From: Schaalia odontolytica
GTDB taxonomy: Bacteria > Actinomycetota > Actinomycetes > Actinomycetales > Actinomycetaceae
Direction: 5' to 3'
Assembly (NCBI RefSeq): GCF_005696695.1
Contig: NZ_CP040006.1
Location: 570,001 to 602,000 of the forward strand
Length of the DNA: 32,000 bases
The position numbers were made by a program, and so were the translations under genes. Below the pieces are notes generated by a model, which did no database searches, had not been told where the DNA came from, and saw only the letters and a program-made list of their open reading frames with translations. Shown piece by piece: positions 1 through 32,000 of the stretch (position 1 is its first letter; each line of letters begins with the position of its first letter).

Positions 1-1
1 C

Positions 2-1318
2 ACCCTCGAGCAGCGCCGCGTCCTGGCCGCCGAGGCCTTCGCCCACACGGCGACCTACGACCTGGCGATCGCCGGCTGGCTGGCCGACGAGCTGGATCTT
101 GAGGACGTGCGCGAGACCCTTGACGATGCCGCCGAGACCCACCTGGACGCCTCCGACGCGGCGTTCTTGGAGTCCCTGGGCTACCAGGCCGAGGAAGACT
201 ACGTGGTGGAGGCCCCCGAGGAGGAGGGGCAGGCCTCGGGCATGCCCGTGTTCGTCGCCGACGCGTTCGAGCGTGTGGAGTCGCTGCGCTACGGCGAGAA
301 CCCGCACCAGGGTGCGGCCGTCTACCGTGAGATCGATGAGTCCTTCGAGGACGAGGAGGCCGACGACGAGGCCTTGGCCCCGGGCATCGCGAATGCGCGC
401 CAGCTGCATGGCAAGGCCATGAGCTACAACAACTACACGGATGGCGACGCCGCCCTGCGCGCCGCCTACGATCACGAGCGCCCCTGCGTCGCGATCATCA
501 AGCACGCGAACCCCTGCGGCATCGCGGTGGCTGACGATGTGGCCGAGGCGCACCGCCTCGCGCACGCCTGCGACCCCGTGTCGGCGTTCGGCGGCGTGAT
601 CGCCGTGAACCGCCCGGTGAGCGTGGAGCTGGCCCGCCAGATCGTCCCGATCTTCACCGAGGTCGTGCTGGCACCCGATTACGAGGAGGGCGCGCTCGAG
701 GTGCTGAGCACGAAGAAGAACCTGCGCGTCCTGCAGGTTGAGCCCCCGGCTCGCGGCTCGTACGAGTTCAAGCAGATCAGCGGCGGACTGCTGGTCCAGG
801 AGCGCGACGATATTGACGCGCCCGGCGATTCCCCGGAGAACTGGACGCTCGCGGCCGGCGCTCCCGCCGACGAGGCGACGCTGGCGGATCTGGAGTTCGC
901 GTGGCGCACGGTGCGCGCGGTGCGCTCGAACGCGATCCTGCTGGTTAAGGATGGCGCCTCGGTGGGTGTGGGCATGGGCCAGGTGAACCGCGTGGACTCC
1001 TGCAAGCTGGCGGTTGAGCGTGCGAACACGCTGGGCTCGCGCTCGACGGGTGATGCGGCGGCGTCCAACGTGGACAGTGCGGGCGGCGCTCGCGCGTCCG
1101 AGGTTGTGGCCGAGGCTCCCGAGCAGCGTTCCATCGGCGCGGTTGCGGCGTCGGATGCGTTCTTCCCCTTCGCGGATGGCCTGCAGGTGCTCATTGATGC
1201 GGGCGTGAAGGCTGTCGTTCAGCCCGGTGGTTCCGTGCGTGACCAGGAGTCGATCGACGCGGCGAACGCTGCGGGCATCACGATGTACCTGACGGGGACG
1301 CGCCACTTCGCGCACTGA
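2..1318 (+). CDS. purH: Bifunctional AICAR formyltransferase / IMP cyclohydrolase, 5'-truncated by the window edge
   Basis: Frame is open from base 2 ([26 protein letters not shown]...) into the 107..1318 ORF. PurH-like blocks present: [32 protein letters not shown]-terminal TGTRHFAH. Confidence 0.93.
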
Positions 1319-1340
1319 TCATTCCTGTTCATGGGCTCCA

Positions 1341-1371
1341 GGGGGCGAGCGCCGGTGTGGCGCTCGCCCCC
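1341..1371 (+). terminator. Intrinsic-terminator-like hairpin after purH
   Basis: Perfect 13-bp stem GGGGGCGAGCGCC / GGCGCTCGCCCCC with 5-nt loop GGTGT, 23 nt after the purH stop. No U-tract, which is common in high-GC actinobacteria. Confidence 0.6.
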
Positions 1372-1391
1372 TGAGATCTGTGCCCGTGTGC

Positions 1392-1433
1392 TTGACAGGG
1401 GAGTGGCGGACAGCATATTGTTCAATTGTTGAA
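1392..1433 (+). promoter_or_regulatory. Putative bioY promoter with overlapping short inverted repeat
   Basis: TTGACA (1392-1397), 18-nt spacer, TATTGT (1416-1421). TTCAA-TTG-TTGAA inverted repeat at 1421-1433 sits at the predicted transcript start. GAAAGG Shine-Dalgarno lies 6 nt before ATG 1467. Confidence 0.4.
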
Positions 1434-1466
1434 TGAAAGGCTGTTAGCCCTGTTGAAAGGTGTCGT

Positions 1467-2051
1467 ATGACCACCCTGACCGCTTCCCCCGTCGCCGCGC
1501 GTGAGAACCGTGTTCTCGCCGACCGCCTCGGTGGCACGATCGCCCGCGAGATCGCCCTGGTGGCGGCTGGCACGATCGCCATGATCGTCCTCGCCCGCAT
1601 CTCGATCCCGCTGCCCTTCACGCCCGTGCCCGTCTCGCTCGGCACGCTGGGTGCCCTCTCGGTCGGCACGGCCCTCGGCGCGCGCCGAGGCCTCGTCTCC
1701 GTCGCTTCGTATGCCCTTCTCGGTATTGTGGGTGTCCCGGTCTTCACCGGCACGAACGTCGGCTGGGCCTTCGCGTCCTTCGGCTACATCCTCGGCTACC
1801 TCCTCGTCGCTGCGATTGCTGGCCTGGCGGCCCAGCGCGGCGCCGACCGTCGCATTGTTACCATGGCGCCGACCGCCGTCGTGTCCCTGTTCTCCGTGTA
1901 CATCCTGGGCCTGGCCTGGATGATCCCCTTCGCGCACATGACCCTCGAGCAGGGTCTGATGAAGGGCTTCGTGCCCTTCATCATCGGCGACCTGGTGAAG
2001 GCCGCCGTGGCCACCGGTGCCTTCCCGGTGCTGCGCTCTATCTTCCGCTGA
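1467..2051 (+). CDS. bioY: Biotin transporter S-component (ECF-type BioY)
   Basis: 194-aa polytopic membrane protein with BioY-like blocks: PFTPVPVSLGTLGALSVGTALG, GYILGYLL, PFIIGDLVKA. Confidence 0.85.
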   Translation: MTTLTASPVAARENRVLADRLGGTIAREIALVAAGTIAMIVLARISIPLPFTPVPVSLGTLGALSVGTALGARRGLVSVASYALLGIVGVPVFTGTNVGWAFASFGYILGYLLVAAIAGLAAQRGADRRIVTMAPTAVVSLFSVYILGLAWMIPFAHMTLEQGLMKGFVPFIIGDLVKAAVATGAFPVLRSIFR

Positions 2052-2077
2052 GCCGCGCGCTCCAGCGCAACGCGAGT

Positions 2078-2106
2078 CGGCCTCGTCCCCATGAGGGGCG
2101 GGGCCG
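2078..2106 (+). terminator. Hairpin after bioY, member of the CGGCCTCGTCCC hairpin family
   Basis: CGGCCTCGTCCCC - loop ATGA - GGGGCGGGGCCG. Stem of 4+8 bp with one bulged T and one G-U pair, 27 nt after the bioY stop. Confidence 0.5.
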
Positions 2107-2201
2107 TCGCCGTATCCGGCGTGCGCAGTGGTGACATGCGTAATGGAGCGCGACGGGGCGGGGCGCGCGCGGGTACCATTGGCAGGGTGAACGCTTCTGA
2201 C

Positions 2202-3758
2202 ATGCATCCCGTCCTCGTCGTCGACTTCGGCGCGCAGTATGCCCAGCTGATCGCACGCCGCGTGCGTGAGGCTAACGTCTACTCCGAGATCGTCCCCCAC
2301 ACCATGAGCGTGGCGGACATGCTCGCCAAGGAGCCCGCCGCCATCATCCTGTCCGGCGGCCCGTCCTCCGTCTACGAGGAGGGTGCGCCCTCCGTCGATC
2401 CCGCTATCTTCGAGGCCGGTGTGCCCGTGCTGGGCATCTGCTACGGCTTCCAGACGATGGCCCACGCCCTCGGCGGCACCGTCGGTCGCACGGGCACCCG
2501 CGAGTATGGGCACACCGAGGCCACCGTGGCTGGTGACTCCTGCCTGTTCGGCGGCACCCCCGACGACCAGATCGTGTGGATGAGCCACGGTGACGCCGTC
2601 CAGGGCGCGCCCGAGGGCTTCACCGTCACCGCCTCCACCACCGAGACCCCCGTCGCGGCCTTCGAGTCGCGCGAGCGTCGCCTCTACGGCCTGCAGTGGC
2701 ACCCCGAGGTGGGCCACTCCCAGTTCGGCCAGGACGCGCTGAAGAACTTCCTCTACGAGGGTGCCGGCCTGGAACCCACGTGGACCGCCGGTTCCATCGT
2801 GGACGAGCAGGTCGAGAAGATCCGCGAGCAGGTCGGCGACGCGCAGGTCATCTGCGCCCTGTCCGGCGGCGTGGACTCCTCCGTGGCCGCGGCCCTCGTG
2901 CACAAGGCTGTCGGCGACCAGCTCACCTGCTTCTTCATCGATCACGGCCTGCTGCGCGCGGGCGAGCGTGAGCAGGTTGAGAACGATTACGCGCGCGGTA
3001 TGGGTATCCGCGTCATCACGTGCGACGAGTCCGAGCGCTTCCTGTCCGCCCTGGCCGGCGTCACCGAGCCCGAGGCGAAGCGTAAGATCATCGGCCGTGA
3101 GTTCATCCGCTCCTTCGAGGCCGCCCAGAAGCAGGTCATCGAAGAGGTTGGTGCCGCCGGCGGCGAGGTGAAGTTCCTCGTCCAGGGCACCCTGTACCCC
3201 GACGTCGTCGAGTCCGGCGGCGGCGAGGGCGCGGCCAACATCAAGAGCCATCACAACGTGGGTGGCCTGCCCGAGGATATGACCTTCGAGCTGGTCGAGC
3301 CCCTGCGTACCCTCTTCAAGGACGAGGTGCGCGCGGTTGGCCGCGAGCTGGGCCTGCCCGACTACCTGGTGAACCGTCAGCCCTTCCCGGGCCCCGGCCT
3401 CGGCATTCGCATCATCGGCGAGGTCACGCGCGAGCGCCTGGACATCCTGCGCGCCGCCGACCTGATCGCCCGCGAGGAACTCACGGCGGCCGGCCTGGAT
3501 CAGGAGATCTGGCAGTGCCCGGTCGTCCTGCTCGCCGACGTTCGTTCCGTGGGCGTCCAGGGCGATGGCCGCACCTACGGCCACCCGATCGTGCTGCGCC
3601 CCGTGTCCTCCGAGGACGCGATGACGGCCGACTGGACGCGCCTGCCCTACGACGTCCTGGCCCGCATCTCCACGCGCATCACCAACTCGGTGCCCGAGGT
3701 CAACCGCGTCGTCCTCGACGTGACCTCCAAGCCCCCGGCCACCATCGAGTGGGAGTGA
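2202..3758 (+). CDS. guaA: Glutamine-hydrolysing GMP synthase
   Basis: [44 protein letters not shown] (ATP-PPase loop), C-terminal KPPATIEWE. The track ORF starts at 2091, but homologous sequence begins at ATG 2202. In-frame GTG 2187 is an alternative start. Confidence 0.95.
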
Positions 3759-3790
3759 CGCTCATACCGATCTGAGCTCGCAGACTGATA

Positions 3791-3830
3791 GCCCCGGCCT
3801 CGTCCCTGTTTTGTGGGATGAGGCCGGGGC
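3791..3830 (+). terminator. guaA terminator hairpin, GC-rich hairpin family
   Basis: GCCCCGGCCTCGTCCC - loop TGTTTTGT - GGGATGAGGCCGGGGC. 16-bp stem with one G-U pair, 33 nt after the guaA stop. Confidence 0.7.
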
Positions 3831-3845
3831 TCGGTCGTACGTTTG

Positions 3846-3861
3846 CGAGGCCTAGGCCTCG
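3846..3861. repeat. 16-bp perfect palindrome overlapping the stop codon of the 3852..4397 gene
   Basis: CGAGGCCTAGGCCTCG is its own reverse complement. It may act as a minus-strand terminator, and it reuses the GAGGCC/GGCCTC core of the hairpin family. Confidence 0.3.
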
Positions 3862-4397
3862 GGCGAGGGGATTGCTGCGGCGGGCTGGCGTGCGGCATCC
3901 CGTGCGCGCAGGTGCATGTAGAGCTTGTAGGACGAGACCAAGTCGGCCACGGGGAAGAACTGCATGGGGATGTGGAGCTTTGTCGCCTTCGGGTTGCTGA
4001 GGCCCTGGTTGCGGGCGCGAATCGCGGCGGTGATGCCGTAGCCCGATGAGATGAGGAGGCTCAGGTAGGCCAGGCCAAGCCATTCGTAGATGAAGCGTAA
4101 TGACTCGAAGAAGTCGTGGGGGGAGAGGAATAAGTAGACCAGTACATATGAGTACTGCAGAAGGGGCAAGCTGAATGGGAGAAGGACAATTTTCAGCAGT
4201 AGGCTCCGCAATGCCAGTGCGCGCGGGCTCTCATCACGGCACAGCCAGAAGAGAGAGATCAGATTTGCCGCTGCGGCAACCGCAAACAAGGCGAGCCACA
4301 TGTTCCAGGTCAATCCGAATCCAATGCGGTAGCTCTGGTCGCTATACGCGGCTATGACAAGGAGGATGGGGGCTACGATGCGGAGAACCTTGGACAT
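3852..4397 (-). CDS. Unknown polytopic membrane protein, paralog A
   Basis: 181 aa with about 5 hydrophobic helices in an AT-shifted region. Shares blocks with the 4474..5022 product: APILLVIAAY, ANLISLFWLCRDESPRALAL..LLLKIVLLP, SSGYGITAA, DLVSS. Confidence 0.75.
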   Translation of the reverse strand: MSKVLRIVAPILLVIAAYSDQSYRIGFGLTWNMWLALFAVAAAANLISLFWLCRDESPRALALRSLLLKIVLLPFSLPLLQYSYVLVYLFLSPHDFFESLRFIYEWLGLAYLSLLISSGYGITAAIRARNQGLSNPKATKLHIPMQFFPVADLVSSYKLYMHLRARDAARQPAAAIPSPEA

Positions 4398-4423
4398 GTG
4401 GCGCCTACTTTCTGTCGACGTCT

Positions 4424-4460
4424 CGCCTGTGTCGTGAATATATCATCATGGCCACAGGCG
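4424..4460 (-). repeat. Intercistronic inverted repeat between the two paralogous membrane-protein genes
   Basis: CGCCTGTG (4424-4431) pairs with CACAGGCG (4453-4460) around a 21-nt AT-rich loop, inside the 76-nt gap between the two genes. Confidence 0.3.
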
Positions 4461-4473
4461 GGGCGTCCGGCGC

Positions 4474-5022
4474 TCAGGATTCCGAGGCGGCGGCCGAGGC
4501 GGGCTTATTCGCCCGGTGCAGAAGGATGCATAGCCAGATGCTGGAGATGAGATCGGTAAACGGTAGGCAGTGCATCGTGATGTACCTGCGCTTTGAGGAG
4601 GTGTTGAGGAGTCCCTCCGTGTTGGCGTGATGCGCTGCGGCTATGCCGTACTGAGAACTCGTCAGCAGTAGTGCGTACATGCCGCAAATGGGCGTGAACA
4701 GGTAGCCGATGGCTAGCACGAGGTACGGGGGAGCTATGAGGCATGCGGCAAGGAATGCTGCGAAGGGGAGAAAACCGATGTAGAGGGGGAGGAGGCCTAG
4801 CTTGAGGAGTAGCCCCCACAGGGCGAGCGAGCGTGCACTGGCGTCGCGCTGAAGCCATAGGGTGCTCACGAGGTTCGCCAGGCCAGCGATCAGGATGGCG
4901 ATGATCCACACGGCGTCGCCGGTGCCCGCGAGGCTGTGCTGGAGCATGAGCTCGGCGCCACCGCCGATGTAAGCCGCGAGAATCAAAAGGATGGGTGCGG
5001 TGACACGTGCGATGGTGGACAT
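4474..5022 (-). CDS. Unknown polytopic membrane protein, paralog B
   Basis: 182 aa with blocks APILLILAAY, ANLVSTLWLQRDASARSLAL..LLLKLGLLP, SSQYGIAAA, DLISS. GAGGGG Shine-Dalgarno lies 6 nt before ATG 5022. The overlapping 4505..5035 ORF is a frame artefact. Confidence 0.75.
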   Translation of the reverse strand: MSTIARVTAPILLILAAYIGGGAELMLQHSLAGTGDAVWIIAILIAGLANLVSTLWLQRDASARSLALWGLLLKLGLLPLYIGFLPFAAFLAACLIAPPYLVLAIGYLFTPICGMYALLLTSSQYGIAAAHHANTEGLLNTSSKRRYITMHCLPFTDLISSIWLCILLHRANKPASAAASES

Positions 5023-5111
5023 GTGTACCCCTCATTCTGTTTGAAAGTTTGTAATAGTTGTGACTATGGTACCTCCTCTCGTTGAAGGCGAAAGCGGCAG
5101 TTATGCCACGC

Positions 5112-5146
5112 TTGATCTGAGGCTAGATTCTGGCCATAATTATGGC
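5112..5146 (+). promoter_or_regulatory. phd-doc promoter with palindromic operator candidate
   Basis: TTGATC (5112-5117), 17-nt spacer, CATAAT (5135-5140). Perfect 14-bp palindrome GCCATAATTATGGC (5133-5146) covers the -10 element. Confidence 0.5.
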
Positions 5147-5165
5147 TAAAGGAGATGGGAGTAGC

Positions 5166-5378
5166 ATGTCGACACTGACTATGGGACTCGCTGAGGCGAA
5201 GAATAACTTTTCGCGGGTGACAGCAGAGGTGAACAGGACGGGGAAGCCTGTCACGATCCTGAAGAACAATAGGCCTTGGGTCGTTATTCAGCCTGCGCAG
5301 CAGTCTGAGAGCGCGGTCGATGTCGCTGTCGATTTCATGGATGCCTACGCGGACGTGTTTGAAGAGCTCGCGAAGTGA
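5166..5378 (+). CDS. phd: Phd/YefM-type antitoxin
   Basis: MSTLTMGLAEAKNNFSRVTAEVNRTGKPVTILKNNRPWVVIQP matches the Phd/YefM N-terminal fold pattern. Its stop overlaps the doc start (GTGA). ATG 5142 lies inside the promoter palindrome, so ATG 5166, preceded by GGGAG, is preferred. Confidence 0.8.
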   Translation: MSTLTMGLAEAKNNFSRVTAEVNRTGKPVTILKNNRPWVVIQPAQQSESAVDVAVDFMDAYADVFEELAK

Positions 5379-5758
5379 CCGCTTTCGCGTTTTCCCGGGA
5401 CGATGTGTGTGCCATCCATTCGGCTACGATTGCTCGCTTCGGTGGTCTTGATGGCGTGCGAGACGAGGGAATGTTGGCCTCGGCTCTTGCTCAGCCGTTC
5501 CAGACGTTTGGGGGCGAGGAGCTCTATCCCAGTGCGGTCGAGAAAGCGTGTCGGTACGCTGTTGGGATCATTTCGGGGCATCCCTTCCTGGACGGAAATA
5601 AACGAACCGGTGCCGCTCTGCTAGGCACGTATCTCAGGATGTGCGGTCTTGGTTTCACGCCCGACCATGCGGAGTTCCTTTCGGCCATGCTGGGTGTAGC
5701 TGATGGGTCGATGGGATACGAGGAACTCGTGGACTGGGTGAGGATCAACGTGGGGTAA
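5375..5758 (+). CDS. doc: Doc (death-on-curing) Fic-fold toxin
   Basis: 127 aa with the Doc/Fic motif HPFLDGNKRTG. 4-nt GTGA overlap with the upstream antitoxin gene. Confidence 0.9.
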   Translation: MTAFAFSRDDVCAIHSATIARFGGLDGVRDEGMLASALAQPFQTFGGEELYPSAVEKACRYAVGIISGHPFLDGNKRTGAALLGTYLRMCGLGFTPDHAEFLSAMLGVADGSMGYEELVDWVRINVG

Positions 5759-5857
5759 TTGCTTTCGGGTTTTGTGTTGGTGATTCAGTGGCGGAGTATT
5801 CCGTGGAGTAGGGTTCGTCGTAGCGAAACGGCGGCCCCGAATCAAGGAGGATGACAC

Positions 5858-6727
5858 GTGGATCTGCTCGAATACATGCGCTCACAAAACGACATGACGC
5901 GCCAGGAATGGGAGCGCACCTTTGAGGAAGAGGCTAGGGAGCTTCTCGTTCTGCTCGCTGGAAGCAGTGGAGCTGGAAAGAGGAACGGCTTCTGGGAGGC
6001 CGCGCACTCCTATCTGGCGTACGTGGACTGGGAGACTGGCGCCCTATGTGCGGATGATGGTCGGCTGGTCTACCCAGTCAGCGATGAGGACAATGCCGCT
6101 GGCAACGTCTTGGGCCGCTTCCGTGACGAGGAGATCTACCGCGTCACGGCTCGCAAGAAGATCCCGCAAGAGCTCCCCGAGGGCATGAGCGCCTCCGCGC
6201 AGAACCGCCTCCTGATCGTGGAGGTCCTCGAAGAGAATCCTCCGTGCCCCGCGTTGGACGAGGTCCTGGCTGAGTATCGCAGGCCGGTAGTTCTCAAGGA
6301 TGAGGAGTTGGGTGAGCTGTCCCTCGACAAGGACCTCGACACGTTCGAGGGAGGTGTCTCGTGGCGGGGTGAGGACATCAACATCTCTCTGGAGGTTGAT
6401 TCGTCCAGCGAAGACACGTGGACCGCAGCCGTGGCCGCCATGAAGCAGATGGTGACCGATCAGGACCGGTGGGATCGCGACATGCGAGCGTTCGCCGCGC
6501 GAGAGCTGACCGGACTCGCGTGCGACTGGCGCGAGTCTGCCGACGAGGAGGTCCCCGAGATTACGGAAGAGAGCTTCGCACAGCGATTAGGTCTCACCAG
6601 TATCGCCATGGATCCGGACGGTTCATTTTCCGCATACTTCGATGATGACGATATGTTCTTCGGCCACTGCGTCGTGGTGTACGGAACCCTGGCCGATGGG
6701 GTGGCCTCGGCGGTGATGGCGGGTTAA
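5858..6727 (+). CDS. Acidic cytoplasmic protein, C-terminal half DUF2262-like by memory; function unknown
   Basis: GTG start 7 nt after AAGGAGG. 289 aa and strongly acidic. The C-terminal pattern (ITEESFAQRLGLTSIAMDPDGSFSAYFDDDDMFFGHCVVVYGTL.DG) resembles the DUF2262 family as I recall it. Confidence 0.6.
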   Translation: MDLLEYMRSQNDMTRQEWERTFEEEARELLVLLAGSSGAGKRNGFWEAAHSYLAYVDWETGALCADDGRLVYPVSDEDNAAGNVLGRFRDEEIYRVTARKKIPQELPEGMSASAQNRLLIVEVLEENPPCPALDEVLAEYRRPVVLKDEELGELSLDKDLDTFEGGVSWRGEDINISLEVDSSSEDTWTAAVAAMKQMVTDQDRWDRDMRAFAARELTGLACDWRESADEEVPEITEESFAQRLGLTSIAMDPDGSFSAYFDDDDMFFGHCVVVYGTLADGVASAVMAG

Positions 6728-6738
6728 GTGTCCTGCGC

Positions 6739-6773
6739 GCTGCTGCCGAAACAGTTGGTGCTTCGGCAGCAGC
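6739..6773. terminator. Bidirectional terminator hairpin between convergent genes
   Basis: Perfect 12-bp stem GCTGCTGCCGAA / TTCGGCAGCAGC with an 11-nt loop, lying between the stops at 6727 (+) and 6844 (-). Confidence 0.65.
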
Positions 6774-6843
6774 ACTCAGGTATACGGGTAGGGGAGTGGA
6801 GCCAGTTCTGGCCCTCACAAGCCTAAGATCGCTGCGCGCGCTG

Positions 6844-7689
6844 TCAGTTTTTGTGTGCGGTGATCGCAAACTGAAGGGGCAGGCGCTCTGGTTTGTCGCG
6901 AAGGTGCCAACCTCCAGCGGAATCCTGTTCCATGAGTTCGGGCCACGGACACCACGCCGCGCGCGGTGTCTCCTCAAGCTCATCGATCACCAAACCCGCG
7001 TTGATGAGAGCAGTAACGATTTGTCCAAGGGAGTGATTCCACTGGTGATTTGTCGTGTGAGTAATCCGCGGGGCATCGGGGCAATCCACGTAGCTTGAAT
7101 CGTCATTCCATGTCATCGGAGCATCCTGCTCGAAGTAGGGTGCCTCAATCTTTAGCCCGTCGGAAATATCCTCCCCAATTGTCATGAACATCGGGTGGTC
7201 ATCGCGGATGAAGAAGGTGCCGCCCGGCTTGAGCAGGGAAGCGATGACTTGTGCCCATCGGGCGATATCGGGCAGCCAGCATAGGACACCGATCGAGGTG
7301 TACACCAGATCGAAGGTGCCGGACACTGCTTGGCGCGCGTCGTACACGTTTGCGTGAACAAACTCCACGTCAGCGCCCGCGCGGTCGGCGATGTTGCGCG
7401 CGTGGGCAAGTGAGGCCTCGGACAGGTCGAGGCCGATGACACGCGAGGCCCCGCGGCGCGCAAAGCCGATTGTGTCCGTTCCGACGTGGCACTGCAGGTG
7501 GATGACATCTTTGCTGGTGAGATCGCCGAAGCGTTCGATATCTTGGGCCAGTTCGGTGCTAATGGCTGTCGGGTCCTCGAGAAGGCGCTGGTAGTCGTAG
7601 TAGTTGCCAGCCATGTGCAGCTCGGCGCGGTCGTCCCAGTTGTGTTCATTGTCAGAAAACCACTGTGTGAGGCTGTTCGTTTCGTTCAT
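6844..7689 (-). CDS. Class I SAM-dependent methyltransferase
   Basis: Motif I-like VIGLDLSEASL, plus FDLVYTSIGVLCWLPD and LLKPGGTFF. Start placed at ATG 7689 (MNETNSLTQWFSDNEHNWDDRAELH). The 30-aa extension to 7779 looks non-coding. No clear Shine-Dalgarno, so the start is uncertain. Confidence 0.8.
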   Translation of the reverse strand: MNETNSLTQWFSDNEHNWDDRAELHMAGNYYDYQRLLEDPTAISTELAQDIERFGDLTSKDVIHLQCHVGTDTIGFARRGASRVIGLDLSEASLAHARNIADRAGADVEFVHANVYDARQAVSGTFDLVYTSIGVLCWLPDIARWAQVIASLLKPGGTFFIRDDHPMFMTIGEDISDGLKIEAPYFEQDAPMTWNDDSSYVDCPDAPRITHTTNHQWNHSLGQIVTALINAGLVIDELEETPRAAWCPWPELMEQDSAGGWHLRDKPERLPLQFAITAHKN

Positions 7690-7901
7690 TTCGTTATTGT
7701 ATGCAGGTGGAATGTTGGGGAGGCGTGCTCCTCCGTGCCTCGGACCTATCGAGTCGATGCAGGAGGCGTCAGTGGGCATAGAGCGTGAGAGGGAACGCTA
7801 AGGGAGGATCTGATAGCGAGGCATACCCCGCCAAGCAGGGCGGGCCTCGTCAATGTCTGATGAGTTGCTGGTGGCAGTGGTGCGATCCCTAGTGCCCTCT
7901 G

Positions 7902-7941
7902 TTGACGAAGGGGCGCGCGCACCTATACTGAACAGTGTTCA
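7902..7941 (+). promoter_or_regulatory. TetR-gene promoter with TGAAC-N3-GTTCA operator candidate
   Basis: TTGACG (7902-7907), 16-nt spacer, TATACT (7924-7929). Inverted repeat TGAAC-AGT-GTTCA (7929-7941) abuts the -10 element. Confidence 0.45.
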
Positions 7942-7978
7942 TTATGGATTGTCGTAGGTAGTGAGACGGTAGGAAACA

Positions 7979-8566
7979 GTGCCCAAACAAGTGATCGACC
8001 CGGAGAAACTGGTCAGCCAGGCCTACGCCATCGCCTCGCGCGACGGCATCTCTGCGCTCTCCGTGCGCAAGGTCGCCAGCGCATGCGGCATCGCGGTCGG
8101 CTCGGTCTACGGCTACTTCCCGACCAAGGCGGACCTGACGGCCGCCGTGCTCACCCGCTTCTTCGAAGAGAATCTCTCCGACGAGCTGTGCGCCGTGCGC
8201 CTCGGTGAACGATTCACCTCCTATGTGCGGCGCTTCCGCGAGGCCCTGTGCGCTGCGCGCGCGGACATGAGCGTCGATTGGTTCGCCGAGATGCGTCGCC
8301 TCCCCAGCGCAGAACAGGAAGCCCTCGAAGCCGTGCGTGCCCCCATGCTCGCCCACATCGAGCGCGGGCTCGCGCGTGTCCTCGACGCGGACGAGGCCGT
8401 GGATCGCTGCCGACTCGTCGGCCCCATGAGTGTCGAGGCCCTGTGTCGCTACGTGCTGCGCAGTATCTTCGCTTCGCTCATGGAGGGCGGCGAGTGTGAG
8501 ACGCTGTTCGCCCTCCTCGACGCCGCCCTGTACGACGACACCGCAGACGAAAAGGAAGCAAAATAA
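7979..8566 (+). CDS. TetR/AcrR-family transcriptional regulator
   Basis: N-terminal HTH: ISALSVRKVASACGIAVGSVYGYFPTKADL. GTG start, 195 aa. Confidence 0.85.
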   Translation: MPKQVIDPEKLVSQAYAIASRDGISALSVRKVASACGIAVGSVYGYFPTKADLTAAVLTRFFEENLSDELCAVRLGERFTSYVRRFREALCAARADMSVDWFAEMRRLPSAEQEALEAVRAPMLAHIERGLARVLDADEAVDRCRLVGPMSVEALCRYVLRSIFASLMEGGECETLFALLDAALYDDTADEKEAK

Positions 8567-9021
8567 TGAGTCGATTCCGCATTAAGAAACAGCCCCTGAT
8601 CGCCGTCGCCGGCGTCGTCTGGCTGCTCGCCGGCCTGAATGTCGCGATCCTCGGCGTGCGCGCGGCCATCGACCTGCGAGGCCTCGCCGCAATCGTCCTC
8701 GTTGCGCTCGCGGGCGGCGCGGTCGCCATCTTCTGTGCCTTCCACCCGATGTTCAGCAAGCTCGTTCAGAAGAACGCCCAGCGCATCGCTGACCTGGAGG
8801 GGGAGCGCCACCACGTCGTCCGCTTCTTCGACCGCAAGAGCTACATGATGATGGTGATCATGATGTCGTTTGGTATCGGCATGCGCGCCGCAGGGCTCTT
8901 CCCTGACTGGTTCATCGCCTTCTTCTACACCGGCCTCGGCCTTGCCCTGAGCCTCGCAGGCGCCAGCTACATTGCGCGCGGCGTGCGCGGTCGCGCCTGG
9001 GCGTTCCACGGGACCGACTGA
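8566..9021 (+). CDS. Small integral membrane protein (about 4 TM), unknown function
   Basis: 151 aa with four hydrophobic segments. Start overlaps the TetR stop (TAATG), implying co-translation. Confidence 0.65.
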   Translation: MSRFRIKKQPLIAVAGVVWLLAGLNVAILGVRAAIDLRGLAAIVLVALAGGAVAIFCAFHPMFSKLVQKNAQRIADLEGERHHVVRFFDRKSYMMMVIMMSFGIGMRAAGLFPDWFIAFFYTGLGLALSLAGASYIARGVRGRAWAFHGTD

Positions 9022-9043
9022 GCGTTTCACGCTCTCCCAGCCA

Positions 9044-9067
9044 AGGCCTCGTCAATGGACGAGGCCT
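9044..9067 (+). terminator. Hairpin after the TetR/membrane pair
   Basis: AGGCCTCGTC - AATG - GACGAGGCCT. Perfect 10-bp stem, 23 nt after the stop at 9021. Confidence 0.55.
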
Positions 9068-9107
9068 CCCGCCGTTGTGTGGGTCATCTGCCCTTTAGTG
9101 CCACGCG

Positions 9108-9142
9108 ATTACCGCCAGTGGTGGTATAAAACTGGCGGTAAT
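9108..9142. repeat. Perfect 12-bp inverted repeat with 11-nt loop
   Basis: ATTACCGCCAGT (9108-9119) pairs with ACTGGCGGTAAT (9131-9142). It lies just 3' on the minus strand of the relE-like remnant, so it is probably that gene's old terminator. Confidence 0.4.
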
Positions 9143-9170
9143 GCTGGGCGGCGCTGACGCGGTCACGTGA

Positions 9171-9230
9171 TCACTGGTAGATGTGTCGGCGGTGTCCGAC
9201 GGAAAAGACTTCGATAATAAAGCTGCTTGA
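9171..9230 (-). pseudogene. C-terminal remnant of a RelE/ParE-family toxin gene
   Basis: Minus-strand translation ends ...SSSFIIEVFSVGHRRHIYQ*. Compare the intact toxin in this window, ...DDILVVTVVRVAHRREVYRS*. No start codon or intact N-terminal part lies upstream. Confidence 0.4.
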
Positions 9231-9373
9231 ACGGGGTGATGGTCGTGTCGGCAGGGCCAGGCGCTCGGTGCAGGCTGAGGGCGCGTGAATGTGGCTACCT
9301 CGGGCTGATAGCATGCTGCGGGGCGTTCACACTGTTGTGAAGGACTGTCGTCGGGGAGGAAGGGGAACCGAGG

Positions 9374-9919
9374 ATGAGGTACGCCAAAACGGTGCGATTA
9401 ACGGGCGGGGTGGAGCTCCTCGTGAGGAATGCCAGCGCGTCGGATGCTCGCGCGCTGCGTGACATCATGCAGCGCACGCATGCGGAGACCGACTACCTGC
9501 TGTCATACCCGGACGAGCAAGGCTCTGATGATGAACAAGAGGCTCGCGCTCTGGCGGAAATGGAACGCAGTGACGATGAGGTCGAGCTCGTCGCCGTCCT
9601 TGATGGACGGATCGTGGGGAGCGCAGGAGTCACGGCGGTGGGCAGCAGGCGCAAGGTGGTGCACCGGGCGCGCTTCGGCATCAGCATCCTCACAGATCAT
9701 TGGGGGATGGGGATCGGCCGAGTGCTCATGGACGCGTGCATCGACAGTGCGCGCCGGGCGGGATACACCCAACTCGAGCTCGAGGTGGTGGCTGACAATG
9801 AACGCGCGCTGTCCCTCTACCGGTGCGTGGGGTTCGAGGAGTATGGGCGCAACCCACGAGGCTACCGGTCCGCGGCTTCGGGCTACCAGGAGCTCGTGCA
9901 CATGAGGCTGGAGTTGTAG
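9374..9919 (+). CDS. GNAT-family N-acetyltransferase
   Basis: Acetyl-CoA-binding pattern HWGMGIGRVLMDACIDSARRAGYTQLELEVVADNERALSLYRCVGFEEYG. Confidence 0.85.
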   Translation: MRYAKTVRLTGGVELLVRNASASDARALRDIMQRTHAETDYLLSYPDEQGSDDEQEARALAEMERSDDEVELVAVLDGRIVGSAGVTAVGSRRKVVHRARFGISILTDHWGMGIGRVLMDACIDSARRAGYTQLELEVVADNERALSLYRCVGFEEYGRNPRGYRSAASGYQELVHMRLEL

Positions 9920-10157
9920 CGCCCCGGAGGGTAGCTGGCGGTTATGTGTCTAGCTTGACGAGCCTAGAACCCCAGTTCCTTTCGTCGAAACGAGTGGGGC
10001 ACCTTGATAATGTGCACGACGAATGGCGTGACGCGCAGTCGTTCCATGTGTACCCCTTCGGCTTGTGGGGGCTCGCGTCGTTGGGCCCCATCTCCAGGAC
10101 GCTGAGGAAAGAGACACTGCTCTCAGATGTGCAACCGTTTGCAGATACGATGAGCCC

Positions 10158-10736
10158 ATGACGATCATGCTTGTGCCCCTGACTGACACCGAGCGTCCTG
10201 CGCTGATCGCGGACTTTCAGGAATCTTTCGAGTACTTCCAGGGCAACCCGCAGGGATCCTTCGTGGGGGAGCGTCTCGCCGCGCGTGAGCAGCATCCGTC
10301 TGGTCCCAGCGAGGGCAGTGCGACGGAGCAGCCGATTCTCCCGCTGTCCGACATTGAGGAGTCCCTAAATGCACCGGGAGCGCTCGCCTATCGCATCCTT
10401 GAGGACGGCGAAGTCGTGGGCAACGTCATCCTCACCGTCGTCGGGCATCGAGGCGAGGTTCTCCTATTCGCGATGAAGGCCTCGGTTCATTCCAGGGGAG
10501 TGGGGACGCGCGCCTGGTTCGCCATCGAGGCCGCCCACCCGCAGGTGAGGGAATGGACCCTGGAGACGCCCTATTTCGAGGTGCGAAACATCCACTTCTA
10601 CGTCAACAAGTGCGGCTTCCACATCGTCGAGTTCTTCAACGAACATCACCCCGACACCTCGCATCTCCGCGGAGCGGGCGAGCCGATGGGCGAGGCCGAC
10701 TACATGTTCCGCTTTGTCAAGCGCCTGGGCCGCTAG
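10158..10736 (+). CDS. GNAT-like acetyltransferase-fold protein
   Basis: HSRGVGTRAWFAIEAAHP...NIHFYVNKCGFHIVEF is a GNAT core pattern. Start placed at ATG 10158 (MTIMLVPLTD); the track start at 10065 adds a non-homologous leader. Confidence 0.65.
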   Translation: MTIMLVPLTDTERPALIADFQESFEYFQGNPQGSFVGERLAAREQHPSGPSEGSATEQPILPLSDIEESLNAPGALAYRILEDGEVVGNVILTVVGHRGEVLLFAMKASVHSRGVGTRAWFAIEAAHPQVREWTLETPYFEVRNIHFYVNKCGFHIVEFFNEHHPDTSHLRGAGEPMGEADYMFRFVKRLGR

Positions 10737-10851
10737 TGGTGTAGCTGCTCAGTCGACGCCCTCGACCTTATCGGTGTTCATGGTGGACATTCCTTGGTCG
10801 GTGCGTGGGCGTGCTGCGGGCGCGCGATTGCGAGCGGCGTACCCTTGAATC

Positions 10852-12006
10852 GTGAAGGTTCTCGTCGTTCCCATGGTCGCCCGCTCGCGGATGGGCGGGC
10901 CGTGGTCGCGCGCGCAGCGCGTCGCCCGGGCCTTCCGGGATGGTGGCCACGAGGTCACGCTCGCGTGGGGAGATGACGGCAACTGCGCCGATCCCATCGC
11001 TCCGACGCTTGATATTCCGGTGCCCTCGCCCCTCGGCTTGCCCGAGGCCATCGCCCGCCACACCTTCCCCCTGGCCGCGCGCCTCGGCCTCATGGGCCGC
11101 AAGCCCGTGCATAGCTTCGAGGAGGTCCTCTGGCTGACCGGTGCCCTCGACGAGCGCTACACGCGCGCGGCCATCGATACGCTCCGCTCCCACATGCGTG
11201 CTTCGCGCCCCGACGTTGTCTACTCCGAATTCAGCCTCGCCGCCGTCATTGCCGCCCGCGCCGAGGGCATCCCATGCGTGGGCAGCGCCTCACAGCCGAC
11301 GACCGCCGTCTACGCTTCCAACCCGCGTAAATCCACGGGAATTCGACGCCTGCTGCGCGAGATGGGCATGCCCGCCCCGGCCTCGTCCCTGACGGTCCTT
11401 GAGGGGATACGGCGCCGGTTCATCCCGAGCTGCCCGACCCTGGAACCGCGGGCGGGGGAGCGGGCCGTCTACTGCGGGTTCCTGGACGAGCCGCCCGCCC
11501 TGCCGGCGACGCCTCGAGATTGTGCCCTCGTTTACCTCGGCGCGGGCAGCGTCCCCGCGGGCGTCGCTGTGCGCGCCGGGCGAGAGCTCGCCCGGGCCCT
11601 CGGATGCGACGTGTACGTCGCGGGAGCGCCCGAGGCCACCCAGGTCTCGGGCGGCCACACGGTGCGCTGCGCGCCCCGCTTCGACTTCGCCGATCTCCTG
11701 CCGCGCGCCCAGGTTTTCGTGCATCACGGCGGGCAAAACTCGATGATGGATGCCCTTTCTTATGAAGTCCCCCAGGTGATCGTCCCGGGGCGCGTCTTCG
11801 AGCGACAATTCAACGCCGAGGCCGTGGAAAACGCACGCTGCGGCCTGACCGTGCGCGAGCCCAAGCCGGCGCTCATCGCACGCGCCGCCCGCCGCCTCGT
11901 CGATGAACCCGCCCTGACCTCGGGGATCCGAGGGCTGCGCGAGGAGCTGTCCTCTCTGGGTGGCACCAAGCGCATCGTGCGCGAGGTCGAGGAACTGGTC
12001 GGTTAG
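10852..12006 (+). CDS. GT1-family (MGT/UDP-glycosyltransferase-like) glycosyltransferase
   Basis: C-terminal nucleotide-sugar motif FVHHGGQNSMMDALSYEVPQVIVPGRVFERQFNAEAV. GTG start, 384 aa. Confidence 0.8.
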   Translation: MKVLVVPMVARSRMGGPWSRAQRVARAFRDGGHEVTLAWGDDGNCADPIAPTLDIPVPSPLGLPEAIARHTFPLAARLGLMGRKPVHSFEEVLWLTGALDERYTRAAIDTLRSHMRASRPDVVYSEFSLAAVIAARAEGIPCVGSASQPTTAVYASNPRKSTGIRRLLREMGMPAPASSLTVLEGIRRRFIPSCPTLEPRAGERAVYCGFLDEPPALPATPRDCALVYLGAGSVPAGVAVRAGRELARALGCDVYVAGAPEATQVSGGHTVRCAPRFDFADLLPRAQVFVHHGGQNSMMDALSYEVPQVIVPGRVFERQFNAEAVENARCGLTVREPKPALIARAARRLVDEPALTSGIRGLREELSSLGGTKRIVREVEELVG

Positions 12007-12008
12007 CG

Positions 12009-12713
12009 TCAGCTCCAGCCTCGCAGGATCGCCTCCAGGCCCCGCTCAAACTGCGCGTTGAAGTCGTAGCGGCCGTCCAGGAGATCCTCGATGAGCGGGC
12101 GCAGTGCCTGCGCGTCCTCGGGGTCGAGTGCGGCGCTCGCGGCTGACAGGTCGGCGGGCTGCTGGGGGGAGCCGCCCACGGGCGGAACGACCTCGGCGGC
12201 GACGAACGCCGTCGTGTAGATCGACACCGCGTTGACGAGTCCCAGCATGTCCGCGTTCGGCGTGAAGCCGCGCCGGGACAGCGTCACGAACACGCGCGCC
12301 AGGAGCGCGAGCTGCTCGGGCGTCGACATCGGGTGCGTGAGCAGCAGCATGACCGCGCCCGGGTGGGAACGCAGCGTTGATGCCAGGCAGTGCGCGTAGG
12401 TGCGCATGTAGGTCAGCAGGGGCGAGGCGGGGGTGCCCTCGGTCGGCTCACTCACCTCGTGCGTCGGGATCGCCGCCCCGGCGTCAACGCGGTCCAGGAA
12501 GGCCTCGAACGTGAGGCGCCAGACCTGCTCAGCGATGCCCTCCAGGAGCGCGGCCTTGTCGGGGAAATGGCGATAAAAAGCGGCCTGGGAGACGCCGAGC
12601 CGCTTTCCCAGGGACCGCAGAGACAAAGCGGAGAGCCCCTCCTCGTCAACCAAGTCGAGCGCGGTCGACAAGATGATCTCTCGCGATAGTGCGCGCTGGC
12701 GTGACGACGGCAT
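12009..12713 (-). CDS. TetR-family transcriptional regulator, last gene of the ABC operon
   Basis: HTH LSALSLRSLGKRLGVSQAAFYRHFPDKAAL. Lies 22 nt downstream of the permease gene on the same strand. Confidence 0.88.
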   Translation of the reverse strand: MPSSRQRALSREIILSTALDLVDEEGLSALSLRSLGKRLGVSQAAFYRHFPDKAALLEGIAEQVWRLTFEAFLDRVDAGAAIPTHEVSEPTEGTPASPLLTYMRTYAHCLASTLRSHPGAVMLLLTHPMSTPEQLALLARVFVTLSRRGFTPNADMLGLVNAVSIYTTAFVAAEVVPPVGGSPQQPADLSAASAALDPEDAQALRPLIEDLLDGRYDFNAQFERGLEAILRGWS

Positions 12714-12735
12714 GGACTCTCCGCTTCGGTGGACG

Positions 12736-13503
12736 TTACTCCCTGTGATAACGGAACTGTATCAGTGCCAGCCCCGCGATCACGGCGAAGAAACCCCACA
12801 GGACGCCGATCCGCGTCGCGACGTCGGCAAGGCTCGCGCCGTCCAGGCTCACCTCGTGAATCGCGGTAATCGCCCAGTAGGCGGGGGACAGGCGTGCGGC
12901 GTGCTGCGCCCAATCGGGGAACGAGGAGACCGTGGAGAAAGACCCGCCGATGCCCGCCGCCAGCATGCCAATGATGTTCGACAACGACAGGGCTGCGTCG
13001 CGGCTGCGCGACCACAGCGCGAGCGCGACGCCTAGCGCCGATAGAACCGCCGAGAAACTGAGGAGAATAACGGCGAGGGCGACGAGGGAGCCGGTCGGTC
13101 GATACCCGAAGATGAGCGCGCCGAGCGCGAGGACAACCGCGATCTGGACGGTCTGCATGAGGAAGGCGACCAGCGCTTTGCCCGTCAAGATGGATGCGCG
13201 CGAGGTTGGGGAGGCCTCGAGACGCTCCCACGTGCCCCACGAACGCTCGTTGAAGAACGAACTGATGATGTTCTGCACGGCCAGGAACGAGAAGAGGATC
13301 GCGATCGATGGGACCGCCTGTTCTGCGCCCGTGACGCCCGTGTAGCCGTCGGCCAGAAGCATCGACTTGAATGCCGGCATCATGAAGGGAATCAGGACCA
13401 GGGGGATCACCGTCAGGATGAGCGTGGGCGCCGGGTCGGTGAGCTGCAGGCGGATGTTCAGGCGGGTCATAGCCCCGAGTTGCTTAAGCTGCGACATGGT
13501 CAC
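12736..13503 (-). CDS. ABC-2-type exporter permease (DrrB-like)
   Basis: 255 aa, six hydrophobic helices, overlaps the ATPase gene end. ATG 13497 is an alternative start. Confidence 0.8.
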   Translation of the reverse strand: MTMSQLKQLGAMTRLNIRLQLTDPAPTLILTVIPLVLIPFMMPAFKSMLLADGYTGVTGAEQAVPSIAILFSFLAVQNIISSFFNERSWGTWERLEASPTSRASILTGKALVAFLMQTVQIAVVLALGALIFGYRPTGSLVALAVILLSFSAVLSALGVALALWSRSRDAALSLSNIIGMLAAGIGGSFSTVSSFPDWAQHAARLSPAYWAITAIHEVSLDGASLADVATRIGVLWGFFAVIAGLALIQFRYHRE

Positions 13504-14407
13504 TCTCCTTGATGATCTGCAGATACGCGTTGTGCAGGCTCGCCTGCGTGATGCGCACGTCCATCAGTCGCGCGCCTTGAAGGGTGGGCGATGCTAGGGC
13601 TTCGCCGATCCGCGAACCTGGGTCGGCCTCGTCCCCGATGAGGTGGAGACGCCTGTCGTCGGCGCTCCACCCGTCGATCGAGGGGATCGGGCGATCGAAC
13701 TCGAGCGTGACCTCGGCGCGCGCGTGGTGAGAGACGATCTCTTCGAGCGTGCCGCTCGCGACGATGCGCCCCTCGTTCAGGATCGCGATGTCGGAGCCGA
13801 GCTCCTCGAACTCGGCAAGGTAGTGCGAGGTGTAGACGACGGCCGCGCCCTCGTCGGCGAGCTGGTGGACCGCGCGCAGGATCTGGCTGCGCGCCTCCAC
13901 GTCCGCTCCGACGGTCGGCTCGTCCATAAAGACCAGGCTCGGGCGGTGCATGATCGCCATGCCCGCGTGGAGCCTGCGCTGCTGCCCGCCTGACAGGTGC
14001 GAGGCACGCTGTCCTCGCTTCTCTGTGAGGCCGAGGAGTTCCATGACCTCGCCGGCGCGCGAGGCTGCTTCGCGTCGGCCGAGCCCGTGCAGCTCGCCGA
14101 AGGCTGCCAGGTTCTGGGCGACGCTCAGGTCCGGGTAGATGCCCAGGTCCTGGGGTGCGTACCCGATTGATCGTGCGGCCTCGGTGGATGCGGGGCGGTG
14201 GCCGCAGATGGTCACGGTTCCCGAATCGGCGCGGCGCAGGCCGCACAGGATTGTGATGAGCGTGGACTTGCCCGCCCCGTTTCGTCCGAGCAAGCCGAGG
14301 ATCTGTCCGGGTTCGACGTGCAGGTCGACTCCGCGCAGGACCTCGTGGGTGCCGTAGCTCTTGAGGATTCCCCGGGCCTCCAGGCCTGGAGTGTGTGGAT
14401 GTGACAC
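13484..14407 (-). CDS. ABC transporter ATP-binding protein (DrrA-like)
   Basis: Walker A GRNGAGKST, signature LSGGQQRR, Walker B LVFMDEPT. Start placed at GTG 14407, 5 nt after GGGAGAG. The track's TTG 14482 lies inside the predicted -35 element. Confidence 0.88.
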   Translation of the reverse strand: MSHPHTPGLEARGILKSYGTHEVLRGVDLHVEPGQILGLLGRNGAGKSTLITILCGLRRADSGTVTICGHRPASTEAARSIGYAPQDLGIYPDLSVAQNLAAFGELHGLGRREAASRAGEVMELLGLTEKRGQRASHLSGGQQRRLHAGMAIMHRPSLVFMDEPTVGADVEARSQILRAVHQLADEGAAVVYTSHYLAEFEELGSDIAILNEGRIVASGTLEEIVSHHARAEVTLEFDRPIPSIDGWSADDRRLHLIGDEADPGSRIGEALASPTLQGARLMDVRITQASLHNAYLQIIKESDHVAA

Positions 14408-14423
14408 GGTGACTCTCCCATCG

Positions 14424-14482
14424 GTTAACGCTGTTAACTTTGTGTCGCGGACAAGGTTAACAGTGTTAACTTTTGTGTGCAA
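14424..14482 (-). promoter_or_regulatory. ABC-operon promoter with two tandem GTTAAC-N3-GTTAAC operators
   Basis: Minus strand reads TTGCAC (14482-14477), 17-nt spacer, TAACCT (14459-14454). Operator copies are GTTAACAGTGTTAAC (14456-14470, over the spacer and -10) and GTTAACGCTGTTAAC (14424-14438, downstream). Each is followed by TTT(T)GTGT, and their centres are 32 bp apart. Confidence 0.65.
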
Positions 14483-14601
14483 GGTGGCGCTGCGCTCAGG
14501 GGAAAACTGCTGATTTACCGCGTTTTTCTGACAATCTGTCGCTGCAGTGGGAAGGGGAGCGGCCCTACACTGTCCACGCTAGGCGTGAAGGAGGACTGAA
14601 A

Positions 14602-16815
14602 GTGCCAGGTATGGATACCTACGACGCGATCATGCTGCTGTCCTACGGTGGCCCGGATGGCCCGGACGACGTCCTGCCGTTCATGCGCAACGCGACGCGC
14701 GGTCGCGGAATCCCCGACGAACGCCTGCTTCAGGTCGCCGCTCACTACAAGCGCTTCGGCGGCGTCTCGCCCATTAACGCCTGTAATCAGCGCCTGATCG
14801 CCGACCTGTCCGCGGAACTCGCCAGGCGTGGGCACGATATCCCCGTCGGGTGGGGAAACCGCAACTGGCACCCCTTCGTCGCCGAAGGCCTCGATGAGCT
14901 CGCCCAGGCGGGCGCCCGCCGCATCCTCGTCCTGCCTACCTCCGCCTACGCCTCGTACTCGGGGTGTCGCCAGTACCGCGAAGACCTCGCCGAGGCCGCG
15001 GAGGCCCTGCACGACAAGTGGGGGACGATCGAACTGGGCGTTGAGGACAGCGCCGACAATCCCGACGCCGACATCATCCTGGACAAGGTCCGCCCCTACT
15101 ATTCGACCCCCGGCATGGCGAGCGCGCAGATCGCGTCCGTCCAGCGTGCGTGGGAGGCCCTCGCTGCGCGAGGCGTCGATACCTCCGGGATTCGCCTGAT
15201 CTTCGTTACCCACTCCATCCCCGTGAGCATGGAGGCGGGGTCCTCGCCCTTCCCGTTCCATCCCTCGATCGACGAGGCCGTGGCGGCCTCGGGCGGTCGC
15301 GCCGAGCAGCAGGGGAGCGAGGCCTCGTCGCCGGCGGGAACCCCGGCCACTGAAATCAGCTACGTTGCCCAGCACCACGCCCTTATCCAAGCGATCATGC
15401 CCGAGCTGCGCCGCGTTCTTGGCCGCGAGGATCTGGGTTACGACCTCGTGTATTGCTCGCGGTCCGGGCCCCCGCAGGCCCGCTGGCTCGAACCCGATAT
15501 CAACGATTTCCTTGAGGAGATCGCGGCCGACACAGCGCCTCCGACCGGCACCGTCGTCGTCCCCATCGGTTTCATCTGCGACCACATGGAGGTCGTCTAC
15601 GACCTCGACACCGAGGCGAAGGAGACCGCCGCGCGCCTGGGGATCCCCTACGAGCGTGCCGACACCGTCGCGACGGATCCGGCCTTCGTGTCCTCCCTGG
15701 TCGACGTGCTCGAAGAGCGCGCGGCCCAGGCGCGAGGCGAGAATCCCTCGCCCGTCACCGTGACCGGCACCGGCCCCTTCCACACCGTCTGCCCGAGCGA
15801 CTGCTGCCTCTCTCCGGCACGCCCTGGCCACCCCTCACCCGCCGCTGTGAGCGCCCACCCCGGCGCCGCCCCTCATTCTTCCGGCGCGCCCGCCCGAGCC
15901 GCCGGTCAATCAGCCACAACTCAGGAGGACTCCATGTCTACCCCGCATCCCCACGCCGTCGTGCCGCCCGAGCAGAACCCGGAAAACCCGGGACATCCCG
16001 CAGGAGTGCCGGACCGCGTCGGTGAGCACGCCGCACGCCACCAGGCCCGCCACGCGGGCACCGAGGCGACGCCCCACTCGCACGCCGCTCACGCCCGCGT
16101 CACCGACCCGCGCGACGCGACGGACGTCGACTTCGACGAGGTCAACAACAAGCAGCACTACGCCCTCTACTCCGTGTTCGCGCTCGGTGAGTCCCTGCCC
16201 GCCGACGACGACGAGCGCGGCCGCATCGTCGCCGAATCCCTGGACTACGTGAAGGGCGCGGGCGCAGAAATCCGCGGCTTCTACGACGTCTCGGGCTTCC
16301 GTGCCGAGGCCGACCTGATGGTGTGGTGGCTCGACGACGACCCGCAGGTCCTCCAGGACGTCTACCACCGCCTGCGCGCGTCGGCGCTCGGCAAGTTCCT
16401 GGATCCGGTGTGGTCCTGCATGGGCCTGCACACCCCCGCCGAGTTCAACAAGCGCCACATTCCCGCCTGCTTCGGCGGCGTCGCGCCCCGCGACTGGGCG
16501 ATGGTCTACCCCTTCGTGCGCTCCTACGACTGGTACCTCAAGGCCCCCGAAGAGCGCTCCCGCATCATGGCCGAACACGGCCGCAACGGCTTCGCACAGT
16601 ACCCGGACGTCAAGGGCTCGACCCTCTCCGCCTTCGGCTTCTCCGACTACGAGTGGGTGCTCGCGTTCGAGGCCGACAGCCTGGACCGCCTGGAGGGCGT
16701 CATGCACGCCCAGCGCTACACCGAGGCGCGCCTCTACGTGCGCGAGGACACCCCGTTCTTCACGGGTCCGCGCGTGAGCCTCGGCGAGTGGGCGGAGCGC
16801 CAGCCCCGCGCATAA
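14602..16815 (+). CDS. hemH-hemQ: Fusion protein: coproporphyrin ferrochelatase (HemH/CpfC) + His/Pro/Ala-rich linker + coproheme decarboxylase (HemQ/ChdC)
   Basis: N-terminal part: DAIMLLSYGGPDGPDDVLPFM, WHPF, FVTHSIP, FICDHMEVVYDLD, Cys cluster VCPSDCC. C-terminal part: HemQ-like YALYSVFAL...VYPFVRSYDWYL...RIMAEHG. No stop codon between them. GTG 14602 lies 6 nt after GAAGGAGGA; ATG 14611 is an alternative start. Confidence 0.88.
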   Translation: MPGMDTYDAIMLLSYGGPDGPDDVLPFMRNATRGRGIPDERLLQVAAHYKRFGGVSPINACNQRLIADLSAELARRGHDIPVGWGNRNWHPFVAEGLDELAQAGARRILVLPTSAYASYSGCRQYREDLAEAAEALHDKWGTIELGVEDSADNPDADIILDKVRPYYSTPGMASAQIASVQRAWEALAARGVDTSGIRLIFVTHSIPVSMEAGSSPFPFHPSIDEAVAASGGRAEQQGSEASSPAGTPATEISYVAQHHALIQAIMPELRRVLGREDLGYDLVYCSRSGPPQARWLEPDINDFLEEIAADTAPPTGTVVVPIGFICDHMEVVYDLDTEAKETAARLGIPYERADTVATDPAFVSSLVDVLEERAAQARGENPSPVTVTGTGPFHTVCPSDCCLSPARPGHPSPAAVSAHPGAAPHSSGAPARAAGQSATTQEDSMSTPHPHAVVPPEQNPENPGHPAGVPDRVGEHAARHQARHAGTEATPHSHAAHARVTDPRDATDVDFDEVNNKQHYALYSVFALGESLPADDDERGRIVAESLDYVKGAGAEIRGFYDVSGFRAEADLMVWWLDDDPQVLQDVYHRLRASALGKFLDPVWSCMGLHTPAEFNKRHIPACFGGVAPRDWAMVYPFVRSYDWYLKAPEERSRIMAEHGRNGFAQYPDVKGSTLSAFGFSDYEWVLAFEADSLDRLEGVMHAQRYTEARLYVREDTPFFTGPRVSLGEWAERQPRA
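15923..15936 (+). promoter_or_regulatory. In-frame internal ribosome-binding site plus ATG in the fusion linker
   Basis: AGGAGG (15923-15928), 5 nt, then ATG 15934 (MSTPHPH...), in frame with the fusion ORF. It could yield a free-standing HemQ, or be a relic of an ancestral two-gene arrangement. Confidence 0.3.
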
Positions 16816-16836
16816 GGGTCTCGCTTATCTGCAAGT

Positions 16837-16880
16837 CAGCCCCGGCCTCGTCCCTGAGAAAAGGAACGAGGCCGGGGCTG
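16837..16880. terminator. Bidirectional terminator hairpin, GC-rich hairpin family
   Basis: Perfect 15-bp stem CAGCCCCGGCCTCGT / ACGAGGCCGGGGCTG with a 14-nt loop, between convergent stops at 16815 and 16912. It shares the 18-mer GCCCCGGCCTCGTCCCTG with the guaA terminator. Confidence 0.75.
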
Positions 16881-16911
16881 CGTGCGTCGCGATCACGCGG
16901 TGTGGCACGCC

Positions 16912-17919
16912 CTACTTGCCCGGGAAGAGCAACGGCAGGTTGTGCTCGACCTGGTTGGCGATCGAGGCCATTGAGTGGGTTTCGCCGTCGTCGATCCACA
17001 GCTGCAGGCTGTCCTCGGTCATGAGGTCTGGATAGTCCTCGCGGAGCTCATCAATCTGCGGGGTCATGTCCCACAGGGCCGGGTCCTCCGAGCCGACCGA
17101 CGCGAGAATGAGGAAGTCGCGTGGCCCATAGTGGGCGCGCTCGACGCCGGCGGTCACCAGCTCGGCGATGCGCGGGGAATCCGCGTCCTCCTCGCGTCCG
17201 ATCCACGACTCGCCGGCCATCGGCATGTAGCCGTAGAAGTACTGCGGACGCAAGGCAAAAACATCCCACGTGGTCGTCGCGCCCATCGAGAAACCACCGA
17301 ATGCGCGGTGCCTGCGCGAAGCGCGCAGTGACTCGTCCGAGGTGTCCCCGCGAGCGAACGTGGTGTAGCGAGACTCAACGGCGTCGATCAGAGTATCGAT
17401 CTCGCTCGTCGCGAAGAAGCGATTGAGGGTGTAGTCCTCCTCGTAGTCATCCGTCGCGAACGAGCGATCCGGATAGTAGGTCGCGAAAACGACCAGCGTC
17501 GGTGCAGCCTTGCCGGCGGTCTCCAGCTCGTCGACGACCGGCGCGACGCCATCGGCGAGGCCGGCGGCGTTCCCCCACCAGCCGTGCGTCAGATAGAGGA
17601 CGTTCGCGGGTGTGTCCGAGGCGTAGGACGCGGGAACGTACACGTAGGCCTGCTTGGTGTAAGTCGTTCCCTCGTAGCTCTGCTCGTAGGTGATCGTGTC
17701 GATCGTGCCGTGCAGAGACTGGGCCGTGTCCATGAGTGAGGCGACGCCCTCGGGCAGGGGGTCCTCGTCCTCTTCGTAGGCAATGGCCGTGGGGTCTTTC
17801 TGTCCGTTGCCCGAACGATTGAGCGCGAACGACGTGACCCCCACGAGGGCGAGCAGGCACAGTGCGATGATGGCGGTGATGCGGAACCTATTGGTTTTCC
17901 GTACGAGTCGTGTTGTCAC
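16912..17919 (-). CDS. Secreted or membrane-anchored alpha/beta-hydrolase esterase (putative-esterase / CE1-like family)
   Basis: N-terminal signal/anchor RFRITAIIALCLLALVGV. Nucleophile elbow GFSMGA and LYLTHGWWG. GTG start, 335 aa. Confidence 0.8.
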   Translation of the reverse strand: MTTRLVRKTNRFRITAIIALCLLALVGVTSFALNRSGNGQKDPTAIAYEEDEDPLPEGVASLMDTAQSLHGTIDTITYEQSYEGTTYTKQAYVYVPASYASDTPANVLYLTHGWWGNAAGLADGVAPVVDELETAGKAAPTLVVFATYYPDRSFATDDYEEDYTLNRFFATSEIDTLIDAVESRYTTFARGDTSDESLRASRRHRAFGGFSMGATTTWDVFALRPQYFYGYMPMAGESWIGREEDADSPRIAELVTAGVERAHYGPRDFLILASVGSEDPALWDMTPQIDELREDYPDLMTEDSLQLWIDDGETHSMASIANQVEHNLPLLFPGK

Positions 17920-18032
17920 TGGCTGCGCCTCAGCCCGTTCGTCGTCATGCGTTCAGCTGTCCTCATGCGCTCCACTGTATGCCTGCCCGCTGCGTCGCTA
18001 CCAATCGGTGTGGCCCTTCCCGCGCTGAGTCT

Positions 18033-18163
18033 TCCCTCCAATTTCGCATGCAATTCCCGCGCTAGTCTTTCGAGATTTGAATCGTGATCGTTGGGATTCC
18101 AAGGTTTATTGGGCATCGGCTAAACGGATGCTAGGGGAATTGCATGCGAAATGTGGGAGAGGG
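18033..18163. repeat. Long imperfect inverted repeat with 18-bp perfect core in the esterase / orphan-gene intergenic region
   Basis: ATTTCGCATGCAATTCCC (18041-18058) pairs with GGGAATTGCATGCGAAAT (18135-18152), with flanking partial complementarity (TCCCTCC / GGGAGAGGG, CTAG / CTAG). The 76-nt spacer is AT-richer. A third, shortened copy GAATTGCATGGGAG lies at 18246-18259. Confidence 0.6.
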
Positions 18164-18264
18164 ACAGAGCAGGGGAGGAGGGAAGTGTGGAGTGAGAGTC
18201 GATACGTGTGGATGGTTATCGTGTTAGTCTCCCGGTATCTATCGTGAATTGCATGGGAGCAAGC

Positions 18265-20631
18265 ATGACCCGGGACCTGATCCGTCGTGGCGACAATGAG
18301 CGTCTGGTGTTTCCTGAAACCCCTCTTCCCCAGCTGACGGACGTTCGGGTTGAGGGGACATACGAGGTCAGCCTGAGTGAGGGCAGCGAGCCGGACGAAA
18401 CCGCTGCGTTCGAACTCGATCCGAACGCCTCGCCCGCACAGTTCAGGGACTATCTCTTCGCTGCGGCAAGCGGCATTCTCATGGGAGCACTCGGCTCCCT
18501 GTGGCAGAAAGACATCAACCTGACGGAGGCTCGCAAGTTTGGCGAGGAGAAAATTCAGAAAATCGTGATCGGCGCGGCCCAGCGCGCGGGCCTCGACAAG
18601 GAACACCCAAACATCGCAGACGCGATCCGCTTCCTCGAAAAGAGATTCCCATCCGTGGGGGATAAGCTCACCGCAGCATTCGGTGGCGGGCTCCAGCATC
18701 ACCTCCGCGACTTCTCGCACCACCCCTCGCCCGTGGGACTCGTGTGCTCCCTCCTCATGCAATTCACTGGCAAGGGGTTTGGAACCAAGACAGACGGCAC
18801 TTTCGCAATCTTCGACCTGCCTGCCGACGCTATGAAGGACGGATTGCTTGTTGGGCGCAACGTTCCAGAAAAGATTCTCTATGGCACCGTTAAATGGCTC
18901 TTTCATCTCATCAGCGACATGGCCGGCTCGAGCTCGACCCCCGGCGCGGGCACCGGAATCCCCGGGCCTCTCCTATCATTCCTCAAGGAGGCCTCGTCCC
19001 TGCCATTCTTCCGTGACTTGTCCATCGGTTATGAGGGCAAGATGCGGACACTGTCGCAGTGGATTTCCAAAGCATTCAACGGCACCCTATTGAAGGATGA
19101 GGACGGCAATCCCCTACGCTTCGATCTGCGGACGGAGGTTGGCTTGGCGGAGCAAATCCTGACGCAGGTTCCCGCTGTTCTCGCGAATGAGTGCATTGTT
19201 CGTGGCTTCTACACGATCACTCGGTTCGTCGACGAGTTGAAGCGCTGCGACGTGTCCAGCGTCAAGGATCTGGCGCGCATCAATCCCTCGCGATTCCTGC
19301 CTCTCAACAGCCGTGCGCTCACGCGCATGCTGACCGTTGCCTCGGGTTCCTTCGTGGTCGTCAACTCGGGCATTGCAGCCGTGCGCGCGGTGGTGGAAGG
19401 CACTGCCAGTGGTGGGGTGGGGGCGGTTCCCCTGTTCTTCATGCGCCTCAACTACGCTGGGATTGGCCGTTTTGCTTTCGCCCTTCGGGCCGACAGCTCC
19501 TACATCTACGAGGATGTGGAGGCCTGGTGGGAGCAGCGTCAGAAGAGTGAAAAGGGTGCAGAAGTCGCCGTCTATGCACCGCTAGGGCAGGACGTGCAGC
19601 GCGTGCTGGATTCGCTTCGCATGGTCTGGCTCGAGGATGACTGTCAACGTGAGAAAAAGGAGGACAAACGCGCCCGCAAGGAAATCCAGATCGGCGCGTG
19701 GAAGCGCAGGCAAGAAATTACCGCTGATGCGGGCCAGGGCAGCTACTTTCTGGAGTCCGCCGAGGGCTACCGTGAGCTTCGGGGCATTTGTTCGGGAGAG
19801 GGTGGGGAGCTAGTCCGCCTGGCCATCGCCCAGAACCTGCTGGGCTACCAGCCCTACGCTGCCGAACGTGGCCTCTCGCTGTCCCAGACATGGCTGACCG
19901 ATGTCTTCGTGGCTGAGCAAGATGTCATCGATGCGGCCTTACTTAAGCGTCTGAAGGGTGCGCAGCAGTCATATGACCGTTGGCTGTCGGGCACCTATAC
20001 GAAGTGGGCGCTGCGCGGTGCTGCGGCTGTGGCTGCAACCGTCGCCACGGGTGGGGCGGCCGCTGCTGCGGCACCCGTGATTGCTACGGTTCTTGCGGGC
20101 GGGGCCGTGACTGGGTTGAGTGGTGCGGCGCTGACGAGTGCGAGCCTCGCGTGGGTAGGTGGTGGTTCCCTTGCTGCGGGAGGCCTCGGTATGGCCGGTG
20201 GTACCGCCATCATTACGGGCGGCGGGGCAGTTATCGGGCTGACGACTGCAGCCAGCGGTGCGACGCTGGTGGGAGTCCTGAGCAAGGACTATGCCGAACA
20301 GGTGAAGCAAGGGTGTGCTGAGTGGCTCGCCCAGTGTTCGGTGCTTCTTGAGGAAAAACCGGCGCAGGCACTGAGGGTCATCGAGGAATCGAAGGCGCGC
20401 TTGGAGCGCGCGATCGACGCGGATAATCGGACGATTGACGCCTTGAAGGGAACGAAAGAGAAAGATCAGAAGAAGCTGAGGCAAAGCCTGGAAAAGGGGC
20501 GTTCTCACCTCGGCTACGCCGTGGCCGAGCTGGGCAGGCTAGAAAAGAAAGTGCGTGAGGCTGCTGTCGAGCGCGGTGATCTCGCGCCGAGCGGGAGCGT
20601 TGATATCGCCCGCGTTCCAGAGTCGGACTAG
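18265..20631 (+). CDS. Large orphan protein: N-terminal unknown domain, Gly/Ala-rich glycine-zipper membrane module, C-terminal coiled coil
   Basis: Uninterrupted ORF 18208..20631. ATG 18265 follows GGGAG by 5 nt; 18208 and 18253 are alternative starts. Gly/Ala zipper region is about 20017-20280 (GAAAVAATVATGGAAAAAAPVIATVLAGGAVTGLSGAAL...GGGAVIGLTTAASGATLVG). K/E-rich heptad-like tail follows. I recognise no family. Confidence 0.8.
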   Translation: MTRDLIRRGDNERLVFPETPLPQLTDVRVEGTYEVSLSEGSEPDETAAFELDPNASPAQFRDYLFAAASGILMGALGSLWQKDINLTEARKFGEEKIQKIVIGAAQRAGLDKEHPNIADAIRFLEKRFPSVGDKLTAAFGGGLQHHLRDFSHHPSPVGLVCSLLMQFTGKGFGTKTDGTFAIFDLPADAMKDGLLVGRNVPEKILYGTVKWLFHLISDMAGSSSTPGAGTGIPGPLLSFLKEASSLPFFRDLSIGYEGKMRTLSQWISKAFNGTLLKDEDGNPLRFDLRTEVGLAEQILTQVPAVLANECIVRGFYTITRFVDELKRCDVSSVKDLARINPSRFLPLNSRALTRMLTVASGSFVVVNSGIAAVRAVVEGTASGGVGAVPLFFMRLNYAGIGRFAFALRADSSYIYEDVEAWWEQRQKSEKGAEVAVYAPLGQDVQRVLDSLRMVWLEDDCQREKKEDKRARKEIQIGAWKRRQEITADAGQGSYFLESAEGYRELRGICSGEGGELVRLAIAQNLLGYQPYAAERGLSLSQTWLTDVFVAEQDVIDAALLKRLKGAQQSYDRWLSGTYTKWALRGAAAVAATVATGGAAAAAAPVIATVLAGGAVTGLSGAALTSASLAWVGGGSLAAGGLGMAGGTAIITGGGAVIGLTTAASGATLVGVLSKDYAEQVKQGCAEWLAQCSVLLEEKPAQALRVIEESKARLERAIDADNRTIDALKGTKEKDQKKLRQSLEKGRSHLGYAVAELGRLEKKVREAAVERGDLAPSGSVDIARVPESD

Positions 20632-20670
20632 TGTGAGCTGTCAGTCGCCGGGGGTTGCGCGCTCGCGGGG

Positions 20671-21288
20671 TTGGCATACCCTGGGTTTATGACACCTGAG
20701 ATCACCGACCCGGCCGTCCGCGCAATCGCCGAGGAGATCGCCGCAGACCCGGCCAATGCCTCGTTCACGAAGAGAGGCGTGAAGCCGTTGTTCTACGCGG
20801 GGCCTCAGTGCCGCATCATGATCGTCGGTCAGGCACCCGGGCGAGTCGCCGAAGAGACCGGCATCGTGTGGAACGACCGCAGCGGCGACCGTCTGCGCGA
20901 CTGGATGGGCGTCGATAGGGACACCTTCTATGAGTCCGGGAAGCTCGCGATCGTCCCCATGGACTTCTACTTCCCGGGTACGGGAAAGAGCGGCGACCTG
21001 CCTCCGCGCAAGGACTTCGCCGACACGTGGCACCCGCGCCTGCTCGAGCTCATGCCGAAGCTCGAGATGACGATCCTTGTCGGTGCGTACGCCACCAGGC
21101 GCTACCTCGGTCTGAAGTCTTCGGCCTCGCTGACCGAGGTCGTGCGCGACTACAAGCAGTATCTGCCCACCTACTTCCCGCTGGTCCATCCCTCGCCGCG
21201 CAACCAGATGTGGATGAAGAAGAACCCCTGGTTCGCCGCCGACGTGCTGCCCGACCTGAAGGAGCGCGTCGCCTCCCTGCTCGCCTGA
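20671..21288 (+). CDS. Uracil-DNA glycosylase superfamily protein
   Basis: Motif A-like MIVGQAPG and motif B-like LVHPSPRN. TTG start at 20671 per the track; ATG 20689 is an alternative. Confidence 0.8.
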   Translation: MAYPGFMTPEITDPAVRAIAEEIAADPANASFTKRGVKPLFYAGPQCRIMIVGQAPGRVAEETGIVWNDRSGDRLRDWMGVDRDTFYESGKLAIVPMDFYFPGTGKSGDLPPRKDFADTWHPRLLELMPKLEMTILVGAYATRRYLGLKSSASLTEVVRDYKQYLPTYFPLVHPSPRNQMWMKKNPWFAADVLPDLKERVASLLA

Positions 21289-21327
21289 CGAGGCCGGGGC
21301 CGGGCTGGGTGGTGCACACTAGAGCGC

Positions 21328-21768
21328 ATGAACGATCTGCGCATCCCTCCCGGGCCCGGCTGCCCGCGCGGCCTCGTCGTGCCCGCGGGGGATCTGGTCG
21401 AGCGCTTCTCTCATGCGTCGGGCCCCGGTGGGCAGGGCGTCAACACCGCGGATTCGCGGGTGCAGCTCAGCCTGGACCTCGCTGCGACAGTCGCGCTGAA
21501 TGACGAGCAGCGCGAGCGAGCCCTGTCGGTGCTCGGCGAGCGACTCACCGGGACCGTCCTGACCATCACCGCCGCCGAGACCCGTTCCCAGCGCCGCAAC
21601 CGCGCCGCCGCGCGCGAACGCCTCGCGGAAGTTCTACGCGCGGCCCTCGTCCCGCCCATCCCGCGGCGCGCCACGAAGCCGACGCGCGCGTCTAAACTGC
21701 GCCGCCTCGCGGACAAGAAGAGGCGCTCGGAGGTCAAGGCGCGCAGGCGCCGCCCGGATGCGGACTAA
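21328..21768 (+). CDS. arfB: Alternative ribosome-rescue factor / peptidyl-tRNA hydrolase ArfB
   Basis: GGQ motif (SGPGGQGVNT) in a 146-aa protein with a basic C-terminal tail (KLRRLADKKRRSEVKARRRR). Confidence 0.88.
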   Translation: MNDLRIPPGPGCPRGLVVPAGDLVERFSHASGPGGQGVNTADSRVQLSLDLAATVALNDEQRERALSVLGERLTGTVLTITAAETRSQRRNRAAARERLAEVLRAALVPPIPRRATKPTRASKLRRLADKKRRSEVKARRRRPDAD

Positions 21769-21789
21769 GAAGAACGAGGCCGAGGCCGC

Positions 21790-22611
21790 CTACGCCCACT
21801 CGCTCCCGTCGGTGCGCCAGCCGATAAACACCCAGGTGACGGGCAGGAGGTAGTCCAGAACCCAGTGTTCCCGTGCCACCTCAGAGGGATCAGCGGGAGC
21901 CTCGCGAACGATATGCTGGGCCGCGTAGGCATCGAAAAGTCGCTGCTCGCGCGCGGTGAATGGCTCTGGGCCGGCCAGGCGACGAAGGTCCGCGCGGGCC
22001 TCATCGAAGGAAGAAAAACGCATTGGGCGGAAGGTGCGTGTGGTCGCGAAAACCGGGATCCGCCCCAGGGATGTGAGTGCGCGGGTCACGTCGCGGACGA
22101 CGTGCGAGCGCCTCGCTGCGCGTCCCAGGTAGGTGAGCAGGCGTGGGTCACGGGACGGGAGCAGGCTGTCGGGCACGACGACCGCCGCGCGTGATCGGGC
22201 CGCCGCGTCGAGCTTGCGCACGCAAGCGGGCACGTCCCCGCTCATGAGGGAGCGTGACGCGAAGGCGACATCCACGCTGTTCTCACCCAGGCCCGCCTCC
22301 TCCCAGTCGTCCTCCCAGGCGAGTAGGTGGGAGGTGATCGGCAGTTTGTCGGCGGCCGCGCGCTCGTCGAGGATAGCCAGCATGGCCTCGGCGAAGTCGC
22401 AGCCGTGGACGCGGTGCCCGGCGCGGGCGAGGGGGACGGCGAGCGTGCCCGTCGCACACCCCATGTCGAGGACCTCATCACCATCTTCGAGCGCGAGGAG
22501 ATCCAGGAGCCAGCGCTCGTAGTCGATGGTCGCGTCTCTCGTGAACGTCGCGGCCCTCTTGTTCCAATAGGCCTGCGAGTCTCGGTTAATTGTGCTGTTC
22601 TGTGTCGACAT
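21790..22611 (-). CDS. Class I SAM-dependent methyltransferase
   Basis: Motif I VLDMGCATGTLAVPLA...VHGCDFAEAML. ATG 22611 is preferred (AAGGG 7 nt upstream); GTG 22626 is an alternative. Confidence 0.82.
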   Translation of the reverse strand: MSTQNSTINRDSQAYWNKRAATFTRDATIDYERWLLDLLALEDGDEVLDMGCATGTLAVPLARAGHRVHGCDFAEAMLAILDERAAADKLPITSHLLAWEDDWEEAGLGENSVDVAFASRSLMSGDVPACVRKLDAAARSRAAVVVPDSLLPSRDPRLLTYLGRAARRSHVVRDVTRALTSLGRIPVFATTRTFRPMRFSSFDEARADLRRLAGPEPFTAREQRLFDAYAAQHIVREAPADPSEVAREHWVLDYLLPVTWVFIGWRTDGSEWA

Positions 22612-22638
22612 GAGATAGCCCTTCACTGCGCCTTAAGT

Positions 22639-22686
22639 GCATGTCTTGATAGAGTTTATGTATGTATAATGACATGCAGAAGGAGG
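22639..22686 (+). promoter_or_regulatory. dinJ-yafQ promoter region with flanking inverted repeat and Shine-Dalgarno
   Basis: TATAAT at 22665-22670. No good -35: TTGATA at 22646-22651 is only 13 nt away. GCATGTC (22639-22645) and GACATGC (22671-22677) bracket the -10. AGGAGG at 22681-22686 lies 7 nt before ATG 22694. Confidence 0.45.
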
Positions 22687-22693
22687 TTCGTGC

Positions 22694-22963
22694 ATGGCAA
22701 CTGTGAATTTTAGTGTGCGCATGGATGCAGATCTTAAGCGTGAGGTTGAAGCGATCTACGCGGAGCTTGGTATGAATCTGACGTCCGCTGTGAACGCTTT
22801 CCTCCGTCAGAGCGTGCGGGTGGGTGGAATGCCCTTCGATCTGCGTCTGAATGAGCAGCAGCGTGAGACTGTCTTGGCGATGTTGGAAGCGGAGCAGCTG
22901 GCCTCTGATCCAGGTGTTGAGGCCATGGATGTTGAAGACGCTCTGGCGGAGTTGAAGCGCTAA
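22694..22963 (+). CDS. dinJ: RelB/DinJ-family antitoxin
   Basis: MATVNFSVRMDADLKREVEAIYAELGMNLTSAVNAFLRQSV matches the DinJ ribbon-helix-helix pattern. TAATG overlap with the toxin gene. Confidence 0.9.
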   Translation: MATVNFSVRMDADLKREVEAIYAELGMNLTSAVNAFLRQSVRVGGMPFDLRLNEQQRETVLAMLEAEQLASDPGVEAMDVEDALAELKR

Positions 22964-23244
22964 TGACTCTGAAAGTCGTTTGGACAACGAAGTTTAAGCG
23001 CGACTACAAGCGTGTGATGAAGCGCGGGCTCGACATCAATCGTCTGGATCAAGTTATCCGAACGTTGGCAGCTGGCGAGGTACTCGCTATCTCGCACCGA
23101 GATCATGCTCTCGGGGGTGACTGGCGGGGGCATCGTGAGTGTCATGTTCAGCCTGATTGGCTGCTGATCTATTACGTGGATGGCGAGCGCCTGGTTTTGA
23201 CCCTCACGCGGACGGGAACCCACGCAGATCTGTTTGGCCTCTAA
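22963..23244 (+). CDS. yafQ: YafQ-family (RelE-fold) mRNA interferase toxin
   Basis: 93 aa: KFKRDYKRVMKRG, HALGGDWRGHRECHVQPDWLLIY, TRTGTHADLF. Confidence 0.9.
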   Translation: MTLKVVWTTKFKRDYKRVMKRGLDINRLDQVIRTLAAGEVLAISHRDHALGGDWRGHRECHVQPDWLLIYYVDGERLVLTLTRTGTHADLFGL

Positions 23245-23272
23245 GCACGGCGCTGCGTGGAATAATGGCCCA

Positions 23273-24322
23273 ATGACTTTTTCTGCCACGCTGCCGAACT
23301 TCTCTAGCGACTACCAGGAGGGCGCGCACGCCCGGGTGCTCGACGCCCTCGTCGCCACCAACATGGAACAGTCCGCCGGCTACGGCACCGATGAGCACTG
23401 CGAGCGTGCCCGCAACCTGATTCGCGAGGCCTGCCAGGCCCCCGACGCCGACGTGTACTTCCTGGTCGGCGGCACGCAGACGAACGCGACCGTCATCGAC
23501 GCGATCCTCCTGCCCTGGCAGGGCGTCATCGCCCCCAACACCGGTCACATCAACATGCACGAGGCCGGCATCGTCGAGCGCGGCGGCCACAAGATCCTCG
23601 ACACCCCCGCCGTCGAAGGCAAAATCAATGCCGCCGACGTCGAACGCATCTGCTCGGCGTGGGAGGGCGATGGCGCGCGTGACCACATGATCGCCCCCGC
23701 CCTCGTCTATATTTCGCAGCCCACCGAGTACGGCACCCTCTACTCCCTGCAGGAGCTTGAGGAGCTCTCAGCCGTGTGTCGCAAGCGCGACCTCAAGCTT
23801 TTCGTCGACGGTGCGCGCCTCGCATACGCGCTGGCCTCGCCCGCCAACGACGTGACGCTGGCCGACCTCGCGCGCCTGACCGACGTCTTCTACATCGGTG
23901 GCACCAAGTGCGGCTCCCTCTTCGGCGAGGCCGTGGTGATCCCCGAGCGCGGATCGATCCGCCAGTTCGTCACCCAGATGAAGCAGCACGGTGCGCTCCT
24001 GGCGAAGGGGCGCCTCCTGGGCGTGCAGTTCGAGGCGCTCTTCGAGGACGGCCTCTACCTGACGATCGGCGAGCCCGCCGTTCAGGCCACTGCGCGCATC
24101 CGCGAGGCCCTCAAGCGTGCCGGCTACGTCGTCACCATGGATTCGCCGACCAACCTGACCTTCGTGGCCCTCGACCAGGCCGGGCACGAGCGCCTCTCGG
24201 ACAAGGTGCGTTACAGCATCTGGGAGACCCTGCCCGATGGTCGCTACCTCGCGCGCATCGGCACCTCCTGGGCCACTCCCGAGGAGGACGTGATGGCCTT
24301 CGAGCAAGCCCTGGCCCGGTAG
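23273..24322 (+). CDS. PLP-dependent threonine-aldolase / beta-eliminating-lyase family protein
   Basis: YGTDEHCERARNLI, LVGGTQTNATV, FVDGARL, PLP-lysine context FYIGGTKCG. Start at ATG 23273; the track start 23234 overlaps yafQ. Confidence 0.75.
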   Translation: MTFSATLPNFSSDYQEGAHARVLDALVATNMEQSAGYGTDEHCERARNLIREACQAPDADVYFLVGGTQTNATVIDAILLPWQGVIAPNTGHINMHEAGIVERGGHKILDTPAVEGKINAADVERICSAWEGDGARDHMIAPALVYISQPTEYGTLYSLQELEELSAVCRKRDLKLFVDGARLAYALASPANDVTLADLARLTDVFYIGGTKCGSLFGEAVVIPERGSIRQFVTQMKQHGALLAKGRLLGVQFEALFEDGLYLTIGEPAVQATARIREALKRAGYVVTMDSPTNLTFVALDQAGHERLSDKVRYSIWETLPDGRYLARIGTSWATPEEDVMAFEQALAR

Positions 24323-24324
24323 CT

Positions 24325-24341
24325 CGGACGGCAGCCGTCCG
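24325..24341 (+). terminator. Short hairpin after the aldolase-family gene
   Basis: CGGACGG - CAG - CCGTCCG, 7-bp stem, 3 nt after the stop. Confidence 0.35.
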
Positions 24342-24391
24342 GTGGGCGGGCTGGGTGGAACGGGGGAGTGAAGCCGGGTTAGCCTGGGCGC

Positions 24392-25114
24392 ATGACACTC
24401 AACGTTGAGACGAACGACTTTTCGGCCCTGACCGCCTCGCGCCGCTCCACGCGCGCCTTTACAGACCAGGAGATTCCCGCCGAGGTCCTCGAGGCGATCC
24501 TCGCCGACGCGACGACCGCGCCGTCCTGGTCCAACACGCGCGCCTTCCGCGTCGCCCTGGCCACGGGCGAGCGTGCCCAGCGCCTGCGCGAACACTACGG
24601 GCGTCTCTTCGACGAGGAGATCGCAGCCCACGCCCGCAAGGCCGAGGACCCGACCGTGGAGATCCCCGTGCCTGACGGTGACTTCCCGGTGCGCAAGCGC
24701 TACCCGGACGAGGTGCGCCCCGCCCAGATCGAGGTCGCGAAGCTCCTCTACGGCATCCACGGCATCGAGCGCGCCGACATCGAGGGGCGCAACCGCGTGA
24801 ACCGCCGCAACGTCACGGCATTCGACGCGCCCGTCATGGGCTTCGTCTTCGTTCATCAGGACATGCTCCCGTGGAGCGCCTTGGACGCTGGCCTCATGCT
24901 CCAGACCCTGTTCCTGTCCGCCAAGTCGCGTGGCATCGACTCCTGCCCGGTCGGCATCCTCGCCACCTGGCGCGAGCCCGTCGAAACCGAATTTGAGATC
25001 CCCGAGGGGTACCGGTTCATCACCGGTTTTGCGCTCGGTTACGCGGATCCCGAGGCCCCGATCAACGCGATGCAGGCGCCGCGCCCGCCGATCCAGCTTC
25101 TCGAAGGCAAGTAA
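24392..25114 (+). CDS. Nitroreductase-family flavoprotein
   Basis: RRSTRAFTDQEIPAEVLEAILADATTAPSWSNTRAFRV is a typical nitroreductase N-terminal pattern. 240 aa. Confidence 0.85.
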   Translation: MTLNVETNDFSALTASRRSTRAFTDQEIPAEVLEAILADATTAPSWSNTRAFRVALATGERAQRLREHYGRLFDEEIAAHARKAEDPTVEIPVPDGDFPVRKRYPDEVRPAQIEVAKLLYGIHGIERADIEGRNRVNRRNVTAFDAPVMGFVFVHQDMLPWSALDAGLMLQTLFLSAKSRGIDSCPVGILATWREPVETEFEIPEGYRFITGFALGYADPEAPINAMQAPRPPIQLLEGK

Positions 25115-25116
25115 CG

Positions 25117-25374
25117 CTACGAGCGGTAGACCTCGCGGCGGTGTGCGACGCGCACGACCGTCACGACCAGGATGTCGTCCTCGATTGAGTAGATGATCCG
25201 GTAGTCGCCGACGCGGATGCGCCACGCGTTCTCCGAGCTCGCGAGCTTCTTGACTCCGTCGGGGTGAGGAGAAGTGGCGAGCGATTCGATGGCATCCAGC
25301 AAGCGGGCGCGCACCGGTCGATCCAGCTTGCGTACCTGTCGCGCCGCCGCTGAGGTGAATTCGACGCGGTACAT
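25117..25374 (-). CDS. relE: RelE/ParE-family toxin
   Basis: 85 aa: AWRIRVGDYRIIYSIEDDILVVTVVRVAHRREVYR. Lies 2 nt downstream of the antitoxin gene. Confidence 0.9.
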   Translation of the reverse strand: MYRVEFTSAAARQVRKLDRPVRARLLDAIESLATSPHPDGVKKLASSENAWRIRVGDYRIIYSIEDDILVVTVVRVAHRREVYRS

Positions 25375-25376
25375 CG

Positions 25377-25640
25377 CTAGTCGTTGAGCTCAGCGCGCAG
25401 GTCGTCCAGGCTGACGCGCTGCCCGTCGTCGTTGCGTACCGCCTCGCGGAAGGCTGCGAGATCGCGTGCATCCTCGAGTTCTTCCAAGGCCAACAGGTCA
25501 TCGACGCCGATCACGATTGCCGCGAGGCGGCCGTTCTTCGTCACTCCGATACGCTCGCCGCCGTAGGAGGCTCGTCCGAGGACGTCGGAGAGGTTTGCGC
25601 GCAGCTCGCGAGTGGAGAGCGTCGTAGCGAGTGTGTTCAT
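25377..25640 (-). CDS. Phd/YefM-family antitoxin
   Basis: LSTRELRANLSDVLGRASYGGERIGVTKNGRLAAIVIGVDD, followed by an acidic C-terminal tail. Confidence 0.88.
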   Translation of the reverse strand: MNTLATTLSTRELRANLSDVLGRASYGGERIGVTKNGRLAAIVIGVDDLLALEELEDARDLAAFREAVRNDDGQRVSLDDLRAELND

Positions 25641-25651
25641 AGTGGCATTTT

Positions 25652-25666
25652 AGTACATTGTGTACA
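25652..25666 (-). promoter_or_regulatory. Operator candidate of the phd/yefM-relE module
   Basis: GTACA-TTG-TGTAC palindrome (25653-25665), containing TGTACA (25661-25666) and AGTACA (25652-25657), 13-26 nt upstream of the antitoxin ATG. TGTACA cores are characteristic of YefM-type operators, from memory. Confidence 0.45.
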
Positions 25667-25748
25667 CATCTGCGCCTCTGTTACTCATCGTGAGCGTGAA
25701 CAATTTCCCACGGACATACCTGACACCCGGGTGAGCGTCTACCGTGGA

Positions 25749-25766
25749 ACGAGGCCACGGCCTCGT
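25749..25766 (+). repeat. Short GC hairpin in the leader of the ykvI-like gene
   Basis: ACGAGGCC-AC-GGCCTCGT, the same GAGGCC/GGCCTC core as the terminator family, 27 nt upstream of ATG 25793. Confidence 0.3.
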
Positions 25767-25792
25767 GAAACGTTCGCAATCGGAAGGACCCT

Positions 25793-27115
25793 ATGTCCAA
25801 GAAGTACCTCTCTGTCGCCTTCGCCTACGTGGGAGTCATTATCGGCGCGGGCCTGGCGAGTGGCCAGGACCTGCTCCAGTACTTCCTCTCCTTTGGCGCG
25901 AAGGGCCTGATCGGCATCGCGGTCTTGGGCGTCCTCAACGTCGTCTTCGGCGTGGTCGCGCTCCAGCTCGGCTCCTACTACCGGTCCGGCCACCACGACG
26001 AGGTCTTCGAGCGCATCACCCACCCGGCGCTGCGCCGCGTCATCGACGTCGTGCTCGTCTTCTCGGGCTTCGCGATGGGATTCGTGATGCTCGCGGGCGC
26101 GGGAGCGAACCTCGAGCAGCAGTTCGGTCTGCCCGCGTGGGCGGGGAGTGCCCTGTGCGCGGTTCTGGTCGTTCTCACGGCCTTCCTGGATTTCGACCGG
26201 ATCATGAAGGTGATCGGCGTCTTCACGCCTATGATCATCGTTGCGATCACGATCCTCACCATCTACTCGCTGGCCACACCGCACCCGGGCGTCGCGGAGC
26301 TCAACGCCGCCGCCACCCAGGTCACCCCGGCACTGCCCAACCTGTGGCTCTCCACGATCAACTACTTCGCGCTGTGCGTCGTCAACGGCATCGCGATGGC
26401 CTTCGTGCTCGGCGGTTCGGTGCTGCGCATCGGCGAGGCCCGCCGCGCCGGGCGCATCGGCGGCACCATCATCGCCCTCGTCATCGGCGCGGACGCCCTG
26501 TGCCTGTACCTGAACGTGGATCGCATCTGGGACGTGAACGTCCCCGCCCTCGAGATCGCGCGCTCGATCCACCCGGCCTTTGCCTTCGTCTACACGCTCA
26601 TCATTTTCGCGCTCATCTACAACACGGTCTTTTCTCTGTTCTACTCGACGGCGCGCCGCTTCTCGGGCGGGCAGACCACCCGCATGCGCATCGTCCTCGT
26701 CGGCGTGGTCGCCGTGGGCTATGCGGCCTCACTCATGGGCTTCAAGAAGCTGATCGGCGGCATGTATCCGATCATCGGGTGGCTGGGCGTCGCCCTCCTC
26801 GTCGTCCTCGCGGTTGGGTGGCTGCGCGAGCGCTCCGCCGTCCTGCGCGAGGAGAACCTGCGTCGCAAGCTCATTCGCGTCCTCGTGCGCAAGCACGCCG
26901 ACGACCTGGAGTACACGGACGAGCACCGTGCTCAGGCGCGAACCCTTGCCCAGGCCTCGGTCGTTGATGGCACCGAGCTGCGCCGCGAAGCTGACTCGAT
27001 CGCCGAGCAGATCGCCGACACCCAGGACGACGCCGCCGCCTACGCGCGCGAGGCTCTGCCCGTCGATGAGGCCCTGGTCGAGCAGGCGATCGAGGCCGAC
27101 CGGGCGAACGACTGA
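25793..27115 (+). CDS. YkvI-family transporter-like membrane protein with charged C-terminal extension
   Basis: N-terminus FAYVGVIIGAGLASGQDLLQYF resembles the YkvI-family signature. About 11 TM helices, then an ~90-aa soluble acidic tail. Confidence 0.7.
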   Translation: MSKKYLSVAFAYVGVIIGAGLASGQDLLQYFLSFGAKGLIGIAVLGVLNVVFGVVALQLGSYYRSGHHDEVFERITHPALRRVIDVVLVFSGFAMGFVMLAGAGANLEQQFGLPAWAGSALCAVLVVLTAFLDFDRIMKVIGVFTPMIIVAITILTIYSLATPHPGVAELNAAATQVTPALPNLWLSTINYFALCVVNGIAMAFVLGGSVLRIGEARRAGRIGGTIIALVIGADALCLYLNVDRIWDVNVPALEIARSIHPAFAFVYTLIIFALIYNTVFSLFYSTARRFSGGQTTRMRIVLVGVVAVGYAASLMGFKKLIGGMYPIIGWLGVALLVVLAVGWLRERSAVLREENLRRKLIRVLVRKHADDLEYTDEHRAQARTLAQASVVDGTELRREADSIAEQIADTQDDAAAYAREALPVDEALVEQAIEADRAND

Positions 27116-27116
27116 G

Positions 27117-27722
27117 TCAGCTCACCGGCGAGGCCGTGGCCGCCTCGTGCGCAAGCAGCCAGGCTTTCGCCTCCGCTCCGGCCGCGTAGCCGCCCGGGCC
27201 GGTGGCCGCCACGACCCTGTGGCAGGGGCGGATGAGCAGCAAGGGATTACGCCCCACCGCTCCGCCGATCGCCTGGGCCGACGCGGGCACACCTGCGTCC
27301 CGCAGCGTGGCCGTGAGGTGCCCGTACGTGCGCGTCGCGCCGTAGGGGATAGCGTCCATTGCCTCCCACACGTGTCTCTGGAAGTCCGTGCCCTCGGGCG
27401 CGAGGGGAATGGTGGCGGGGGAGGGGGCCTCGCCCGCGAAGTATCCGTCGAGCCAGGACATCGCCGCGCCCAGAGCCCGCGCGTCCGCCTCGCCCCACCC
27501 GGCCCTGGCGCGGACGCTGTCCCGAGAAACGGACGAGGTCAGGTCGAGCGCGGAGCGCGCCGAGGCCTCGCCGATGCCGATGGGGCAGCCGAAGAAACGC
27601 TGCCCGACCACCCACAAGCCGACGAGCGAACCGCCCCGCGCGGCCAGCGTGAGGCTGCCGATGGGGGAGTCGTAGGTGGCGAGCGCCGGATCAGAACTGC
27701 TCGGGGTGCTCTCGGTAGGCAT
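27117..27722 (-). CDS. ogt: Methylated-DNA--protein-cysteine methyltransferase
   Basis: Active-site PCHRVV, plus FQRHVWEAMDAIPYGATRTYG and IGGAVGRNPL. The ATG 27722 start overlaps the upstream gene by 32 nt. Confidence 0.88.
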   Translation of the reverse strand: MPTESTPSSSDPALATYDSPIGSLTLAARGGSLVGLWVVGQRFFGCPIGIGEASARSALDLTSSVSRDSVRARAGWGEADARALGAAMSWLDGYFAGEAPSPATIPLAPEGTDFQRHVWEAMDAIPYGATRTYGHLTATLRDAGVPASAQAIGGAVGRNPLLLIRPCHRVVAATGPGGYAAGAEAKAWLLAHEAATASPVS

Positions 27723-28284
27723 ACGCCCACACTGTCACGGCGACAGTCACAGCGCGAGTCCAGGCATCACGGACGGCGCTCAGTTCGTCACCCTCGAAGC
27801 CCTCCGCGAGGAGACGGTGACCGACCTCCACAGTCGGCGCGATGAAGGCGAGCACGTAGCGCAGTGGCACGAATGGCGTCGAGTCCGCCCCATCCGCCGC
27901 GTTCTTCGCTGCGGACATGTGCCGTGCGCCGATCAGGTACTGGTAGTCCAACCACGCCTGGTCACGCTCGCGCGTGCACATGTCGATGATCCACTGGGCG
28001 AAGCGCGGCTTTGACGCCTGCGCGTACTCGGGGTTCGGCTGCCCGTCCGGGTGCGCGGAATGTGCTGCCAGATACGTCTTCTGAGCCAGAATTCCGCGCC
28101 ACGTGTCGACCATTTCCATAGCGTGTGGCGCCAGGATGGGTTCTGCTCGTGAGAGCAGCTCTGCGTCACCGGGCTGGACGTGTGCGGCGGCCTCAATCTG
28201 GCGTAGATCCTCGAGTGTGAGCGGGGATGTGGGGACGGCATCGGTGCCGTAGGTGTACCCCGACGAGTGGTCGTAAGCGGTCAT
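27691..28284 (-). CDS. Single-domain protoglobin (haem-binding globin)
   Basis: Matches my memory of Methanosarcina protoglobin: GYTYG, SPLTLEDLR, DQAWLDYQYLIGARH (proximal His), RYVLAFIAP, VWAYAY. ATG 28284 lies 5 nt after AAGGAGG; the track start 28350 is an upstream extension. Confidence 0.85.
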   Translation of the reverse strand: MTAYDHSSGYTYGTDAVPTSPLTLEDLRQIEAAAHVQPGDAELLSRAEPILAPHAMEMVDTWRGILAQKTYLAAHSAHPDGQPNPEYAQASKPRFAQWIIDMCTRERDQAWLDYQYLIGARHMSAAKNAADGADSTPFVPLRYVLAFIAPTVEVGHRLLAEGFEGDELSAVRDAWTRAVTVAVTVWAYAYREHPEQF

Positions 28285-28460
28285 GAGAACCTCCTTGAAC
28301 CGATGCGTCGATTGTAGCACGTGCTCTGATCGTGTGGGTCTGTTTGACATTCGGGGATGGTGTCGAGGCCATGCGGTCGGGGCGTGGTACGCCGCGCGAG
28401 TTCGCGGCGCCGGTAGCCGACGTGGTGAGATGGCGACGACGCCGGTGGGGTTGCTCGCAA

Positions 28461-28473
28461 TACAATTGACCTA
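28461..28473 (+). promoter_or_regulatory. Possible -10 element for a leaderless antiporter mRNA
   Basis: TACAAT (28461-28466) ends 6 nt before ATG 28473, and no Shine-Dalgarno lies in between. No convincing -35 element. Confidence 0.3.
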
Positions 28474-30374
28474 TGGAACCCCTTCTTATCGCCCTGGCCG
28501 GAATGCTCATCATCGTGGCATGCCAATTCGTCGCGCCCAAGGTGGGCGTGGCGTCGCCGCTGATTCTGCTGGTTATCGGCCTGGCGATTGGCTTCTTGCC
28601 GCAGGTGGGCGCCATCGAGATTGAGCCGAACATCATCCTCGAGATGGTGCTGCCACCCCTGCTGTTCTCGGCGGCCGTGCGTATGCCGACCATGGACTTC
28701 CGGCGCGAGATGCAGGCCGTCGCGATGCTCGCGATTCCCCTCGTGTTCCTGTCCGCCTTCGCGGTCGGATTCGTTATCAACTGGCTCGTTCCCGCGATCT
28801 CCCTGCCCTGGGGTGTCGCGCTGGGCGCGGTCCTGTCGCCGACGGACGCGGTCGCCATCTCGATCGCGAAACGCTCGGGTGTCTCCCACCGCATCATCAC
28901 GGTCCTCGAAGGCGAGGGGCTCTTTAACGACGCGACCTCGCTGGTCATGCTCTCCGCAGCGATGAGCGCCGGCCTGGCCGCCGACGAACACGCCCTCCAC
29001 CCGGGCCCGCTCATCGGTAAGGTCGCCATCGCCCTCGGCATCGCTGCGGGTATTGGCTGGGTCGTCGGCGAGGTCGGCGTGCGTCTGCGCGCCCTCATCA
29101 AGGATCCCTCGGCCGACACGGTTTTCTCCTTCGCGATGCCCTTCATCGCATCGGTCCCCGCCGAGCACCTGGGAGGGTCCGGCCTCGTTGCGGCCGTCGT
29201 CGCCGGACTGGTCGTCTCGAGCCGACGCGCGGCCGTTATCTCCGCGGCGAACAGGCGTTTCTCCCAGCAGAACTGGCAGACCATGACGCTCGTCTTGGAG
29301 AGCGGGATCTTCCTGACGATGGGCCTGCAGGCCTTCGGCATTGTCGAGGAGACCGCCGCGTTCTCCGGCGGCTTGGCCTTCGCCGCGTTCCTCGCCGTCA
29401 TCCTCGGCGCGCTCATCATGGTGATGCGAGCCATCTTCATCGCCATCATGCTTGCCTGGCTGGACCACCGCCGTACCCACCGTCAACGCCGCTACGAAGT
29501 TGAGAACTCGCGAATCGCGCGCTTCGAGAAACGCATGAACAAGGCCTGCGAAGTCGACGCCGACATGCTCGAGGCCCGCGACCTGAGTCCCGAACACTGG
29601 GAAGACGCGCTTAACCACTATCGTCGCCGTCTCAAGCGGCGCGCGCGCCGCAACGCGATGCGCGGATCGGACCTGGACTACTTCGCGAATGAGCCGCTGG
29701 GGCCGCGCGAGGGCAGCGTCATCGTGTGGGCGGGCATGCGAGGTGCGATCACCCTGGCCGCCGCGCAAACTATCTCGACGCATGCGCCGATGCGCGCGCT
29801 GCTGCTCACGATCGCCCTGTTCATCGCGGCGGGTGCCCTCGTCATCCAGGGCCTGACCCTGCCCGGACTCATTCGCATCGTCAAGCCCCAGATGGCCACG
29901 GGCGATATCTCCGAGGAGGAGCGCGCCAAGCTCCTGAAGGTGATGGGCTCCGCGCTGGTGGACACCGCCCTCGCCCAGGCGATCCACGAGGTCGACGGCC
30001 AGACCCTGCTGTCGGCCGGCGTCTCGCGCACACTCTCCCGGCTGGGGCATGCACTTACTGACGAGGGCATGGGTGAGCAAGTGCGGACGGCGCACGCTGC
30101 AGACCGCGTCCTCACGGACATCCTCCAGGATGCCGCCGGCGACAGCGACGACGATGGCCACGGCACCGTCGACATGAGCGAGGAGGAGGTTGAGCGTTCC
30201 TTCACGCGCGACCAGATCCGTGAACTGGCGCTGGAGGCCATTCACGCCCAGCGCGACGCCCTCCTGCAGGCCCGCGACGAAGGCATCTTCTCCTCGGCCG
30301 CCCTGGAAGGCGCGCTCGCGCGACTCGACAACGAGGAAATCCTCCTGGTCTCGAGCAGCGGCGTCGGCCACTGA
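28473..30374 (+). CDS. CPA1-family Na+/H+ antiporter with C-terminal cytoplasmic domain
   Basis: LPPLLFSAA, GAVLSPTDAVA, LEGEGLFNDATSLV, WAGMRGAITLAAA. 633 aa. Confidence 0.88.
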   Translation: MEPLLIALAGMLIIVACQFVAPKVGVASPLILLVIGLAIGFLPQVGAIEIEPNIILEMVLPPLLFSAAVRMPTMDFRREMQAVAMLAIPLVFLSAFAVGFVINWLVPAISLPWGVALGAVLSPTDAVAISIAKRSGVSHRIITVLEGEGLFNDATSLVMLSAAMSAGLAADEHALHPGPLIGKVAIALGIAAGIGWVVGEVGVRLRALIKDPSADTVFSFAMPFIASVPAEHLGGSGLVAAVVAGLVVSSRRAAVISAANRRFSQQNWQTMTLVLESGIFLTMGLQAFGIVEETAAFSGGLAFAAFLAVILGALIMVMRAIFIAIMLAWLDHRRTHRQRRYEVENSRIARFEKRMNKACEVDADMLEARDLSPEHWEDALNHYRRRLKRRARRNAMRGSDLDYFANEPLGPREGSVIVWAGMRGAITLAAAQTISTHAPMRALLLTIALFIAAGALVIQGLTLPGLIRIVKPQMATGDISEEERAKLLKVMGSALVDTALAQAIHEVDGQTLLSAGVSRTLSRLGHALTDEGMGEQVRTAHAADRVLTDILQDAAGDSDDDGHGTVDMSEEEVERSFTRDQIRELALEAIHAQRDALLQARDEGIFSSAALEGALARLDNEEILLVSSSGVGH

Positions 30375-30388
30375 CCCCGGGGAGGGCG

Positions 30389-30961
30389 TTAAACCGTCGT
30401 CACCCGCGACGCGTACGCCGGGTCGTCGGTCACCGAATTGAGCGCCTCCTCCAGGCGCTGTGGGCTCACGATCCCGTCGCGCGCCAGGACCCGGTAGGTC
30501 TGGTCGGCCTCGTGCGTGAGCATGTTCGTCACCGTAAAACCGTTGCGCTCGTAGAACTTCAGGCGACGCACGCGCTGCTGGTAGTTCCCGGCCTCGCGCA
30601 CGACCGGCTCGATCTCGAGCAGCTGCGGCACGTCGCCGTAGCGCTCGCGGAAGTGGGTGAGGATGCGCGAGCCGTAGCCCGCGCTGCGCGTGCGCCCGTC
30701 CACCGCGAGGAAACCCAGGTAGAACAGGTCGGGGAAGGCGAAGGAGAAGGTCAGGGCGACCACGTTGCCAGCCCCGTCCTCGCCCGCGGGCAGGGACGGA
30801 TCGATCCACGCGAGGAAGGAGACCTGGTCCAACTGCGCGCTGTTCAACAACTCAGGGAGGGGGATCTGCTCCTCGGGCGGGAAGGAACGCTCGTAGATTT
30901 CCTTGACTTTGTCAGTAATCGGCCCTTCGTTGGGCACGGGAATCTGGGTGAGGTCGGTCAT
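30389..30961 (-). CDS. GNAT-family N-acetyltransferase
   Basis: FLAVDGRTRSAGYGSRILTHF...RRLKFYERNGF. 190 aa. Confidence 0.8.
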   Translation of the reverse strand: MTDLTQIPVPNEGPITDKVKEIYERSFPPEEQIPLPELLNSAQLDQVSFLAWIDPSLPAGEDGAGNVVALTFSFAFPDLFYLGFLAVDGRTRSAGYGSRILTHFRERYGDVPQLLEIEPVVREAGNYQQRVRRLKFYERNGFTVTNMLTHEADQTYRVLARDGIVSPQRLEEALNSVTDDPAYASRVTTV

Positions 30962-31065
30962 GGGATCAGTCTAGCCGCTCGGTTGTCCGCGCCCCTAGAG
31001 GCTGTTCGATGAACGAGGCCCGGGCTGGGTTTTGGGGCCCGCGATGTGACGCGGGAGATACGACT

Positions 31066-31109
31066 TCAGGGGCTTGTCAGGGGACGATCAGGGGTCAGTC
31101 AGTGAACAC
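31066..31109 (+). promoter_or_regulatory. Four direct repeats phased at exactly 11 bp upstream of the ABC gene
   Basis: Units are TCAGGGGCTTG, TCAGGGGACGA, TCAGGGGTCAG and TCAGTGAACAC, starting at 31066, 31077, 31088 and 31099, 70-115 nt upstream of GTG 31180. Confidence 0.5.
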
Positions 31110-31179
31110 CGGCGGTCTTGGGCGATGGTCGCTCGCCTAGACTTGTATGCGGATTCAACAGCAGATGTGAGGATGAAGC

Positions 31180-32000
31180 GTGCTAGAGCTCAAGGAGATC
31201 GTCAAGGCCTATCAGACCGCCAACCTCGTGCAGGTGGCGCTCAACAAGGTCTCCGTGGCGTTCCGAGACAACGAGTTTGTGGCCGTGCTGGGCCAGTCAG
31301 GCTCCGGCAAGACGACGATGCTCAACGTCATCGGCGGCCTCGACCGCTTCCAGAGCGGCGACCTCGTCATCGACGGCATTTCGACGAAGGACTACAAGGC
31401 CCGCGACTGGGACGCCTACCGCAACAACCGCATCGGCTTCGTCTTCCAGGCCTACAACCTGATCCCGCACCAGAGTGTCCTGGCCAACGTCGAGCTGGCC
31501 CTGACCCTGTCGGGCGTCTCGCGCTCCGAGCGTCGCAAGCGCGCCCTTGACGCTCTTGAACGTGTCGGCCTGAAGGACCACGTCAACAAGAAGCCCTCGC
31601 AGATGTCGGGTGGCCAGATGCAGCGCGTCGCCATCGCGCGAGCCCTCATCAATGACCCCGAGATCCTGCTGGCCGACGAGCCCACCGGCGCCCTCGACTC
31701 CAAGACGAGCGTGCAGGTCATGGACCTGCTGCGAGATGTGGCCCGCGACCGCCTCGTCATCATGGTGACGCATAACCCCGAGCTGGCCCACGAGTACGCG
31801 ACCCGCATCGTTGAGCTGGCCGACGGCTGCATCGTCGCCGACTCTGATCCTTTCGTGCCCACCGCGCAAGACCGGCGCGAAGCCAAGCCCGCGCGCCGCA
31901 CCTCGATGGGCTTTTTGACGGCCCTGTCGCTGTCGGCCAACAACCTGATGACGAAGAAGGGACGCACCCTCATGACCTCCTTCGCGGGGTCCATCGGCAT
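31180..32000 (+). CDS. ABC transporter, MacB/FtsE-type ATPase fused to an FtsX-like permease, 3'-truncated by the window edge
   Basis: Absent from the ORF track (GTG start, runs off the end). My translation: VLELKEIVKAYQ...GQSGSGKTT (Walker A), SGGQMQRVAIARAL (signature), LLADEPTGALD (Walker B), then RRTSMGFLTALSLSANNLMTKKGRTLMTSFAGSIG (FtsX N-terminal helix). GAGGA lies 6 nt upstream, and an in-frame TGA lies at 31174-31176. Confidence 0.85.
   Translation, partial: MLELKEIVKAYQTANLVQVALNKVSVAFRDNEFVAVLGQSGSGKTTMLNVIGGLDRFQSGDLVIDGISTKDYKARDWDAYRNNRIGFVFQAYNLIPHQSVLANVELALTLSGVSRSERRKRALDALERVGLKDHVNKKPSQMSGGQMQRVAIARALINDPEILLADEPTGALDSKTSVQVMDLLRDVARDRLVIMVTHNPELAHEYATRIVELADGCIVADSDPFVPTAQDRREAKPARRTSMGFLTALSLSANNLMTKKGRTLMTSFAGSIG

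Follow-up and report, generated by a model that had tools for sequence, protein, structure and literature searches.

The reading frame at 18265-20631 of the DNA analysed here (32,000 nucleotides from Schaalia odontolytica, hereafter the window) codes for one protein of 788 residues that almost certainly joins two modules, a globular domain of ~375 residues homologous to BnzB and a Gly/Ala-coiled-coil module homologous to PDC-M09A. Judging from sequence comparison, we consider it to be a single-chain, TerB-less, fused relative of the two-gene membrane-associated anti-phage systems of the Bunzi and PDC-M09 type, with a probability of roughly 0.55. A role of the protein in defence is favoured to much the same degree, and abortive membrane permeabilisation is put forward tentatively as the specific mechanism.

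Bunzi (BnzA together with BnzB) is among the systems reported to protect against phages by Millman et al. 2022, where the TerB protein BnzA is drawn with predicted transmembrane (TM) helices. A lactococcal homologue of Bunzi failed to protect against the phages that were tried. PDC-M09 is a PADLOC phage defence candidate (Payne et al. 2024) that originated in a ‘guilt-by-embedding’ screen inside BREX, DISARM and type I restriction-modification (R-M) loci. In the literature we found no mechanistic work on BnzB and no mention of PDC-M09 by name. The features of the window discussed below are as follows.

18157 to 20631, plus strand: accessory insertion of ~2.47 kb (leader and ORF), delimited by blastn of empty esterase-UDG sites against the window
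18157 to 18264, plus strand: insert-specific leader, 108 nt, its boundary taken from blastn against empty sites
18265 to 20631, plus strand: 788-aa ORF, BnzB-like and PDC-M09A-like single-chain fusion; ATG at 18265, stop at 20629-20631
18265 to 18426, plus strand: aa 1-54, acidic, poorly conserved, predicted disordered (pLDDT 26-31; family consensus mostly ‘x’)
18427 to 19554, plus strand: aa 55-430, conserved BnzB-like core domain (BnzB profile, BLASTP, AF2)
18691 to 18729, plus strand: aa 143-155, His/Arg/Asp cluster, candidate ligand or metal site
19555 to 19989, plus strand: aa 431-575, helical connector, most variable folded part (AF2 helices H442-575, pLDDT mostly 80-93)
20017 to 20280, plus strand: aa 585-672, Gly/Ala-rich hydrophobic stretch homologous to the PDC-M09A core, candidate membrane-inserting or -associating segment
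20290 to 20592, plus strand: aa 676-776, three long K/E-rich helices, coiled-coil-like hairpin (AF2)

A strain-variable insertion in Schaalia

The ORF is intact and longer than any other gene in the window, in agreement with an earlier note on this DNA that had described a protein of ~790 aa and the largest gene present. An alternative GTG start at 18208 is possible, and ATG 18265 is favoured because homologues begin at the same Met. The gene was also said to stand alone; its neighbours are an esterase gene on the minus strand and a UDG-family gene, no partner ORF was found beside it in the window, and it forms a self-contained single-gene unit. An antisense ORF of 266 aa (18106-18906) was rejected as a gene, its GC3 (0.62) being below its GC1 (0.69), and is therefore a shadow of the true frame.

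When four empty esterase-UDG sites (L103, L107, L110 and L117) were compared with the window by blastn, homology ended at ~18155-18157 and restarted at 20631-20632, the 3' end of the insertion being exactly the stop codon of the ORF. The leader carries a Shine-Dalgarno-like GGGAG at 18254-18258, 6 nt 5' of the ATG, and a promoter scan returned 0 sigma-70 consensus sites in it. An Rfam scan of the intergenic region gave no match, and the long-range pairing was not seen by RNAalifold on a ragged alignment. An upstream inverted repeat was rejected as the terminal repeat of the insert since it is still present in the empty sites.

Comparison across Schaalia loci showed that the ORF is not a syntenic core gene. 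Among 77 Schaalia esterase-UDG loci with the same flanking genes 18 are occupied and 59 empty, and where the esterase is at least 95% identical the split is 8 occupied versus 8 empty. The shifted composition described before is borne out, with a GC3 of 0.711 against 0.842 for the esterase, 0.869 for the UDG gene and 0.874 for hemH/Q (comparison range 0.84-0.89), and a codon log-likelihood of -1.146 that is among the lowest in the window; the two GC counts given as its basis, 34/60 at 18481-18540 and 41/60 at 3661-3720 in guaA, are exact. The ~2.47-kb insertion and its atypical codon usage likewise uphold the suggestion of horizontal acquisition. Identity among Schaalia alleles is 76-89% (mostly ~80%) and that of the flanks on either side 84-99%, and dN/dS against these alleles is 0.12-0.20, that is, purifying selection. 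The ORF is a strain-variable, horizontally moving cassette under purifying selection.

Such selection, together with the housekeeping genes that lie immediately beside the Schaalia copy and a copy in Oscillospiraceae, would also suit a housekeeping or stress-response membrane protein, concerned with envelope-stress sensing or membrane maintenance, that merely shares the BnzB domain. TerB-type systems first became known as genes of stress and tellurite resistance, a history that points the same way. However this explanation is very improbable in view of the empty loci, which include half of the closest strains, the atypical codon usage, the deep allelic divergence between near-identical flanks and a patchy family distribution in which the neighbourhood differs in every lineage.

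A BnzB-like domain at the N-terminus

The acidic N-terminus of ~60 aa that had been noted earlier is present, with a net charge of -8 over aa 1-60. Behind it the core domain (aa 55-430) is modelled by AF2 as mostly alpha-helical plus three small beta-hairpins, with a pLDDT of 95.4 and a pTM of 0.87 for the N-terminal domain. The PADLOC BnzB profile matches aa 61-243 (E=1.6e-32) over profile positions 163-352 of 504 only, and we therefore speak of a homologous core domain and not of a full-length orthologue. The same searches recovered the true Bunzi of Lactococcus p267C (BnzA and BnzB), whose BnzB scores 2.7e-150 over its full length on this profile. By BLASTP the window protein shows 27% identity over 231 aa to that BnzB (E=9e-17) and 29% over 373 aa to an L. 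plantarum BnzB-like protein (E=2e-25).

A known fold was sought without success. Foldseek of the pLDDT-95 N-domain model against the PDB reached E=0.2 at best (TM<=0.2), and the full-length model found no counterpart in the PDB or BFVD, the best values across Foldseek runs being E 0.08-0.3 with TM<=0.2; the weak top matches (GPCRs, transporters, tape-measure proteins) were rejected as generic helical matches. Searches of the PDB, with the sequence as well as with two family profiles, gave no match, scans against Pfam, NCBIfam and PHROGs gave nothing significant, and a housekeeping family did not emerge from any of them.

The hydrophobic helix reported earlier, YLFAAASGILMGALGSLW at aa 63-80, does exist, as a high-confidence core helix inside the N-terminal domain of the AF2 model. 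A reading as a membrane helix is not supported, the Kyte-Doolittle value being below 1.4 and the Hessa dG above 4. The His cluster reported alongside it, LQHHLRDFSHHPS at aa 143-155, is real: H145, H146, L147, R148, D149, H152 and H153 are invariant among 90 long and short forms, and H145, H146 and H152 are retained in true BnzB and in the L. plantarum BnzB-like protein. This cluster, H214, S217, D218 and a Gly-rich loop (GxGTGIPGP, aa 227-235) make up the most conserved polar positions. The pattern of conservation makes aa 143-155 a candidate metal or ligand site.

A Gly/Ala-rich module at the C-terminus

The Gly/Ala-rich stretch of ~88 aa was located correctly at 20017-20280; it spans aa 585-672 and contains 31% Ala, 24% Gly and zero charged residues. 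The PADLOC PDC-M09A profile matches aa 584-744 (E=8e-14) and a second PDC-M09A profile gives E=4.2e-6. In a direct comparison with the L. plantarum PDC-M09A protein the window protein shows 33% identity over 136 aa (E=1e-4), and hhalign of the family against the same protein gives a probability of 97.8% (E=9.5e-13). Hydropathy maxima, KD(19), are 1.64-1.77 in the stretch (usual threshold 1.6) and Hessa dGapp values are +2.2 and +2.6; in 60 relatives the median dG is +2.55, with values below +1 in 6/60 and KD of at least 1.6 in 37/60. The helices of BnzA that are annotated as TM score about the same (dG +1.9 and +3.2). AF2 pLDDT is ~25 across the stretch. The stretch is of marginal hydrophobicity, and its positive dG values and the low AF2 confidence count against insertion; the protein probably acts at the cell membrane.

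The glycine-zipper periodicity attributed to this stretch did not hold up. Small-xxx-small triplets number 17 against 17.1 +/- 3.2 expected from 5000 shuffles of the same segment, which is what composition alone provides, GxxxGxxxG occurs 0 times, and no Pfam Gly-zipper family matches at E<=1. Instead Gly is grouped in GG and GGG doublets and triplets ~7 residues apart. The K/E-rich coiled-coil tail was recognised correctly: AF2 places C-terminal helices at H676-697, H699-726 and H733-770 (pLDDT 74-90), the PDC-M09A match reaching aa 744, and the helices of aa 676-776 are a probable oligomerisation element.

The same architecture could belong to a non-abortive enzyme or exclusion factor tethered to the membrane, with the BnzB-like domain as effector and the Gly/Ala segment as anchor. 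The effector would have a new fold, with the HH..D..HH and H..SD motifs and the Gly-rich loop as its basis, and work as a ligand-binding module or a hydrolase, possibly metal-dependent; the protein would block phage DNA entry or modify an envelope or ADP-ribose-related substrate while the cell survives. The invariant His/Asp/Ser/Glu/Arg constellation and the GxGTGIPGP loop resemble an active or ligand site, the known partners are all membrane-associated and not obviously pore-forming, and Macro or microbial PARG domains are fused in relatives P0125, P0273, P0130 and P0147, a pointer to ADP-ribose chemistry or signalling. Yet similarity to a known enzyme fold or family was not found, and no part of the protein is under stronger constraint than the Gly/Ala segment: many of its G/A/L positions are invariant in the family and its dN/dS is the lowest of any region (~0.10). 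The connector (aa 431-575) has the highest dN. The constraint on the Gly/Ala segment exceeds the need of a passive anchor, and we regard an enzyme or exclusion factor of this kind as rather unlikely.

Relatives and their genomic contexts

The earlier view of the protein as an orphan is not tenable. Besides the PADLOC profile matches, one database contains 3400 homologues and another 2720 cluster representatives. Of the latter, 350 reach E<1e-30; they come from oral and gut Actinomycetota and Bacillota, and the whole of this large family is labelled ‘hypothetical’. The BnzB and PDC-M09A profiles both match in 60/60 long-form relatives, fusion thus being the rule. On an L. plantarum plasmid (locus L100, pair at 4923-7476) a BnzB-like gene (3e-100) is directly followed by a PDC-M09A gene (2e-70), so that the pairing fused here and split there provides Rosetta-stone evidence for joint physical action. 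Another relative, P0209, joins a BnzB-like to a BnzA-like part, and short forms are followed by a closely coupled gene for a coiled-coil protein with a single C-terminal TM helix.

Several relatives lie near defence genes or in mobile elements. The Paratractidigestivibacter copy has a type I R-M operon directly upstream, and a type I R-M, GmrSD-like type IV or PDC-M26A-like gene is at most 5 genes away in 57/70 Collinsella/Coriobacteriaceae loci, although the 70 Collinsella loci represent one island repeatedly sampled and not 70 independent observations. In C. symbiosum and on another contig relaxase/recombinase elements carry relatives as cargo. Searches by tblastn of phage and plasmid collections with the window protein gave no match, PHROGs had none for the fused form, only 5 IMG/VR contigs contain it, and plasmid relatives surfaced only when a short form was the query. 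Variable presence, mobility and co-location with defence genes are all found, over few truly independent contexts. These restriction-rich and mobile-element neighbourhoods and the two profile matches support the defence-like character that had been proposed; the lack of phage and plasmid matches for the fused form and the housekeeping genes beside the Schaalia and Oscillospiraceae copies weigh against it.

Some of these neighbourhoods could also be read as those of a mobile-element or interbacterial weapon or addiction module instead of anti-phage immunity, for instance a membrane-damaging toxin aimed at competitors, or a means by which integrative elements achieve entry exclusion or stabilisation. 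Beyond the relaxase/recombinase elements, the C. symbiosum copy is near WapI and SIMPL genes and the Mogibacterium copy lies among SMI1_KNR4, DUF4304 and DUF1963 genes, families typical of polymorphic-toxin immunity islands. Against such a role, the N-terminus is acidic and disordered, with no evident signal peptide, LXG/WXG or other feature associated with secretion; no mobile-element gene adjoins the Schaalia copy; and a conserved adjacent immunity-like small gene is absent. ORFs of 48 aa do lie 5' of the C. symbiosum and Mogibacterium copies, but they are mutually unrelated and were rejected as a conserved partner, and nothing in the window is comparable to them. We consider a weapon or addiction module improbable.

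Proposed mechanism and significance

For the fused Bunzi/PDC-M09-type protein we propose the following mode of action. The Gly/Ala segment would place the protein at the cytoplasmic membrane, or let it be driven into it, and the C-terminal helices would oligomerise it. The sensing, regulatory or catalytic unit could be the BnzB-like domain, which carries the invariant His/Asp/Ser cluster and the Gly-rich loop. Upon attack by a phage or other mobile element the membrane module might be released or rearranged, membrane integrity would be compromised, and the infection would be aborted or a membrane-dependent step blocked.

The fusion connects a validated defence system, Bunzi, with a candidate, PDC-M09, and suggests that TerB is dispensable for pairing a BnzB-type domain with a Gly/Ala-rich membrane module. 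If PADLOC's PDC-M09 rule demands separate genes, rule-based tools would miss the single-gene forms and return too low a count of defence systems in oral and gut Actinomycetota and Clostridia. With 788 residues in one chain and a domain that is modelled very confidently, the protein also offers a tractable route into infection sensing and membrane action of the Bunzi type. More speculatively, and in our estimate doubtful, the BnzB-like domain may be a new-fold sensor or enzyme module that defines a wide and hitherto unrecognised ‘Bunzi superfamily’ of immune effectors based at the membrane. In it a conserved cytosolic module would have interchangeable partners (TerB-TM BnzA, PDC-M09A, tail-anchored coiled coils) and sometimes Macro/PARG sensors. 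If that were true the fused form of Schaalia and Clostridia would be such a system at its minimum, a single protein in which sensing, transduction and a non-canonical, GG-punctuated membrane-disrupting element could be dissected.

Comparison with known systems

The TM effectors of CBASS and the Macro-TM ThsA of type II Thoeris fuse a sensor or ligand-binding domain to a membrane-disrupting segment. The likeness to them is one of concept alone, some relatives carrying Macro or PARG domains; the window protein has neither a Macro domain of its own nor a signal-producing partner gene, and no sequence or structural similarity was detected. With glycine-zipper proteins it shares a Gly/Ala-rich, uncharged and moderately hydrophobic segment, but GG/GGG about every 7 residues takes the place of GxxxGxxxG.

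The closest relative of the N-terminal module is found in the short-form two-gene family of Sporosarcina, Anaerocolumna and Aquibacillus, where a BnzB-like protein of ~520 aa, 42-47% identical in this domain, is likewise coupled to a membrane-bound coiled-coil partner. There, however, the partner is a separate gene with a classical hydrophobic tail anchor at its C-terminus (dG -1.6 to +0.7), and homology of the C-terminal module to it is not supported (hhalign probability 0.1%).

Bunzi itself shares the homologous N-terminal domain, with the HH...H and H..SD motifs common to both, and the overall plan, in which a BnzB-type module is paired with a hydrophobic segment rich in Gly and Ala that leads into helical or coiled-coil sequence; in BnzA, aa ~300-360 have the same character as the Gly/Ala stretch and a similar dG. 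Bunzi differs in consisting of two genes, in contrast to one here, and the window protein lacks a TerB domain and a BnzA homologue. BnzA had no match in the ten neighbouring window proteins or inside the ORF, and hhalign of the family against BnzA gives a probability of 28% only, so that homology of the C-terminal module to BnzA is not supported and the membrane module is to be called analogous to BnzA, not demonstrably homologous.

The C-terminal module is homologous to PDC-M09A by the profile and hhalign comparisons above, and the PDC-M09A gene lying directly 3' of a BnzB-like gene on L. plantarum plasmids means that the same two modules co-occur there. The window protein is only ~30% identical to those split proteins, and what they encode as separate genes it carries in one polypeptide, joined through a helical connector of ~145 aa.

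Results

The open reading frame claimed by the earlier note is real, and the sequence features listed for its product all lie where they had been placed. The local features are the following.

18265-20631, (+) strand: target ORF, start ATG 18265, stop codon 20629-20631, product of 788 aa
18208: alternative GTG start, adding 19 residues
18041-18058 and 18135-18152: perfect 18-nt inverted repeat, ATTTCGCATGCAATTCCC / GGGAATTGCATGCGAAAT, arms 76 nt apart, between the flanking esterase and UDG genes
18246-18258: third, partial copy of the inverted-repeat sequence

In the alignment, homologues share their Met start with ATG 18265 and not with GTG 18208; GGGAG lies 6 nt 5' of this ATG. The protein had been regarded as an orphan, but it has 3400 homologues in a 90%-clustered database, and 2720 representatives of 50% clusters match it, 350 of them with E<1e-30. 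The source names seen are either 'hypothetical protein' or spurious coiled-coil labels, and searches with the window protein against Pfam, NCBIfam, PHROGs and the PDB gave no match. The nearest relatives (63-98% identity) belong to Schaalia (recorded as odontolytica, georgiae and 'Actinomyces sp. ICM47'), followed at 44-48% by Collinsella and other Coriobacteriia, and more distantly by Clostridia (C. symbiosum, Oscillospiraceae, Roseburia), Mogibacterium and Arcanobacterium. The homologue of Actinomyces bouchesdurhonensis (locus L019, 10001-11623) matches only at residues 1-541 with 79% identity on a contig that runs on, and may have lost the Gly/Ala and coiled-coil module by truncation or decay.

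The PADLOC profile of BnzB, one of the two Bunzi proteins (Millman et al. 2022), matches residues 61-243 (E=1.6e-32), and that of PDC-M09A, from the phage defence candidate PDC-M09 (Payne et al. 2024), matches residues 584-744 (E=8e-14); both match in 60/60 of the long, fused relatives tested. With a short-form relative as query we recovered two plasmid loci: that on Lactococcus lactis p267C is a genuine Bunzi pair (BnzA 4e-125, BnzB 2.7e-150), and on L. plantarum p83-18.3 a gap of 2 nt separates a BnzB-like gene (3e-100) from the PDC-M09A gene (2e-70) downstream of it. The window protein aligns to the two L. plantarum products with 29% identity over 373 aa (E=2e-25) and 33% over 136 aa, respectively, LSGAALTSASLAWVGGGSLAAGGLGMAGGTA aligning to LSGAAFTNAALAWLGGGALATGGGGMAAGSA of PDC-M09A, and to the true BnzB of p267C with 27% over 231 aa (E=9e-17). 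Comparison of the family profile with the L. plantarum PDC-M09A by hhalign gave a probability of 97.8% (E=9.5e-13). Since the protein aligns to both adjacent L. plantarum genes as well as to true BnzB, we read the gene as a single-chain fusion of a pair found elsewhere as two adjacent genes, at a probability of roughly 0.9.

Across variants the BnzB-like module recurs in combination with partners of membrane or coiled-coil type. A 1285-aa relative fuses BnzB-like and BnzA-like parts. The short forms (~520 aa) show translational coupling to a coiled-coil partner with one TM helix at its C-terminus, and this partner is not homologous to the C-module of the window protein. Some long forms (P0125, P0273, P0130, P0147) have an additional Macro or microbial PARG domain at the N- or C-terminus, and in C. 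symbiosum (L007/L008, 12442-13374) a DUF6508-Macro protein has its own gene two genes downstream of the homologue, hinting that the signal or substrate of the family is related to ADP-ribose.

Among 80 metagenomic loci fetched via the flanking esterase, the target gene stands between esterase and UDG in 18, and UDG directly abuts the esterase in 59; where the esterase is at least 95% identical, occupied and empty sites number 8 and 8. A housekeeping protein of membrane stress is hard to reconcile with this pattern, and we consider that reading very improbable. Occupied and empty sites can be aligned as far as ~18156 and from 20631 onwards, giving an insert of ~2.47 kb that comprises a 108-nt leader and the ORF and whose 3' end is the stop codon. 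The comparison revealed neither flanking repeats nor a mobility gene. The gene is under selection (dN/dS 0.12-0.20), and its alleles are 76-89% identical as protein (mostly ~80%) compared with 84-99% for the flanking esterase, UDG and hemH/Q in the same loci, a divergence suggesting that recombination has replaced alleles at a fixed site. The GC counts given earlier for this gene and guaA were exact on recount, and the shifted composition holds: GC is 0.612 and GC3 0.711, against GC3 of 0.84-0.89 in the flanking esterase, UDG, hemH/Q fusion and lyase genes. Its synonymous-codon log-likelihood is near the window minimum, being lower only for a RelB/YafQ pair.

This RelB antitoxin/YafQ toxin pair (22694-23244, GC3 0.60-0.62) lies between methyltransferase and beta-eliminating lyase genes and is missing from the otherwise syntenic locus L001. 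In other Schaalia strains (L002-L004, ~11138-13111) an AAA_21 ATPase and RloB pair interrupts the stretch from UDG to the RF-1/ArfB-like gene, which is continuous in the window; such insertions make the few kb around the target gene a small hotspot where accessory and defence-type genes are taken up. A second low-GC3 patch (3852-7800, 0.69-0.77) was probably acquired as well; it contains two ORFs lacking a Pfam match alongside genes for a DUF7021-DUF2262 protein and a methyltransferase. The second-largest gene of the window (14608-16815) encodes a fusion of ferrochelatase and chlorite dismutase-like parts (HemH-HemQ type) with a long linker of low complexity, of a kind ordinary in Actinomycetota.

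The inverted repeat is retained in empty sites and is therefore native to the locus rather than part of the insert. Its arms covary between strains (GCATGCAATT with AATTGCATGC, GCACGTAATT with AATTACGTGC), as judged by eye in ~10/25 aligned loci, which suggests that a hairpin or paired operator is conserved. Rfam had no match in the intergenic region, nor did RNAalifold, applied to a ragged alignment, predict the pairing.

A full-length AlphaFold2 model (48-sequence alignment) was confident at residues 55-575 (pLDDT mostly 80-96) and in a C-terminal helical hairpin (676-776), with a disordered N-terminus and pLDDT ~25 at residues 578-674. The core domain modelled alone (residues 55-430, 90 sequences) reached pLDDT 95.4 and pTM 0.87. 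Foldseek of the models against PDB and BFVD returned no relative (best E 0.08-0.3, TM at most 0.2), so that the predicted core fold is one without a solved relative. The hydrophobic helix noted earlier (residues 63-80) is not TM-like and appears in the models as a well-packed core helix. Invariant in long and short forms are D62, D133, H145, H146, R148, D149, H152, H153, H214, S217, D218, D287, R289, E291, N308 and the Gly-rich loop GxGTGIPGP; H145, H146, H152, H214, S217 and D218 are kept in true BnzB. Such conservation suggests a candidate ligand/metal site or active site. That the protein is a non-abortive, membrane-tethered enzyme or exclusion factor seems to us unlikely.

The Gly/Ala stretch has 89 positions without a charged residue, KD(19) maxima of 1.64-1.77 and many G/A/L positions invariant among relatives. 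As it holds the dN/dS minimum of the protein (~0.10), it is a specifically constrained element and not a linker. Its supposed small-xxx-small periodicity reflects composition (17 observed, 17.1 +/- 3.2 in shuffles), GxxxGxxxG being absent. On the Hessa scale its dG values are above zero (+2.2 and +2.6), with a family median of +2.55 and values below +1 in only 6/60 members; this equals the BnzA segments depicted as TM helices by Millman et al. (+1.9 and +3.2), and the short-form partners, with their classical tail anchors, score much lower (-1.6 to +0.7). We lean towards a membrane segment; insertion that is marginal or inducible, of the kind shown by amphitropic or pore-forming proteins, would fit it better than a constitutive TM helix.

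Discussion

The neighbourhood of homologues differs by lineage. In Paratractidigestivibacter the homologue is directly 3' of hsdM-hsdS-hsdR, and in the Coriobacteriaceae island a type I R-M system, GmrSD-like type IV enzyme or PDC-M26A-like gene lies at most 5 genes away in 57/70 loci, with a DEDDh exonuclease and a PDC-S01-type ATPase upstream. In the Collinsella loci (L023-L095) this exonuclease, of 244 aa and DEDDh / PDC-S48-like by PADLOC, lies immediately 5' of the homologue on its strand in 66/70, in most cases together with an 84-aa ORF; the window has no equivalent of either. Elsewhere, one Oscillospiraceae genome has the homologue alone amid housekeeping genes. Some homologues are cargo of relaxase/recombinase elements, and that of Mogibacterium is surrounded by immunity-protein-like genes; a toxin of mobile-element or interbacterial conflict is nevertheless improbable in our view. 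Homologues are rare in viral contigs (5 loci) and the fused form is absent from phage and plasmid collections. Homology, fusion, accessory status, selection and genomic context are established by these data, and a defence factor acting at the membrane is our inference. We somewhat favour such a defence role; abortive permeabilisation of the membrane would be a tentative mechanism.

Bunzi is an experimentally supported system for which its authors proposed 'membrane surveillance', and a lactococcal Bunzi was inactive against the phages tried. PDC-M09 belongs to a set of 145 candidates recognised by their position inside BREX, DISARM or type I R-M loci. The fusion connects Bunzi with a PADLOC candidate and exposes a large family around a confidently predicted domain without a solved structural relative. 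BnzA has a ~60-aa uncharged Gly/Ala stretch followed by helices, analogous to that of the window protein, homology between the BnzA and window-family stretches not being demonstrable (28% probability). The window gene is a single-gene fusion lacking TerB, an unannotated variant and not a new kind of system.
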